A stretch of 64,000 nt of DNA from NCBI GenBank assembly GCA_963831295.1, contig CAWHPR010000002.1:236881-300880 (forward strand). Reading direction: 5' to 3'. Below are positions 1 through 64,000 of this stretch, piece after piece. How positions within the stretch are numbered: the stretch's first letter is position 1; each line of letters begins with the position of its first letter. This DNA comes from an uncultured Thermoleophilia bacterium. GTDB lineage: Bacteria > Actinomycetota > Thermoleophilia > UBA2241. A model generated the notes under the pieces. It saw only the letters and a program-made list of their open reading frames with translations, had not been told where the DNA came from and made no database searches. The position numbers were made by a program, and so were the translations under genes.

Positions 1-349
1 GCTCCACGCGGCGCGCCAGTGAGGCCTCGCTCACGAGGCACTCGCGCGCCGCGGAACCACCCAGGAGGTAGACGGACGGTGAGTCCGGCGGCCGCCGCCG
101 GTTGTGACCGACCGTCCACGACACGTAGACCCAGTCGTCGCCCTCCTTGCGCAGCCAGTACTCCAGCGGCACGGCGGTCCAGGCGCCGCTCGCGACGCAA
201 GCCTGGATGCCGAGGAGCGCCGGCACCAGCAGCAGCGCCGCGATGAGCATCGCGATCGGGGTGTTCGCGGCGAGGCCGCGGAGGAAGCTCGCGCGGCGAC
301 CGCCGCGCGAGCTCGACGGGTCGAGCTCCGGGAACCGGCCGACACCCAT
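1..349 (-). CDS. Secreted or membrane-anchored protein, N-terminal 116 codons only (gene runs off the left edge); possible DltD-like/SGNH-type partner of the Dlt-like module
   Basis: This open frame is absent from the ORF track because it has no stop inside the window. Its ATG (349-347) shares one base with the TGA of the upstream ligase gene (TGATG). My translation is MGVGRFPELDPSSSRGGRRASFLRGLAANTPIAMLIAALLLVPALLGIQACVASGAWTAVPLEYWLRKEGDDWVYVSWTVGHNRRRPPDSPSVYLLGGSAARECLVSEASLARRVE. It has one N-terminal hydrophobic helix followed by a soluble region. LLGGSAARE is loosely reminiscent of the DltD YGSSE block, so the family call is weak. Confidence 0.5.
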   Translation of the reverse strand, partial: MGVGRFPELDPSSSRGGRRASFLRGLAANTPIAMLIAALLLVPALLGIQACVASGAWTAVPLEYWLRKEGDDWVYVSWTVGHNRRRPPDSPSVYLLGGSAARECLVSEASLARRVE

Positions 350-1899
350 CAGCCGGACGCCTCGAGCAGTGCCTGGAGGTCGGCGCGGATCGCCTTGCCG
401 GACCCCGTGCGCGGGATCTCGGCGACCGCGACGATCCGACTCGGCAGCGAGCTCGCGGGCAGCAGTCCGCGCAGCTCGCGCAGGACGCGCGTCGCTTTGA
501 ACCCGGCAGGCTCGAGAGGCACCACGAAGGCGACGGGCACGTGCCCGAGGATCTCGTCGGGTGCCGCGATCACGGCGACGTCCGCGAAGCGGTCGAGCGC
601 TTGAAGCGCCTGCTGCACGTGGACGGTCGAGACCTTCTCGCCGCCTCTCTTGATGATGTCGTCCTTGCGGCCGGCGATCCAGACGAAGCCGTCCGCGTCG
701 ACGTGACCGAAGTCGCCGGTGCGCAAGCCGTGCCCGGTCAGGGTGCGAGCGTTGATCTCGGGCTCGCCGAGGTAGCCCTGCATGACGAGCGAGCCCGTTA
801 CGTACAGCTCGCCAGTCTCGCCGGGCGGCAGCACGCCGCCGTCGCCGTCACGTGCCAGCACCCGCATGTCGCCGATGGGCCTGCCGACGGAGCCGGCGCG
901 CGCGTCGAGCTCGGCCGGCGGCAGCACGCAGAGCCGGCCGCTGACCTCGGTCAGCCCGTACATGTTGAAGAGAGCGACTCCGGGGAGCCGGCGACGGAAG
1001 CGCTCGATCACCGGCAGCGCCAGATGGTCGCCCGAGCTCACCCAGAAGCGCAGCCCCGTGGTGCGCGGCTCTTCGAGCGGCTCGACGACCCGCACCAGGT
1101 GCGCGGGAGCCCCCCCGAACCCGGTGCAGCCCAGCCGTTCCATCTCGTCGAGCAGTTCCCCGCCGAAGTAGAAGCCGAGCTGGCCGGCCATGCCGCCGCC
1201 GTGCGCCATCACCGTGAGGAAGTGGCAGATGCCGCTCGTGAAGTACGGCGGCGTGTTGATGAAGATGCGGTCGTCGGCGCGCAGGCCCAGGGTCTGCGCC
1301 ACGTAGCCCGGGTTGCTCGAGAGCGCGCGCAGCGTCTGGCAGACCGCCTTGGGGACGCCGGTGGTGCCGGAGGTGAACATGAGCATGGCGAGGTCGTCGG
1401 GCGCGAGCGGCGCGACCTCGCCGTCGACTCGCGGCCCTCTCACGGGCCGGACCCCGGCCTCGGGCATGACGCCCGCCGGCGTCGCCCCGCCGACGAGGCC
1501 GGCCGCATCGACGCGCAGCGACACACGCGGCCGGTCCGCATCGGCCAGCGTCGCCTCGCCGGGCACGACGACCAGGTCGGGGGACGCCTTGACGAGCAGC
1601 CGGTCGATGTCGCCACGCGGCAGGCTCGTGTTGAGCGGGACGACCACGCCGCCCGCGAGCCAGACCCCGAGCATGGCCACGAAGAACTGGTCGTACTCCT
1701 CGAGGAAGAGGGCGGCGCGCCGCCCCGGCGCCAGCCCGGCGGCGCGCAGCGCCGCCGCGACGGCGCCGGCGCGGCGCACGAACTCCCCGTACGAGTAGAC
1801 GCGGTCCCGCGTCGTCAGAAGGAGGGCTTCGGGCCGCTGTTCGGCGTGCTGGGTCAGACGCGCGACGGCGTCGGTCATGAGGGCGGGCGTGACGATCAT
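349..1899 (-). CDS. AMP-dependent synthetase/ligase (adenylating enzyme; DltA-like by context)
   Basis: 516-aa ORF with AMP-binding core motifs FTSGTTGVPKAV and GDFGHVDADGFVWIAGRKDDIIKRGGEKVS. The ATG at 1899 lies 17 nt after the micro-ORF stop. Confidence 0.9.
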   Translation of the reverse strand: MIVTPALMTDAVARLTQHAEQRPEALLLTTRDRVYSYGEFVRRAGAVAAALRAAGLAPGRRAALFLEEYDQFFVAMLGVWLAGGVVVPLNTSLPRGDIDRLLVKASPDLVVVPGEATLADADRPRVSLRVDAAGLVGGATPAGVMPEAGVRPVRGPRVDGEVAPLAPDDLAMLMFTSGTTGVPKAVCQTLRALSSNPGYVAQTLGLRADDRIFINTPPYFTSGICHFLTVMAHGGGMAGQLGFYFGGELLDEMERLGCTGFGGAPAHLVRVVEPLEEPRTTGLRFWVSSGDHLALPVIERFRRRLPGVALFNMYGLTEVSGRLCVLPPAELDARAGSVGRPIGDMRVLARDGDGGVLPPGETGELYVTGSLVMQGYLGEPEINARTLTGHGLRTGDFGHVDADGFVWIAGRKDDIIKRGGEKVSTVHVQQALQALDRFADVAVIAAPDEILGHVPVAFVVPLEPAGFKATRVLRELRGLLPASSLPSRIVAVAEIPRTGSGKAIRADLQALLEASG

Positions 1900-1916
1900 C
1901 AGGCGCGACGGGCGGG

Positions 1917-2096
1917 TCAGAACCCCACGTAGCGGAACTCGGTGAGCTCACCACCGACGGCCACGGCCACGACGAGCGCGAGGAAGAGGAAGAACCAGAG
2001 CAGTGTCTGCACGCCTACGCCGAGGCCGAAGAAGAAGCGGTGGCCGGCCGGCGCGGCCGTCTCGCCGCTCGCGGCCTTGGGCCCAGCGCTCGTCAC
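1917..2096 (-). CDS. DltX-like small membrane protein (59 codons, below the ORF-track cutoff)
   Basis: My translation from GTG 2096 is VTSAGPKAASGETAAPAGHRFFFGLGVGVQTLLWFFLFLALVVAVAVGGELTEFRYVGF*. It has a single TM helix followed by a short tail ending in F-R-Y-V-G-F, which fits the F-x-Y-x-x-F extreme C-terminus I recall for DltX. It sits between a DltC-like carrier gene and the ligase. The start is uncertain: GGAGGA lies 15 nt upstream, and an internal GTG would give 31 aa. Confidence 0.55.
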   Translation of the reverse strand: MTSAGPKAASGETAAPAGHRFFFGLGVGVQTLLWFFLFLALVVAVAVGGELTEFRYVGF

Positions 2097-2168
2097 GACG
2101 ACCGTCGGCGATCCTCCGCGGCCGGCGCCGACGGGGTCTGCGCGACCCCGCTCCGCTGGCCCGCCGCC

Positions 2169-2420
2169 TCAGGCATCGGCAGCCTTCTTGCGCTCGATGT
2201 AGGCGAGCATGTGGTTCACGGTGTCGAGGTTCTCGTAGACGATGTCCATCGGCTTCACCTTGATGGCGAAGGTCTCCTCGAGGAAGACGATGAGGCTCGT
2301 CAGGTTCATGGAGTCGAGCAGCTGGTCGCGAAAGAGCGACGTGTCCAGATCGATGACGTCGCCGTCGTCAAGGTCGGCCTCTTCGTGCAGGAACTCGAGG
2401 ATTGTCTCGGCGTCGCTCAT
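2169..2420 (-). CDS. Acyl/D-alanyl carrier protein (DltC-like)
   Basis: 83 aa. The phosphopantetheine-attachment serine lies in DQLLDSMNLTSLIVFLEETF. Length and the motif surroundings resemble D-alanyl carrier proteins (GLLDSFGTVELL type). Confidence 0.85.
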   Translation of the reverse strand: MSDAETILEFLHEEADLDDGDVIDLDTSLFRDQLLDSMNLTSLIVFLEETFAIKVKPMDIVYENLDTVNHMLAYIERKKAADA

Positions 2421-2466
2421 GATGTGTCCTTCGCTGCTCGGATGGCGACGGGCGCGGCGCCCGCTC

Positions 2467-3153
2467 TCAGGCCCGCGTCCCCTGACTGTACGAGAACTTC
2501 ATGGGGTTGACGAACCCCGTGGCCTCGATGCCGGCCTGGATGATCTTCGCGAGCGTGAAGACGCGCTCCGCCGTCTGGCAGCCCTGCTCGATGCCCCACT
2601 CGTCGCTCAGGATGTGCCCCCGAGCGGCGGCCCAGCCGTAGGCGCCGAACTGGCAGGTGCCGTCGCCGTTGCCGACCACGAGGCAGCCGTTGCGCACGAA
2701 CGGGAGCCACGACGCGATGATGGTCGTCTCGGCGCCGCCGGAGCGACGCCCCGCGACGGCCATGACGCCCACCGGCTTGTTCGCCAGCGCGAAATCCTGG
2801 TGCCTCAGCGGCCGCGTCCGCATGATGAATTTGGCGAAGAGATCGGACGGCAGGCCGAAGTAGACAGGCGTCGCCATCAACAGACCGTCAGCGGCGACCA
2901 TCTTGTCGAGGACCATCTGCACGTCGTCCTCTTTGGCGCGCACGCAGGGGATGTACTCGCCGGTGTCCTTGGTCTTGCCGCAGACGTTGCAGGCCTTGCA
3001 CGGCTCGATGTGCAGGTCGCGGAGAGTGACGATCTCGGTCACTGCCTCGCCGGGGTACTTCTCGGCGAGACGCGTGGACGCCGCGTCGAGCATGATGCTG
3101 CTGTTGGACTTGTCACGCGGGCTGCAGTTCAGCCCAATGATCCGCACCGTCAT
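2467..3153 (-). CDS. Iron-sulfur flavoprotein / NADPH-dependent FMN reductase family
   Basis: The first 75 codons of the track ORF (2467..3378) read through the tRNA-Leu gene. The internal ATG at 3153 gives MTVRIIGLNCSPRDKSNS... (228 aa). It has a flavodoxin-like N-terminus plus the compact Cys cluster CKACNVCG-x11-C. Confidence 0.8.
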   Translation of the reverse strand: MTVRIIGLNCSPRDKSNSSIMLDAASTRLAEKYPGEAVTEIVTLRDLHIEPCKACNVCGKTKDTGEYIPCVRAKEDDVQMVLDKMVAADGLLMATPVYFGLPSDLFAKFIMRTRPLRHQDFALANKPVGVMAVAGRRSGGAETTIIASWLPFVRNGCLVVGNGDGTCQFGAYGWAAARGHILSDEWGIEQGCQTAERVFTLAKIIQAGIEATGFVNPMKFSYSQGTRA

Positions 3154-3334
3154 GTCTTCGCTCTCCTCGTGTGTGGCCGCGTCGGCCGGCGACGAAGCCG
3201 CTGCGCGCCGCAGACCCGTCACGAACGGTGTCCTATCGTACCAGAGTCCCCCGAGGTCGTCCGCCGTCGCAAGAGGCGATCCCGGGCCGCCGGCGACCGT
3301 AACTTCGCGGCGCCTCACCACGGCCGGGGTGAGT

Positions 3335-3421
3335 TGGTGCCGGAGGTGGGACTTGAACCCACATTCCTCTGCGGACACCGAATTTTGAGTCCAGCGCGTC
3401 TACCAGTTCCGCCACTCCGGC
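3335..3421 (-). tRNA. tRNA-Leu (anticodon CAA), CCA encoded
   Basis: The minus strand reads GCCGGAGTGGCGGAACTGGTAGACGCGCTGGACTCAAAATTCGGTGTCCGCAGAGGAATGTGGGTTCAAGTCCCACCTCCGGCACCA. It has a 7-bp acceptor stem, anticodon loop CTCAAAA, a long variable arm and a GTTCAAGTC T-loop. Confidence 0.95.
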
Positions 3422-3508
3422 ACGGCCGCCGCCTATCGTACCGCAGACCGCCGTCCGCGGGAGCCCCCGGCGCACCGTGCCGGCAGCGTGCGGACGGCGC
3501 CGGAAAGG

Positions 3509-3548
3509 GCGACGGGCGCGGCGCCCCGGGGGGCGCCGCGCCCGTCGC
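3509..3548 (-). terminator. Intrinsic-terminator-like hairpin after the Rpf-like gene
   Basis: Perfect 19-nt inverted repeat GCGACGGGCGCGGCGCCCC / GGGGCGCCGCGCCCGTCGC, 32 nt downstream of the stop at 3581. On the minus strand it is followed by CCTTTCC, a short and weak U tract. Confidence 0.5.
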
Positions 3549-3580
3549 GACTCCGAGACCGGCGCCGGCCGGCGGTCGTC

Positions 3581-4378
3581 TCAGAACGCGCGGGGATACG
3601 TGGAGGGCCACATGCTCGGGCCGTAGCCGCGCTTGATGGCGTACGCGGTCGCCCTGATCTGGGCCCATCCGTCGTAGACGCTGGCCCCGCGGAACGGGTT
3701 CCAGCTCGCCTGCCACGTGCTGGGAAGATACTGAAAGAGGCCCTTGTACGTGCTGCCGGCGAAGCGGCTCCCGCCCGACTCGTACAGCATCATGCGGTAC
3801 AGCCCCCCGGCGCTGATGCCGTTCGTGCGCGCCGCCAGCTCGATGAGCGGCCGCCACGCGCCGCGGCGCGCCCACTCGGCGATCCGCTCCCGCCGACGCA
3901 CGATGCGCGCGAGATCATCGACGCGCCGCCTCCAGCCACGGGTCGAGAGGCGCGTCTTCGCCACGCGGGCTTCGAGCGCCTCGACCTCGGCCAGAGTGGG
4001 CACGATCTCCGCAGTCACAGGGTCGGCCTCGACCGTCGGGTCGACTGCGGCCGTCGGGTCAGCTGCGTCAGTCGGGTCGACCGCGACCGTCGGGTCGACT
4101 GCGTCTGTCGGGTCGGTCGCGTCGGCATCCACCACGTCACCCTCGACCAGGTCGTCGATGGTGGCGACGCTGAAGACCGCGAGGATCACGCGAGCGGCGG
4201 CCAGGTTCTCGCGCGCCTTCGCCAGCCGAGCGCGCGAGTCGCGCAGCGCCCGCCGCGAGTTGCGCAGCTTGGCGCGCAGTTCGGGAGTCGTCGTCCGGGC
4301 GGAGGCCGGAGAAGCCGCCACTGCCGAGGCGACCAGGAGGAGAAGGATCATTCCGATCCATGCTTTGTGTCGTCGCAC
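3581..4378 (-). CDS. Secreted transglycosylase-like (Rpf-like) cell-wall protein with DPT hexapeptide repeats
   Basis: 265 aa. Signal peptide MILLLLVASAVAASPASA, then a coiled-coil-like basic region, six DPTxxx repeats, and a C-terminal YESGGSRFAGSTYKGLFQYLPSTWQASWNPF that resembles the transglycosylase-like/Rpf catalytic block (E...GLxQF...TW). Confidence 0.7.
   Translation of the reverse strand: MRRHKAWIGMILLLLVASAVAASPASARTTTPELRAKLRNSRRALRDSRARLAKARENLAAARVILAVFSVATIDDLVEGDVVDADATDPTDAVDPTVAVDPTDAADPTAAVDPTVEADPVTAEIVPTLAEVEALEARVAKTRLSTRGWRRRVDDLARIVRRRERIAEWARRGAWRPLIELAARTNGISAGGLYRMMLYESGGSRFAGSTYKGLFQYLPSTWQASWNPFRGASVYDGWAQIRATAYAIKRGYGPSMWPSTYPRAF
4020..4125. repeat. In-frame 18-nt tandem repeat (5-6 copies) encoding DPT(D/V/A)A(V/A)
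   Basis: TCGGGTC recurs at about 4036, 4054, 4072, 4090 and 4108, an exact 18-nt period. The protein reads DPTDAVDPTVAVDPTDAADPTAAVDPTVEADPVTAE. Confidence 0.75.
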
Positions 4379-4691
4379 GATACCCCTTCCACGGCGTGTC
4401 CCTGGGGCAGCGGTCTCACCTCTGCCCGCGGGCTGTCAGCGCCCAGGCCGCACCCAGCCCACACCGCAGGGCGTCAACGCAAAAGGGGGGACGAATCCGC
4501 AGAAGGGAGGGGCGCCGGGGCGCCTCTGTGTTGTAGATCCGGTGGCAGAGTCAACCACACGCCGCGCGACGATGCAACCCAAGCAGCCTGCCTAGCGCCC
4601 GCTGCGCGCTTGCGGCAAGCGGGTCCGTCGAGCACAATCTGACCGACCGTCCGCATGAGGTGGATGGCCGCGTCCGAGAAGGGAGCAGGCG

Positions 4692-5069
4692 ATGGCGCAG
4701 CAGCCGACGGGCGGGCGCGGCCACGTCGTCGACGAGGCGACGCGCGCCGAGCTCAAGCGCGTCGCCGTCCTCTTCATCGTCTCTTCGATCACCTTGCTTC
4801 TCTTCCTCGTCTACGTCCTCGCCGCGGGGCTCGGGGTGACGTTCATCCCGCCGATCGTCTGGGCGATGTGGGGCGCGTCGATGCTGTCGGGCTCCGTCGC
4901 GACGTGGGTCTATGGGACGTTCGTGACGATCCGGGCGCGCCGCTGGTACTGGGTCGCCCTCTGCGTCGTGCCGTTCACCGCCGTGCCCTGCTCCGTGGCC
5001 TACGCCTGGATACGCCGCGGCGAGATAGAGGTCGAGATCGCCGCGCCGCGCGAGCGCAGCGCTCACTAG
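4692..5069 (+). CDS. Hypothetical small integral membrane protein (about 4 TM)
   Basis: 125 aa. GAAGGGAG lies 7 nt upstream of the ATG. Hydrophobic segments VAVLFIVSSITLLLFLVYVLAAGLGV and WYWVALCVVPFTAVPCSVAYAW. The composition is protein-like, unlike the Arg-rich overlapping frame 4655. Confidence 0.6.
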   Translation: MAQQPTGGRGHVVDEATRAELKRVAVLFIVSSITLLLFLVYVLAAGLGVTFIPPIVWAMWGASMLSGSVATWVYGTFVTIRARRWYWVALCVVPFTAVPCSVAYAWIRRGEIEVEIAAPRERSAH

Positions 5070-5185
5070 CGGCGCCGAAGGGACGAAGCGAGCCCGCCGC
5101 GCCACCGCGCCCTGCTCGCACGGTTCGCCCGGACGGTTGTGGTAGTCTTGCCGCGGCCGCCAAGCGGAGGCACGGAGGACAGCCG

Positions 5186-6187
5186 ATCAAGAAGAGCCTG
5201 CGCCACGTCCTCGTCTTCCTCCTCATCGTCGTCGCCCTCTACCTGCTCCTCCCCCGGCTCGTCGATGCGGAGCGGACTTTCGAGTTGTTCAGCGAGGCGA
5301 ACTACTGGCTGCTCGGCCTCGCCGTCGTGCTCGAGTGCGCCGCGCTCGTCGGGTACGCCAACCTGACGCGCTTCGTGCTGCGCGTGCTCGACATCCGCTT
5401 GCGCCTGCTCGAAGTCTTCTCGGTCACGCTCGGCAGTCTCGCGGTGAGCCACTTCCTCTCCGCAGGGGGCGTCGGCGGCTGGGTCCTGACCTACAACGCG
5501 CTGCGCAAGCGCGACGTGCCGCACGGCCTCATCTTCGTGGCCATCGCGGCGCAGCAGTTCTTCAACTACATCGTCCTCTGGTCCGTCTTCGCGATCGCCC
5601 TCGTCTACCTCGTGCTGGAGCGTGGGGAGTCCCTGTGGCAGTACGCGATCGGTGTCGTGCTCATCCTGCTGCTGCTTTGGCTCACCGGGTACGGGGTCTA
5701 CCTCTACAACCACCGCACCCTCATGCGCCGCCGCAGCGGTCAGGCGGCGCACATCATCAACCGCGCGGCGCGGCGCGAACTCGTCCACGAAAAGCACGTG
5801 GACGCCTGGCTCGACAACCTCTTCTCCGGCATGCGCCGCATGACGTCGCACCGCGGCGCGTTCAGGCGCACGTTGCTCTACGCCTGCGCGTACTGGTTCT
5901 TCGACGTGCTGGCCCTCGCCGCCACGTTCCTCGCCTTCGGCGCGGACGTGCCGTGGACGGCGCTCGGCATCGCGTACGTGGTGGCCTACTCCGTCGGGAC
6001 GCTGGCGCCGACGCCGGGTGGCCTCGGCGCGGTCGAGGCCCTCATGATCGCCCTCTTCGTCAGCTTCGGCGTGCCGTCGGCCACCGCCGTCGCGGTCGTC
6101 CTCGTCTACCGCGTCATCAACTTCTGGCTGCCGATCCCGCCCGGACTCGTCATGTACGCGACGATCCGGCGAGCCAATACACCTTGA
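5186..6187 (+). CDS. Lysylphosphatidylglycerol-synthase-TM-region / UPF0104 (flippase-like) membrane protein
   Basis: The C-terminal 333 codons of track ORF 4655..6187 (KKSLRHVLVFLLIVVALYLLLPRLVDAE...LAPTPGGLGAVEALMIALF) form a typical polytopic UPF0104 pattern. The preceding 177 codons are Arg-rich off-frame-type sequence overlapping ORF 4692..5069. No ATG, GTG or TTG occurs between 5069 and the first TM helix. An in-frame ATC at 5186 sits 6 nt after GGAGGA, so the start is uncertain. Confidence 0.7.
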   Translation: MKKSLRHVLVFLLIVVALYLLLPRLVDAERTFELFSEANYWLLGLAVVLECAALVGYANLTRFVLRVLDIRLRLLEVFSVTLGSLAVSHFLSAGGVGGWVLTYNALRKRDVPHGLIFVAIAAQQFFNYIVLWSVFAIALVYLVLERGESLWQYAIGVVLILLLLWLTGYGVYLYNHRTLMRRRSGQAAHIINRAARRELVHEKHVDAWLDNLFSGMRRMTSHRGAFRRTLLYACAYWFFDVLALAATFLAFGADVPWTALGIAYVVAYSVGTLAPTPGGLGAVEALMIALFVSFGVPSATAVAVVLVYRVINFWLPIPPGLVMYATIRRANTP

Positions 6188-7850
6188 TCACAGGGCCCTG
6201 CTCACCGGCGCGCGGGCGGAAGACCTTGACGAGATCGCCGCGCCGTTCGAGCGCCGCGTAGAAGGCGATCATCCGCGGGTAGTGCTCAGGCGCCGCAAGC
6301 ACGCGGTCGTACACCGCCGAGCTCAGGATGACGTACTCGACCCCGTGGTCCCTCAGCCAGCGCACCGTGCGCTGCTCCTGCGGCTCGCCGGGCAGCGGCA
6401 GCCTGAGGCGGCGCAGCCGGTAGTAGGTGGGGCGCAGGCCGGCCGCGCGATAGAAGGGGAGTTCGACCCGCTGCACCAGCGGGGGCCCCAGGGTCTCGCT
6501 CGCGATCGTCGTATCGGGCTCGATGGTGCGCTCGACCCACGCTTTGGCGCGCTCGCGTACATCGGGATCCGACAGGCTTCGATTGCGGGCGATCGAGTCG
6601 GCGAGCGGCAGCACGACCGCCGCGGCGGCGAGCACGGCGACGCCCGGCACGAGCGCCCTGCGCCACGCCGGGCGCAAGCCCCGGCTCTCGACGCAGAGCC
6701 GCGCCGCCAGCACCAACAGGAGCGGCACGACCGGCAACATGTAGCGGTCGGCGAGCTCCTGCCACGAGCTCACGTAGAGGAAGTAGGCGACGGTGACGGG
6801 CGCGAGCATGAGGTCGAGCGGCGAGCGGCGCCAGAGCGCCAGCCCAAGGCCGGCGATCCCGAGCCCCAGCAGCACGAGCCCGAGCGCCCCGGCCAGATTG
6901 ACCTCGAGGTTGTACCAGTAGCCGTTGCCCACATTCTCGAAGCCGAGCCAGCCGCGACGCACGATCGCGTGCTGCCGCGAGAACTCGTCGAGGAAGCGAG
7001 GCAGGTCGAGCACGATGAAGGGCGACGCCAGCAGGAAGGCGAGGGCGAGGGGCGCATAGACGCGCGTGGCCAGCAGACGCGCCCATGTGAGGACGACCGA
7101 ACGGCCGGCGGCGACGGCGGCGGCCACCGCCGGCCGGCCCGCGTAGAGGGCGGCGACCGTAGCGGGCGCGAGGAGCACACCGAGGTTGTACTTGGTCGAG
7201 ACGGCGAGCCCCACGACGACCGCGCCCGCGGTCAGCCAGCGAAGCCCGCGGCCGAGCGCCGCCCTGGTCAGAAAGAGAAGCCCAAGCAGGCCCAGGGTCA
7301 CGGCCGGCACGTCGGTGACGGCGAGGTGCGAGTACTGGACGTGCAGTGGCACGACGGCCAGGAACGCGGCGGCAAGCACACCGCTCCACACGCCGTAGGC
7401 CTCGCGCGCGATACGGTAGACGAGATACACGGCAGCGACGCCGAACGCGACCACGACGAGGCGTCCGATCAGGTAGTACGCGCCCGCGTCCACCACGAAG
7501 GCGCCGGCCCGCACGAGCGGCTCCCCGTGGGTCAGGTCCCAGAACGGCGAGACGATCCAGAAGACGGCCGCCAGCAGGTAGAAGAAGAACGAGGGGTAGT
7601 AGAAGAACATCGGGTTCAACTGCCCGCGCGCCACCTCGTACGCCTTGGAGACGACCGTCGCCTCGTCAGGATCGGTGAAGACGTACGGCAGACCCGAAGT
7701 GACGCTCTGGAGACGCAGGGCGACCGCCAGACCCAGCACGAGGGCGAGCGCCGCCCCCGCCCAGCCGGTCCGCCGCCAGAGCCTGACCGTCACGACGCGC
7801 ACGCTCCTCCAGAGTCCCAGAACGTCCATGCTCACTCCACTGGTACCCAT
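6150..7850 (-). CDS. Membrane glycosyltransferase, GT-C fold (family 39 / ArnT-PMT-like)
   Basis: Polytopic protein with LRLQSVTSGLPYVFTDPDEATVVSKAYEV...NPMFFYYPSFFFYLL and a C-terminal soluble domain. The track ORF N-terminus (to 8036) overlaps hisI. Internal ATGs at 7850 or 7829 are the likely start. Confidence 0.8.
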   Translation of the reverse strand: MGTSGVSMDVLGLWRSVRVVTVRLWRRTGWAGAALALVLGLAVALRLQSVTSGLPYVFTDPDEATVVSKAYEVARGQLNPMFFYYPSFFFYLLAAVFWIVSPFWDLTHGEPLVRAGAFVVDAGAYYLIGRLVVVAFGVAAVYLVYRIAREAYGVWSGVLAAAFLAVVPLHVQYSHLAVTDVPAVTLGLLGLLFLTRAALGRGLRWLTAGAVVVGLAVSTKYNLGVLLAPATVAALYAGRPAVAAAVAAGRSVVLTWARLLATRVYAPLALAFLLASPFIVLDLPRFLDEFSRQHAIVRRGWLGFENVGNGYWYNLEVNLAGALGLVLLGLGIAGLGLALWRRSPLDLMLAPVTVAYFLYVSSWQELADRYMLPVVPLLLVLAARLCVESRGLRPAWRRALVPGVAVLAAAAVVLPLADSIARNRSLSDPDVRERAKAWVERTIEPDTTIASETLGPPLVQRVELPFYRAAGLRPTYYRLRRLRLPLPGEPQEQRTVRWLRDHGVEYVILSSAVYDRVLAAPEHYPRMIAFYAALERRGDLVKVFRPRAGEQGPVIKVYWLAGSSRT

Positions 7851-7941
7851 CACGGACGTGCGTGCCACATGGCACGGCAGGCGCCGAGGCCCGGCGCCTG
7901 CGGAGCGCCACGTCTCCGAGGGCTGTGCGGTCGGGCGGGCG

Positions 7942-8247
7942 CTACGGCTGAAGCTCGAGGTGCGCCGCGCCGTTGGCCTCGTCGCGGAAGCAGGTGACGG
8001 CCCCCGTGTGACAGGCAGGCCCCGCGGGGTCGACACTCATGAGCACGGTGTCGCAGTCGCAGTCGAGGCGGAGGGAGTGCACGCGCTGCACGTTGCCGCT
8101 GGTGGCGCCCTTGTGCCACAGCTCCCTGCGCCGCCGGCTCCAGAAATGGGCCTCACCGATGACGACGGTCGCCTCGAGCGCCTCGGCGTTGGCGTAGGCC
8201 ACCATGAGGACCTCGCCCGTCTTCGCGTCCTGCACGACGCAGGGCAC
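7942..8247 (-). CDS. hisI: Phosphoribosyl-AMP cyclohydrolase
   Basis: [25 protein letters not shown]...[13 protein letters not shown]...DCDCDTVL...GPACHTG matches HisI. The frame stays open upstream (…[11 protein letters not shown]) without a canonical start, so the true start is uncertain. Confidence 0.88.
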
Positions 8248-8276
8248 GAGCCCGTCGGCGCCGTACCGGACGGAGT

Positions 8277-8999
8277 TCAGGAAGGCAGCTTGGTCGATGA
8301 CCGCTCCTCTCGCCGACCCAGTACCTCCTGCATGATGGCGATGCCGGCGCTCGTACCGATACGGGTGGCGCCGGCGTTGATCATCAGCTCGACGTCCCTG
8401 AGAGTGCGGATGCCGCCGGAGGCCTTGACCCCGATGTGCTCGTCGAGGCAGTCACGCAGCAGTTCGACGTCCTGCACGGTCGCGCCCTGAGGGCCATATC
8501 CTGTCGAGGTCTTCGCGAAGTCGACGCCTGCCTGCCCGAGGATCGTGCAGGCCAGCCGCTTCATCTTGTTGGAGAGGTAGCAGGTCTCGATGATGGCCTT
8601 GACCAGCGCGTGACCCCTGCCGGTGTTGACCGATTTCATGCGGACGGCGCGTACGACGCTGACGAGCTCGTCGCGTACGTAGCCGAACTCGCCGGACAGC
8701 ATGGCGGGCAGGTTGAACACGACGTCGATCTCGTCGGCGCCCTTGCCGATCGCGTCCTGGGCGGCGGCCACCTTGGCGCGCATGTCGTCGGCTCCGAAGG
8801 GAAACGAGATGACCGTGCACACCTTCACGTCCGCCTCCCTCAGGAGACCGTCGGCCAGCGGCACGTAGTGCGGAAACACGCAGACGCTCGCGAAGTGATG
8901 GCGCACCGCCTCGCGGCAGAGCCGCTCCACGTCGTGCGCCGTCGCGTCAGCCCGCAGCAGCGTATGGTCGATGGTCTTGGCGAGTTCCTCGGCGTGCAC
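8277..8999 (-). CDS. deoC: Deoxyribose-phosphate aldolase
   Basis: [12 protein letters not shown]..., [26 protein letters not shown] and [10 protein letters not shown] (Schiff-base Lys context). Confidence 0.9.
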
Positions 9000-9088
9000 G
9001 ACGTGCGGCCTCCACGGAGAACGGTGCGCTCTCCCTCCTCAAGTATATCAACTGGGAACGCGCCCGAGCGCCCGGCCCGCGTACGACC

Positions 9089-9979
9089 TCAGAGCAGCCG
9101 GTCCACGTAGCGCTCATCGCGGCGCCAGCGGCGTCGCACCTTGATGCGCAGGTCGAGGAACACCTGGGCGCCGACCACGCCCTCGATCTCGCGACGCGCC
9201 GCCGAGCCGATGGCCTTCACCGTCCGGCCGCCCTTGCCGACCAGGATCGCCTTCTGCGACTCGGTCTCGACGATCAGATGCGCCTGGATCTCGACGAGCG
9301 GCCGATCCTCGCGCTCCACCATCTCCGTGATCTCGACGGCGACGGCGTGTGGCACCTCGTCGCGGGTGCGGCACAGCGCCTGCTCGCGGACCAACTCGGC
9401 GATGAGCAGCTCGAGCGGCTGGTCGCTGAGATGACCCTCGGGGAAGTAGACCGGTCCCGCCGGCATCGCGGCGGCCAGACGCTCGACGACCGGCGCCAGA
9501 CCTCTGCGGCGGAGAGCGCTGACGGCAAGCACGTCGGCGCCCCCCGTCAGCTCGCGCGCCTCGGCGAGGCGCCGTTCGACCCATTCGGTGGAGACCGCGT
9601 CGCACTTGTTCAGGAGGTAGACCGCAGGCCGATCGGCGCCGGCGACCGCCCGCAGGATGAAGCGGTCGCCGGCGCCGATCGGCTCCGCCGCATTGAGGAG
9701 CACGAGGGCGGCGTCGACTTCGGCGAGCGCGTCGTCCACCGCCCTCTGCATGCGACGGGTCAGCGAGTCGAACGGCTTCTGGAAGCCGGGCAGGTCGAGC
9801 AGCACGACTTGGCAGTCCGGCAGACGCAGCACCCCGCTGATCCGCCGCCTCGTGGTCTGCGGATGGTCTGAGACGATACTGACCTTGCTCCCCACGAGCG
9901 CGTTGACCAGCGTCGACTTGCCCACGTTCGGGCGCCCGAGCACGGCGACGAACCCCGAGCGGTAGGTGCTCTCAGGCAT
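9089..9979 (-). CDS. era: GTPase Era
   Basis: GFVAVLGRPNVGKSTLVNALVG (G1), DTPG-like DLPGF, NKCD, and a C-terminal KH domain (VGKGGRTVKAIG). Confidence 0.95.
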   Translation of the reverse strand: MPESTYRSGFVAVLGRPNVGKSTLVNALVGSKVSIVSDHPQTTRRRISGVLRLPDCQVVLLDLPGFQKPFDSLTRRMQRAVDDALAEVDAALVLLNAAEPIGAGDRFILRAVAGADRPAVYLLNKCDAVSTEWVERRLAEARELTGGADVLAVSALRRRGLAPVVERLAAAMPAGPVYFPEGHLSDQPLELLIAELVREQALCRTRDEVPHAVAVEITEMVEREDRPLVEIQAHLIVETESQKAILVGKGGRTVKAIGSAARREIEGVVGAQVFLDLRIKVRRRWRRDERYVDRLL

Positions 9980-10409
9980 CCGGGTCCTCGGCCCGCCCCG
10001 TGCCGGGCGGGCCCGGGAACGGCGACGGCAGGAGCTCGACCGACTGGAGCACGCGCACGGCTCCGTCGACCTTCAGGATCACTTCGTGCCTGCCGAATCC
10101 GGCCAGCGCCTGCAGACACATGCCGCACGGCGCAAGGTCACTACCGTCGGCCGCGGCCACGGCGACGTAGCGCAGGCGCCGCTCGCCGAACGCGACCATC
10201 GCCGCGAGGGCGGCGCGCTCGGCGCAGAGGCCCACCGGGTAGGAGGCGTTCTCGACGTTGACGCCGTGGTGGCTGCGTCCGGACGGGCCGACGACCACGG
10301 CCCCGACCTGGAAACCCGAGTACGGCGCGTGCGCCCGCTCCGCGATCGTGCTGGCCTCCTGGAAGAGCAGCCGTTCGGAGAGATCCGGTTCTCTGCCCGC
10401 GGCGCTCAC
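9972..10409 (-). CDS. cdd: Cytidine deaminase
   Basis: HAPYSGFQVGAVVV, CAERAAL and PCGMCLQAL zinc ligands. The track start is 10421. The GTG at 10409 forms a GTGA overlap with the upstream stop and is an equally good start. Confidence 0.9.
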   Translation of the reverse strand: MSAAGREPDLSERLLFQEASTIAERAHAPYSGFQVGAVVVGPSGRSHHGVNVENASYPVGLCAERAALAAMVAFGERRLRYVAVAAADGSDLAPCGMCLQALAGFGRHEVILKVDGAVRVLQSVELLPSPFPGPPGTGRAEDPDA

Positions 10410-11125
10410 ATCGGCGCCCACACCTGGAAGATCAGGAGAGCCACGATGGAGCCCACCGCCGCGCCCAGCGCCACCTCGAACAGCGTGTGGATGCCCGCCT
10501 GGATGCGGCTCTGAGCGACCAGCAACGCCATGAGCAGCGCCACCAGCGAGATCGGCAGCGCGTAGGCCGTCGTGCTCGCGATGAAGGTCAGCGCGACCCA
10601 GCCGGCGAAGGCGATCGCCGCGTGGCCGGACGGCAGGCCGCCGTGCAGGGCGGTGCCCGTCTTCGTCAGGGCCTTCACGGCGATCACCACGAGGACCACG
10701 AGGACGAGCGCGATCACGGTGATGTCGACGGACGAGGTCCGCACCCGCTGCAGCACGCTGTACGGCACCCGCGTGATGCGGTCGTAGAAGACGAGGTACG
10801 CGACCGCGACGGCGTTCACGGCGGCGACGAGCACGGCGCCGGCGGCGACGTCCTTGGCGATCTTGGCGCGCGGGTCGTGCTCGTCGGTCACCATGTCCAT
10901 CAGCTGTTCGATGGCGGTGTTGAGCATCTCGGCGATGAGCACGAATGAGATGGCCACCAGCAGCGCGATGATCTCGAGTCGCGTCAGGGCGAAGAACAGC
11001 GCGCCCAGCAGCACGATCACGGCGAGCCCGAAGTGGATCTGCATGTTGCGCTCGTGGCGCAGCGCGTGCACGATCCCCTCGAAGGCCCAGTTGAAGCTGT
11101 GCAGCAGGCTACGACGCGGTATCAA
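10406..11125 (-). CDS. dgkA: Fusion of DgkA-type (diacylglycerol/undecaprenol) kinase with a PAP2-type phosphatase C-terminal module
   Basis: The N-terminal half, SFNWAFEGIVHALRHERNMQIH...AEMLNTAIEQLMDMV...AKDVAAGAVLV, is DgkA-like. The C-terminal half carries PAP2 motifs PSGH and SRIQAGIH-x3-E. The TTG at 11125 (GGGAGAGG upstream) overlaps the ybeY stop. The track ORF N-terminus (to 11455) is the ybeY antisense frame. Confidence 0.8.
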   Translation of the reverse strand: MIPRRSLLHSFNWAFEGIVHALRHERNMQIHFGLAVIVLLGALFFALTRLEIIALLVAISFVLIAEMLNTAIEQLMDMVTDEHDPRAKIAKDVAAGAVLVAAVNAVAVAYLVFYDRITRVPYSVLQRVRTSSVDITVIALVLVVLVVIAVKALTKTGTALHGGLPSGHAAIAFAGWVALTFIASTTAYALPISLVALLMALLVAQSRIQAGIHTLFEVALGAAVGSIVALLIFQVWAPM

Positions 11126-11603
11126 GGAGCCTCTCCCAGTCGAGCCCTTCGAGCAGCTCGCCCTGACGCAGCGCCATACGCCCGGCGTCGATCTCGTGGT
11201 CGTAGCCCAACAGGTGGAGTACACCGTGCACGAGGAGCACGGAGAGCTCGAAGGCGGGCGGGACGTCGTGGGCGCGCGCCTGGCGCAGCCCCTGGCGCGC
11301 GCCCACGACGACGTCGCCCAGCAGGCGCGGCGGGACGTCGCCCGGCGCTGCCGACTCGAGCTCACGCCAGGTCGCCAGCTCGTCCTCGGCCTCGAGCGGG
11401 AAGGCGAGGACGTCGGTGACGCGGTCGAGGCCGCGGTGTTCACGGTTGAGCGCACGCATGCGCGCGTCGCCCACGAAGGCCACGCCCACCTCGGCGCCGT
11501 ACACGCCTTCGGCGTCGAGCACGGCGCCGACGAGCGTGGCCGCCGCCGCCTCGTCGATCGCGACGCGCGTGCGGTTCACGACGTCGACGAGGGTCCCGTT
11601 CAC
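11109..11603 (-). CDS. ybeY: rRNA maturation endoribonuclease YbeY
   Basis: 164 aa with the HGVLHLLGYDHE metal-binding motif. Confidence 0.95.
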   Translation of the reverse strand: MNGTLVDVVNRTRVAIDEAAAATLVGAVLDAEGVYGAEVGVAFVGDARMRALNREHRGLDRVTDVLAFPLEAEDELATWRELESAAPGDVPPRLLGDVVVGARQGLRQARAHDVPPAFELSVLLVHGVLHLLGYDHEIDAGRMALRQGELLEGLDWERLLDTAS

Positions 11604-12577
11604 GTCTCCTGCCCAGCCTGCAGACGCTCGCCGTGCGCCTTGTAGGCGTTCACGATGCGCTGCACCAGCTTGTGCCGCACGACGTCGTGCCCGTCGAACT
11701 GCACCGCGGTGATGTCGGGGATCGCCTCGAGCACCTCGGGGACGGTGACCAGCCCGGAGGTGCGAGGCTGCGGCAGGTCGATCTGGGTCACGTCGCCGGT
11801 CACGACCATCTTCGAGCCGAACCCGAGGCGGGTCAGGAACATCTTCATCTGCTCGGGCGAGGTGTTCTGCGCCTCGTCGAGGATGATGAACGAGTCGTTC
11901 AAGGTCCGGCCCCGCATGAAGGCGAGGGGCGCGACCTCGATCTCACCGTTCTCGATGAGGGCCGCCAGCTTGTCGCCGTCCATCATGTCGTAGAGCGCGT
12001 CGAACAGAGGCCTGAAGTACGGATCGACCTTCTCGGAGACGCTGCCCGGCAGAAAGCCGAGACTCTCCCCCGCCTCCACGGCAGGGCGCGTGAGGATGAT
12101 GCGGCCAACGGTCTTGGAGAAGAAGGCGTTGACGGCCATGGCCGTGGCAAGGTACGTCTTGCCGGTGCCGGCCGGACCGATGCCGAACGTGATCGTGTTC
12201 GCGCGGATCGCGTCGACGTAGCGCTTCTGGTTCACCGTCCGCGGTCCGATCTGGCGATCGCGATGCGCCCAGACCACATCGCCGTAGACCTCCGACGGCT
12301 TCCCGGAGGCGCTCACGGCGATGTCCATGAGCGACTCGACCATGGGCGGACTGAGCGGCCGGCCGGAGCGGATGACGGTGAGCAGCTCGTCGAACGCGGC
12401 ACGCGCCTTGGCGACCGCGTCGGGCTCGCCCTCGAGCGTCAGCACGTTGCCGCGCAGGGTGAGACGGCAGTCGAGGCGCTCCTCGATGATCTTGAGCTGC
12501 GCGTCGTGCTCGCCGGCGAGGCTCAGGGCGATGGCGTTCGAGTCGAGCTCGATGACCACTCGCGTGAGCGCGGGCAT
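11600..12577 (-). CDS. phoH: PhoH-like ATPase
   Basis: 325 aa with GPAGTGKTYLA Walker A and ILDEAQN, plus an N-terminal KH-like region. Confidence 0.95.
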   Translation of the reverse strand: MPALTRVVIELDSNAIALSLAGEHDAQLKIIEERLDCRLTLRGNVLTLEGEPDAVAKARAAFDELLTVIRSGRPLSPPMVESLMDIAVSASGKPSEVYGDVVWAHRDRQIGPRTVNQKRYVDAIRANTITFGIGPAGTGKTYLATAMAVNAFFSKTVGRIILTRPAVEAGESLGFLPGSVSEKVDPYFRPLFDALYDMMDGDKLAALIENGEIEVAPLAFMRGRTLNDSFIILDEAQNTSPEQMKMFLTRLGFGSKMVVTGDVTQIDLPQPRTSGLVTVPEVLEAIPDITAVQFDGHDVVRHKLVQRIVNAYKAHGERLQAGQET

Positions 12578-12580
12578 GCG

Positions 12581-13040
12581 TCAGCCCCCGAGCCTGCGAC
12601 GTACGAGTTCGCTGAGCGCCTTGCCGTCGGCCCGGCCGGCGACCTGCGGCATCACCCTGCCCATGACCTTGCCCATCTCCTTCGGCGACGACGGCGCCGG
12701 TCGCGGCGATCGCCTCGTCGACCAGGCGCTCGAGCTCGTCGCGCGGGAGAGCCGCGGGCAGATAGCCCGCGATCAGCTCGATCTCGAAGCGCGCCCGCTC
12801 GGCGAGGTCGGGGCGGTCCCCCTCCGTGTAGAGCTCGAGGGCCTCGCTGCGACGCTTGCGCTCGCGGCCGAGCACGGCCGACTCGTCGGCCTCGCTCGGC
12901 GCCGTGCCCGCGTCGATGCGGGCCTTCTTCAGCTCGGCGATGACGGTGCTGAGCGCCTCGCGCCGCCGCTTGTCGCCCGCCTTCAAGGCGGCGACGGCGT
13001 CGTCCTTCATGCGCCGCTCGAGAGCGCCCGCTTCTCTCAT
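12581..13040 (-). pseudogene. yqeY: GatB/YqeY-domain protein, reading frame broken by an apparent 1-nt insertion
   Basis: From ATG 13040 (GGGAGG 6 nt upstream) the sequence is MREAGALERRMKDDAVAALKAGDKRRREALSTVIAELKKARID...LVDEAIAATGA. The conserved tail SSPKEMGKVMGRVMPQVAGRADGKALSELVRRRLGG* continues in another frame and ends at TGA 12583-12581. The span is 460 nt (3n+1). In the track it appears as a 384-aa ORF running through phoH. Confidence 0.8.
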
Positions 13041-13164
13041 CCCATGCCTCCCAGTCCGGCGTCGCTGATCACACGATACCCGCTCCCGTCGACGCATGCC
13101 TCGCGCGCCGTGGCGGCCCCGGCTGCGACCCCGCCGGCATCGACGCCGCAGGAGACGCAGTCGC

Positions 13165-14401
13165 TCACGCGATCCGCCCTTTCACGCCGTCACTGTAGAC
13201 CTCGTCGGCCACCACGCGCACCGTACGGCCCGGCGCCGCGGGCCGCGCGAGATAGTAGCGCACGTACTCAGAACTGTACCCCTTCCAGAGGCCGTCGCGC
13301 CGCTCCTCGACGAGGACCTCGGCGGGACGGCCCAGCGCTGCGCGGGCGGCCGCGCTCGCGGCGGCCTCCGGCCGCCGCGAGCGCGGCCGCCCGCCGACGG
13401 CGCACCTCGGCGACCGGCAGCGGCGCCAGCGCCGCGGCCGGCGTCCCCGGGCGCGGCGAGTAGGCGAAGACGTGGACGCGGCCGAACAGGCCGGCCTGCA
13501 GGGCCGCGAGGCTGCGCGCGAAGGCCGCCTCGTCCTCGGTCGGGAAGCCGACCATCAGGTCGGTCGAGAACGCGCAGCCGCCGAGCCGCAGGCGCGCGCG
13601 CTCGAGCGTCGCACGGTACGCGCGCCAGTCGTACGGCCTGCCCATCGCCGCCAGGACGCCGTCGTCCGCGGACTGCAGGGGCACGTGCAGGTGACGCGCG
13701 ACGCGCGGATGCTCCAGCGCCGCGAGAAGGCGCTCATCGAGCGCGCCCGGCTCGAGAGAGGACAGCCGCAGACGCGCCAGCCCCGGCACGGCGACGAGCG
13801 CGCCGACCAGCGCGGCCAGATCGGCTCCCGAGCCGGCGTCGCGATAGGCGCCGAGGTCGATGCCGCTGAGCACGACCTCGCCGCAGCCGTCGGCGACCGC
13901 GGCGGTGGCCGCGGCGACCGCGTCGGCGAGCGGCAGGCTGCGCGGCGCGCCGCGCACCAGCCGCACGACGCAGTAGGTGCAGCGACCGCCGCACCCGTCC
14001 TGCGCCTTGAGGACGAAGCGCGTGCGGCGCCGCGGCGGCGGCGCGGGGACGCTTCCCTCGACCCGCGTGGCCGTGCTCTTCCCCGCCACCTCGCCGGCGA
14101 TGTCCGCCCACGTGCGTCCGCCGAGCGACGTGACGCCGTCGGCCGCGAACTGCGTGGCGTCGAGCGTGACGGCGCAGCCGGTGACGATCACGGGCAGACC
14201 GCCGCGAGCCAGCCGGTTGACGAGCTGCCGCGACTTGCGCTCGGCTTCGGCCGTGACGGCACAGGTGTGGACGACCGCGAGGTCGGCGTCGCCGCGCGTG
14301 GCCGCCGCCTCGAGCCCCGCCGCGAGCAGCTGCGCTCGCGCGGCGTCCGAGTCGGCCTGGCTCACCTTGCAGCCGACGAACGCCGAGTAGACCCTCGTCA
14401 T
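13165..14401 (-). CDS. mtaB: Radical-SAM methylthiotransferase (MtaB/MiaB-like); C-terminal TRAM domain in a shifted frame
   Basis: MTRVYSAFVGCKVSQADS..., radical-SAM CGGRCTYC. After ...AEVRRRRAAALAAA the track ORF turns Arg-rich and stops at 13268. The TRAM-like tail EAAASAAARAALGRPAEVLVEERRDGLWKGYSSEYVRYYLARPAAPGRTVRVVADEVYSDGVKGRIA* lies in another frame and ends at 13167-13165. The span is 3n+1. Confidence 0.8.
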
Positions 14402-14459
14402 GGCGTGCCCCCCGGCCCCGTGCGGAGCGGCGCGAGGAGTGTCCCCGCGCACGAACGGA

Positions 14460-15609
14460 TCACTGACGGAAGGCGGAACGCACCTTCTCGAGGAAGCCGG
14501 GATCCGCCTCGTAGGCTTCGTCCTCGGTCGCCGCGGCGAACTGCCGCAGCAGCTCGCGCTGCTCGCCGTTCAGGCGCTGTGGCACCACCACATTGACTAC
14601 CACCTTGAGGTCGCCACGACCGTACCCCTGCAGCGACGGCACCCCGCGGTTCTTGAAGACCTTGACCGTGCCGCTCTGGGTGCCGGGGGCGAGCTTGACC
14701 TCGAGGTCACCGTCGAGGGCCTCCACCGCGGCCTTGGCGCCGAGAGTCGCGTCGACCATGGTCACGTCGAGTCTGTACAGCAGATCGTCGCCGTCGCGCA
14801 CGAACCTCTCGTGAGGTTCGACCGTGACGGCCACGTAGAGGTCGCCGGGACGGCCACCCTGAGCGCCGGCCCCGCCCTCGCCGGTGAGCCGCAGCCGCTG
14901 CCCGTCGGCGATGCCCGCCGGCGCCTCGACCGTCACCGTGCGCGCGGCGCGCACGCGGCCCGTGCCGCGGCAGCCTTCGCAGGGTTCGCGGACGATCGAG
15001 CCGCGGCCGCGACAGACCGAGCAGGTGCTCGTGCGCACGAACTGCCCGAAACCGCCGAGGCTGGAGACCTCGCGCATCCGCCCGCTGCCGCTGCACTGGG
15101 GACATGTCTCGCGGCCGGCGCCGTCCGCGGCGCCGCTGCCGCCGCAGGCGTCGCAGCGGACCTCGGTCACGAGCTCGACGTCCTTCGACGCGCCGAAGAC
15201 CGACTCGGCGAGAGTCAGCTCCAGCGTGGTCTCGACGTCGTCGCCGCGTGGCGGCGGCGCCCCGCCGCTGGCCGCCGCCCACCCGCCGCCGGCGTCGCGC
15301 AGCACCGAGTCGAAGACGCCGCCGCCGAAGAAGACGTTGAACAGGTCGCCGAAGCCGACATGCTCGAAGTCGGTGAGCGGCCGGCCCTTCAGCCCGTCGA
15401 ACCCGTAGCGGTCGTAGGCGGCGCGCGTGTCCGCGTCGCTCAGCACCTCGTAGGCCTCGGCGGCCTCCTTGAAGTTCGCCTCGCAATCGGCGTCGCCGGG
15501 GTTGACGTCCGGGTGGCACTCGCGCGCCAGCTTGCGGAACGCCTTCTTGACCTCTTGCGCTCCGGCGTCGCGCTGGCACGCCGAGCACGTCGTAGTAGTC
15601 ACGCTTCAT
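14460..15609 (-). CDS. dnaJ: Chaperone DnaJ; first 11 codons in a different frame from the rest
   Basis: ATG 15609 encodes [11 protein letters not shown]. The rest of the J domain ([27 protein letters not shown]), the CxxCxGxG zinc fingers and the C-terminal domain are in the frame of track ORF 14460..15602. The span is 1150 nt (3n+1). Confidence 0.85.
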
Positions 15610-15628
15610 AAGTCGTCACGTCCGTCAG

Positions 15629-16648
15629 TCACCAGACCTCTTCGAGATAGTCGCTCAACCCGTCGGCGCTCGAGCGCACGGCGGCGATCACGCGCTGGTA
15701 GTCCATCCGCGTGGGCCCGAGGACGCTCACCGTCCCGAGGTTGCGGTTGGCCACGCCGTAGTTCGCCGCGACCAGCGAGCACGCCTGCAGCGACGGTGTC
15801 GCCAGCTCGTGCCCGATGCGGAGGTACAGACCGTCCTCGCGGAGCGCGCCCGACACGACGCTCAGCAGCTCGTAGCGCTGCTCGAGGACCTCGAGCAGCT
15901 CGTTGAGGTGCGTCGCCCCCTCGCGGCTCAGGTTGTCGAGCAGGCGCGAGGTGCCGCCGACGTGCAGTCCCTCGACGTCGGCGGAGCCGAGCGCCTCGAA
16001 GACCGGGCGCAGCACGCCGAGGAAGGCGCGCTCCCTCGGTCCCAGCTCGGGGCTCGCGAACGCCGCGCGCACGACCCTCGTGCCCAGATTGGCGCCGGTG
16101 AGGCGCTCGTTCAGATAGACGCGAGCGAACTCGGCGAGCCCCTCGTCGACCGGCTCGCCGAACGTGAACACGCGCTTGGTCACCTGACCCGAGGTGGTGA
16201 TGACCACGACCATGATCGTGTGCGGCTGCAGGGCGAGCACCTCGACGTGGCGCACGGTCGACGTGGCCACGGCCGGGGCCGAGACGACGGCCAGCAGCTC
16301 GGTCACGCGCGAGAGCGCCTCGGCGGTCTCGCGCAGCGCGTCGTCGATCTCGGTGCGCGCACGATCGACGGCGAGCGGAGGTGCAGGCGCCACCGACCGC
16401 CGCTCGGCGACGATGCAGTCGACGTAGTGCCGATAGCCCTCGTCGGTCGGCACACGACCGGCCGAGGTGTGGGGGTGCGCGAGCAGGCCGAGCTCCTCGA
16501 GCTCCGCGAGATCGTTGCGGATCGTCGACGGCGCCGCGCCGAGTCCGAAGTGTTCACTGAGGTAGCGGGAACCGACCGGGGCGCCCGAGGCGATGTACTC
16601 CTCGACGACCGCCCGCAGGACGAGCTCCTGCCGCGTCTTGAGTGTCAT
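15629..16648 (-). CDS. hrcA: Heat-inducible transcription repressor HrcA
   Basis: MTLKTRQELVLRAVVEEYIASGAPVGSRYL... is typical of HrcA. The ATG at 16648 is preceded by AAGGGG. The track start is TTG 16663. Confidence 0.9.
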   Translation of the reverse strand: MTLKTRQELVLRAVVEEYIASGAPVGSRYLSEHFGLGAAPSTIRNDLAELEELGLLAHPHTSAGRVPTDEGYRHYVDCIVAERRSVAPAPPLAVDRARTEIDDALRETAEALSRVTELLAVVSAPAVATSTVRHVEVLALQPHTIMVVVITTSGQVTKRVFTFGEPVDEGLAEFARVYLNERLTGANLGTRVVRAAFASPELGPRERAFLGVLRPVFEALGSADVEGLHVGGTSRLLDNLSREGATHLNELLEVLEQRYELLSVVSGALREDGLYLRIGHELATPSLQACSLVAANYGVANRNLGTVSVLGPTRMDYQRVIAAVRSSADGLSDYLEEVW

Positions 16649-16664
16649 GCGACCCCTTGGCAAG

Positions 16665-17917
16665 TCAAACGCGAAACAGGCGTACGCACACCTCGTTGGC
16701 GACGTACCGCCCCTTTCGCGTCACGCCGGATTGTACCACCGTGCAGCGAGATCATGCCAGCTTCGGCGAGAGGCGGCAGCGCCTCCGGGGCAAGGACCGC
16801 CGCGAGCTCGGCGAGGGGGACCCGCAGCCCGCCGCGAGCGGCCAGCATGAGGCGCTCGCGGGCCACATCGACGTCGCTCAGCTCCTCGACCTCGTGCGGG
16901 GGCAGCCTCGCCGCCGGAGAGCGCCCCCACGTAGGCCGTGACGTCACGCGTCGTCGCCCAACGTCGCCGGCCGACGGTCGACACGGCGCCGGCGCCGAGG
17001 CCGAGGTAGGGCCGGGCGCGCCAGTACGCCACGTTGTGGCGCGCCCGCCTCCCCGGCAGGGCGAAGTTGCTGACCTCGTACCAGCGGTACCCGGCCGCGG
17101 TGAGCGCCCGCACGATGCGCCGGTAGCCGGCCGCCCTCTCGTCGTCGTCCGGGCGGCCGACGCGCGACGACGCCGCCCGGCCCCGCAGGCGCTCCGCCAG
17201 GACGGTGCCCTCCGCGACGTCGAGCTCGTACCAGCTCACGTGCTCCGGCCGGAGGGCGCCGACGGCGGAGATGTCCGCCTCGAGGTCCTCGCGCGTCTGG
17301 CCGGGGATGCCGTGCATGAGATCGATCGACAGATTCGTCACGCCGGCCCGCGAAGGAGGCGGACGGCGTCGGCCGGATCGGCGACGGCGCGGCGCCCGAG
17401 CGCGTCCCGCAGCCGCGGGTCGAAGCTCTGCGCGCCGAGCGAGACGCGCAGCCCGCGACGAACGGGCGGTCGCGCCTGCGGCGCTCGCCCGGCCCGTCGC
17501 GCCCCGACGGCCGCCGGCGTCGTGGCCGCCCAGCGCGCAGTAAGCCTCGTCGACGTCCTCCGGATTGGTCTCGACCGTCACCTCGGCGGCGGGCGTCAGG
17601 AAGGGCCGGAACGGCTCGAGCAGTCGCTCGAGCCGTTCCGGCCCGAGCAGGCTGGGGGTGCCGCCGCCGAGGTAGAGCGTCTCGAGGCGGCGCACGTCGT
17701 GCGCCGCCGCCTCGCGCTCCCATTCGGCGGCGACGGCCGCGACGTAGCCGTCGAGCAGCCGCGCCCGACCCTCGTCGACCGTCGTGTCTCGACGTCCGGC
17801 GGCGGGGCCGACGGCGGTCGAGGCGAAGTCGCAGTAGTCGCAGCGCTCACGGCAGAACGGCACGTGCACGTAGACGTGACGCACAGGGCCGGCGAAGGGG
17901 CCGGGACCGTCGCTCAT
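16665..17917 (-). pseudogene. hemW: Radical-SAM heme chaperone HemW (HemN-like), at least four frame changes
   Basis: The start ATG 17917 overlaps the GNAT stop (ATGA). HVYVHVPFCRERCDYCDF is in frame 1. VSLGAQSFDPRLRDALGRRAVADPADAVRLLR is in a second frame. AGVTNLSIDLMHGIPGQT...YVGALSGGEA returns to frame 1. PPHEVEELSDVDVARERLML...LHGGTI is in a third frame (track ORF 16645..16947). The tail GVTRKGRYVANEVCVRLFRV* changes frame again and stops at 16667-16665. Confidence 0.8.
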
Positions 17918-18500
17918 CGTGTCGGCGGCGACGTCGGGACGAGGAAGAAGAGATTCTGGCCCTCCTCGCGCTCGATCCGCCCGCCGTTCTTCTCGATCAC
18001 GCGCCTCGAGGCCGTGTTGTCGACGTCGCAGTCCAGATGGGCGAGCTCGATGCCGAGAGACGCGGCGATGGGCAGCGCGACGGCCAGCATCGCGGTCGCG
18101 TGCCCCTGCCGGCGGGCGCTCGGCCGGACCTCGAAGCCGATGTTGCCGCCCTCGCGCAGCAGATCCTCGGTCAGGTGGTGGCGGATCGCGACGCGGCCGA
18201 GGTAGTCCTCGCCGCGTACCCACCACAGCGTCGTCTGCGGCGCGTAGCCCCCGTCGGGCGGCGCCGGCGGCGCGGAGCCGGCGAGCGCCGCGACGTACCG
18301 GTCCGGCTCGCCCGGGCGCGCCACGTCGGCGCGCAGCGCCGCGACGTAGCGCGCAAACTCGGCGGGATCGGCGAGCGCCGCAGCCGGCAGCTCGAGATGG
18401 AGGCCCTCGGCGTGGTACTCCTCGAGGGCCGTCAGGAACGATGCGTGGAAGGCGACGTCGGGCCTGTCGAGTCGAGGCCGCCCGCCCGGCTCCCCGCCCA

Positions 18501-18501
<1 letters not shown>
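17914..18501 (-). CDS. GNAT-family N-acetyltransferase
   Basis: These are the last 195 codons of the 1486-aa track ORF: [29 protein letters not shown]...[28 protein letters not shown]...[13 protein letters not shown] (acetyl-CoA-binding R-x-x-G-x-A pattern). Its ATG overlaps the lepA stop (TGATG) and its stop overlaps the hemW ATG (ATGA). Confidence 0.8.
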
Positions 18502-20319
<1,818 letters not shown>

Positions 20320-20365
20320 GACGCTGAATGATACAGGCTGGGGCCGGCTCGACCGACCGCCCGCG

Positions 20366-21999
20366 TCAGGCCCCGGGGCCCGGGGCCGCGGGGCCGGCGG
20401 CGGGACGGCGGACGGCGCTTCGGGCGGGGCGTCGGCAGGCGGTCCGCCGCGGCGGCTCACCGCCTGCCACACGAGCCCCAGCTCGGGCAGGTGCAGGGCG
20501 CGCGAGAGGCCGACGTACGCCGCCGCGCCCAGCAGCAGCGCCGCCAAGAGCGCGGCGAGACGCTGGGCGAAGCCTCCGGCCGCGAACCCGTCGAGCAGGC
20601 GCCACGCGCCCCAGCTCACCGCGCCCAGCGCGGCCGCGCAGACCAGCGCGCCGGCGGCCGAACGCGCCATCTGCCGCCCGTCCATGCGACCGATCTGGCG
20701 GCGCAGGAGCCACAGCAGGGCGATGAAGTTGAAGGCCGAGACGGCCGAGGTCGACAGGGTGATGGCGCCGACGCCCAGCGCGTCGAGCAGCAGCCAGATG
20801 AGCAGCGCGTTGAGGCCCAGGTTGGCGATGCCCACGTAGAAGGGCAGCCAGGGGCGCTGCAGGCTCTGGAAGCTCCGGTTGAACATGATGTTCACGTTGG
20901 CGAAGACGAGCCCCAGCGAGTAGAAGGCGAGAGCAATGGAGACGCCCTCGGTGGCGGCCGCGTCGAAGGCGCCGCGCTCGTAGACCAGAGCGACGATCGG
21001 CCCCGGGATGACCGCGAACCACACCACGAAGGGGAGCGAGACGTAGACCATCTCGCGCGCGCCGAGCGAGACGGTCTCCTTGAAGCGGTCGAGGTCCTCC
21101 AGCGCGGCGAAGCGCGAGAGCGACGGGAACAGGACGGTGCCGATGGTCACCGCGAAGATCCCCTGGGGCAACTGGTAGAGACGGAAGGCGTAGGAGATCT
21201 CGGCGGCGGCGGAGGCGCTCACGTACTGGGCGAACAGGGTGCCGATCAGGGCGTTGAAGTTGAGGATCCCGAGCGTCAGCGTGATCGGCACCATGAGCAG
21301 CAGGACGCGGCGCAACAGGGGGTCGCCGAAGGCGAGCCGCGGCCGCAGGAACCCGCCCTCGTCGCGCAGCGCCCAGGCGAGCAGCGCGACCTCGACGAGC
21401 GTGCCGACGAGGTTGCCCCAGGCGAGCGCGTAGACCCCGAGATGGTCGCTGCCGAACACGATGAAGGCGATGATCACGAGGTTCCAGAGGATCGACACGA
21501 CGGCCGGCATCGTGAAGCGCTCGAACGAGTAGAGGATCCCGATGAGGACGCCGGCCACCGACAGCACCAGCACGGTGGGCGCGAGGACCTGCAGCAGCTC
21601 GGCGGCGAGCGTGCCCGCCGCGAGCGTCGTGGTCAGCTCGGGATAGAGCGCGTGGACCACCGGCGACGCCGTCGCGAGGAGCACGACCGTGACGCCGCCG
21701 ACGGCGAGCAGCACGAGCCCGAGCAGAGAACCGGCGAGGCGGCGAGCGCGTGCCGTGTCGCCGCCCACGAGCAGCGCCGTGAACACCGGGACGAAGGCGG
21801 CGCTGATCGCCGCGTCGGCGAAGAGTTGCCGGATGAGGTTCGGCACGACCGAGACCGAGATGAACACGTTCAGATCGGGGTCGACGCCGTAGTAGCCGGC
21901 CGTCAGCACCTCGCGGCCCAAGCCGACGATACGCGAGAGCGCCGTGGCCACGGCCACGACCACGGCCGCCCAGGCGAGTCTGCGGGTGCGTTCGCTCAC
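20366..21999 (-). CDS. murJ: Lipid II flippase MurJ (MviN); 3-prime end unresolved
   Basis: GTG 21999 gives [39 protein letters not shown]...FVPVF..., the typical MurJ polytopic pattern. There is no in-frame stop before the lepA ATG. The nearest stop, TGA 20368-20366, is in another frame, just after G/C homopolymer runs. Confidence 0.75.
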
Positions 22000-22128
22000 G
22001 GCTCTCTCATTCGACCTCGGGCGCCGTCTCACTGCCCCGGGAGCGGAGCGGCGCCGGCCGGGCGGGAAGGTGTCCCGCCCGGCCGGCGCCCCAGTGTACC
22101 AGAGCGGCCCAGCGGGCTCGCGGGCGGC

Positions 22129-22158
22129 TTGCCGCGTGCCCACGGCCTGTGGTAGCAT
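22129..22158 (+). promoter_or_regulatory. Candidate rpsT promoter (TTGCCG - 18 nt - TAGCAT)
   Basis: Hexamers at 22129-22134 and 22153-22158, 43 nt upstream of the rpsT GTG. Pattern match only. Confidence 0.3.
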
Positions 22159-22201
22159 CCCGCGGCCAAGCCGTCGTGGCGTGGCCGAACGAAGGGATCT
22201 C

Positions 22202-22468
22202 GTGGCCAACACCGTCCAGCAGAAGAAGCGCAACCGCCTGTCTCTCAAGCAGCGCCTGCGCAACCGGCACGCCAAGTCGACCATCAAGACGCTGTTCAAG
22301 ACGCTCGACACGAGCGTGACCGAGCAGCAGGCCGACGAGGCCACCGAGCTGGCCCGTCTGCTCACGCGTCGCATCGATCAGGCGGCCGCCAAGGGCGTCA
22401 TCCATAAGAACAACGCCGCCCGCAAGAAGAGCCAGGTCGCGCAGATGATGACGCGCCTCCCCGGCTGA
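22202..22468 (+). CDS. rpsT: 30S ribosomal protein S20
   Basis: [33 protein letters not shown]...[14 protein letters not shown] is a typical S20. The upstream part of the track ORF (21944..) is noncoding read-through. Confidence 0.92.
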
Positions 22469-22487
22469 CGCACACCCCGCCGCCGGC

Positions 22488-23528
22488 TCACTCCTCCTCA
22501 AGCATCCGCGCCAGCGCCAGTTCGAGCACCAGGCGCGCGCCGTGGTTCGCACCGCCCTCGCTCTCCAGCGTCGCCGGCGCCCTGCCGCGCATCCCGGTCT
22601 CGGCCCACGCCAGAGCGATGAGGGCCCTGCGCACAGCCCGCGGCCCGAACGTCCTCTGTTGCTCCATCAGTTTCTGCGCGGTGAACGGGTGCACTCCGAG
22701 CGCGCGCGCCACCTGACTGCGATCGCCCTGCTCCTCCCCGCCGCCGAGCTCGTGGAGCGTACCGAGCAGCCGGACGTGGCGCAGCAGCGTGTAGAGCACC
22801 CGCCCCGCGTCCTCACCGCCCGCGAACACCTGCTCGAGGAGCGCGAAGGCGCGCGCCCTGTCGTGACGGCCGACGGCGTCGGTGAGCGCGAAGACGCGCG
22901 CCTCCACCGTGGCCGTGCAGACCGCCTCGACCTCCTCCTCCCCGGCCTCGGCGCCACCACAGTACGCGGCCAGCTTCTCGATCTCGCGCTCGAAGACCTC
23001 CATGTGCTCGCCCGCGCCCTCGTCGCTCCGCTCCGGCCAGCCGACCAGCGCGACCAGGCGCCGGCGCCCGGTCGCCGTCAGCCGTAGCCCGTGCGCGCGA
23101 GCGCGCTTCTGCACCCACCCGTCGAGCCCGGCCTTCTTCGGCATGTCCCGGGTGAGGATCTCCCCGACCCGGGCCACCGCCTTGGCGAGCACGTCGTCCT
23201 TCGCGTACTTGGTGGCCTCGAGGGCGAGGACCGTCTCGGGCATCGGGTCGTCGAGGTACTTCGCGAGCAGTTTGCGCTGCGGGCTCTTCCACGCCTGCGC
23301 GTCGGTCACCAGGATCAGCCGGCGACCGAGCACGAAGCTCGGCGTCTCCGCCGCGGCGATCACCACCGCCGCCTCGCTCTCGCGGGCGTCGAACACGGCG
23401 ACGTTCAGGTCGCTGCCGGACTCCTCGGTCACGCGCTGACGCAAGCGGGCGAGCGTCCGGCGCACGAGCGGTCGGTCGCTGCCGCAGATCAGGTAGGCGG
23501 GCTTGAGGGGTGGCTTCTCGGAGGTCAC
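22488..23528 (-). CDS. holA: DNA polymerase III delta subunit
   Basis: The GTG at 23528 gives VTSEKPPLKPAYLICGSDRPLVRRTLARLRQRV.... Length (346 aa) and the position after comEC are typical of holA. Confidence 0.8.
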   Translation of the reverse strand: MTSEKPPLKPAYLICGSDRPLVRRTLARLRQRVTEESGSDLNVAVFDARESEAAVVIAAAETPSFVLGRRLILVTDAQAWKSPQRKLLAKYLDDPMPETVLALEATKYAKDDVLAKAVARVGEILTRDMPKKAGLDGWVQKRARAHGLRLTATGRRRLVALVGWPERSDEGAGEHMEVFEREIEKLAAYCGGAEAGEEEVEAVCTATVEARVFALTDAVGRHDRARAFALLEQVFAGGEDAGRVLYTLLRHVRLLGTLHELGGGEEQGDRSQVARALGVHPFTAQKLMEQQRTFGPRAVRRALIALAWAETGMRGRAPATLESEGGANHGARLVLELALARMLEEE

Positions 23529-23785
23529 GGCGCGAAGGATAGCACCGTCGGCGCGACCGGGTGGCGTCAGCGCGTGCGGCGCGCGTGCGGCGGGCGCGGT
23601 CGACGCAGGCTCGGCCGCTCGGTAGCATGGGTCACGATCATCCCCTCTCGGGACCGCCGGAGGTGCTGCCCGCCATGACCTGCTGCTTCGCGACATTCCC
23701 CCTGCTCGGCGCCGGGCTGTGCCCGGTGGTGCTGGCACGTCCCTGTCCACGTCCACGACCGTCCTGCTGATCGCCGCCGCCGCTG

Positions 23786-24124
23786 GTGCTCGAGCTCGCC
23801 TTGCTGGTGCTCGCCCTGGTCGACGTGCTGCGCCGGCCGGACGAAGCGGTCACGGGCGGCCGGCGCTGGGTCTGGATCCTCGTCATCGTCCTGATGCAGA
23901 CGCTGGGCCCGATCATCTACTTCGCCGCCGGGCGGCGGCCGCGGCCGGTGGCCGACCCCGGCCGCGACGGCGGGGCGAGCGCCGGCGAGACGAGCGCCGG
24001 CGGCGCTCCCGGCGCCGACGCGCGGCCCGCCGACCGCGTCGGCCACACGGTCGACGTCCTCTACGGGCAGGGCGCCGCGGACGGCGGCGAGAGCTCGCCG
24101 AGCGAGCGCGACGGACTTGACTGA
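23786..24124 (+). CDS. PLD-nuclease-N-terminal-domain (PLDc_N) small membrane protein
   Basis: LLVLALVDVLRRP...RWVWILVIVLMQTLGPIIYFAAGRRP is the characteristic two-helix PLDc_N pattern, followed by an acidic or low-complexity tail. Confidence 0.7.
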   Translation: MLELALLVLALVDVLRRPDEAVTGGRRWVWILVIVLMQTLGPIIYFAAGRRPRPVADPGRDGGASAGETSAGGAPGADARPADRVGHTVDVLYGQGAADGGESSPSERDGLD

Positions 24125-25040
24125 CGGTCCGATCGAGCTCGAGGGGGTCGTCAAGACCTTCGGTGGCGTGCGGGCGCTCGACGGCGTCACCCTGAGCGTG
24201 CCGCGCGGCTCCGTCTTCGGCTTCCTCGGCCCCAACGGGTCCGGCAAGACCACGACGCTGCGCATCCTCACCGGGCTGGCGCGCCCGACCGCCGGCCGTG
24301 TCAGCGTCCTGGGCCACACGCCGTTCCCCGCGGGCGCCGAGCTGCTCGCGCGCATCGGCTACCTCCCCGACGTGCCGCACTTCTACGAGTGGATGACCGG
24401 CGCCGAGTTCCTGCGCTTCTCGGGCCGGCTCTTCGGCCTCGAGCGCGCCGTGCTCGAGGAGCGCGTCGACGCGCTGCTCGAGCTCAGCGGCCTGCGCGGC
24501 GTCACCGGCAAGGTCGGCGGCTACTCGCGCGGCATGAAGCAGCGGCTCGGGGTGGCGCAGGCGCTCGTCAACGCGCCCGACCTGCTCCTCCTCGACGAGC
24601 CGACGAGCGCCCTCGACCCGCTGGGCCGCAAGGAGATCCTCGACATGATCGCCGGGCTGCGCGGCCGCGCGACCGTGTTCTTCTCGACCCACATCCTCGC
24701 CGACGTCGAGCGCACCTGCGACACGGTCGCGATCCTCGACCACGGCCGCGTCGTGGCGCAGGCGCCGATCCACGACCTGCGCCGTCGTACCGGCCGCCAC
24801 CGCCTGCTGGTCGGCGTCGACGACCCGGGGCGTCTCGCCGCCGCGGTCGAGGGGCGGCCCTGGCTGCTCGCCGCCGAGACGACGCCCGGGCTCGCGCGGC
24901 TGACGGTGACCGAGTTGGTCGCCGCACAGCGCGAGCTCCCCGCCGTCGTTGCCGAGCTCGGGCTCGCGCTCGCGCGCTTCGAGACCGACGAGCTCTCGCT
25001 CGAGGAGGTCTTCGTCGACCTCGTGGGAGGGCGGGCGTGA
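24117..25040 (+). CDS. ABC transporter ATP-binding protein
   Basis: GPNGSGKTTTLRIL (Walker A), LSGGMKQR-like YSRGMKQRLGVAQAL, LLLLDEPTSALD. The TTG start overlaps the upstream stop. Confidence 0.92.
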   Translation: MTDGPIELEGVVKTFGGVRALDGVTLSVPRGSVFGFLGPNGSGKTTTLRILTGLARPTAGRVSVLGHTPFPAGAELLARIGYLPDVPHFYEWMTGAEFLRFSGRLFGLERAVLEERVDALLELSGLRGVTGKVGGYSRGMKQRLGVAQALVNAPDLLLLDEPTSALDPLGRKEILDMIAGLRGRATVFFSTHILADVERTCDTVAILDHGRVVAQAPIHDLRRRTGRHRLLVGVDDPGRLAAAVEGRPWLLAAETTPGLARLTVTELVAAQRELPAVVAELGLALARFETDELSLEEVFVDLVGGRA

Positions 25041-25798
25041 GCGGCTTCGCCGTGTTCGTGCGCAAAGAGCTCCTGGAGATCCTCCGGACCTGGCGCATCT
25101 GGGTGCTGCCCGGCGTCCTCGTCTTCGCCGCCGTGAGCTCGCCGGTGCTGACCGCGCTGCTGCCGACGTTCATCGAACACTTCGGGTCGTCGACGCCCGG
25201 GCTCTCGATCGAGGTCGCCGAGGTGACGTCGCTGGACGCGTACACCGAGTACCTCGGCAACCTCGGCGAGCTCGTCGCCCTCGCGATCCTGATCGCCTAC
25301 GGGGGCCTCGTCAGCGGCGAGCTGCGCGGCGGGCCGGGGCCGCTCGTCCTGACCAAGCCGCTCTCGCGGCCCGCGTACGTCCTCGCCAAGCTGGCGGCCC
25401 AGGGGCTGCTCCTGATCGCGGCCATGATCGCCGCCACCGCTCTCTGCGTCGCCGTGACGACCGCGCTCTTCGACGCCGGGCCCGTCGCCGGTCTGGCGGC
25501 GGCGGTCGGCCTCTGGCTCGCCTACGCCCTCTGGCTCCTCTGTCTCGTGCTCGCGCTGTCCAGCCTGCTGTCGGCGCCGGTCGCCGCCTCGGCGGCAGGC
25601 GTGGGGGCGTACGTGGCGCTGGCGGTGCTGAGCCAGTTCAGCTTCGCGCAGTCGTCGTTCGCGGCGCTGCCCGGTCTGGCCGGGGACGCGCTCGCCGGCC
25701 GCGAGGTCGCGGCGACGTGGCCGCTGGTCACGGCGCTGCTGACCGCCGGCGCGCTGGCGGCGCTCGCCGTCGTGCGCTTCGGCCGCCGCGAGGTCTAG
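25037..25798 (+). CDS. ABC-2-type transporter permease
   Basis: GTGA overlap with the ATPase stop. The 253-aa product VSGFAVFVRKELLEILRTWRIWVLPGVLVFA... has about 6 TM helices. Confidence 0.8.
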   Translation: MSGFAVFVRKELLEILRTWRIWVLPGVLVFAAVSSPVLTALLPTFIEHFGSSTPGLSIEVAEVTSLDAYTEYLGNLGELVALAILIAYGGLVSGELRGGPGPLVLTKPLSRPAYVLAKLAAQGLLLIAAMIAATALCVAVTTALFDAGPVAGLAAAVGLWLAYALWLLCLVLALSSLLSAPVAASAAGVGAYVALAVLSQFSFAQSSFAALPGLAGDALAGREVAATWPLVTALLTAGALAALAVVRFGRREV

Positions 25799-25803
25799 CC
25801 GGC

Positions 25804-28224
25804 CTAGTCGAGCTCCGTCCAGACCCGCAGCCCGCCGGCGACGGCGGCGGACGTCGTCGCCGTCGCATCCGCCGCGGCCGCCGGCCACCCACAGACGATC
25901 ACCTCGCCGACACGGTCGGTGCGCAGCAGCGGCACCCCGTGCTCGGCCAGCAGCGCCTCCATCTCGGGCGTCGGGTGGCCGAAGGTGTTGGGGCCGACGG
26001 AGACGACCGCGAGGCGCGGGAGCAGGCGCTCGAGTAGCGCCGCGTCGACCCCGCCGCGGCTGCCGTGATGCGGGATCTCGAGCACGTCGAGGCGCGGCAG
26101 GGACAGCCGCGCCAGGACCTCACCCTCGGCGTCGCCCGGCACGAGCACGACGACGCCCCCGAGGTCCACGAGCACGACGAGGGCCACGTCGTTCTCGGCC
26201 TGGTTGGCGTCGGAGCTGCCCGAGGCCGTCGTGGGCAGAACGCGCAGACTCCAGCCGGACCCGGTCAGCTCGTAGGGCGACGTGCAGACGCCGACCTCGG
26301 CGCCGGCGGCGACGAGGTCGGCCGCGATCTCTCCGAGCGCCGAGTCGGGCGCTTCGGCGCACGGCACCAGCGCGGCCGCGATCGGTATCTCGCCCACGAT
26401 GTCGCTGAGCCCCGCCACGTGGTCGGCGTGCCCGTGCGACAGGATGAGCAGGTCGATTTGGCGCACGCCGTGCCGACGCAACTCCTCGGCCAGGGGGTCA
26501 GGGCCGGCGTCGATCAGCACCGTCGGTCCCTCCGGCGCCTGGACGAGCGTCGCGGCTCCTTCTCCGACATCGAGGAAGGTGAGGCGCGGCTCCGACGGCG
26601 CGCCCGCCGGAGCCGGCGCCAGCAGCAGCGCCGCGGCGAGCACGGCGGCGGTCGCCAGCGCCACGCGGGAGCGGCGGGAGCGGGCTGCGGCGTAGGCCAG
26701 CAGGCCGCCGCCCGCCCGCCGCGCGAGCAGCGCCAGCACCAGCGCCTCGACCGCGAGGGCCGCCACCAGCACCACGACGAGCGTCGGGCCGCGCCACTCG
26801 TAGACCGCCCACGAGGGCCGCGCGAAGAACCGCGAGACCTCGACCAGGAAGCCGAGCAGCACGCCGCTGACGAGGTTGAGCGGCACGCCGACGAGGCGAT
26901 GGACGAAGCCGAGCAGCAGGCTCAGCATGCCGAGGAACATGACGATGCCGAGCACGAAGCCGCCGATCACGTTGGCGGGCACGGCGACGATCGAGGCCGA
27001 GCCGAAGGCGATCAGGGAGACGGGAGCGGTCGCCAGGCTGGCCGCCGTGGTGACGCCCGCCTGTTCGCCGAGCGGCCCGGGCAAGAAGGATAGGCGGCGC
27101 GTCAGCGGCCGCGCCAGCACGAGGAGACCGGCGACGGCGGCGAACGACAGCTGGAAGCTGATGTCGAAGACCGTCGCCGGGTTGATCGAGAGCAGGAGCG
27201 CGGCCGGCGCCAGCAGCAGCAGCCAGCCGTCGGTCGGCCGCGCGACCAGCATCGCCAGGAGGCCGATGATGCCCGCGCACCCGGCCCGCACGATCGAGGG
27301 CGCAGCCCCGGTCAGCAGCACGTACACCAGCACGACGGCGATCAGCACCGCCAGCCGCGCCTGCCGGGGGACGCCGAGAAGGCCGAGCGCGAAACCCCAC
27401 ATCGAGCAGAGCAGGACGACGTTCTCGCCGGAGACGGCGAGGATATGGAGGAGCCCGCTGCGCCGGAAGGCGTCGATGAGGGCCGGGTCGAGGCGCTCGT
27501 CGTCGCCCAGGACCATGCCCTGCAGGACCTCGCGGACCGGCGAGTGCAGACCGGCGGCGAGGTGGTCGCGGGAGGCGCGGCGCAGCCCGTCGACGAGGCC
27601 GAGCGCCCCTCCCCGGCGCCCGACCATGCGCAGATCCGCGTAGCGCCCCTCGACCATGACGTGCTCGCCCCGCCGCCGCAGGTAGCGGCCGTAGTCGAAG
27701 CCGCCGTCGTCGGGCGGAGGAGGAAGGTCTTCGACCCGCGCGCCGGTGACCACGAGCAGCGCGCCCTCGGTCAGAGCGCCGCACTGATCGAGATCGGGGG
27801 TCTCGCCCTCTTCGACTCGCAGGGCGAGGTGCGCGGGCTCGCCGACCGGCCGAGCCCGTCGACCGCGGTCACGCGCACGGGCAGCGAGAAGCGGTCGCCG
27901 CGCAGCTCGGGGAGGTCGACGAGCGTCGCGCTGCAGGGTCACCGAACGGCCGATCGACGGCGTGAGCTCGGAGCGCTCGAGCGCCGTCAGGCGGGCGCCG
28001 CCGACGGCGGCGCCCGCCACGACGAAGAGCGCGGCCAGCGCCGCGGCCGCCGGCAGCCGCGGCCGGCCGGCCGGCGGCAGACGCAGCGCCGGCACGAGCG
28101 CGACAGCCGCACACATGGCGGCAGCGAGCAGGGCGACGGCCGAGGGCCGCCAGGCCAGCGCCGCGACCAGGCCGCCGACGTAGCCCCCGAGCAGGACGTG
28201 CAGCGGCGCGACCCGGGCCGTCAC
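25804..28224 (-). CDS. comEC: DNA internalization competence protein ComEC/Rec2 (competence domain plus metallo-beta-lactamase domain)
   Basis: 806 aa. LHILAVSGENV competence core, C-terminal LTFLDVGEGAATLV...LILSHGHADHVAGL. An internal stretch of about 80 nt (about 27850-27930) is out of frame but compensated. Confidence 0.9.
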   Translation of the reverse strand: MTARVAPLHVLLGGYVGGLVAALAWRPSAVALLAAAMCAAVALVPALRLPPAGRPRLPAAAALAALFVVAGAAVGGARLTALERSELTPSIGRSVTLQRDARRPPRAARRPLLAARARDRGRRARPVGEPAHLALRVEEGETPDLDQCGALTEGALLVVTGARVEDLPPPPDDGGFDYGRYLRRRGEHVMVEGRYADLRMVGRRGGALGLVDGLRRASRDHLAAGLHSPVREVLQGMVLGDDERLDPALIDAFRRSGLLHILAVSGENVVLLCSMWGFALGLLGVPRQARLAVLIAVVLVYVLLTGAAPSIVRAGCAGIIGLLAMLVARPTDGWLLLLAPAALLLSINPATVFDISFQLSFAAVAGLLVLARPLTRRLSFLPGPLGEQAGVTTAASLATAPVSLIAFGSASIVAVPANVIGGFVLGIVMFLGMLSLLLGFVHRLVGVPLNLVSGVLLGFLVEVSRFFARPSWAVYEWRGPTLVVVLVAALAVEALVLALLARRAGGGLLAYAAARSRRSRVALATAAVLAAALLLAPAPAGAPSEPRLTFLDVGEGAATLVQAPEGPTVLIDAGPDPLAEELRRHGVRQIDLLILSHGHADHVAGLSDIVGEIPIAAALVPCAEAPDSALGEIAADLVAAGAEVGVCTSPYELTGSGWSLRVLPTTASGSSDANQAENDVALVVLVDLGGVVVLVPGDAEGEVLARLSLPRLDVLEIPHHGSRGGVDAALLERLLPRLAVVSVGPNTFGHPTPEMEALLAEHGVPLLRTDRVGEVIVCGWPAAAADATATTSAAVAGGLRVWTELD

Positions 28225-28225
28225 G

Positions 28226-28819
28226 TCAGACGGTGATCGCGTCCTTCATGGCCGCGAACTTCGCGTCGCCGATGCCGGGCACGTTCTTGATGTCGTCGAT
28301 CGCCGTGAACGGCCCCTGCTCGGTGCGGTAGTCGATGATCGCCTGCGCGGTGGCGGGGCCGACGCCCGACAGCTCCTCGAGTTCGTCGAGCGAGGCCGTG
28401 TTGATGTTGACGAGAGCGCCCACGGCGGTCGCCGCCGCGGCGGCGACCGCCGGCGCCGCTCCGCGCTCGGGCACGACGATCTGCTGGCCGTCGATCAGCT
28501 TGGCGGCCAGGTTCACGGCGGCGAGCTCGGCGCGTCCGGTGGCCCCGCCGGCCATCTCGATCGCGTCGCAGACGCGCGCGCCCGCAGGCAAGCGGACCAC
28601 GCCGGGCTGCCGCACCGCACCGCACACGTAGACCGTGACGTCGGGAGCGGCCGACGGCGCGGCCGACGGCGCGGCGGAGAGGGCCGCCAGCGCCAGCTGC
28701 GAGCCGCCGGGCTCGGCCCCGGCCCGCGGCAGCACGACGTAGCGGACGCCGAGGGCGAGCACCACGACGCCGAGGGCGAGATAGGCGTACAGCTGGCGGC
28801 GGGTCAGACTCATGGGCAC
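28226..28819 (-). CDS. comEA: Competence protein ComEA (SLBB plus helix-hairpin-helix DNA-binding)
   Basis: N-terminal TM helix and C-terminal VNINTASLDELEELSGVGPATAQAIIDYRTEQGPFTAIDDIKNVPGIGDAKF. Confidence 0.9.
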   Translation of the reverse strand: MPMSLTRRQLYAYLALGVVVLALGVRYVVLPRAGAEPGGSQLALAALSAAPSAAPSAAPDVTVYVCGAVRQPGVVRLPAGARVCDAIEMAGGATGRAELAAVNLAAKLIDGQQIVVPERGAAPAVAAAAATAVGALVNINTASLDELEELSGVGPATAQAIIDYRTEQGPFTAIDDIKNVPGIGDAKFAAMKDAITV

Positions 28820-28830
28820 CTCGACGGCTG

Positions 28831-28866
28831 GGAGCGCCGGCCGGCGGAGGCACCGGCCGGCGCTCC
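28831..28866 (-). terminator. Perfect 14-bp GC hairpin between leuS and comEA (terminator or leader structure)
   Basis: GGAGCGCCGGCCGG - 8 nt loop - CCGGCCGGCGCTCC. It lies 125 nt after the leuS stop and 12 nt before the comEA ATG. No U tract. Confidence 0.35.
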
Positions 28867-28990
28867 GGTACCGTAGCGCGCGCGGCAGAGCGCCGTCAGC
28901 GCCCGCGAGACGCGTGCGGGATGACGCTGGCGCGCGCCCGCAGGTGACGATGGAGGGTGGTGAGGCGCCGCAGCGCCGGCCGAGCCTGGG

Positions 28991-31469
28991 TCAGCGCACG
29001 ACGAAGTTGACGAGCTTGCCCGGCACGTAGACCTCCTTGACGACCTCTTTGCCGTCGAGGAAGCGCGCCGTGTTGACCTGTGCGCGCGCCGTGGCCAGGA
29101 CCTCGTCGCGCTCGGCGTCGACCGACACCGAGAGCCTGTCCCGCAGCTTGCCGTTGACCTGGACGACCACGGTGACGACCTCGTCGGCGGCGAGCTCCTC
29201 GTCCCACGCCGGCCACGCGGCGTCGAGCGCCGATCCCGTCTCGCCGAGCCGCTCCCAGACCTCCTCGGCCAGATGCGGCGCCATGGGCGCGAGCAGCCGC
29301 GTCACGTCGAGGACGAGCGCGCGCCACTGCGCGAGCGTGAGCGCGCTGCGCGCGCCGCTCCAGACGTCGAGCGCCTCGTTCTGCAGCTCCATGAGCGCCG
29401 AGACGGCGGTGTTGAAGCGGAACGACTCGATGTCGCCGGTGACCTTGCGGATGGTCTTGTGCAGGGTGCGCAGCAGCGCGCGCCCCGTCTCGGCCTCGGC
29501 GTCGCCCGCGGCGACGCCGCTGCCCTCCGCCTCGATGACCTCGCCGGACAGGTTCCAGAACCGCCCGAGGAAGCGCAGGCAGCCCTGCACGCCGCGGTCG
29601 CTCCAGGCCACCGACTGCTCGAAAGGCGCGATGAAGAGCTCGTAGACCCTGAGGCTGTCGGCGCCGTAGCGCTCGATCACGCTGTCGGGCGTCACGACGT
29701 TGCCCTTGCTCTTGCTCATCTTCTGGCCGTCCTCGGCGAGGATCATGCCCTGGTTGCGCAGGGTCGCGTAGGGCTCGGTGAAGCCGACGTAGCCGGCATC
29801 GAAGAGGACCTTGCAGAAGAAGCGGGCGTAGAGCAGGTGCATGACGGCGTGCTCGGCGCCGCCGACGTAGAGGTCGACCGGCAGCCAGTAGTCGACCTTC
29901 TCGCGCTCGAAGGCCGCCTCGGCATACCGGGGGGAGGCGTAGCGCAGGTGGTACCAGGAGGAGCACACGAAGGTGTCCATCGTGTCGGTCTCGCGCCGCC
30001 CGGGGCCGCCACAACTCGGGCAGGCGGTCTCGACGAAGGCGGGATCCCGCGCCAGCGGCGACTGACCGTCGCCGGTCGGGTGGAAGTCCTCGAGCTCGGG
30101 GAGCAGGACCGGCAGCTCCTCGACAGGGACAGGGACGGTCCCGCAGCGCTCGCAATGGACGATCGGGATCGGCACGCCCCAGTAGCGCTGCCGGCTGATC
30201 AGCCAGTCGCGCAGCTTGTAGTTCACCTTGCGCCGGGCGAGACCCCGCTCGCCGAGCGAGTCCGCGATCGCGTCGAAGGCCTCGCCCGGCGCCGGGAGCC
30301 CGTCGAAGCGCCCGGAGTTCACCATGACGCCGTCGCCGGTGTAGGCCTCGGCCAGCGTCGCCCTGCGCGCCCGACAGCGGGGCGATGACCTCGACGATCG
30401 GCAGATCGAAGGCGGTCGCGAATTGGAAGTCGCGCTCGTCGTGCGCCGGCACCGCCATGATCGCGCCGGTGCCGTAGCCCATCAGGACGTAGTCGCTGAT
30501 CCAGACGGGGATCTCCTCCCCGTTGACGGGATTCAGCGCGAACGCCCCGAGGAAGACGCCGCTCTTCTCCTTCTCCGTGGAGAGGCGCTCGATCTCGCTC
30601 TGGCGGCGAGCCTGGTCCTTGTAGGCCTCGACGGCCGCGCGCTGCGCGGCCGTCGTGAGCTCGTCGACCAGCGGGTGCTCGGGGGCGAGGACCATGTAGG
30701 TGGCGCCGAACAGCGTGTCGGGGCGCGTCGTGAAGACGGTCAGCGGCGCGTCGCGACCGGGCAGCGCGAAGTCGACCTCGGCGCCCTCGCTGCGCCCGAT
30801 CCAGTTGGTCTGCATCAGCTTGATCTGCTCGGGCCAGTCGATGTCGGCGAGGTCGCCGAGCAGACGCTCGGCGTACCCCGTGATCCCGAAGTACCACTGC
30901 TCGAGGTCCTTCTTCGTGACCTCGCTCGCGCAGCGCCAGCAGCGGCCCTGCTCGACCTGCTCGTTCGCGAGGATCGTCTTGCAGCTCGGGCACCACCACT
31001 GCTGCCCGGTCCCCCGGTAGGCGAGGCCGCGCTCGTGCATGAGCAGGAAGAACCACTGCGTCCAGCGGTAGTACTCCGGGTCGATCGAGCTGATCTCGCG
31101 CGACCAGTCGAAGGAGAGCCCCATCATGTCCATCTGGCGGTGATAGGTCGCGATGTTGCGCTCGGTCGTGACTCTCGGGTGGACGCCCATCTTCAGAGCG
31201 TAGTTCTCGGCCGGCAGACCGAAGGCGTCCCACCCCATCGGATGCAGGACGTTGCGGCCGCGCATGCGGTAGAAGCGCGAGACCACGTCGGTCGGCACGT
31301 AGTTGCGGCAGTGCCCCACCGAGAGGCCGTCGCCGGAGGGATACGGGAAGAAGTCGAGACAGTAGAACTTGGGCCGGTCGGAGACGTCCTCGACGCGATG
31401 GGCGTCGCGCTCCAGCCAGCGGCGCTGCCACTTGGCCTCGATGGCGCTGGGGTCGTAGCGTCGGTCCAT
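28991..31469 (-). pseudogene. leuS: Leucyl-tRNA synthetase, split by an apparent 1-nt insertion
   Basis: From ATG 31469 (GGAGAGGA upstream) the N-terminal part is MDRRYDPSAIEAKWQRRW...FFPYPSGDGLSVGH...APLSGAQGDA. It continues in another frame as AEAYTGDGVMVNSGRFDGL...KMSKSKGN... (track ORF 28991..30325). The span is 2479 nt (3n+1). Confidence 0.88.
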
Positions 31470-31518
31470 CCGATCCTCTCCTGGGCCGCGCCGCAGCGCG
31501 GGGTCGTCGTCTCGGTCG

Positions 31519-31568
31519 GCGCGGACGGGCGGGGCGGCCCGCGAGCGGGCCGCCCCGCCCGTCCGCGC
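31519..31568 (-). terminator. Perfect 22-bp GC hairpin (terminator of the phosphoesterase operon and/or leuS leader element)
   Basis: GCGCGGACGGGCGGGGCGGCCC - GCGAGC - GGGCCGCCCCGCCCGTCCGCGC, with all 22 pairs Watson-Crick. It lies 56 nt after the stop at 31624 and 50 nt before the leuS ATG. A TATAAT hexamer (31593-31588, minus strand) lies upstream of it. Confidence 0.45.
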
Positions 31569-31623
31569 TCCACTCGACCGGTCTCTGATTATACGGGACG
31601 GCGGCCCTGCGGACGCGGCGGCC

Positions 31624-32532
31624 CTACGAACGCGGCACATCCTCCGCGCCGGAGGCGCCGCTCTGCGCCGCGATCGGCTCGACGGTCACGGTCGATCGGC
31701 CCCCCGGCGTGTACGCCAGCGTCGTCACCCGGCGGAGACGCGGCCGAGGGCCGCCCGCGAAATCGAGCAGCTGGGCCGTGTAGGCGACCGGCTCTCCCCG
31801 CCCCAGGGCGCCGTAGCCGGACGCGCCCGCCGTCCCGGCGTTGACGATCGTCACCGGGCCGCGCCGCTCGACGGCGGCGCGGTGGTCGTTCCCGCAGGCC
31901 ACGACGAGGGTCGGTCCGTCACTCCCCACCAGCGCGATGACGCCGGTCGCCTGCCGGAGGTCGTGGACTAGGAGGACGTCGGGATCGCCCAGCTCGGGCC
32001 AGCGCGCGGCCAGCTCGCTCGCCTGCGCGCGCAGCGCCGCCGAGTCGGACTCGGCGGACGGCGCGCGCGCCTGCGGGTCGCTCGCCCCGAAGACCCGCAG
32101 CCCCGCGCGCTCCACGACGCGCACCTCGACGAGCTCGAATCCCGCGTCCGCGAGGGCGTCGAGCGCGGGCGCGTCGTCGTGGTTGCCGCCGACGACGAGC
32201 ATGGGAACGCCGGTCGCGAGACCGGCACCCGGCAGGAGGCGCGCCAAGAGGCGCGCCTCCTGCCGGGTGCCGCCATCGGTCACGTCGCCGGCGATCAGCA
32301 CGAGATCCACCGGCACAAGGTCGCCGCGCGCCAGCCGCGCGGCGATCGCCATCCCGAACGCGTTGGTGTGGGTGTCGCTCAGCAGAAGGACCGTCAGGCC
32401 CTTAGGCTCAGGGTGAGCCTCAGTCTCAAACGCCGCGGCCACCACGGCCACACCGCGCGCGTACTCCTCGAAGCGCGCGAGGCGCGGACGCCTCCCCGTC
32501 ACGACGCGCAGCAGCGCGAGCAGCCGCGACAC
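31624..32532 (-). CDS. Metallophosphoesterase (calcineurin-like)
   Basis: LLLSDTHTN, LIAGDVTDGG and VVGGNHDD motifs. 302 aa. Confidence 0.85.
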   Translation of the reverse strand: MSRLLALLRVVTGRRPRLARFEEYARGVAVVAAAFETEAHPEPKGLTVLLLSDTHTNAFGMAIAARLARGDLVPVDLVLIAGDVTDGGTRQEARLLARLLPGAGLATGVPMLVVGGNHDDAPALDALADAGFELVEVRVVERAGLRVFGASDPQARAPSAESDSAALRAQASELAARWPELGDPDVLLVHDLRQATGVIALVGSDGPTLVVACGNDHRAAVERRGPVTIVNAGTAGASGYGALGRGEPVAYTAQLLDFAGGPRPRLRRVTTLAYTPGGRSTVTVEPIAAQSGASGAEDVPRS

Positions 32533-32538
32533 GGCGAG

Positions 32539-34026
32539 CTACTCCGCGACCGGCTGGTAGTCGATGCGCGAACGCCCGTTCGTCGAGTAGGTGACCGACG
32601 TCACCGCGACGAGACGACCCTGCGCCTCGAGCGAGAAGTCGAGGAGCTGGAAGGAATAGGGGATCTCCTCGCCCCGGCCCAATGCCCCGTAGCCGGAGGC
32701 GCCGGCCGTGCCCGGGTCGACGAGGACCACGGAACCGCGGCGATCGACGGCCAGCACATGATCGTGGCCAAAGGCCACGACGAGCGGCTGGCCCGCTTCT
32801 TCGGCCAGACGGATCGCCTCTTCGGCCTGCCGGGCGTCGTGCACGAGCAGCACGTCCGGCGGGTCCAGGCCGGGCCAGGCGACGGCGAGCCGCTCGGCCT
32901 GCTGTCGCAGAAGCTCCTCGTCGGAGTCGACGAGCGGCGAGAAGGCGACCGGATCGCAGACCCCGTAGACCTCCAGGCCGGCCACACTCGCGGACTCCCA
33001 GTCGAGCACCTCGATCTCGAACTCGGCGAAAACCGCCATGGCCGGGCGGTCCTCGTGATTGCCGCCGACCATCACCACCGGAGCGCCGGCCGAGGTGAAC
33101 AGCCGCACGAAGAGCTCGGCCTCCTCGCGCGTGCCGCTGTCGGTCACGTCTCCCGCGACCAGGACGAGGTCGACGGGCTGGTCGCTACCCTGCGCCAGAC
33201 GCGAGCCGTACCGCATCCCGTAGATGTTCGAGTGCACGTCGCTGAAGAGCAGCACGCGGCGCACGTCGTCCGGCGCAGCCGTACCTTCGACCTCACGTTG
33301 AAGGTTCAACGCCACGAGTTGCAGGCCCTCGACGTACTCGGGCAGCCGGTCGAGTCGCCCGGCCTCTTGCGTCTCGAGCCCGCGCAGGAGCGGCAGCAGC
33401 CGCGGCACGTTGCTGGCCAGACCGGCATACTGGACCTCGGGTGTGCGATCGACGGTCGCGAGCGTGACCAGCGCGAAGGCGCCGCCCAGCGCGAGCGCCC
33501 CCACGGCGCCGAACCCGGCCGCGAGCAGCACCGTCTCACGGCGACGCGGGCCGACGGCCAGCAGGCCCACCCCGGCACCCAAGCCGAGCAGCCACAGCCC
33601 CTTGCCGAACGCGAAGCGCCGGAAGGCGACGCGCACCGTCGTCTGGAACTCGGGTAAGCCGCGCAACAGCTGCTCGGCCTCGGTCAGACTGGGGACCTCG
33701 TCGGGCAAGCGGTAGTCCACCGACACGTCCACGGGCGTACGGTGCGAGTGGAGGGCGAGCACGCCGGCCGGGCCCAGGGGCATCACGATATGGCCACCGG
33801 GGAAGGCCGGCCTGATCTCGAAGGTCACGCTCCCGCGCGGCACGCGGTAGGTGCCGGGAGCCAGCAGGGCGACGAGGGCCACGGCGGTCACCAGCAGCGC
33901 CACGAGCCGCAGCGCGACGTACGGCAGACCCGCGCGCCGCGAGGGCCGCCGGTCGTGTGCGCCGTGGTCGGTGGTGGCGATCGCGAGACCTCCCTGATCG
34001 GCGACATGCTCCGGGCCTGGGGCCAT
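32539..34026 (-). CDS. Membrane-anchored metallophosphoesterase (paralog of 31624..32532)
   Basis: N-terminal TM helices (LPYVALRLVALLVTAVALVALL; LWLLGLGAGVGLLAV; LLAAGFGAVGALALGGAFALV), then LLFSDVHSN, LVAGDVTDSG and MVGGNHED. Both copies share the C-terminal block GTAGASGYGALGRGE...QLLDF. Confidence 0.85.
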   Translation of the reverse strand: MAPGPEHVADQGGLAIATTDHGAHDRRPSRRAGLPYVALRLVALLVTAVALVALLAPGTYRVPRGSVTFEIRPAFPGGHIVMPLGPAGVLALHSHRTPVDVSVDYRLPDEVPSLTEAEQLLRGLPEFQTTVRVAFRRFAFGKGLWLLGLGAGVGLLAVGPRRRETVLLAAGFGAVGALALGGAFALVTLATVDRTPEVQYAGLASNVPRLLPLLRGLETQEAGRLDRLPEYVEGLQLVALNLQREVEGTAAPDDVRRVLLFSDVHSNIYGMRYGSRLAQGSDQPVDLVLVAGDVTDSGTREEAELFVRLFTSAGAPVVMVGGNHEDRPAMAVFAEFEIEVLDWESASVAGLEVYGVCDPVAFSPLVDSDEELLRQQAERLAVAWPGLDPPDVLLVHDARQAEEAIRLAEEAGQPLVVAFGHDHVLAVDRRGSVVLVDPGTAGASGYGALGRGEEIPYSFQLLDFSLEAQGRLVAVTSVTYSTNGRSRIDYQPVAE

Positions 34027-34108
34027 TGTGCCCGCTCAGGCGTGTGGCCGCATGCCGCGGGGTCATGCTATACTCTCACGCCCGCGGGCACCGCCCGCGG
34101 CCCCCGGT

Positions 34109-34184
34109 GGGGGTATAGCTCAGCTGGGAGAGCGTTTGGCTGGCAGCCAAAAGGTCAGGGGTTCGAGCCCCCTTACCTCCACCA
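34109..34184 (+). tRNA. tRNA-Ala (anticodon GGC), CCA encoded
   Basis: GGGGGTATAGCTCAGCTGGGAGAGCGTTTGGCTGGCAGCCAAAAGGTCAGGGGTTCGAGCCCCCTTACCTCCACCA. It has the G3:U70 identity pair, anticodon loop CTGGCAG and a GGTTCGAGCC T arm. Confidence 0.95.
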
Positions 34185-34213
34185 TCCCGATCTCGTCATC
34201 CCCGTCCGGCCGT

Positions 34214-35731
34214 GTGCCCACCTCCCCCCTCCTCGTCCTCGTGTTCCTCGCGGGCATCGGGTCGATGGCGACCGAGATGAGCGCCTCCCGCCTCCTGGCT
34301 CCGTACTACGGCTCGTCGACCGCCGTCTGGGCCGTCATCATCGCTCTGATCCTCGGCTCCCTGTCGATCGGGTACTGGCTGGGCGGCCGCCTCGCCGAGC
34401 GGCGCCCCGACGTCCGCCTCCTCTGCAGCCTCGTCTTCGGGGCGGCGGCGCTCGTCGCCCTCATCCCCTTCGTGGCGCGGCCACTCCTCGAGCTCTCCGT
34501 CGAGGGCATCGCCACCGTGTCGGTCGGCGCCGTCGTCGGTTCCTTCCTGGCATCGGTCGCCCTCTTCGCCCCGCCCGTCGTTCTGCTCGGCGCCGTCACC
34601 CCGTTCGCCGTGCGCCTGACCGTGACCGGCGCCGCCGGGGCGGGCGCCCTCGCCGGACGCATCTTCGCGCTGTCCACGCTGGGCAGCATCCTCGGCACCG
34701 TGGTGCCGGCGTTGATCACCATCCCGCTGGTCGGCACGCAACGCACGCTGCTCGGGGCGGCGACCGTGCTCGCGCTGGCCGCCGCCGCCCCCCTCGGCGC
34801 CCGCTGGATCCTGCCCGGCGTGGCGCTGACCGCGTTGCTCCTGGTGCCGCCGGGGGCGATCAAGCCCCGGCCGGGACTGATCTACGAAGCCGAATCGCGC
34901 TACCAGTTCATCCAGGTCGTCGAGCGCGGTCCGGAGCGGCTGCTCTATCTGAACGAGGGTCAGGCGGTGCACTCGGTCTGGCGCGCCGACACGGTCCTCA
35001 CGGGCGGTGAGTGGGACATGTTCCTGACGGCGCCGGCGCTGCTCGACCGTCCCCCGCGGCGGGCGGTCATGCTCGGCAACGCGGGCGGCACGACCGGCCG
35101 CGCGTTCGGTCGCTTCTACCCCTCCACGGAGTACGACGGCGTCGAGATCGACCCCAAGGTCAACGAGGTCGCCGCAAGCTTCTTCGGGCTCGCCGACAAC
35201 CCGCGGCACACGACGCACACGGCCGATGCGCGGCCCTTCCTGGAGCAGAGCGACGAGCGCTACGACCTGATCTTCGTCGACGCCTACCGGCAGCCCTACG
35301 TGCCCTTCTACCTCGCCACCCGTGAGTTCTTCGCGCTCGCCCGTCGGCGACTCGCGCCGGGCGGCGTCATCGCGCTCAACATCACGACGCTCCCCGGTGA
35401 CGACAGGCTGGCGCGCGCCGTCGCGGGCACGCTCGCCTGGGAATTCCCGCAGGTCGTGACCTGGCAGGCGCTGCGCTACAACCAGTTCGTCGTCGGCCTG
35501 GACCAGCCCCTGCCGACCGACGAGCTGCGCCGCCGGCTGCATGCCGCCGCGCCTGCGCTCCTCCCGCTGGCCGACCTCTTCGCGCGCGACCTGAAGACGG
35601 CGTCGCGCGCCGGGCGGCCCTGGACGGACGACCGCGCCCCCGTGGAGTGGATCACGGACCGGATGATCGCCGCCTACGCCCTGCGCGGGGCCGACGAGGA
35701 CGAGCAGCCCCTCCCCACCCGGCCGCTCTGA
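34214..35731 (+). CDS. Membrane-bound spermidine-synthase-like (polyamine aminopropyltransferase fold) protein
   Basis: The track ORF (34028..) reads through the tRNA, and the first canonical start after it is GTG 34214. The N-terminal region of about 200 aa is polytopic (LLVLVFLAGIGSMATEMSASRLLAPYYG...). The C-terminal domain is YQFIQVVE...MLGNAGGTTGRAF...GVEIDPKV...YDLIFVDAY...LAPGGVIALN. Confidence 0.8.
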   Translation: MPTSPLLVLVFLAGIGSMATEMSASRLLAPYYGSSTAVWAVIIALILGSLSIGYWLGGRLAERRPDVRLLCSLVFGAAALVALIPFVARPLLELSVEGIATVSVGAVVGSFLASVALFAPPVVLLGAVTPFAVRLTVTGAAGAGALAGRIFALSTLGSILGTVVPALITIPLVGTQRTLLGAATVLALAAAAPLGARWILPGVALTALLLVPPGAIKPRPGLIYEAESRYQFIQVVERGPERLLYLNEGQAVHSVWRADTVLTGGEWDMFLTAPALLDRPPRRAVMLGNAGGTTGRAFGRFYPSTEYDGVEIDPKVNEVAASFFGLADNPRHTTHTADARPFLEQSDERYDLIFVDAYRQPYVPFYLATREFFALARRRLAPGGVIALNITTLPGDDRLARAVAGTLAWEFPQVVTWQALRYNQFVVGLDQPLPTDELRRRLHAAAPALLPLADLFARDLKTASRAGRPWTDDRAPVEWITDRMIAAYALRGADEDEQPLPTRPL

Positions 35732-35770
35732 CACCGGCCGCGCCGGCCGGCCGGCCGCGCCGGTGTTTAG
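35732..35770 (+). terminator. Terminator-like GC hairpin followed by TTTAG
   Basis: It starts immediately after TGA 35729-35731. CACCGGC...GCCGGTG is a 7-bp outer stem, with an inner GCCGG/CCGGC stem, followed by TTTAGC. Confidence 0.4.
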
Positions 35771-35855
35771 CACACCACCGGCGAGGAAACGATTGACGCA
35801 CCAGGACTCTGAGGCCACTGGCCCCGGAGACGCTCGTATTCGTCGGGAGGCGTGC

Positions 35856-36215
35856 ATGGAGGAACGGCCCCAGTTCCAGGTCGAGCTCGAGAAGGCCGAC
35901 AACGAAGTCGGCATCGTCGTACTGAGGGGCGAGGTCGACATCTACTCGGCGCCGCAGTTCAAGGAGGCCCTCGTCAACGGCATCGAGGAGGGCGCCCGCC
36001 GCATCATCGTTGACCTCAGCGAGGTCACCTTCATCGACTCGACCGCCCTCGGCGTGCTCGTCAGCGGCGCCAAGCGCGTCCGGCCACGCAACGGCAACCT
36101 CGACATCGTGTGCAAGGACGAGAACATCATCCGGATCTTCGAGATCACGGGGCTCAACCGGATCTTCGGTATCTACCCGTCGCGGGCCGCGGCACTGAAG
36201 ACCGTCCTGCCCTGA
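35856..36215 (+). CDS. STAS-domain anti-sigma-factor antagonist (SpoIIAA/RsbV-like)
   Basis: ATG 35856 with GGGAGG 5 nt upstream. The product is MEERPQFQVELEKADNEVGIVVLRGEVDIYSAPQFKEAL...IIVDLSEVTFIDSTALGVLVSGAKR...IFEITGL. Confidence 0.85.
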   Translation: MEERPQFQVELEKADNEVGIVVLRGEVDIYSAPQFKEALVNGIEEGARRIIVDLSEVTFIDSTALGVLVSGAKRVRPRNGNLDIVCKDENIIRIFEITGLNRIFGIYPSRAAALKTVLP

Positions 36216-36271
36216 GCGAAGGCGGCAGCTCGCCGACGACGACACGGTCACCCATCGGGGGGAGGAGCACG

Positions 36272-36661
36272 ATGGAATTCCGGTCATCCAACGCGTTTCA
36301 TGGGCGCAGGATCCTGAGCGCCACCGACGATCAGTCGCGGGCGCGTACGTACGGGACCGGACGCGTGTGCGCCATACCCGACTGCGGCACGCTCCTCTCG
36401 GCCTACAACCCCTCGGAGGTCTGCGCGCTGCACGGCGGCGCCTGGCACGACGAGGAGCAGCTGGGCGTACGCAAGGCGGCACGGCGGGAGGAGCTCAGCC
36501 GGCGCTGCGCCTTCGAGGCCTGCAGCCGCGAGTTCACGACCACCAACCCCGCGAAGAAGTACTGCGGCGACGCCTGCCGCATGCGCGCCTTCCAGGCCCG
36601 CGTCACGGCCGCCAAGAGGATGAGCCAAGTGGCGGCCGCCCAAGAGCGACGCGCGAGCTGA
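36272..36661 (+). CDS. Hypothetical protein with two zinc-ribbon-like Cys modules
   Basis: ATG 36272 after GGGGGGAGGAG. The 129-aa product carries CAIPDC-x12-CALH and CAFEAC-x13-CGDAC, followed by RMRAFQAR (a YC..CR..A...R type tail). No family recognised. Confidence 0.6.
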   Translation: MEFRSSNAFHGRRILSATDDQSRARTYGTGRVCAIPDCGTLLSAYNPSEVCALHGGAWHDEEQLGVRKAARREELSRRCAFEACSREFTTTNPAKKYCGDACRMRAFQARVTAAKRMSQVAAAQERRAS

Positions 36662-36698
36662 CGATCGGCGCGGCGCAGCCGCCGCCACCTGCCTCGCG

Positions 36699-37154
36699 TC
36701 AGACGCGGAAGGCGCGGGTGGCCGAGAACCTCGGCGGGATCACCGGCAGACGGCCGCGCAGAAGGACTTCGACTCCCTCTTCCACCGAGTCGTAGACCGG
36801 GACGACGTTCGGCAGCCCGACGGCGCCCAGCACCTTGCGCACGTGCCCGCGCGGCCGCGTCACGAGCAACTCCTTGCCGTTCTCGTGGAGGCGCGTCACC
36901 AGCGGCACCAGATAGCCGACGAAGGACGAGTCGATGAAGCGCACACCCTCGAGATCGAGGATCAGATGGCCGCCGTGGTAGAACGGGCCCAGGCGGCGGC
37001 GCAGAAAGCGGTCGATCTCGGGGACCGTGTCGAGATCGAACTCGCCGGCCAGGTACACGACCGGCAACTCCTCGCCCGTGGTCGTCCGGCGCAGCGACAG
37101 GTGGAGCGTGGCGGATCCTGCGCCGCGCGAGGAGACAGGCAACGAAACCTCCAC
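36699..37154 (-). CDS. STAS-domain anti-sigma-factor antagonist, second copy
   Basis: 151 aa. ELPVVYLAGEFDLDTVPEIDRFL...HLILDLEGVRFIDSSFVGYLV...VRKVLGAVGL. Confidence 0.8.
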   Translation of the reverse strand: MEVSLPVSSRGAGSATLHLSLRRTTTGEELPVVYLAGEFDLDTVPEIDRFLRRRLGPFYHGGHLILDLEGVRFIDSSFVGYLVPLVTRLHENGKELLVTRPRGHVRKVLGAVGLPNVVPVYDSVEEGVEVLLRGRLPVIPPRFSATRAFRV

Positions 37155-37427
37155 GTGACCTCCCTAGGCAAGAACGAACGGTTGTGCCGGCTGTGACAGC
37201 GCAACCGCGACGGCGCGCCGACCCCAGAAGCCTTGCCGGCACACTACGCAACCAGCGAGGGGCTGTAAAGGCGTGAAACGGCCGTTCGGGGGGTTTCTGA
37301 CTGACCCTCTACGCGACCCTCAACGAGACTCATGCTCCCGTCGAGTCCTCTCGGAGAGGCTTGAGGGCTGGGCTCGCCGCAGTGCGGGTCGACACGTCGC
37401 GCAGACCGGGCTCGCAAGACCCCGGGG

Positions 37428-38402
37428 TCAGGCCTCGTCGGCCGCCCGCGCCGCGAGCCGGCGATACTGTGGCTCGCGCTCCTTGAGGACCGCCACGATG
37501 GGCGAGGCCACGAAGATGGACGAGTAGCCGCCCGCGATGATGCCCACGAGGAGGGCGAAGGCGAAGTCGGTGAGCGTCGTGCCGCCGAAGAGCAGCAGGG
37601 CGGTGACCGGGAGCAGTGTCGTCAGGGTCGTGTTGATCGAGCGCGTGATCGACTGCCAGAGTGACTGGTTGACCATCTGGCCGTACGGCAGCCGCGAGAG
37701 CTTGGGCGTGTTCTCGCGGATGCGGTCGTAGATGATCACCGTGTCGTAGAGCGAGTAGCCGATGATGGTCAGGACGGCGGCGATCGTCGCGGTCGTGACC
37801 TCGCGGCCGGTGAGCGAGTAGACGCCGACGACGATGAGCACGTCGTGGACCTCGGCGGCGATGGCGCCGACCGCGAACTTCCACGAAGAGAAGCGGAACC
37901 AGATGTAGGCCATGATGAGGAGCAGCGCCACGCCGCCGGCCTCCAGCGACTTCTCCACGACCAGGCTGCCGAACGTCGGGCCCACCGTCTGCTGGTTCCA
38001 GAGATCGGAGCCGTCGACCACGGCGATGGTGAAGGCGGTGTCCAGCTGCTCCTTGAGGGCGGCTTGGGCGTCGGGCTGGAGCTCCTCGACCGCGACGAGG
38101 AACCCGGGGAGGTCGGCGCCGGCCGCTTGCGAGACCTGCTGGATCTGCGCCGTGGGGTAGCCGGCGTCGGAGACGGCAGCGCGCACGTCGGCGAGCTCCG
38201 CAGACTGCTCGAAGGCCACGGTGATGCGGGTGCCGGTCTTGAACTCAAGCCCGTAGTGGAGACCATCGATCGGGTTGCCCCCGCCGCGGACGAAGAGGCT
38301 GACGAGACCCACGATGAGGATCGTGGCCGACAGCGCGAACCACCACTTCTTGTGGCCCATGTAGTCGAAGGTGTAGATGCCGCGCAGGAAGCCCATCGTC
38401 AT
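37428..38402 (-). CDS. secF: Protein translocase subunit SecF
   Basis: MTMGFLRGIYTFDYMGHKKWWFALSATILIVGLVSLF... with the typical SecF C-terminal TM bundle. Its ATG overlaps the secD TGA (ATGA). Confidence 0.92.
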   Translation of the reverse strand: MTMGFLRGIYTFDYMGHKKWWFALSATILIVGLVSLFVRGGGNPIDGLHYGLEFKTGTRITVAFEQSAELADVRAAVSDAGYPTAQIQQVSQAAGADLPGFLVAVEELQPDAQAALKEQLDTAFTIAVVDGSDLWNQQTVGPTFGSLVVEKSLEAGGVALLLIMAYIWFRFSSWKFAVGAIAAEVHDVLIVVGVYSLTGREVTTATIAAVLTIIGYSLYDTVIIYDRIRENTPKLSRLPYGQMVNQSLWQSITRSINTTLTTLLPVTALLLFGGTTLTDFAFALLVGIIAGGYSSIFVASPIVAVLKEREPQYRRLAARAADEA

Positions 38403-40066
38403 CTCCGCCGCTTGCGTTTGCGGGCGGCGGCGCGCCGCGCCCCGCCGGTGCTCGGGGTCTGGCGGGCCGGCGGCTCGACCTCGGTCGCGCCGGCCGGCTC
38501 GTCGCCGGCGGGCGCCTCGATCGGCTCGCTCGTCGGGCCGCGACGCTCGCGAGCGCGCCGGCGCGCACGCGCCGCCGTGCTCTCGGCGAGCGGTGCGGCG
38601 ATCTCGCCGGTGACGCCCATGAAGGCCGGCCGCGAGAAGAACCGCAGCGTGCTCATGACACCCAGCAGCGCGCGGGTGAACAGAATGGCCGTCACCATGC
38701 TGGTGAGCACGCCCAAGATGAGCGTGAGAGCAAAGCCCTTGGGCTGGGCGGTCGCGAAGTAGAAGAGCACGGCCGCCGTCAGGATGGTCAGGATGTTGGC
38801 GTCGAGGATAGTCTTGAACCCGCGCGCGTAGCCCGAGTTGACCGCCGAGCGCACGCTCTTGCCCTGGCGGACCTCCTCCTTGATGCGCTCGAAGATCACG
38901 ACGTTGGCATCGGCCGCGACGCCGATCGTGAGGATCATGCCGGCGATGCCGGGCAGCGTCAGCGTGACGGGGATCGCGTTGAAGAGACCCCACAGCAGGA
39001 TCGCGTAGACGATCAGTGCGAGGTCGGCGACCACCCCGAGGAAGCGGTAGAAGGCGACCATGTAGACGAGGACGACGGCGAGGCCGACGATGCCCGCGAT
39101 GAGACCGGCGCGCAGCGAGTCCTTGCCGAGCGTGGCCGAGACCTCGGCCTGCTGGATAGGCTCGAGCTGCACCGGGAGAGCGCCGGTGTTGAGCACCAGC
39201 GCGAGGTCTTTGGCCTCGCTCACCGTGAAGGAGCCGGTGATCTCGGCGCCGCCGCTGATGCCGTCGCGCAGCTGCGGGTCGGTGTGATCGATGCGCGGGT
39301 CGGACTCGATGACGTTGTCGAGCACGATGGCGAAGGTGGCCGACTCTCCGCTGAGGAGCCCCTCGCGGTAGAGATCCTTGGTCACACGCTGGAACTCCTT
39401 GCCGCCCTCGCCGGTGAACTCCATCAGCACGTTGGGCCGGTTGTACTGGTCGTAGCTCTGCCGGGCGCTGGCGATGGCCGCTCCCGTCATCTCGGGGGGC
39501 CGCCTGTACACGTACCAGAGCTCGGGCACCTGCTGCTCGTTGCCGTCGGCGTCGGTGATCGTCTCGGACGGGCTCGTGACGAGCGCCCAGTCGTCGGTGT
39601 TCACCAGCCCCTCGCGGAACTGCTCGATGTCGGCCTTGGGGACGCCGCGCTTGGCGGCCTCCTCGAGCGCGGCCTCCTTGCTCACGACCTCCGCGACCGG
39701 CCGCGCCGTGGAGTCGTCTGTGAAGAACTCGAGCTGCGCCGTCTTGCCGATGATCGCCAGCGCCTGCTGCGGATCGGTGACGCCGGGCAGCTGGATCGAG
39801 ATCTGGTCGGCGCCCTGCTGCTGGACCGCCGACTCGCTCACGCCGAGGCCGTTGACGCGTCGGTCGATGATGCTGAGCGTCAGGTCCATCTGCTCTGCGG
39901 TCGGTACGTCACCGGAGTTGGTGCGCGCCTCGAACACGACCTCGAGCCCGCCCTGCAGGTCGAGGCCGAGGTACGTCTTCTCGCCCGGCGGGATGATGAA
40001 ATAGAGCGAGACCGCGACGAAGGCGGCCACGACGAGCAGGATGATGAGGTTACGGTATCTGGGCAT
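38399..40066 (-). CDS. secD: Protein translocase subunit SecD (basic low-complexity C-terminal tail)
   Basis: MPRYRNLIILLVVAAFVAVSLYFI...LGLDLQGGLEVVFEA... 555 aa. Confidence 0.92.
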   Translation of the reverse strand: MPRYRNLIILLVVAAFVAVSLYFIIPPGEKTYLGLDLQGGLEVVFEARTNSGDVPTAEQMDLTLSIIDRRVNGLGVSESAVQQQGADQISIQLPGVTDPQQALAIIGKTAQLEFFTDDSTARPVAEVVSKEAALEEAAKRGVPKADIEQFREGLVNTDDWALVTSPSETITDADGNEQQVPELWYVYRRPPEMTGAAIASARQSYDQYNRPNVLMEFTGEGGKEFQRVTKDLYREGLLSGESATFAIVLDNVIESDPRIDHTDPQLRDGISGGAEITGSFTVSEAKDLALVLNTGALPVQLEPIQQAEVSATLGKDSLRAGLIAGIVGLAVVLVYMVAFYRFLGVVADLALIVYAILLWGLFNAIPVTLTLPGIAGMILTIGVAADANVVIFERIKEEVRQGKSVRSAVNSGYARGFKTILDANILTILTAAVLFYFATAQPKGFALTLILGVLTSMVTAILFTRALLGVMSTLRFFSRPAFMGVTGEIAAPLAESTAARARRRARERRGPTSEPIEAPAGDEPAGATEVEPPARQTPSTGGARRAAARKRKRRR

Positions 40067-40174
40067 GGTAGAAAGCCGCGATAGCAGCCGTCGGAGGCTG
40101 AAGCCTACCCGACGTCATTACGCCGTGCAACTGGGCCTCAGCGAGCCCGCGATGACGACCTCCGACCAGGACCG

Positions 40175-41260
40175 TCAGCGGTCCTTGAGGAAGCTCGGGA
40201 TATCGAGCACGTCGTCGTCGACGTCGAAGCGCGGGCGCGACTCCTCGCTCGTGAACGGCCGCGAGCGCGTCGCCTCGGCCTCGGCGCTCGGAGGCGCCTC
40301 ATAGCCCTCCATGTCGCGGTCGAAGCCGGTGGCGATGACGGTGACGCGCACTTCGTCGCCCAGACCGCCGTCGATCACGGCGCCGAAGATGATATTGCAG
40401 TCGGCGTCCGCGGCGCTCGAGATGATCTCGGCCGCCTCGTTGATCTCAAAGAGGCCGAGATCGCTGCCGCCGGTGATGTTGAGCAGGATGCCCTTGGCGC
40501 CCTCGACGCTGGCCTCGAGCAGCGGCGAGCTGATCGCCGCCCGCGCCGCCTCGACGGCGCGGCTCTCGCCGCTGGAGACCCCGATGCCCATGAGGGCCGA
40601 ACCGGCGTCCTTCATGATGGTGCGCACGTCGGCGAAGTCGAGGTTGATGAGACCGGGGACCGTGATCAGATCGGTGATGCCCTGCACGCCCTGGCGCAGG
40701 ACGTCGTCGGCGACCTTGAAGGCCTCGATCACCGAGGTGCGCCGCTCGACCACCTGGAGCAGGCGATCGTTCGGGATGATGATCAGCGTGTCGACCTTGT
40801 CGCGCAGGGACTGGATACCGTCCTCCGCCTGACGGGCGCGGCGCTTGCCCTCGAAGGTGAAGGGTCGCGTGACGACACCGACGGTCAGCGCACCGAGCTC
40901 CTTCGCCAGCTCGGCGATGACGGGCGCCGCCCCGGTACCCGTGCCGCCGCCCTTGCCGGCGGTCACGAACACCATGTCGGCGCCTTTGAGGGCGTCGCGA
41001 AGCTCGTCCTTGCTCTCGATGGCGGCTTGATGGCCGATGGTCGGGTTCGCACCCGCGCCCAGCCCCCGTGTGATCTTGCTGCCGATGTGGATCTTGACGT
41101 CGGCGTCACACATCTGCAGAGCTTGCGCATCGGTGTTGACGGCGATGAACTCGACGCCCCGCAGGCCTGCATCGACCATGCGGTTCACCGCGTTGGTCCC
41201 CCCGCCGCCGACACCCACGACCTTGATGACGGCGAGATAGTTGGCCGACGAGTCCATCAT
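40175..41260 (-). CDS. ftsZ: Cell division protein FtsZ
   Basis: [18 protein letters not shown], the [13 protein letters not shown] tubulin signature and a C-terminal DIPSFLK peptide. Confidence 0.97.
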
Positions 41261-41434
41261 CTGGCTACCCTCCTGTTAAGGTCGAGACTCTCCGTCAGCG
41301 CACAACGTCGACTCTCATGTCGCACTTGAACCTGCCTGGATGGCACCGCCGTCCCAGCACCACAATAACATGCTTTACAGGGCTTTTGAGAACCTCAAAC
41401 CCTGCGGCGTCAGTCGAGCTTCTGCCCTCGTCTG

Positions 41435-41464
41435 AATATACCGATGGCCGGAGAGGGGTGTCAA
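41435..41464 (-). promoter_or_regulatory. Candidate sigma-70-type ftsZ promoter (TTGACA - 18 nt - TATATT)
   Basis: The minus strand reads TTGACAcccctctccggccatcggTATATT, inside the 242-bp comparatively AT-rich ftsQ-ftsZ spacer, about 175 nt upstream of the ftsZ ATG. Confidence 0.45.
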
Positions 41465-41502
41465 ACACGTCAGCGTCACGCGGGACGAACGGGGATACTC
41501 TC

Positions 41503-42438
41503 TCACCCATCGAGGAGGGGCCGGCCGAGCGGGCGTTCGGGCACCGAGACGTCGATGTGCGAAGGGCTGATCCCCTTCTCGCGATACGCGGCGGCGACCG
41601 CGCGCAGCGCGAGGGCTTTGTCGCCCAAGCGATCGGCGTCGCCGATCCGCACGACAAGGTCGTCGCGCATCGTGACGGTGACCTGCAGAGCCTTGGTCAC
41701 CTCGACGAGCGCGACCTGCCGCCGCAGGCGCGACGACAGCCCGGCCAGAGTCGCAAGGACCGCCGAGACCCTGCGCTCGTCGATGGTCGTGCCGATCTTC
41801 GGCACCGCGCTGGTCTTCAAGCGCGGCAGCCGTGACTCCGTCGACCCGGATGGGCCCTCGTCGAGGCTGCCGGTCCCCGCTATGTCCCCAGCGGCGGACG
41901 CGAGTCCTTCTCCGGTCTCAGCGGCGGCGTCGAGCCCTTCTCCGGTCTCGGCGGCGGCCTCGCCCTCGGCGCCGTTCGACGACGCACCGGCCTCCGACGC
42001 CAGCGCACCTTCGCCGTCCTCGGATGGCGACGGCGCCTCGCACACCACGTGACCCGCGTCGCTCACGATGAACCAGCGTCCCTCGGCGAGGAGAGCGAGC
42101 GCCGGCCGGTGTTCGACCAGCCGCACCCGGAGCGTGTCCGGGAAGTCCCGATCGATGTCGACGTCGGCGACGTAGCACTGACGGCGGAGCACGCGCAGCA
42201 CCTCGTCCCGCCCGACGGCGAAGAGGTTCTCGCCCGTGAGGGTCTTCTCAAGGGTGCGGCGGGTCTCGTTCTTGCCCACCATGTGCGCCCCGGTGAGCAC
42301 GACGCGCTCGATGGTGAACGTCGAGGACGTGCGGCCCCAGGCGACCACCGCCCCGGGGATGCCGAGGACGGCCACCGTGAGGAGGATGGTGGAGAGGATG
42401 CGCAACCGGGGGCCACGCGCCCCCCCGTGTGTCGCCAT
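41503..42438 (-). CDS. ftsQ: Cell division protein FtsQ/DivIB (POTRA) with an acidic low-complexity insert
   Basis: N-terminal TM helix (ILSTILLTVAVLGIPGAVVAW) and POTRA-like FTIERVVLTGAHMV. The insert PSPSEDGEGALASEAG...ETGEGLDAAAETGEGLASAAG is encoded partly by a 30-nt tandem duplication (about 41901-41960). Confidence 0.8.
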   Translation of the reverse strand: MATHGGARGPRLRILSTILLTVAVLGIPGAVVAWGRTSSTFTIERVVLTGAHMVGKNETRRTLEKTLTGENLFAVGRDEVLRVLRRQCYVADVDIDRDFPDTLRVRLVEHRPALALLAEGRWFIVSDAGHVVCEAPSPSEDGEGALASEAGASSNGAEGEAAAETGEGLDAAAETGEGLASAAGDIAGTGSLDEGPSGSTESRLPRLKTSAVPKIGTTIDERRVSAVLATLAGLSSRLRRQVALVEVTKALQVTVTMRDDLVVRIGDADRLGDKALALRAVAAAYREKGISPSHIDVSVPERPLGRPLLDG

Positions 42439-42519
42439 GCGTCTACGCCCCGGGTAGGAGAAGAAGTCGGCTCACTCGCGTATTCGCCGCGACAGGCCTC
42501 GTCCCTGCGGTCGCGCGCC

Positions 42520-43959
42520 TCAGGCGGAGAGGCCGCCGGGACCCGGCTGGGGGGCGCCCTCGCCCTCACGGCTCAGCAGCGTCACCAGCTCGTTCGCGAC
42601 GGTGTAGATGTCGCCCGCTCCCAGCGTCAGCACGAGGTCACCGGGTCGCACCCGGCCGCTGAGGTAGCGCACGACGTCGGCGTTGCGCGGCAGATAGCGC
42701 ACCGGCCCGCCCGGCCGCTCGGCCAGGTACGCGTCCACGACGAGCTTGCCGGTGATGCCCGGCTCGGGCTCCTCGCGCACCCCGCTGATGTCGGTGACGA
42801 TGGCCTCGTCGGCGAGCGTCAGCGCGCGCCCGAACTCGCGCTGGAGGTGGCGGGTGCGCGAGTAGAGGTGAGGCTGGAAGACGGCGATGACCCTGCGGTG
42901 GTCTCCGAGCTGCGTGGCCTTCAGGGTGGCCTCGATCTCGGTCGGGTGGTGAGCGTAGTCGTCGTAGATGAGGATGCCGCGCGGGCGCCCGACCTCGTCG
43001 AAGCGCCGTGCCGCGCCGCTGAAGGTGGCGAGCTGCGCGGCGGCCGCCTCGACACCCAGCCCGCAGCGATCGACGATGACGAGACAGACGAGGGCGTCGA
43101 TCACGTTGTGCGCGCCGCCCACCCTGAGGCGGACGAGACCGAGGTCCTCCTCCCCACGCCAGACCGTGAACTCGCTGCTCAGGCTGTCGACCCGCACGAC
43201 CTCGGCGCGCCAGTCGCCGCCGTCGAGACCGACCGTCGTCACGGGGGCGCCGGAGGCCTTGCGCAATGACTCGGTGCTCGTGCCGTCGACCAGCACGAGC
43301 AGGCCGTCACGGGGCAGCAGCCTCACGAAGGTGTGGAAGACCTCGCGGATCTCGTCGAGACAGCTGAAGTTGGCGTGGTGGTCCATCTCGAGGTTCATCA
43401 CCGCGGCGATCTCGGGACGCAGGTAGACGAGGCTGCCGTCGCTCTCGTCGGTCTCGGCGACGAGCCATTCACCCTGCCCCAGACCGGCGTTGGAGGCCAT
43501 CTCGTTGAGCTCGCCGCCGATCACGTAGGTCGGATCGAGCCCGGCCCCGTGAAGAACGTGCGACACCATCGACGAGGTGGTCGTCTTGCCGTGCGTGCCG
43601 GCGATCGAGATGCCGCGACGCATGGCCATCAGCCGCGCAAGCATCTCCGCGCGCTGCAGCACCGGCACCCCCCGCTGCCCGGCGGCGCGCAGCTCGGGGT
43701 TTCCCCGCGGGATCGCCGACGACACGACGACGATGACCGCGTCGCCGAGATTGTCGGCGTGGTGGCCGATGGTCACCGGGACGCCGCCCTCGACCAGACG
43801 ACGCGTGTAACGGGACTGCTTGAGATCGGAGCCCTGCACGCGCACGCCGAGCTGGTGCAGGACCATCGCGATGGCGCTCATGCCGGCCCCACCGATGCCT
43901 ACGAAGTGCACCGGCTGTGGGAAGCCCTGGGAGGCTCTGGTCGCCGTCGCGCCGCTCAT
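42520..43959 (-). CDS. murC: UDP-N-acetylmuramate--L-alanine ligase
   Basis: ATG 43959. VHFVGIGGAGMSAIAMVL, GTHGKTTTSSM. 479 aa. Confidence 0.93.
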   Translation of the reverse strand: MSGATATRASQGFPQPVHFVGIGGAGMSAIAMVLHQLGVRVQGSDLKQSRYTRRLVEGGVPVTIGHHADNLGDAVIVVVSSAIPRGNPELRAAGQRGVPVLQRAEMLARLMAMRRGISIAGTHGKTTTSSMVSHVLHGAGLDPTYVIGGELNEMASNAGLGQGEWLVAETDESDGSLVYLRPEIAAVMNLEMDHHANFSCLDEIREVFHTFVRLLPRDGLLVLVDGTSTESLRKASGAPVTTVGLDGGDWRAEVVRVDSLSSEFTVWRGEEDLGLVRLRVGGAHNVIDALVCLVIVDRCGLGVEAAAAQLATFSGAARRFDEVGRPRGILIYDDYAHHPTEIEATLKATQLGDHRRVIAVFQPHLYSRTRHLQREFGRALTLADEAIVTDISGVREEPEPGITGKLVVDAYLAERPGGPVRYLPRNADVVRYLSGRVRPGDLVLTLGAGDIYTVANELVTLLSREGEGAPQPGPGGLSA

Positions 43960-45055
43960 CGTCTCTTTGACTCCATCACGTCCTCGATCGTGTCCGCGAC
44001 GCGCCGCGTCGCGTCGGGCGGCCGAGCCGCCGGCTCGCGGCCGCCATCTCCTCGCGCCGCGTCTCGTCGGCGAGCAGCTCGGCGACAAGGCGACGCAGCG
44101 ACTCCCCGGTGAGCGCGGCGTCGTCGACCACCAACGCCGCGCCCGCGGCGGCCATGACCTCGGCGTTCTTACGCTGGTGATCGCCCGTCGCATGCGGGTA
44201 GGGCACCAGGATCGCCGGCCGTCCGAGGGCGGCGATCTCGGCGACGGAGCCGCCGGCGCGGGCGACCACGAGGTCGGCCGCGGACATCGCCTGCGCCAGG
44301 AGCGGAGTGTACGGGACCAGGCGGTAGCGCTCAAACCGCACGCCGCGGCGCCCGAGCTCCGCCCGCAACGCGTCGTGATTGCGCGGCCCGCACACGTGAA
44401 CGACCTGGAAGGCGAGTTCGCCGCTGAAAGCGTCGAGACAGGCGCGGTTCAGGGACTGGGCGCCCTGGCTGCCGCCGAAGACGAGGACGACCGGCAGGTC
44501 GTCCCGCAGGTCGAAGGCGGCCAGTCCCTCAGCGCGCGTCGCCGCGACCTGCGCGACCGTCAGCGGCCGCCCGGTGACGACGAACTTGGGTGGACGCAGG
44601 CCCGCGATCGGAAGGCTCAGGCAGACCCGGTCGACGAACGGCCGCAGCATGCGGTTCGTGACACCGAGCCGCGCGTCGGCCTCGAGCGCCACGGCGGGCG
44701 TACCCCGGGCTCCGGCGAGGGCGATGACCGGTCCGCTCGCAAAGCCCCCGCCGCCGACGACCGCGGCTGGTCTGAGCTCGCGCAGGATCCCCACGGCGCG
44801 CGGGGCGGCGGCCGCCAGCAGACGAAGCGCCGTGAGGTTCGAGCGCGCCGTCAGACGGCGCTCGAAGCCCCGCAGCTCGAGCGTGCGCACGACCCATTCG
44901 CGCGGCAGCGCGTCGGCCTGCGACGGGGTCGTGACGAAGACGATGCGTGCACCGCGCGCCTCGAGCTCAGCGGCGAGGGCGGCGGCGGGCGTCAGATGAC
45001 CGCCCGTCCCCCCGGCCGCGAGGAGCACGACGGCTCCTTGGAGCACTGACGACAA
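43956..45055 (-). CDS. murG: UDP-N-acetylglucosamine transferase MurG; last 16 or so codons in a shifted frame
   Basis: The TTG at 45055 (GGAGGAG upstream) gives MSSVLQGAVVLLAAGGTGGHLTPAAALA.... The track ORF ends ...LGRPTRRGASRTRSRT* at 43976. The frame-shifted alternative ...LGRP-DATRRVADTIEDVMESKRR* ends in an ATGA overlap with murC. The span is 1100 nt (3n+2). Confidence 0.85.
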
Positions 45056-46376
45056 TGAAGCTCCTCCGGTTGGTGGAGATGTTGACGAGGATGCCGACGG
45101 CCGCGAGGACGGCGACGAGACTGGTGCCGCCCAGGGAGACCAGCGGCAGCGGGACCCCGGTGAGGGGGACCACGCTCAGGGCGGCGCCGATGTTGATGAA
45201 CGCCTGCCCCACGACGAGACCGACGATGCCGACGGCAAGCAACTTGCCGAAGAGCTCGCGGCACGCGAGTGCGATGCGGCAGGCCGCCCAAGCGAGCAGA
45301 AGGTACAGCGCGATCAACACGAGGAGGCCGACGAGGCCGAGCTCCTCACCGATGATGCCGGTGATCATGTCGGTCGTCTGCTCGGGCAGATACCCGAACT
45401 TCTGCACCGAGTTGCCGAGACCGACACCGAAGACCCTGCCCGAGGCGATCGACACCAGCGACTGCGTCGCTTGGAAGCCGCTCGTCTGGGCGAAGCGCTC
45501 GGGGTCCATGAACGCGGTGATACGGTCCATGCGGTACGGCTCGATGAGGATCAGAGCGCCGACCAGCAGGGGCGCCAGGGCGGTGAACCCGAAGAGGTGG
45601 CGCCAGCGCGCACCGCCGGCGATGAGCACGGCCGCCGCCCCCACGCAGAGGACGAGCGTCGTGCCGAGGTCCTTCTGGAGCACCCCGACGATGACGCCGA
45701 ACGGCAGCAGGCCGATCGCCACCAGCCGCACGAACCCCGGTCGCGTGCGCAGCGCCGGCGGGTCCTTCACGATCAGCGCCGCCAGAAGGGCGACGACGGC
45801 GACCTTGGCGATCTCGCTGGGCTGGAGCTGCGAGAAGCCGATGTCGATCCAACGGCGGGCGCCGCGGATCTCCATCCCGACGCCCGGGACGAACACGGCG
45901 AGCAGCAGCCCGCCGGCCAGGACGGCGAAGGGCACGGCGGCGCGGCGCCACACGACGTAGTCGATCCTCGAGAACAGCAGAAGCGCCAGCACACCGACGC
46001 CCGCGAACACGAGTTGGCGTCTGAAGAAGTAGAAGGTCGTCCCGTGCTCGAAGTACGCCTGGGCGACCGAGGCGCTGTAAGCCATGACCAGGCCGTACAG
46101 CAGCAGAAGGCCGGTGGCCAGAAGGAGGAGGCGCCGCTCTGGGACTCCCTGCAGAGCGGACGGCCCGCGTCGAGGAGCGCCGGCCCGCTGTTCGCGCTCT
46201 CGGCGCTCGGTCGTCGGCCGCTGCCGGCGCCCGTCACGCTGCGGCTGCGCCTGCCGTGCGGCGGCCCGTCCCGCCGTGCTCGGCCGCACGCCGCCCGATC
46301 GCGCCGCGGCGCGTGGGCTCACCCACGGGGCAGGCTCGAGACGCTCCTCCCCCGCCTTCGTGCGGCGCGCTGTCAC
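44967..46376 (-). CDS. ftsW: SEDS-family peptidoglycan glycosyltransferase FtsW
   Basis: The GTG at 46376 forms a GTGA overlap with the murD stop. LLLLATGLLLLYGLVMAYSAS...GFQATQSLVSIASGRVFGVGLG.... The 3-prime end overlaps murG by 89 nt, and no frame offers an earlier stop. Confidence 0.88.
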   Translation of the reverse strand: MTARRTKAGEERLEPAPWVSPRAAARSGGVRPSTAGRAAARQAQPQRDGRRQRPTTERREREQRAGAPRRGPSALQGVPERRLLLLATGLLLLYGLVMAYSASVAQAYFEHGTTFYFFRRQLVFAGVGVLALLLFSRIDYVVWRRAAVPFAVLAGGLLLAVFVPGVGMEIRGARRWIDIGFSQLQPSEIAKVAVVALLAALIVKDPPALRTRPGFVRLVAIGLLPFGVIVGVLQKDLGTTLVLCVGAAAVLIAGGARWRHLFGFTALAPLLVGALILIEPYRMDRITAFMDPERFAQTSGFQATQSLVSIASGRVFGVGLGNSVQKFGYLPEQTTDMITGIIGEELGLVGLLVLIALYLLLAWAACRIALACRELFGKLLAVGIVGLVVGQAFINIGAALSVVPLTGVPLPLVSLGGTSLVAVLAAVGILVNISTNRRSFIVVSAPRSRRAPRGRGDGRSSDARRRPRR

Positions 46377-47770
46377 GTTGTCGCTCTCCCCACTCCCAGC
46401 TTCTTGACCAGCTCAATGAAGTGTTCGCCTCGTTCCTCGTAGCTCCTGTACTGGTCGAAGCTGGCGCAGGCCGGGCTCAAGAGGACGACGTCACCGGGTC
46501 GCGTGTGCGCCGAGGCCCACGTCACCGCCGCCGCGAGGTCGGGCAGGGTCACGAAGGGCACCGCGGCGGCCGGGGCGCGCTCGGCGCGCCGCCGAAACGC
46601 CGTCTCGAGGGCCCCGGACGCCTTGCCGATGAGGACGGCGTGACGGATGCGGCCCTCGCAGCCGGCGGCGAGATCGTCGAACGACGAACCCTTGCCGAGA
46701 CCACCGAGTACGAGAACGACGGGGCCCGCGTAGGCGGTCAGCGCCTTCAGAGTGGCGTCGACGTTGGTCGCCTTCGAATCGTTGACGTAGGTCACGCCCT
46801 CGACGACCCCCGCGACCTGAAGGCGGTGGGCCACCGGTTCGAAGGTCTGCAGGGTGCGGGCGATGGAGGACGGTGGCGCGCCGGCCGCCGCGGCGGCGGC
46901 GGCCGCCGCCAGCGAATTCTGGAGGTTGTGCTCGCCGCGCAGCGACAGGTCCTCGGCCCGGCACAGATCGACACGTTCTTCGCCGGACGCCAGCCAGAGT
47001 CTGCCACCGCTCACCCCGGCCGCCTGATCGGGATGGGCGTCGCCTGTGGAGGTCCAGCGGCGACGGCCCTTCCCCGGGATCTCCGCGGCGCGGGTGCCCG
47101 CGTCGTCGGCGTTGAGCAGGGCGAGGTCGTCGGGGCCTTGGTTCTCGAACACGCGGAGCTTCGCGGCCGCGTAGCCCGCGTAGCTCCCGTGGCGGTCGAC
47201 GTGGTCCTCGGTCAGGTTCAGGAGCACGGCGATGTCCGGTTTGAAGCGCTCGACGTCCTCGAGCTGGAAGCTCGAGAGCTCTGCGACGACGACTTCGTCG
47301 GCGCCGATCTCGAGCGCCAGCTGCGCCAGGGCGCGGCCGATATTGCCGCCCACGGCCACGGGGATGCCGGCGTCCTCGAGGATCCGGCCGACCAGGGCGG
47401 TCGTCGTCGTCTTGCCGTTGGTGCCCGTGACCCCGATCACGCGATTCGTCAGGAAGCGCGCGGCAAACTCGATCTCGCTCCAGACCGGCACGTGCCGCGC
47501 GAGCGCCTCCTGCACGAGCCGGCTCTCGCGCGGCACGCCGGGGCTCTTGACGAGCAGGCCGGCCTCGCGCGGCAACGTCGCGCCGGCGCCGACCAGGACC
47601 TCCGCCCCGGCGGCCGCGAGCTCCGCCGGCACCTGCTCGTCCAGGCCCGCGTTCTCGTCGAGCGCCACCACGCGGACCCCGGGCAGCCGCTGCAGGGCGA
47701 GATCGACCACCGGCCGGCCGCTGCGGCCGAGCCCGAGCACGACGAGCGTGCCGACGTCGCTCAGGTCCAC
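46373..47770 (-). CDS. murD: UDP-N-acetylmuramoylalanine--D-glutamate ligase
   Basis: The GTG at 47770 lies 3 nt after the mraY stop. VVLGLGRSGRP, GVTGTNGKTTTTAL. The track ORF N-terminus (to 48127) is mraY off-frame sequence. Confidence 0.9.
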   Translation of the reverse strand: MDLSDVGTLVVLGLGRSGRPVVDLALQRLPGVRVVALDENAGLDEQVPAELAAAGAEVLVGAGATLPREAGLLVKSPGVPRESRLVQEALARHVPVWSEIEFAARFLTNRVIGVTGTNGKTTTTALVGRILEDAGIPVAVGGNIGRALAQLALEIGADEVVVAELSSFQLEDVERFKPDIAVLLNLTEDHVDRHGSYAGYAAAKLRVFENQGPDDLALLNADDAGTRAAEIPGKGRRRWTSTGDAHPDQAAGVSGGRLWLASGEERVDLCRAEDLSLRGEHNLQNSLAAAAAAAAAGAPPSSIARTLQTFEPVAHRLQVAGVVEGVTYVNDSKATNVDATLKALTAYAGPVVLVLGGLGKGSSFDDLAAGCEGRIRHAVLIGKASGALETAFRRRAERAPAAAVPFVTLPDLAAAVTWASAHTRPGDVVLLSPACASFDQYRSYEERGEHFIELVKKLGVGRATT

Positions 47771-47772
47771 GG

Positions 47773-48759
47773 TCAGAACGTCGCGTAGTAGGCGACGAAC
47801 CCGGCGCCGGCGAAGATCGCCGAGACGATCCAGAAGCGCACGATGATCTTCGTCTCGGACCACGCCTTCAGCTCGAAGTGGTGATGCAGCGGCGCCATCA
47901 GAAGGACGCGCCGCCCCGTCAGCTTGAAGGAGATGACCTGCAGGGCGACCGAGCCTGCCTCGAGCACGAACAGCCCACCCATGATGAGCAACGCCAGCTC
48001 GGTCCTCGTGAGGATCGCCATGGCGGCGATGGCGCCGCCCAGACCGAGCGATCCGGTGTCTCCCATGAAGACGTCGGCGGGGTACGAGTTGTACCAGAGG
48101 AAGCCGAGACAGGCGCCGCCGATGCACCCCGCGACGACCATGAGGTCCTGGATGCCCGGGTCGTTGGTGTTGCGCGCGATGATGAAAGCGACGCCGGCGA
48201 GGGCCACCAGCACGATCGCCGAGGCGCCCGCGGCCAGGCCGTCGAGGCCGTCGGTCAGGTTCACCGCGTTCGAGAAGCCGGCGAGCGTCAGGAAGACCAG
48301 CGCGTAGAAGCCCCAGGTGCCGAGCTCGAGGCGGAAGTCGGTGAAGGGCACGTCGATCCGCGTGTCGAGCCCCGAGAAGTGCAGCACGATGAAGCCGATG
48401 AAGAGCGACAGCAGCAGCTGGAGGAGCAGTTTGTAGCGGGCGGAGAGGCCGAGCGAGCGGCGACGCACGATCTTCATCCAGTCGTCCACGAAGCCGATAG
48501 AGGCGTTGGCCAGCGCCGCGAACAGCACCGTCACCGAGGCGATCGAGAAACGGCTGAACACGATGTACGGGACGATCACGGCGAACCAGATGAGCAGGCC
48601 ACCCATGGTGGGCGTCCCCGACTTCGACTGATGGCCTTCGGGACCCTCGTCGCGCACGGTCTGCCCGAACTCGTTGGCGCGCAACCAGCGCACGAAGGCC
48701 GGCCCGATCGCCAGCACCAGCACCATCGCGGTGACACTCGACACCATCGCTCGCAACAT
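47773..48759 (-). CDS. mraY: Phospho-N-acetylmuramoyl-pentapeptide transferase
   Basis: 328 aa. KSGTPTMGGLLI, NAVNLTDGLDGLA and DTGSLGLGG. Confidence 0.95.
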   Translation of the reverse strand: MLRAMVSSVTAMVLVLAIGPAFVRWLRANEFGQTVRDEGPEGHQSKSGTPTMGGLLIWFAVIVPYIVFSRFSIASVTVLFAALANASIGFVDDWMKIVRRRSLGLSARYKLLLQLLLSLFIGFIVLHFSGLDTRIDVPFTDFRLELGTWGFYALVFLTLAGFSNAVNLTDGLDGLAAGASAIVLVALAGVAFIIARNTNDPGIQDLMVVAGCIGGACLGFLWYNSYPADVFMGDTGSLGLGGAIAAMAILTRTELALLIMGGLFVLEAGSVALQVISFKLTGRRVLLMAPLHHHFELKAWSETKIIVRFWIVSAIFAGAGFVAYYATF

Positions 48760-48762
48760 CGT

Positions 48763-50211
48763 TCAGTCCACTCCTCGCACGCTCTCCGCCGGACCGAACG
48801 CCGGTGCGGCGCCGGCGGCCGGCGCACTACCGTCCTCCCCGGCGTTCGCCGCCGGCGGGCAGGCTTCCTTCACCGCCGCCGCCACACGCTCGAAGCGCAA
48901 CGCTCGCGAGGCCTTCACGAGGACGGCGCTGCCGGGCGCGAGAGCGCCCGGCAGCGCCGTCAGCAAAGCCTCGACGGTGGGGTACCACGCCTCGTGCGGC
49001 GCGCCGCAAAGGTAGTGCCGGGCGAGATCGCCGGCAGCCACCACCTGAACGCCGGCGCGGGCGGCGTGCTCGCCGACGGCGCGGTGGTAGGCAGGCGCCT
49101 CCGCACCCAGCTCGAGCATGTCGCCGAGCACGGCGACCCGCGGACGCTCGCAGGCCAAGGCGACCAGGTGGTCGAGCGCGGCCCGCGTCGCCGTCGGGTT
49201 CGCGTTGTAGCTGTCGTCGAGCAGCAGACCGCCGCCGCACAGCGCCACGATCTCGCCGCGGAGCTCGGAGAAGACGACGGCCCCGGCGCCGGCGCGCGCC
49301 TGGTCCAGCCGATAGCCGAGCTCGAAGAAGGCGGCGAGCGCGGCCTGCGCGTCACGCAGGAAATGCTCGCCGCCGAAGTTGAAGTCGAGCGTGCTCCGGT
49401 GACCGAAGGCATCGACCAGGACGTGGGTCTCGGTCGCGCGTGACTCGGCCTCGACGATGCGGACGTCGCTGACCAGCGTCCCGAACGTGACGACGCGCCC
49501 GGCGTGCCGGTGCAGGTACGGCTCGAGCAAGGACTCGTCGCCCGGTACGACCGCCGTGCCCACGGCAAGCCCTTCGAGGATCTCCGCCTTCGCCGCGGCG
49601 ACGTCGTCGAGCGTGCCGACGAGCTCGAGGTGGACCGGGGCGACGTTGGTGATGACCGCGACATCCGGCTCGGCGATGCGCGCGAGCTCGCGGATCTGGC
49701 CGGGCCCGCGCATCGCCATCTCGACCACGGCGACCTCAGAGTTGCGCTCGATGCCCAGCAGGGTGAGCGGCACGCCGATCTCGTTGTTCAGGTTGGCCTC
49801 GGTCGCGACGACGCGCGCCAGCGGCCGCAGCAGCGCCGCGAGGATGTCCTTGGTCGAGGTCTTCCCGGCGCTCCCCGTGATGCCGACGACCTTCACCCCG
49901 GCGCCGCGGCGCACGGCGCGCGCGAGAGCGCCGAGGGCGGCGACGCCGTCGTCGACGGCGACGCACGGACGGTCGGGGCCGAGTGTCGCCGCGGTCTCCT
50001 GCCGCACGACCACCGCGGCGGCGCCGGCCGCCAGCGCGCGCACGGCGAACTCGTCGCCGTCGAAGCGCTCGCCGCGGAGCGCGACGAAGAGGTCGCCGGG
50101 CCTCAAGTCGCGAGTGTCGGTCGAGACGCCGTGCACGACGAGCGAGGGATCGACCCCATGGAGTCGCCCGCCGGTGGCCGCGGCCACCTCACCGAGGGTC
50201 AGCGGCAGCAT
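48763..50211 (-). CDS. murF: UDP-N-acetylmuramoyl-tripeptide--D-alanyl-D-alanine ligase
   Basis: 482 aa. VSTDTRDLRPGDLFVAL and GITGSAGKTSTKD. The ATG shares a base with the murE TGA. Confidence 0.93.
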   Translation of the reverse strand: MLPLTLGEVAAATGGRLHGVDPSLVVHGVSTDTRDLRPGDLFVALRGERFDGDEFAVRALAAGAAAVVVRQETAATLGPDRPCVAVDDGVAALGALARAVRRGAGVKVVGITGSAGKTSTKDILAALLRPLARVVATEANLNNEIGVPLTLLGIERNSEVAVVEMAMRGPGQIRELARIAEPDVAVITNVAPVHLELVGTLDDVAAAKAEILEGLAVGTAVVPGDESLLEPYLHRHAGRVVTFGTLVSDVRIVEAESRATETHVLVDAFGHRSTLDFNFGGEHFLRDAQAALAAFFELGYRLDQARAGAGAVVFSELRGEIVALCGGGLLLDDSYNANPTATRAALDHLVALACERPRVAVLGDMLELGAEAPAYHRAVGEHAARAGVQVVAAGDLARHYLCGAPHEAWYPTVEALLTALPGALAPGSAVLVKASRALRFERVAAAVKEACPPAANAGEDGSAPAAGAAPAFGPAESVRGVD

Positions 50212-51764
50212 CAGCCGCCGCCCGGGGCGACGTCGTGACCGCCGGTATGGCCGAGCCGCGCGAGTGACTCCGCGGCCACCACGCGGTCGTCGAAGGGGAT
50301 CCGGCGGTCGGCGAACGTCTGTCCCTGTTCGTGACCCTTGCCGGCGATCAGGACCACATCACCGGGCCGGGCAGCGGCGAGCGCCAGCTCGATGGCGCGA
50401 CGCCGGTCGGCCTCGACCGTCACCCGCCCGGACAGCTCGGCCGGCACCCCGGTGAGGATCTCCGCGATGATGACGCCGGGCTCCTCGCTGCGCGGGTTGT
50501 CCGAGGTGACGTAGCTCAGGTCCGCCAAGCGCGCGGCGAGCCCGCCCATCAACGGCCGCTTGCCGCGGTCGCGGTCGCCGCCGCAGCCGAAGACGACGAG
50601 CAGCCGCTCCGCAGCGATCCCGCGCGCTGCACGCAGCGCGCTCTCGAGCGAGTCGGGCGTGTGCGAGTAGTCGACGAGCACCGTGAAGGGCTGGCCGGCC
50701 CGGACCGCCTCGAAGCGGCCGGGGACGCCCTCCGCCTCCGACAGGCTGCCGAGGACCGTGTCGACCGGCAGGCCGAACGCCAGGGCGGTCGTCGCCACCG
50801 TCAGCGCGTTCTCGACGTTGAAGCGCGCCGTCAGGCGCAGCTCGACACGCCGCTCGAGATCGAGTCGCGACGCGAGCAGCGTGAAGGCGGCGCCGTCCGG
50901 CCGCAGATCGACGGCGACGGCGCGGACGTCGGCCGGCCGGCCCCGCGGCGCCGCGGCGCCGTCACCGGCATCGTCTTCGAGGGCGCACGTCCAGAGCCGC
51001 GCTCCGTAGGGCTCGCGGCACTCCTCCGCCAGCCGCCGGCCCCACTCCCCCGTGACGTTCACGACCGCGACCGCCCCGGGCTGGGACTCGCCGTCGCGAA
51101 GGAACAGCCGTCGCTTCGCCGCGAAGTAGCCCTCCATGTCCTTGTGGAAGTCGAGGTGGTCGCGCGAGAGGTTCGTGAAGACGACCGCGCCGTAGCGCAC
51201 GCCCGCCGTCCGCTCGAGCATCAGGGCGTGGGACGAGACCTCCATGACACAGGCGTCATCGCCGGCGGCGACCATGCGCGCGAGCAGCGCCTGCAGGTCG
51301 AGCGACTCCGGCGTCGTCAGCATGACCGGCTCGACGCGGCCGCCCACCCGGTTGTCGACGGTGCCGAGCACACCGCTTCGGCGGCCGCACGCCTCGAGCA
51401 CCCCGGCGAGCAGGTGCGCCGTGGTCGTCTTGCCGTTCGTGCCGGTGATGCCGACCACGTCGAGCCGGTGCGAAGGCTCGTGGAAGAAGCGCGCCGCGAT
51501 CAGCGCCATGGCGCGGCGCGTCGACGGCACAAGCAGCTGCGCCACGGGGAGCGGCAGTGGACGCTCGCAGACCAGCGCCACAGCGCCCCGCGCCACCGCC
51601 TCGGCGGCGTGATCGTGGCCGTCGCGGCTGAAGCCCGTCACACAGAAGAAGAGCGTGCCGTCGGCGACGTCACGCGTGTGGTAGGCGAGCGTTGCGACCT
51701 CGGTCTCTGGGTCGCCCTTGAGCGTAGCGCCGACGACCGGCTCGGCCAGCCTCTTGATCCTCAT
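50211..51764 (-). CDS. murE: UDP-N-acetylmuramoyl-L-alanyl-D-glutamate--2,6-diaminopimelate (or L-lysine) ligase
   Basis: ATG 51764. MRIKRLAEPVV...HTRDVADGTLFFCV and GITGTNGKTTTAHL. 517 aa. Confidence 0.92.
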   Translation of the reverse strand: MRIKRLAEPVVGATLKGDPETEVATLAYHTRDVADGTLFFCVTGFSRDGHDHAAEAVARGAVALVCERPLPLPVAQLLVPSTRRAMALIAARFFHEPSHRLDVVGITGTNGKTTTAHLLAGVLEACGRRSGVLGTVDNRVGGRVEPVMLTTPESLDLQALLARMVAAGDDACVMEVSSHALMLERTAGVRYGAVVFTNLSRDHLDFHKDMEGYFAAKRRLFLRDGESQPGAVAVVNVTGEWGRRLAEECREPYGARLWTCALEDDAGDGAAAPRGRPADVRAVAVDLRPDGAAFTLLASRLDLERRVELRLTARFNVENALTVATTALAFGLPVDTVLGSLSEAEGVPGRFEAVRAGQPFTVLVDYSHTPDSLESALRAARGIAAERLLVVFGCGGDRDRGKRPLMGGLAARLADLSYVTSDNPRSEEPGVIIAEILTGVPAELSGRVTVEADRRRAIELALAAARPGDVVLIAGKGHEQGQTFADRRIPFDDRVVAAESLARLGHTGGHDVAPGGG

Positions 51765-51819
51765 ACACGACGATCCTATCAAGGGCGCCGCCGTCCCCGC
51801 GCCCGTTGGCGGGCCGGTC

Positions 51820-53598
51820 TCACGGCGCGATCTCGAGGTGCTGCAGCACGAAGGTCGCGATGTCGCGCACGGCGGGCGCCGCGACCACACCGCCCCAGAT
51901 CGCCGCGCGCGGCTCGTCGACGGAGACCAGCACGATGAACCTCGGGTGATCCGCGGGCACGATGCCGACGAAGGAGGCGATGTACCCGGTCTTCGAGTAG
52001 CCGCTGCCGTCCGGCAGCGGCTTCTGGGCGGTCCCGGTCTTGCCCGCCACGGCGTAGCCGGGGATCTGCGCACTGGTGCCGGTCCCCTCCTCCACCGCGT
52101 CGGTGAGCATCGAGAGCATCTGCCTCGCCACCTTCGCCGACACCACCCGCCGCCGCTCCGGCGACGGCGCCGGCTGCGTGCCGACCTGCGCGGTGAGGGT
52201 GGGCTGCACCCAGACGCCCCGATTGGCCAGCACGCCGAACGCAGCGACCATCTGGAGCGGCGTCACGGCGATGCCCTGTCCCATGGGGAGGTTGCCGATG
52301 GTCGAGCCGGACCAGTCGCGAGGCACGATCCCGGACGACTCGCCCGGGAACCCGCTGCCGGTCGTCTCCCCGAAGCCGAAGGCGTCGACCCACTTGAGCA
52401 GCCGCTTCTGCCCCATCTTGAGACCGATCTTCACGGCCCCGACGTTGCTCGAGTGCGTGAGGATCTCGCGTACCGTGTACGTCGTGGCGCCGCGCTCGTG
52501 AGCCTCGCGCACCACGCGGTCGGCGACCGTGATCGAGGACGGCAGCTTGAAGATCGTGCTCGGCGAGACCAGCCCATCGGCCAGCGCCCCGGCGATCGTG
52601 ACCGCCTTGAAGATGGAGCCCGGCTCGTACGCGTCGGTCACCGCGCGGTTCCTCTCGAAACGGGCGTCGACGCCGAAACGGTGATCCTCGACGCACGGCA
52701 CGTTGGCCATCGCCAGGACCTCCCCGGTCTGGGCGTCGAGCACGATGCCGACGGCGGCGGTCGCAGAGTAGTCGCGCACGGTCCGCTCGAGCACCTGCTC
52801 GGCGGCGAACTGGATGTCGACGTCGAGGGTCAGCCGCACGGTCTGGCCGGGCACGGGCTGGACCTGGTGCAGGGTCTTCAGGGTGCGGCCGGACGGGTCG
52901 CGCACCACGACGGCGCTGCCCGGTCGGCCCGCGAGTTCGGCGTCGTGACTGGCCTCGACGCCGGCGATCCCGGTGTTGTCGACGCCGGCGTAGCCCACGA
53001 CCTGCGCGGCGACCCCGCCCAGCGGGTAGACGCGCGCCTCCTCGGCATAGCTACCGACACCGGGAAGCTCGAGGGCGAGCGCGCGCCGCGCCCGTTCGGG
53101 TGTGACCTGCCTGGCGACGAAAGCGAAGCCGCTGGAGCCGTCACTGAGCGCCGCCAGCACGGCCTTCTTCGTGGCCTTCTTCTTGATCTGCAGCGCGCGG
53201 CACAGCTTCTCCGACGCGGTCTCGGGGTCGTCGAGCATGTACGGCGTCGCGTAGACCGTCTGTCGCGGCTCGCCGACGGCCAGGTCGTTGCCGTCACGAT
53301 CGACGATGGACCCGCGCTGAGCGGGGAGGGTGAGCGTGCCGCGCTGCTGCCCGTGCGCGATGCTCGCCAGGTCTCCCGCCGACGAGGCCAGCGCGATGGC
53401 GCGCCCGCCCACAAGGAAGAATGCGAGGACAGCCAGCAGGCGCAGCAGGCGGATGCGCCCGTCGACGGCGTCGCCGCAGCGGCCGCCGCCGCCCGCGCCG
53501 AAGACCCTCGCCACCCGACGCACGAGGCCGGGACGTCCGCGAGCGCCCTTCGGTGCTCGCCGCCGTCCCGTCACGTCAGCGCCCCGCCGCGCCGGCAT
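51820..53598 (-). CDS. ftsI: Penicillin-binding protein (class B transpeptidase, FtsI/PBP2-like)
   Basis: 592 aa. TM anchor, PBP dimerisation region, and transpeptidase motifs (SIFK, SSN, KTGTA). Confidence 0.9.
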   Translation of the reverse strand: MPARRGADVTGRRRAPKGARGRPGLVRRVARVFGAGGGGRCGDAVDGRIRLLRLLAVLAFFLVGGRAIALASSAGDLASIAHGQQRGTLTLPAQRGSIVDRDGNDLAVGEPRQTVYATPYMLDDPETASEKLCRALQIKKKATKKAVLAALSDGSSGFAFVARQVTPERARRALALELPGVGSYAEEARVYPLGGVAAQVVGYAGVDNTGIAGVEASHDAELAGRPGSAVVVRDPSGRTLKTLHQVQPVPGQTVRLTLDVDIQFAAEQVLERTVRDYSATAAVGIVLDAQTGEVLAMANVPCVEDHRFGVDARFERNRAVTDAYEPGSIFKAVTIAGALADGLVSPSTIFKLPSSITVADRVVREAHERGATTYTVREILTHSSNVGAVKIGLKMGQKRLLKWVDAFGFGETTGSGFPGESSGIVPRDWSGSTIGNLPMGQGIAVTPLQMVAAFGVLANRGVWVQPTLTAQVGTQPAPSPERRRVVSAKVARQMLSMLTDAVEEGTGTSAQIPGYAVAGKTGTAQKPLPDGSGYSKTGYIASFVGIVPADHPRFIVLVSVDEPRAAIWGGVVAAPAVRDIATFVLQHLEIAP

Positions 53599-54001
53599 CG
53601 GCCGCTCCGGGGTCGACGGAGAGGTAGACCACCCCGGACGACGGCACGAGGTCGAGACGGCGCAGAGCGATCGAGCGGATGCGCGTCATCGACGAGAGCC
53701 GCGTGACGTCCGCCGTGAGCTGCGCGTTCTCGGCGACGACCCGACTCTGCTCCGCCGCCACCGCCTCGGTCGCCATCGTCTTCTGGACGACGGCGAAGCT
53801 GAGCGCGATGCGCCCGACGGCGAGGACCGTCAAGGCGATCGCGAAGACGACGAGCAGCCGAGGGACACGAGCCTGTGTCGCGCGCTGAGACCGCGCTCTC
53901 GGCCGGGGCGCCGGAGGCGCCGCACGGCGCGGCGCCGGCGCGACCTGCGGCCGGCGTCTCGCCGGCTCAGCGGACGCGCGTGCCTGTGCGTGCGCCGCCA
54001 C
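53576..54001 (-). CDS. ftsL: Cell division protein FtsL-like (septum formation initiator)
   Basis: Basic N-terminus, single TM helix (LLVVFAIALTVLAVGRIAL), then a coiled-coil segment. The position between rsmH and ftsI fits ftsL. Confidence 0.7.
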   Translation of the reverse strand: MAAHAQARASAEPARRRPQVAPAPRRAAPPAPRPRARSQRATQARVPRLLVVFAIALTVLAVGRIALSFAVVQKTMATEAVAAEQSRVVAENAQLTADVTRLSSMTRIRSIALRRLDLVPSSGVVYLSVDPGAADAGAAGR

Positions 54002-54013
54002 GTCGGACCCCCG

Positions 54014-54940
54014 TCAGAGCTTCACGGCGACGCGCAGCTTGGCGGACGCGCTGCGCGGATTGATCTCGACCTCGCGGGCGCGTGGCGTCACGGGCCGACG
54101 GGTCAGCACGCGCAGCGTCGGCTCGTGACCACAGACGCAGATGGGCAGACCCGGCGGGCAGACGCAGCCTGCGCTGTGACGGACGAAGAACTCCTTGACG
54201 GCCCGGTCCTCGAGCGAGTGGAACGAGATCGCGGCCAAGCGTCCGCCGGGCCGGACCACTCGGTAGGCCTCCGCGAGGCCACGCGCCAACGAGTCCAGCT
54301 CGTTGTTGACGACGATGCGCAGCGCCTGGAAGACGCGGCGCGCCGGGTTGCCCGCGCCGAACCGGGCCGGCGTGGGGATGGCGCGCTTCACGAGGCCGAC
54401 CAGCTCGCCCGTGGTCGCGACCGGGTGCCGCTCCCTCTCCCTGACGATGACGCGCGCGATGCTCTTGGCGTAGCGCTCCTCGCCGTAGCGCCGGAAGATG
54501 TCGGTGAGCTCGGCCTGCTGCAACGTGTTGACGAGGTCGGCGGCGGTCAGGCCTGACTCGGGATCCATGCGCATGTCGAGCGGGGCGTCATAGGCGTAGG
54601 AGAAGCCGCGCTCCCGGCGATCCAACTGCATCGACGACACGCCGAGGTCCATGTAGACGATGTCGGCGGAGGCGTCCTCGCGGTCGGCCAGCACGTCGGC
54701 GAAGTCGCCGTGGTAGAGGTCGACCGGGCACGGCGCGGCGGCGGCCACCTCGCGGAAGAAGTCGGCGACGCTCGGGTCGCGATCGCAGGCGATCAGACGT
54801 CCGTCGCCACCGAGTCGCTCGGCGATAGCCTTGGCGTGCCCGCCGGCCCCGAAGGTGCAGTCCACGGCGACCTCGCCGGCGACCGGGTCGGTCAGCTCAA
54901 CGAGCTCTTCGAGCAGAACCGGCGTGTGAGCGAGCGCCAT
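54014..54940 (-). CDS. rsmH: 16S rRNA (cytosine1402-N4)-methyltransferase
   Basis: ATG 54940. MALAHTPVLLEELVEL...DCTFGAGGHA...DLGVSSMQLD. 308 aa. Confidence 0.95.
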   Translation of the reverse strand: MALAHTPVLLEELVELTDPVAGEVAVDCTFGAGGHAKAIAERLGGDGRLIACDRDPSVADFFREVAAAAPCPVDLYHGDFADVLADREDASADIVYMDLGVSSMQLDRRERGFSYAYDAPLDMRMDPESGLTAADLVNTLQQAELTDIFRRYGEERYAKSIARVIVRERERHPVATTGELVGLVKRAIPTPARFGAGNPARRVFQALRIVVNNELDSLARGLAEAYRVVRPGGRLAAISFHSLEDRAVKEFFVRHSAGCVCPPGLPICVCGHEPTLRVLTRRPVTPRAREVEINPRSASAKLRVAVKL

Positions 54941-54947
54941 CTCGTAC

Positions 54948-55388
54948 TCACGGAGTCGCGAGCTCGTCTGCGGTAGCATCGGCCTCCTCCTCAAGGTGGG
55001 CCAAATAGGCCGCCCAAGCGGCGCGGTCCCAGATCTCGATGTGGTCGCGGACCCCGATGACGGTCGCTTCGCGACCGATCGCGGCGAATTGCAGGTGACG
55101 GCTGGGGAGGGTGACGCGTCCCTGGCGGTCGAGCTCCTGGTGGATGGCGCTGGCGGCGGCGAAGCGCTCGAGGGCACGCACTTTGCTCTTCAGCGTCGAC
55201 ACGCCCTGCGTCTGCTCCTCGAGAAAGCGCTCGAACCCTTCGGGTGCGTAGCCGGCGAGACAGTGTTCATGGCCGCGGGTGACGTAGATACCCTCGGCGA
55301 AGACCGGGCGCAGCCGCGCTGGGACCGCGATGCGGTTCTTCGCATCGAGCGTGCATTCGAACTCCCCCACCAGGACCGGTCGCTGCAT
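54948..55388 (-). CDS. mraZ: Transcriptional regulator MraZ
   Basis: MQRPVLVGEFECTLDAKNRIAVPARLR... with a second half ...LDRQGRVTLPSRH (duplicated DxxxR SpoVT-AbrB-like motif). An alternative GTG start lies at 55370. Confidence 0.9.
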   Translation of the reverse strand: MQRPVLVGEFECTLDAKNRIAVPARLRPVFAEGIYVTRGHEHCLAGYAPEGFERFLEEQTQGVSTLKSKVRALERFAAASAIHQELDRQGRVTLPSRHLQFAAIGREATVIGVRDHIEIWDRAAWAAYLAHLEEEADATADELATP

Positions 55389-55392
55389 GGCG

Positions 55393-55438
55393 GCCACTCT
55401 ACCCCACACTGCCCCACTTTGCAATAACAAGACCCCAC
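55393..55438 (-). promoter_or_regulatory. Candidate MraZ operator (phased GTGGG boxes) overlapping a TTGCAA-17-TAGAGT promoter abutting the mraZ ATG
   Basis: The minus strand reads AAGTGGGGTC TTGTTATTGC AAAGTGGGGC AGTGTGGGGT AGAGTGGCCG CC ATG. Three boxes fall at exact 10-nt phasing, with a fourth 21 nt upstream. TAGAGT ends 7 nt before the ATG. Confidence 0.5.
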
Positions 55439-55478
55439 TTCGTCAGCCCATGCGCGACATTGTCGGAGGACCAAGGGG

Positions 55479-55530
55479 GAGCGAGAAGGGATGCCGAGGC
55501 CGGAGAGCGAGAAGGGATGCCGAGGCCGGA
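55479..55530. repeat. Perfect 26-bp tandem duplication (2 copies)
   Basis: GAGCGAGAAGGGATGCCGAGGCCGGA occurs at 55479-55504 and again at 55505-55530, in the noncoding spacer upstream of the mraZ promoter. Confidence 0.85.
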
Positions 55531-55593
55531 TGATGCCTGCGATGCGACCGGGGGACCCGAAGGACCGCCGTGCCACCGGACGTGGTATGGGAT

Positions 55594-55626
55594 GGGCCGC
55601 CGGAAGACCCGCGGGACCGGCGGCCC
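55594..55626 (-). terminator. Terminator-like 10-bp GC hairpin after the LysM gene
   Basis: GGGCCGCCGG - 13 nt - CCGGCGGCCC, 12 nt downstream of TAG 55641-55639. No U tract. Confidence 0.4.
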
Positions 55627-55638
55627 GACGCGCCGCGG

Positions 55639-56199
55639 CTACTGCGAGGACGCGGGGACCTTCAGCTTCTGGCCGGGTGTGAGCGTCTGGAGCTCCTGGT
55701 CCGCGTTCAGCTCCTCGATCGCCGTCACGGTCGTGTCGAAGCGCGTCGCGATGGCGGAGAGCGTGTCCCCCGACTTCACCGTGTAGGTCTTCGTCCCCGA
55801 TGCGCCGGTCGGTTCGGCGGTCGGCTCCGCATCGGACTTCTCCGTGGGCGACGCCTTGGGGCTCGGTGACGCGACCGGCGATGACGCGTCGCCGCCACCG
55901 ATCACCCCGGTCCTCCACGCCAGGCTGAAGACGACGATCACGGCGACGAGGAAGACCACGGGCGCGGCCAGCCGGGCGAGCCGCACCCTCCGGCTGGGCC
56001 CGAGCGCGGCGCTGGGGCGCAGCCGCTTCGCGGCGGGCACCGGGCGCGCATCGCGGGCCGGCGGTCCCGCGGCGCGAGGCTGCTGCCGGGGCGGACCGTC
56101 GCCGGTCGCGGCGCCCCCGCGCCCGAGCGACTCGAGACGGCGCAGGGCGGCGTCCGGATCGGCGTCGTCGTAGAGGTCTCTGCCCTTGTCGTCAGTCAT
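55639..56199 (-). CDS. LysM-domain membrane protein
   Basis: The ATG at 56199 overlaps the pyrF TGA (ATGA). TM helix LAAPVVFLVAVIVVFSLAW and C-terminal LysM YTVKSGDTLSAIATRFDTTVTAIEELN...LTPGQKLKVP. Confidence 0.85.
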   Translation of the reverse strand: MTDDKGRDLYDDADPDAALRRLESLGRGGAATGDGPPRQQPRAAGPPARDARPVPAAKRLRPSAALGPSRRVRLARLAAPVVFLVAVIVVFSLAWRTGVIGGGDASSPVASPSPKASPTEKSDAEPTAEPTGASGTKTYTVKSGDTLSAIATRFDTTVTAIEELNADQELQTLTPGQKLKVPASSQ

Positions 56200-57122
56200 C
56201 TCGCGATCTCCAGCTCCCCACGCATCCGGTCGGCGGCCGCGGCGGCCGCCGCCCGATACTCCGCTCCGTCGTCGCGCCACGCGAAGATCACGGAGCGCGA
56301 CGCGTTGACCACGAACCCCGCCGCCTCGCCCTGGGCGATGCCCTGCAGCGCCGCCGCGTCCCCGCCCTGCGCCCCGTACCCGGGAACCAGGATGAAGGCG
56401 CGGGGCAAAGCCGCGCGCACCGCCTGCAACTGCGCCGGCGCAGTCGCTCCCGCGACGGCGCCGACATCGCTGTAGCCGTACCGGCCGATCGACGAAGCGC
56501 CGAGCCGCGCGACCAGATCGGCCACATGGAGATACAACGCGCGCCCCCCCGTCTCCTGCTCCTGGAGCGTCGCGGCGCCGGGGTTGCTCGTCCTCGTGAG
56601 CACGAAGAGCCCCCGGCCCTGCTCGACGAACTCGACGAACGGCGTGAGCGAATCCTCGCCCAGGTACGGGCTCAACGTGACCGCGTCGGCGTCGAGGCCG
56701 TCGACCGGCGCCGCCAGGCCCGGCGCGCCGCCGAAGGCGGCGCGCGCATAGGCGGCGCCGGTCGACGCGATGTCGCCGCGCTTCACGTCGAGGATCACCG
56801 GCAGCTCGTGCTCGTGGGCGCAACGGATCACCGCCGCCAGCGCGCTCCAGCCGGGCGCGCCGTACTGCTCGAAGAAGGCCGCCTGCGGCTTGACGCAGGC
56901 GGCCACGTCGGCGACCGCCTCCACGATGCCGCAGCAGAACTCGGTGAAGCACCCGGCGACGGCCGCCTCCTCGCCGAGCTCGGGCAGTCGCTCGCGCCAC
57001 CGCTCGAGCAGGACAGGGGGCAGTCGGTCGAGCGCCGGGTCCAGGCCGACACAGACGACGCTACGGCGTCGCAGGATGGACTCGGCGAGACGGTCTGAGA
57101 AATGCTCTGGTGCGCTGACCAC
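56196..57122 (-). CDS. pyrF: Orotidine 5-prime-phosphate decarboxylase (long, type 2)
   Basis: 308 aa. VCVGLDP, LPVILDVKRGDIASTGAAYA, PGYGAQGG. Confidence 0.9.
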   Translation of the reverse strand: MVSAPEHFSDRLAESILRRRSVVCVGLDPALDRLPPVLLERWRERLPELGEEAAVAGCFTEFCCGIVEAVADVAACVKPQAAFFEQYGAPGWSALAAVIRCAHEHELPVILDVKRGDIASTGAAYARAAFGGAPGLAAPVDGLDADAVTLSPYLGEDSLTPFVEFVEQGRGLFVLTRTSNPGAATLQEQETGGRALYLHVADLVARLGASSIGRYGYSDVGAVAGATAPAQLQAVRAALPRAFILVPGYGAQGGDAAALQGIAQGEAAGFVVNASRSVIFAWRDDGAEYRAAAAAAADRMRGELEIAR

Positions 57123-57190
57123 GTGAGCAGGACTATCGCATCGCAGTGCGCGGGGTCAAGCCGGTACGGCCGGAGACGGCGGTCGGGTGG

Positions 57191-57877
57191 TCAGATGAGC
57201 GGGTCGGAAGGGCTCGTCTCGCCGCACCCCGGATCGCCGGGTCCGACGTCGGCGGGGGCTTCCGCATCGTCCACCTTGGCCGCCTGCTGCGCCTGGAACT
57301 GACGCACGTTGCGGCGGATGGTGGCAAGCTTCTGTCGCACCACGTCGGTCGCCGCGTCGTCGACGGCGCCCTCCTCCCCGCCGATGCGCTCAGACTCGCG
57401 CTGCATCTCGCGCAACACGTCCATCAACTGCTGATCGTCCATGACCGAGAGCTTGTCGAGGTCCCACTTCATCGCCTTGCTCGAGGTCTCGTGCACGGCG
57501 TCCAGCTTCGAGCGGACGACGGGGTTGAACACGGCGCCGGGATCGACCTGGGCGGTGATCTCGTCGACGTCGCGGATCATGTCCTCGATGCTGGCCCCGG
57601 CCTTCGGGATGATCTTGATCTGCCCGTCGTCGGTCTCCTCGACCCGGTCGATGGAGAGGTAGGCCTTGAGGAAGCCTTCCGTGAACGCCACCGGCACACT
57701 GACGGCGTACACGATGACCTGGAGGATCTCGGCCGCGAACTGCGTGAACGTGCCGGTGTGAAGGTAGCTGTCCTCGATGAGGCCCAGCAGCATCGACTTG
57801 AGGTAGGGGTCGGCGCGCATGTCGCGCGGCCGGCCTCCCGGCAATCCGTCACCCGACTGTGCGATCCGCTCGGCCAT
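57191..57877 (-). CDS. Hypothetical acidic protein, no family recognised
   Basis: 228 aa with protein-like composition (DPYLKSMLLGLIEDSYLHTGTFTQFAAEILQVIVYAVSVPVAF...) and a C-terminal coiled-coil-like acidic tail. It is the only long ORF here that is not Arg/Ala-rich. Confidence 0.65.
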   Translation of the reverse strand: MAERIAQSGDGLPGGRPRDMRADPYLKSMLLGLIEDSYLHTGTFTQFAAEILQVIVYAVSVPVAFTEGFLKAYLSIDRVEETDDGQIKIIPKAGASIEDMIRDVDEITAQVDPGAVFNPVVRSKLDAVHETSSKAMKWDLDKLSVMDDQQLMDVLREMQRESERIGGEEGAVDDAATDVVRQKLATIRRNVRQFQAQQAAKVDDAEAPADVGPGDPGCGETSPSDPLI

Positions 57878-57990
57878 CTTCCCCTATGTCGGCAGTGGCG
57901 CGGCCGTTCTTGACGACGGGGCGCCTGCGGGCGGCACGACGCCGCGGCATCCGCCGCCGTCCCGGCGCGGCCGTCGGCCAGCCGAGCCGC

Positions 57991-58764
57991 TCAGCGCCCC
58001 TTCGGCTCGGGCGGCCGCTTGGCCAGGAAGGCCTCCATGCACTCCGTCTGATCATCGCTCGCGAAGCACAGCGCGAACAGATCGCGCTCGATGCCCTGCC
58101 CCGTCTCGATGTCGACGTCGGCGGAGGCGTGGACCGCCGCCTTGCAGTAGCACATGGCCAGCGGGCTCTTCGCGGCGAGCTCACGGGCGAGGGCCGCGGC
58201 TTGGTCCGCGAGCTCCTCGCGCGGGACCACGACCTGGACCAGACCGATGCGCAGCGCCTCGTCGGCGCGTACGTGACGGCCGGTGAGCACCAGGTACTTG
58301 GCCCACCCCATGCCCACGGTGCGCGTGAGGCGCTGCGTGCCGCCGAAACCGGGGGTGATGCCGAGACCGACCTCCGGTTGACCGAACTTGGCGTTCGCGC
58401 CGGCGATGCGGATGTCGCAGGCGAGAGCCAGCTCGCAGCCGCCGCCGAGGGCGTAGCCGTTGACGGCGGCGATCCATGGCTGGGGGGCGGCCTCGATGGC
58501 GCTCATGATGGTCTGCCCGAGGAGCGACGAGCGCCGCGCCTCCTCCGCGGTCATGTCCTTCATCTCGGCGATGTCGGCGCCGGCGACGAAGGCCTTGTCG
58601 CCGGCCCCCGTGAGGACGACCGCTCTCACCGTCTCGTCGGACGAGAGTTCGCGAACGGCTGCGAGCAGCTGCTCTTTGGTCTTGCTGTCGAGAGCGTTCA
58701 GCGCCTCGGGACGGTCGATGGTGACCACCGTCACGGCGCCGTCGCGCCGGATGTTCACGGCCAT
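57991..58764 (-). CDS. Enoyl-CoA hydratase/isomerase (crotonase family)
   Basis: 257 aa. VTIDRPEALNALD, VLTGAGDKAFVAGADI, GYALGGGCELALACD. Confidence 0.92.
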   Translation of the reverse strand: MAVNIRRDGAVTVVTIDRPEALNALDSKTKEQLLAAVRELSSDETVRAVVLTGAGDKAFVAGADIAEMKDMTAEEARRSSLLGQTIMSAIEAAPQPWIAAVNGYALGGGCELALACDIRIAGANAKFGQPEVGLGITPGFGGTQRLTRTVGMGWAKYLVLTGRHVRADEALRIGLVQVVVPREELADQAAALARELAAKSPLAMCYCKAAVHASADVDIETGQGIERDLFALCFASDDQTECMEAFLAKRPPEPKGR

Positions 58765-58801
58765 TGGGACCTTCCTTGTGGGCTCGGATGGACGTCGCCC
58801 T

Positions 58802-58814
58802 CACTCTACCCCAC
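58802..58814 (-). promoter_or_regulatory. Candidate -10 region (GTGGGGTAGAGTG) for the crotonase gene
   Basis: The same 13-mer occurs at the mraZ promoter (55395-55407). TAGAGT (58808-58803) lies 38 nt upstream of ATG 58764. Confidence 0.3.
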
Positions 58815-58945
58815 GCGCCGCCATCGCGAGTACGGACCGCCTCACGCGCGGCCGCGGCGCAGGTGCCGCGATTGTCATCTTGCGCGAGAGGCGCGGCCCG
58901 TGCTTCTCTTGGCGGCGACGACCGAGCGAGCAAGGAGCACAGGCG

Positions 58946-59455
58946 ATGAACAGATCCACCCACGCCACGAGGTCCACCCCGAGAGCGGCGCGGCCAGAGC
59001 GCGCACTCCGAGGGGCGCTCCTGATCGCCGTGCTGGCCGCCGCCTGCGCCTTGGCCATCTCCGCCTGCGCGAGCGGCGACGAAGCGGCACCCGCGACCTC
59101 ATCCTCCCTCGAGGCGCAGTCAGAGACCGACGCCGCCCGCGAGGTCGTCGTCGCGTACCTCGACATGCTCGAGCGCGGCGAGTTCGGCGAGCTCGACAGG
59201 GTGGCGACCCCCCGCTACGCGGGCATCCACGCCGGCGGCGCCGACAAGCCGCTCGCGCGCGTGCGGCTCGTCGATCTGACCCTGCAGCCCGAGCCGGGCG
59301 GCGACCGCACGCAAGCCCAGATGACCGTCTACATCGACCCCGGTGCCGCGGCGGGCCCCTGGGGATCCGAGCCGGGCGAGCGCGAGCTCTTCGCGTACCT
59401 CGTTCGGTCGGCCGACGGCGGCTGGCTGATCGACGACTTCGGCACCGGTCCCTGA
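58946..59455 (+). CDS. Putative lipoprotein
   Basis: ATG 58946 after AAGGAG. Signal peptide with lipobox LAISAC. 169 aa. The upstream part of the track ORF (58460..) is crotonase antisense. Confidence 0.7.
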   Translation: MNRSTHATRSTPRAARPERALRGALLIAVLAAACALAISACASGDEAAPATSSSLEAQSETDAAREVVVAYLDMLERGEFGELDRVATPRYAGIHAGGADKPLARVRLVDLTLQPEPGGDRTQAQMTVYIDPGAAAGPWGSEPGERELFAYLVRSADGGWLIDDFGTGP

Positions 59456-59515
59456 GCACACGGGCACGACGAGAGCGACCCGCGAGGCGCCGAGGCGCGA
59501 GGGGCCACCGTCGCC

Positions 59516-61867
59516 CTAGCCGCGCAGCTTCCTGAGCGGCGCGACGCTCGCCATGAGGCGGCGCTCGGAGCCGTCGTTCTCGAAGCGCACGAGCACGATG
59601 CCGCCGCTCTCGACGGCCAGCACCGCTCCTTCGCCGAGCGTCGCGTGCAGGACCCGCTCCCCAGCCGCGAAGTACTGCCCGACGACCTCGCTGTCGAGGT
59701 CGGGGGCGGAGCGCTCCAGGCCGGTGATGCGGCGCCCTGAGCCGCCGGCGCCCTCGTCTTCGTGAGACCGGTGCGACCAACTGCTCCGGCGCTCGCCCCA
59801 ACCGCCGCGCTCGCCGGCGTCGGGCTCTCCGCGCCGGCCGTCCCGCGCGCCCCAGACGGCCGCTCCTCCGCCCACGACCCGCCGCTCGGCGAGGTGCGCC
59901 GGTATCTCGCTCAAGAAGCGAGACGGCAGGTTGTACTGCGCGCTGCCCCAGAGACTGCGGGCGCGCGCGTGCACGAGATACAGACGGTCCATTGCACGCG
60001 TGATGCCTACGTAGGCGAGACGCCGCTCCTCCTCGAGGTTCTGTTCGTCCAGCGAGCGCTGGTGAGGGAAGACGCCCTCCTCCATGCCCGTCACGAAGAC
60101 GGCGGGGAACTCGAGCCCCTTGGCGTTGTGCAGCGTCATGAGCGTGATCAGCTCGCCCGCCTCCGCGTAAGCGTCGACGTCGGCGTACAGCGAGATCTCC
60201 TGCAGGAAGCCGTCGAGAGCGGGCTCGGTGGCCCGGCGGTCGTACTCGGCCGCGACCCCGACGAACTCCTCGAGGTTCTCGAGACGGCCCTCGGCCTCGA
60301 GCGTGCGCTGCTCGCGGAGCAACTCCTCGTAGCCCGTCTCGTCGAGGACGCTGCGCACGACCTCGGCGACCGGGCGCCCGGCCACGCCCGCGTGCAGGCC
60401 GCGGACCAGAGCCACGAAGCCGTCGAGGGCCTTGACGGCGCCCGACGTCAGCCCGGGCACGTCGGCGGCCGCGTTCATCACGGCCCAGACGCTTTCGCCC
60501 AGGCTCGTCGCGTGGACCTGCAGGCGCTGAAGGGTCGTCGCCCCCAGCCCCCTGCGCGGCACGTTGACGACGCGCAGGAGGCGCTGCGTGTCGTCCGGGT
60601 TCACGAGCACGGTGAGATAGGCGAGCACATCCCTGATCTCGGCGCGCTCGTAGAACTTGGGCCCGCCGATGACCTGATAGCCGATCGCGTAGCGCCCGAA
60701 CTGCTCCTCGAGCACGCGCGACTGGGCGTTGGTGCGGTAGAGCACCGCGACCTCGCGCGGGGAGTACGCCCTCCCGTCCGTCTCGCCCTCGAGCAGCTTC
60801 TGCACCTCGCTGGCCACGTACTGCGCCTCGGCGCGCTCGTCGTTGACCTCGACGACCTGCACGAGCGCGCCCTCCCCGCGCGGCGTCCAGAGGCGCTTGC
60901 CCTTGCGCTTGCGGTTGTGGGTGACGACGGCGTTCGCCACGTCCAGGATCGGTTGCGTCGAGCGGTAGTTCTGCTCGAGGCGGATCACCTTGGCCTCGGG
61001 GTAGTCGCGCTCGAACTCGAGGATGTTGCGGATGTCGGCCCCGCGCCACGAGTAGATCGACTGGTCGTCGTCCCCGACCACCATGAGGTTGCTGTGCTTC
61101 TCGGCAAGGATGGAGGCGAGCCGGTACTGGGCGTGGTTCGTGTCCTGGTACTCGTCGATGAGGATGTAGCGGAAGGCCTGCTGGTAGTGATGCCGGCGCT
61201 CGGGGAAGCGCTCGAGCAGTCCGACCGTCTTCATGAGCAGGTCGTCGAAGTCCATCGCGTTCATGGCGGCGAGCTCGCGTTCGTAGCGTTCGTAGACAGC
61301 GGCAGTCGTCTGCGCGAAGAAGCCCGCCACCTTCTCGCCGTACGCGGCCGCGTCGAGCAGCTGGTTCTTGGCGTCGCTGATCTGGCGCGCGACGGCCTCC
61401 GGCGGCACACGCTTGGGGTCGATGTCGAGGTCGACGAGACAGCGCTTGAGCAGCCGGCGACGGTCGTCCTCGTCGTGGATCGAGAAGCTCGACCGGTAGC
61501 CGAGACGCGGTCCCTCGCTGCGCAGGATGCGGGCGCACATCGAATGAAAGGTGCTGACCCACATCGTGCGTGCGATGCCGCCGACCAGACCCGCGATGCG
61601 GTCCTTCATCTCGCCGGCGGCCTTGTTCGTGAAGGTGATCGCGACCACCTCGTCGGGCCGCGCTCCGTGGGCGGCGATCAGATAGGCGACCCGGCTCGTC
61701 AGGACACGCGTCTTGCCCGAGCCCGCGCCGGCCAGCACCAGCAGCGGCCCGTCGCCATGGCTGACGGCCGCCCGCTGCTGCTCGTTGAGGCCGTCGAGGA
61801 GCCGTTCGGCGTCGGGCGGGGCGGCTGCGCTGCCGTCCGCCGTCGGCCGCGACGCGGGAGCGGTCAC
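59516..61867 (-). CDS. pcrA: ATP-dependent DNA helicase PcrA/UvrD family
   Basis: 783 aa. VLAGAGSGKTRVLTSRVAYLI, DEYQDTN, VGDDDQSIYSWRGA, TLHNAKGLEFPAVF, and VGITRA. Confidence 0.93.
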   Translation of the reverse strand: MTAPASRPTADGSAAAPPDAERLLDGLNEQQRAAVSHGDGPLLVLAGAGSGKTRVLTSRVAYLIAAHGARPDEVVAITFTNKAAGEMKDRIAGLVGGIARTMWVSTFHSMCARILRSEGPRLGYRSSFSIHDEDDRRRLLKRCLVDLDIDPKRVPPEAVARQISDAKNQLLDAAAYGEKVAGFFAQTTAAVYERYERELAAMNAMDFDDLLMKTVGLLERFPERRHHYQQAFRYILIDEYQDTNHAQYRLASILAEKHSNLMVVGDDDQSIYSWRGADIRNILEFERDYPEAKVIRLEQNYRSTQPILDVANAVVTHNRKRKGKRLWTPRGEGALVQVVEVNDERAEAQYVASEVQKLLEGETDGRAYSPREVAVLYRTNAQSRVLEEQFGRYAIGYQVIGGPKFYERAEIRDVLAYLTVLVNPDDTQRLLRVVNVPRRGLGATTLQRLQVHATSLGESVWAVMNAAADVPGLTSGAVKALDGFVALVRGLHAGVAGRPVAEVVRSVLDETGYEELLREQRTLEAEGRLENLEEFVGVAAEYDRRATEPALDGFLQEISLYADVDAYAEAGELITLMTLHNAKGLEFPAVFVTGMEEGVFPHQRSLDEQNLEEERRLAYVGITRAMDRLYLVHARARSLWGSAQYNLPSRFLSEIPAHLAERRVVGGGAAVWGARDGRRGEPDAGERGGWGERRSSWSHRSHEDEGAGGSGRRITGLERSAPDLDSEVVGQYFAAGERVLHATLGEGAVLAVESGGIVLVRFENDGSERRLMASVAPLRKLRG

Positions 61868-62490
61868 CCGACTCCTTTCCCGAGCGCCAGACTGAGCACG
61901 AGAGCCAGGATCCCGCCGGCGACGAGACGAATCGCGTAGCCCCAGATGCGCCCCTTCGACACGCGGCCAAGGAACGCCCCCAGTAGAAACAGCTCGGCGA
62001 AGGCCACGGTGGCAGCGAGGTAGTAGGCCGTGTTGACCGACCAGAAAGCAGTCAGGAGGAAGGGCGTCGCGGCCACGATGCTGGCTATGAACGGCGCCCC
62101 GCCGGTGACCGCGCTGACCACGATCGAGGCGTAGCGGGAGGCCTCGCCGATCGCGGTGTCGGCGAGGCTGGTGAGCGTCGACCCCTCGAGCTCGCGCAGG
62201 GCGCGGCCGCGCTCGGCGCTCTCGACCATGTACGAGCCGTAGGCCCCCGACACGCCCATCGCCACCGCGGTCGTCACGACGAGTACGACGACGGCTCGCG
62301 CCTCGTCGACGCCGCCGAGGTAAGCGCCGACAAGCACCCCGAGCGTCGTGAGGACCCCGTCGAAGCCGTTCATGGCGAAGTAGCGCCGGGTGATGTCGCC
62401 GACCTCGGCGATCTCGTGGTAGTGGCGCAGCGTGCGGTAGCGCGCGCGCAGTCGCGCAGCGAGACTGGGGCTGGCCCCGTCGGCGGTCAT
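61864..62490 (-). CDS. VIT1/CCC1-family (vacuolar iron transporter homolog) membrane protein
   Basis: 208 aa. RRYFAMNGFDGVLTTLGVLVG followed by C-terminal TM helices. Its stop overlaps the pcrA GTG (GTGA). Confidence 0.75.
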   Translation of the reverse strand: MTADGASPSLAARLRARYRTLRHYHEIAEVGDITRRYFAMNGFDGVLTTLGVLVGAYLGGVDEARAVVVLVVTTAVAMGVSGAYGSYMVESAERGRALRELEGSTLTSLADTAIGEASRYASIVVSAVTGGAPFIASIVAATPFLLTAFWSVNTAYYLAATVAFAELFLLGAFLGRVSKGRIWGYAIRLVAGGILALVLSLALGKGVG

Positions 62491-62512
62491 CTACGCTGCG
62501 GTCGGCGCCCGC

Positions 62513-62821
62513 TCAGCGCAGCCAGCGAGCGCCGGCGTCCTGCGGTGTCTCGGCCTCTTCGATCAGCCGGCGCCCCGTCGAGACCTTGTCGATCGAGTGG
62601 ATGCTGCCGCCGGCGTCCTGCACGACCTCGGACACGTCCTGGAAGTCGATGTGCTCGCCTTCGAGTGTGATCTTGATGTTCTCGACCTTGTTGTCGATCT
62701 CGAACAGCGCGATGTCGACGCCATGCACGCCCTCGAGGTCACCGAGCTTGGTGGCCAGCGTGAGCATCGTCGGCTGGTGCGGCTTGAGGACATCGAGGAC
62801 GAGACGCCGTATCTGACTCAT
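62513..62821 (-). CDS. DUF211-family small protein
   Basis: MSQIRRLVLDVLKPHQPTMLTLATKLGDLEGVHGVDIALFEIDNKVENIKITLEGEHIDFQDVSEVVQDAGGSIHSIDKV is the characteristic DUF211 pattern, adjacent to a VIT-family gene. Confidence 0.75.
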   Translation of the reverse strand: MSQIRRLVLDVLKPHQPTMLTLATKLGDLEGVHGVDIALFEIDNKVENIKITLEGEHIDFQDVSEVVQDAGGSIHSIDKVSTGRRLIEEAETPQDAGARWLR

Positions 62822-62879
62822 GGTCTAGGCACGCTCCGTTCAGGGTCGATCCCGCCTGTCATCGTAGCACACCGGAGGA

Positions 62880-63119
62880 TCACTCCTTGGCGAGGTAGAC
62901 CTCGCCGTTGATCACCCGGACCTTGACGTCGAGGCCTGCCGAGCGAGCGGCGGCGCGCAGCGCCGCCGCCACGTTCGACGCCTTGGCGTCCGTCTCGTAG
63001 CGCGCGTAGCGCGCCCGCCCGCGCCGGAAGTCCTCGAGCACGCGCGCGTACTTGCCGCGGCGAGAACGCCGCGGCAGCTCGTCCACCGGCACCAGCCGGG
63101 CCTCACCCTTTGTCATCAC
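62880..63119 (-). CDS. Hypothetical small basic protein
   Basis: 79 aa: MMTKGEARLVPVDELPRRSRRGKYARVLEDFRRGRARYARYETDAKASNVAAALRAAARSAGLDVKVRVINGEVYLAKE. No family recognised. It fills the gap between cysE and DUF211 on the same strand. Confidence 0.5.
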   Translation of the reverse strand: MMTKGEARLVPVDELPRRSRRGKYARVLEDFRRGRARYARYETDAKASNVAAALRAAARSAGLDVKVRVINGEVYLAKE

Positions 63120-63125
63120 GCCTCC

Positions 63126-63944
63126 TCAGATCCCTGCACCCGCGTCGAAGTGCAGCAGGTCCCGCAACGCCTTCTCGGTCGCGGTTATCGCGTCCCGACG
63201 CGTCCCTTTGCGATCCGGGTGGATCTCGTCGAGTTCCTTCTCCATCTCGATGATGCGCGCCACGAGAGACTTGAACGCCTCAGCGACGGGATCGGGCAGG
63301 TGACGGTAGTCGATATCGGGGATACCGACGCGCTGACCCTCGAGCAGCACGGGGCGGCCGGGATTGCCGACGACCGTCGAGTTGCGCGGCACGTCCGTGA
63401 CGACCACGCTGCCCGCGCCGATCTTGGCGTTCTCGCCGATGGTCACCGAGCCGAGCACCTTGGCGCCCGCACCGACGACCACGTTGTTGCCGACGGTCGG
63501 GTGCCGTTTGCCGGTCTCCTTGCCGGTGCCGCCAAGCGTCACTCCCTGGTACAGGGTGACGCCGTCGCCGACCTCCGTCGTCTCGCCGATCACCACCCCC
63601 GCCCCGTGGTCGATGAAGAGCCCGCGGCCGATGCGCGCGCCCGGGTGGATCTCGATGCCGGTCATGAAGCGGTTGAGCTGCGAGACCCAGCGGGGGAAGA
63701 CCGGGACCCCCTCCCGCCAGAGCTTGTGGGCCAGCCGGTGCATCCAGAGCGCGTGCAGCCCGGAGTACGACGTGACGATCTCGAGTTTGCTGGTGGCCGC
63801 CGGGTCGCGCTCGCAGACGGCGGTCACGTCCCGGGAGACCTCCTCGAGCGCACGGCTCACGATGCGACAGCCATGCAGCCTTCTCCCGAGATACCAGCAA
63901 CCGGCGAAGCCCAGCGTCGCCAGGCCCATCAGTCTGCGCAGCAC
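63126..63944 (-). CDS. cysE: Serine O-acetyltransferase
   Basis: [33 protein letters not shown], plus hexapeptide repeats [44 protein letters not shown]. The start is uncertain. GTG 63944 has GAAGGAGG 8 nt upstream. Alternatives are 63980 (track), 63929 and 63860. Confidence 0.88.
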
Positions 63945-64000
63945 GACCGTCACCTCCTTCGCTCGCGGCGGCGGCGCCACCGACGGTCCGCCGCCGCTCC

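Follow-up and report, generated by a model that had tools for sequence, protein, structure and literature searches.

An operon of Thermoleophilia likely to encode a carrier-protein-fed MBOAT-SGNH acylation system whose tyrosine acyl shuttle is a separate micro-protein

An operon of six to nine genes found in uncultured Thermoleophilia, a class of Actinomycetota, probably encodes an MBOAT-SGNH system, fed by a carrier protein, for acylation of an envelope polymer outside the cytoplasm, with a separate micro-protein as a tyrosine acyl shuttle; we place the probability of this reading at about 0.75. The operon combines a conserved micro-protein, a DltB-like MBOAT that lacks a C-terminal tail of its own and SGNH proteins predicted to have the DltD fold, and therefore most likely carries out carrier-fed MBOAT-SGNH acylation, as in Dlt. 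The window, that is, the whole 64-kb stretch of Thermoleophilia DNA that was analysed, carries the 5' half of this operon. The original prediction of a Dlt-like envelope acylation pathway is supported, with the qualifications that the ligase pocket is not that of DltA, the carrier is generic, the micro-protein has no detectable homology to DltX and the MBOAT is known from relatives.

On the minus strand of the window, the genes run in the order Fe-S flavoprotein, carrier, micro-ORF, AMP-forming ligase and an edge-cut, membrane-anchored ORF, and every ORF was found where it had originally been placed. The first gene (2467..3150, minus strand) encodes a 227-aa Fe-S flavoprotein of the FMN_red family (Pfam FMN_red, E 2e-22), with a cysteine motif, C52-x2-C55-x2-C58-x11-C70, each Cys of which is invariant in 66-67 of 67 orthologs. 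It is followed by an 83-aa stand-alone carrier protein (2169..2420, minus strand; Pfam PP-binding, E 3e-8), the micro-ORF (1917..2096, minus strand), which is read in the window as 59 aa from a GTG start, and a 516-aa ligase of the ANL superfamily (349..1899, minus strand), whose AMP-binding and AMP-binding_C domains agree with its earlier description as an adenylating enzyme. The TGA of the ligase gene overlaps ATG 349, the start of the last ORF, in the TGATG arrangement that had been noticed before. This ORF (1..349, minus strand) provides the N-terminal 116 aa of a DltD-like SGNH protein, D1.

Related loci were found in 79 cases. In the 51 with enough flanking DNA, the MBOAT, the micro-ORF and the carrier were each present 51 times, the flavoprotein 50 times and an SGNH paralog 49 times. 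The dominant gene order was F-C-X-A-D1(x1-3)-B-D2 (flavoprotein-carrier-micro-protein-ligase-SGNH-MBOAT-SGNH), with one to five SGNH paralogs flanking the MBOAT, and the set stayed together despite a changed order in three loci (L059, L060 and L088). The Fe-S flavoprotein lies directly upstream of the carrier gene in the window, as originally described, and in 50 of the 51 complete loci, and it belongs to the module. The module is near-universal in Thermoleophilia and syntenic with housekeeping genes; the genes that flank it vary between loci. In one divergent locus, the module is embedded in a cluster of polysaccharide genes (Wzy_C, GT4, UDP-glucose dehydrogenase). All of the proteins checked had generic or "hypothetical protein" names only.

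The micro-protein has one predicted TM helix, with a hydrophobic stretch of approximately 20 residues (QTLLWFFLFLALVVAVAV), and then terminates in FRYVGF directly before the stop codon (C-terminus GGELTEFRYVGF). This motif, F54-R-Y56-V-G-F59, is encoded at 1937..1920, and the putative acyl-accepting Tyr56 corresponds to codon 1931..1929. The window contains 871 stop-to-stop frames that are 30 codons or longer, and the micro-ORF was the only one with an F-x-Y-x-x-F ending, as compared to 0.001 per window expected by chance from composition; thus, the motif is no chance match. The predicted helix and terminal motif, first noticed in the window, recurred in 75 of 76 related loci, with a C-terminal F-R-Y-V-G/R-F (LTEFRYVGF in 72 loci, FRYVRF in 3). 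The stop position was fixed in 75 of the 76 loci, the last 38 codons gave a median dN/dS of 0.25 at dS 0.6, and every motif codon showed synonymous variation, with six synonymous Arg codons used in FRY. Because the micro-ORF is kept in 75 of 76 loci and its peptide remains unchanged through synonymous codon changes, it is a real gene under purifying selection. A protein search of 1.84 billion cluster representatives returned 44 matches to the micro-protein, of which all but a few were small proteins of 51-103 aa, nearly all of them aligned to the last residue. The micro-proteins formed approximately 40 clusters at 50% identity, and the motif was C-terminal in all of them. Conservation was strongest in the last nine residues, and the tyrosine was invariant in more than 110 sequences.

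The resemblance of this motif to that of DltX had been suggested before, and the DltX motif had been given correctly: the F-x-Y-x-x-F motif of DltX, its tyrosine acyl relay and the fused motif of PatA have been described (PMC12148441). Like DltX, the micro-protein is small, is predicted to cross the membrane once and has F-x-Y-x-x-F as its final six residues, and it is encoded together with a carrier, a ligase, a motif-less MBOAT and an SGNH partner in 51 of 51 complete loci. Pfam DltX (PF12459) matched neither the window micro-ORF nor any of five relatives at E<=10, in the same search in which two real DltX proteins, which end in FIYNEF, scored 57 bits (E about 1e-15). Conversely, a profile built from 97 micro-proteins scored approximately 0 bits against DltX, no better than shuffles, and Pfam and NCBIfam searches assigned the micro-ORF to no family. 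Thus, the likeness to DltX that is detectable in the sequence is the six-residue pattern alone.

In approximately 60 of 70 relatives, the start codon of the micro-protein is an ATG or GTG that lies in a different frame and gives an 8-nt overlap with the carrier stop. The same ATG in the window (2176) opens just a 27-codon ORF (MPEAAGQRSGVAQTPSAPAAEDRRRSS, followed by its stop; 2093..2176, minus strand), a remnant recognised from the start codons used in the relatives and from an alignment of its DNA with that of the closest ones, and its TGA overlaps GTG 2096 (GTGA). The variable N-terminal tail of the micro-ORF is therefore frameshifted in the window relative to its relatives, and expression in the source genome is not assured because the ancestral start has been lost. 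It had been pointed out that the carrier TGA is in frame with the micro-ORF; this relation is real and, given the start frame of the relatives, incidental.

No MBOAT gene was found by tblastn anywhere in the 64-kb window, as originally observed. In the relatives, an MBOAT gene lies one to three genes after the ligase gene in 51 of 51 loci with at least 5 kb of DNA downstream of the ligase; the data on this protein come from relatives only, with proteins 54-81% identical, and we infer that the gene lies beyond the window edge in the source genome. For the related-locus proteins, PF03062 (MBOAT) assignments were precomputed. A profile of the module MBOAT matched only DltB in the PDB (6bug, 8jem; E 3e-38, full length), and in the relatives tested its sole NCBIfam match was LTA_dltB (TIGR04091), at 167 bits versus a cutoff of 375. 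Both conserved His residues, H282 and H319, were invariant. Judging from these matches, the module MBOAT is DltB-like, not an equivalog. A C-terminal F-x-Y-x-x-F was found in none of 57 module MBOATs. In locus L064, a separate and clearly distinct 512-aa, carrier-less MBOAT adjoins the module and ends in FLYFQF.

The latter protein exemplifies the PatA/PatB (peptidoglycan O-acetylation) and AlgI/AlgJ/AlgX type, which resembles the proposed system in having an MBOAT, an extracytoplasmic SGNH transferase and an F-x-Y-x-x-F tyrosine relay (PMC12148441). In contrast to the operon described here, the motif of that type is fused to the MBOAT C-terminus on two extra helices, and acyl-CoA is used, with no carrier, ligase or micro-protein.

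These observations bear on a reading in which MBOAT-SGNH acylation takes place and the micro-protein is a structural or assembly subunit whose conserved tyrosine is no acyl carrier. Such a role would be compatible with the lack of detectable DltX homology, and tyrosine acylation is here proposed purely by analogy. However, the last nine residues are the most conserved part of the protein, the tyrosine is invariant, and the motif occupies the extreme C-terminus as in DltX and PatA. Moreover, none of the 57 partner MBOATs has the motif, whereas it is fused to the carrier-less MBOAT found in the same lineage. We therefore consider a purely structural role unlikely.

The SGNH proteins were assigned largely from relatives (proteins 54-81% identical), since most of the D1 gene lies outside the window. 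D1 has a positively charged N-terminus followed by a predicted TM segment and runs off the window edge; its 116-aa fragment is 70% identical to a full-length 381-aa protein of locus L001 and contains the putative nucleophile Ser99, in GGS (codon 55..53). In the family, G97-G98-S99, D339 and H342 are invariant (D-x-x-H layout), and weak Lipase_GDSL_2 matches were obtained in 36 of 42 members. The DltD profile (PF04914) matched 2 of 42 members weakly (best E 0.22), hhalign against three real DltD proteins was insignificant (E 0.23), and a search of PDB sequences with the family profile found nothing. In an AF2 model (pLDDT 86), the nine best PDB fold matches were all DltD (E 1.7e-5 to 1.3e-3), at a modest TM-score of about 0.40, and GDSL esterases and PatB followed as weaker matches. 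The SGNH proteins thus resemble DltD in having a predicted N-terminally anchored SGNH fold with a Ser/Asp-x-x-His triad, and the likeness holds at the fold level only. The proposal that the cut ORF is DltD-like is borne out to this extent.

The carrier had been called DltC-like. Its predicted phosphopantetheine site, Ser37 in LLDSM (codon 2312..2310), is invariant in 36 orthologs, and the DltC proteins of Listeria and L. oris share this local motif. The best NCBIfam model was DltC, but the scores remained under cutoff (NF003464, 35.8 versus 68 bits; TIGR01688, 23.8 versus 52 bits). The protein belongs to the PP-binding family, and the PDB matches of its family profile included type-II PCPs, ACPs and DltC, with PigG, PltL and ordinary ACPs ranking above DltC. 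It is a generic type-II carrier, with DltC likeness limited to the local motif.

Comparison of the ligase pocket with that of DltA showed that it is not DltA-like. The A10 lysine lies in PRTGSGK, and in the invariant block PPYFTSGICHF a Thr replaces the amino-binding Asp that is found in DltA (FDLS), 3wvn and the adenylation domains of NRPS. Identity to three real DltA proteins was 23-26%, and DltA models were missing among the 25 best NCBIfam matches. The best of these were the exosortase-A-associated acyl-CoA ligase (TIGR03098) and FadD-type models (230-265 bits, far under their curated cutoffs of 476-650); no NCBIfam model reached its cutoff, and the operon has no exosortase context. In the PDB, the best matches were 3wvn, NRPS adenylation domains and FadD5, with NRPS-type enzymes scoring equally well. 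The ligase is as distant from NRPS-type adenylation enzymes as it is from FadD-type ligases, and the possibility that it groups firmly with unrelated acyl-CoA synthetases was examined: there was no firm grouping with any one family. The TIGR03098 and FadD-type matches suggest that the substrate is not an amino acid; it is probably a carboxylic acid without an alpha-amino group. The ligase probably loads the carrier protein, and it could instead be a CoA ligase.

These assignments weigh against a true dlt ortholog with merely shuffled genes, in which D-alanine would be activated and esterified to a teichoic-acid-like polymer. The likeness to DltXABCD of Bacillota is considerable: one operon encodes all five roles (DltA ligase, DltC carrier, DltB MBOAT, DltX micro-protein and DltD SGNH transferase), and its stand-alone carrier is proposed to feed the MBOAT. 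In both systems an MBOAT of the DltB kind lacks the C-terminal F-x-Y-x-x-F, which ends a separate single-TM micro-protein approximately 6-10 residues after the helix, and the SGNH partner, whose best fold match is DltD, has an N-terminal membrane anchor and a Ser...D-x-x-H signature. The shared LLDSM motif also fits an ortholog. However, the present operon occurs in Actinomycetota at 71% GC, in the order F-C-X-A-D-B-D rather than X-A-B-C-D, with one to five SGNH paralogs rather than one DltD and with the Fe-S flavoprotein as a constant extra member. At 59-114 aa, its micro-protein exceeds DltX in length; it has a variable tail rich in Ala, Gly, Pro and Glu, ends in FRYVGF rather than FIYNEF and has no Pfam DltX match; the DltB, DltC and DltD models were all under cutoff or without a match, and the ligase has neither a DltA-type sequence nor the pocket Asp. 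We therefore rejected dltXABCD orthology, which we regard as improbable.

A more remote reading is that of a secondary-metabolite cassette, in which the small ORF would encode a leader or precursor peptide, and the product tailored by the ligase, carrier and flavoprotein (with a radical-SAM enzyme in some loci) would be a small molecule or peptide instead of an envelope polymer. A small conserved peptide does adjoin these genes, a B12-radical-SAM gene lies beside the module in one locus, and the best solved relatives of the ligase are NRPS-type adenylation enzymes. However, with its TM helix and variable N-terminus the peptide does not show a leader/core layout, its constant partners include a DltB-like MBOAT and DltD-like anchored SGNH proteins, no constant protease, cyclase or exporter gene was found in the module flanks, and the module is near-universal and housekeeping-syntenic in the class, so this reading is very improbable. 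Finally, the view that the micro-ORF encodes no functional protein, having arisen by chance or serving only as a spacer that couples translation of the carrier and ligase genes, could appeal to its short length, GC-richness, GTG start, lost ancestral start and lack of a family match in the window, but is effectively refuted by the comparative data, namely the peptide kept through synonymous changes, the fixed stop, the retention of the gene when relocated within the cluster (L059, L060, L088) and the low chance expectation of the motif.

In the carrier-fed acylation that we favor, the order of acyl transfer, tyrosine acylation, topology and the nature of substrate and acceptor are modelled on Dlt and PatAB. 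The ANL ligase would adenylate a carboxylic acid and load it as a thioester onto the Ser37-phosphopantetheine of the carrier. The DltB-like MBOAT, encoded just past the window edge, would carry the acyl group across the membrane and transfer it to Tyr56 in the micro-protein, whose FRYVGF end would sit outside the cell a few residues after the single TM helix. From the acyl-tyrosine, the group would then move to the serine of a membrane-anchored SGNH transferase of the DltD-like kind (GGS...D-x-x-H), of which there are several, and these enzymes would place it on the acceptor or acceptors. A more specific version seems to us evenly balanced between right and wrong: that the micro-proteins are a second, possibly independently evolved family of stand-alone tyrosine acyl shuttles serving a carrier-fed MBOAT pathway other than D-alanylation, in which the acyl group carries no amino function, is perhaps a product of the Fe-S flavoprotein or altered by it, and reaches one to five DltD-like paralogs, each a transferase, for the decoration of different envelope polymers.

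According to the authors who resolved the Dlt and PatAB mechanisms, neither a carrier protein nor a DltX-like micro-protein occurs in MBOAT pathways other than Dlt (PMC12148441), and the operon would be a counter-example to this statement. No earlier description of such an operon was found in the literature searched. Its search signature is a small TM protein ending in F-x-Y-x-x-F/Y beside an MBOAT without that tail, and it offers a natural test of the generality of the acyl-tyrosine relay. The operon occurs widely in this class of Actinomycetota, whose soil and sediment members are poorly known and mostly uncultured, and it points to an undescribed envelope modification in Thermoleophilia.

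Five closely packed genes run from position 3150 to 1 of the window on the minus strand, downstream of a gene for tRNA-Leu (anticodon CAA; 3335-3421, minus strand), which lies directly upstream of the operon and is probably its 5' boundary. Read on this strand, the genes encode an FMN_red-family flavoprotein (3150..2467; Pfam FMN_red), an 83-aa carrier protein with Ser37 in the motif LLDSM (2420..2169; Pfam PP-binding), a 59-codon micro-ORF with the C-terminal end GGELTEFRYVGF before its stop codon (2096..1917; no Pfam match), a 516-aa AMP-forming ligase (1899..349; Pfam AMP-binding and AMP-binding_C) and D1, an ORF whose ATG at 349 shares bases with the stop codon of the ligase gene (TGATG) and which continues past the window edge (349..1; no Pfam match). 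The original prediction had described the gene order, coordinates and micro-ORF end accurately, as judged by the ORFs, the Pfam matches and a count of similar endings: among 871 stop-to-stop frames in the window (30 codons or longer), only the micro-ORF ended in F-x-Y-x-x-F, against a composition expectation of 0.001. It had also noted that no MBOAT was visible, and none was found within the 64-kb window. Scans of window 1..3600 yielded no promoters or terminators; at the 71% G+C of the window such scans are uninformative.

Further upstream, a 265-aa ORF without a Pfam family (3581-4378, minus strand) has a hydrophobic segment at its N-terminus and contains a series of repeats of the DPT-x-A-x type (ATDPTDAVDPTVAVDPTDAADPTAAVDPTVEADP). 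It is followed at 4655-8247 by genes for LPG_synthase_TM (plus strand), a PMT/PMT_2 GT-C glycosyltransferase (minus strand) and PRA-CH, in the same order as in the related loci L001 and L002. These three upstream neighbors, which are common to the window and two long contigs, are envelope-related, and their synteny is confined to close relatives.

A look-up of the exact ligase sequence of the window retrieved no contig. The ligase has hundreds of orthologs with 66-81% identity to it, every one from an uncultured member of Thermoleophilia or Actinomycetota. On the two long contigs, the next operon genes encode a 381-aa protein that has no Pfam family, an MBOAT of 414 aa and then one to four more paralogs of the 381-aa protein. 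Scanning one genome per species gave 79 loci, most commonly ordered flavoprotein, carrier, micro-ORF, ligase, D1 (1-3 copies), MBOAT and D2. We counted components in the 51 loci whose ligase was flanked by at least 5 kb on the downstream and 1.5 kb on the upstream side: the MBOAT predicted to lie near the locus was present in 51/51, as were the micro-ORF and the carrier, while the flavoprotein was found in 50 and a D1/D2 protein in 49. The gene set stays together even where its order has changed. In L059 (6473-6790) and L060 (5466-5792), the micro-ORF lies upstream of the flavoprotein gene, not between carrier and ligase, and stops at TAG instead of TGA; in L088, a B12-binding radical-SAM gene is inserted between carrier and micro-ORF. 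Flanking genes are unlike among divergent loci, and the module is therefore a self-contained cassette. In L088/L089:1-16234, of lower GC (53%), it lies in a polysaccharide cluster with UDP-glucose dehydrogenase, Wzy_C, Acyl_transf_3, GT4 and Asn synthase genes, and the micro-protein ends in EFHYVGY.

The pattern of conservation shows that the micro-ORF is a real gene. By tblastn it was present in 75/76 loci, ending in LTEFRYVGF in 72 and FRYVRF in 3, so that the micro-ORF and its C-terminal motif are kept in relatives, as anticipated; in the sole exception the stop is read through and the assembly is visibly broken. Every codon of LTEFRYVGF varies synonymously with the peptide unchanged, Arg being encoded by six different codons, and the median dN/dS over the final 38 codons was 0.25 at a dS of 0.6. 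A phmmer search of 1.84 billion cluster-representative proteins returned 44 matches, all but a few of 51-103 aa; nearly all of the latter aligned through the final residue and ended in (T/S)(E/D/Q)F(R/H)YV(G/R)(F/Y). The homologs that we checked are named 'hypothetical protein' in public records, and the micro-protein matched no Pfam or NCBIfam model. Its layout comprises a variable Ala/Gly/Pro/Glu-rich tail, basic residues, a hydrophobic helix (consensus YGLGLSLQTLLWFLLFLAIxVAV), a 6-residue acidic linker and the motif, and the positive-inside rule would place the C-terminus outside the cell.

Most relatives (about 60 of 70) have a micro-protein of 61-114 aa whose start codon, ATG or GTG, lies in an 8-nt overlap with the carrier stop (ATGCCTGA). 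The window retains the relatives' start codon (ATG at 2176) and the initial five codons (MPEAA); this ATG opens a 27-codon ORF (MPEAAGQRSGVAQTPSAPAAEDRRRSS; 2093-2176, minus strand) whose TGA overlaps the GTG at 2096 (GTGA). Because this frame closes at the TGA, the conserved part of the micro-protein is read in the carrier-gene frame. Comparison of the frames thus indicates that the variable tail in the window is frameshifted relative to relatives, either in reality or through an assembly error. The hypervariable tail may carry a true indel, in which case translation would re-initiate at GTGA. An assembly error is also possible, and several related long-read MAGs have indel-type breaks in other genes: in L010, L058, L073, L074, L076 and L078 (mostly 'MFD'-series MAGs), the ligase, MBOAT or micro-ORF is split over frames, consistent with indel errors of those assemblies, so that frameshifts in this group should be read with caution. 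Under either reading, the TM helix and motif of the window micro-ORF are intact. The carrier TGA is indeed in frame with the micro-ORF in the window, but this is a by-product of the frameshift; a carrier-micro-protein fusion by read-through of that TGA was rejected, since relatives use another frame with an overlapping ATG.

In a comparison of a profile of 23 MBOAT sequences, all from relatives, with all PDB sequences, only DltB matched (6bug, 8jem; E 3e-38), over nearly the full length. The sole NCBIfam match of these MBOATs was LTA_dltB (167 bits versus a cutoff of 375), and both histidines (WHxSLS, GxWH) are invariant. None of the 57 module MBOATs ended in F-x-Y-x-x-[FY]; precisely in those systems whose MBOAT is without the motif, a separate micro-protein thus carries it, the same logic as in Dlt (PMC12148441). 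In L064 (3433-6408, plus strand; Thermoleophilia UBA6103), a second MBOAT of 512 aa, ending in FLYFQF, adjoins the module, and the gene before it encodes a 428-aa protein containing GSS...DGYH. With this pair, a fused PatA/AlgI-type arrangement occurs in the lineage that also has the split-type module.

The D1/D2 proteins are anchored at the N-terminus, and their G-G-S, D-x-x-H and several Gly/Asn positions are invariant; the putative nucleophile, Ser99, falls within the D1 fragment of the window. A word-indexed search that started from the partial SGNH protein (116 aa) found only two fragments, and a profile search was used instead. Lipase_GDSL_2 matched 36 of 42 D1/D2 proteins below threshold. 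The nine best PDB fold matches of an AlphaFold2 model of D1 (pLDDT 86, pTM 0.85) were DltD entries (6o93, 6pfx, 7dxm, 3bma), followed by GDSL esterases and PatB. The link to DltD comes through this fold comparison only: the TM-score was only ~0.40, and the family profile gave nothing significant against PDB sequences or, by hhalign, against DltD, which limits the claim to an SGNH fold most like DltD and not family membership. The gene is expanded in L002 (11539-18294, plus strand), L007 and L069, where a locus can hold up to five paralogs in tandem or near-tandem (five in L002). They form two subfamilies with ~30% identity: D1 precedes the MBOAT and D2 follows it.

The carrier is a generic type-II carrier; LLDSM is also the local motif of Listeria and L. 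oris DltC, and DltC was its best NCBIfam model, below threshold. The ligase has the A10 lysine. Its identity to three genuine DltA proteins (from plasmid-borne dlt operons) was 23-26%, and 3wvn, NRPS adenylation domains and FadD5 were the best solved relatives, with similar scores; no NCBIfam model came near its cutoff. An invariant block, PPYFTSGICHF, gives every ortholog Thr at the position where DltA (FDLS), NRPS adenylation domains (FDVS) and 3wvn (WDFG) have Asp. This Asp holds the substrate amino group, and from its replacement we infer a carboxylic-acid substrate that lacks an alpha-amino group. The Fe-S assignment of the upstream flavoprotein is supported by an invariant C52-x2-C55-x2-C58-x11-C70, and among solved structures the protein is closest to PDB 7d38, 'Cd1' (E 2e-9).

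The module would work as Dlt does, but its micro-protein, ligase, carrier and SGNH proteins do not qualify as DltX, DltA, DltC and DltD, and its MBOAT qualifies only in part as DltB. In the profile searches, DltB and DltC were the best models for MBOAT and carrier, both with scores below cutoff, and Pfam DltX, which gives 57 bits for real DltX, did not detect the micro-protein. A profile of 97 micro-proteins scored no better against DltX than shuffles did, and ~40 residues are too few to decide between homology and convergence. A 2025 mechanistic paper describes MBOAT pathways other than Dlt as having neither a carrier nor a DltX-like micro-protein (PMC12148441). Our literature searches found nothing relevant on dlt-like systems in Actinobacteria or Thermoleophilia (a 2023 paper with a possibly wider survey fell outside them) or on other MBOAT micro-proteins, nor did they turn up a published description of such a system in Actinomycetota.

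By analogy with Dlt and PatAB, the ligase would load an acid onto the carrier, and the DltB-like MBOAT would carry the acyl group across the membrane, where Tyr56 of the micro-protein would receive it. From the acyl-tyrosine, the group would then pass to the serine of the DltD-like transferase, which would esterify an envelope polymer. The flanks of four divergent loci, scanned for acceptor-synthesis genes, hold unrelated housekeeping genes and so do not indicate the acceptor. One divergent locus, where the module lies inside a polysaccharide gene cluster (Wzy_C, GT4, UDP-glucose dehydrogenase, AT3), provides a single hint that the acceptor may be a surface glycan, and the presence of several transferase paralogs per locus suggests several acceptors or positions.
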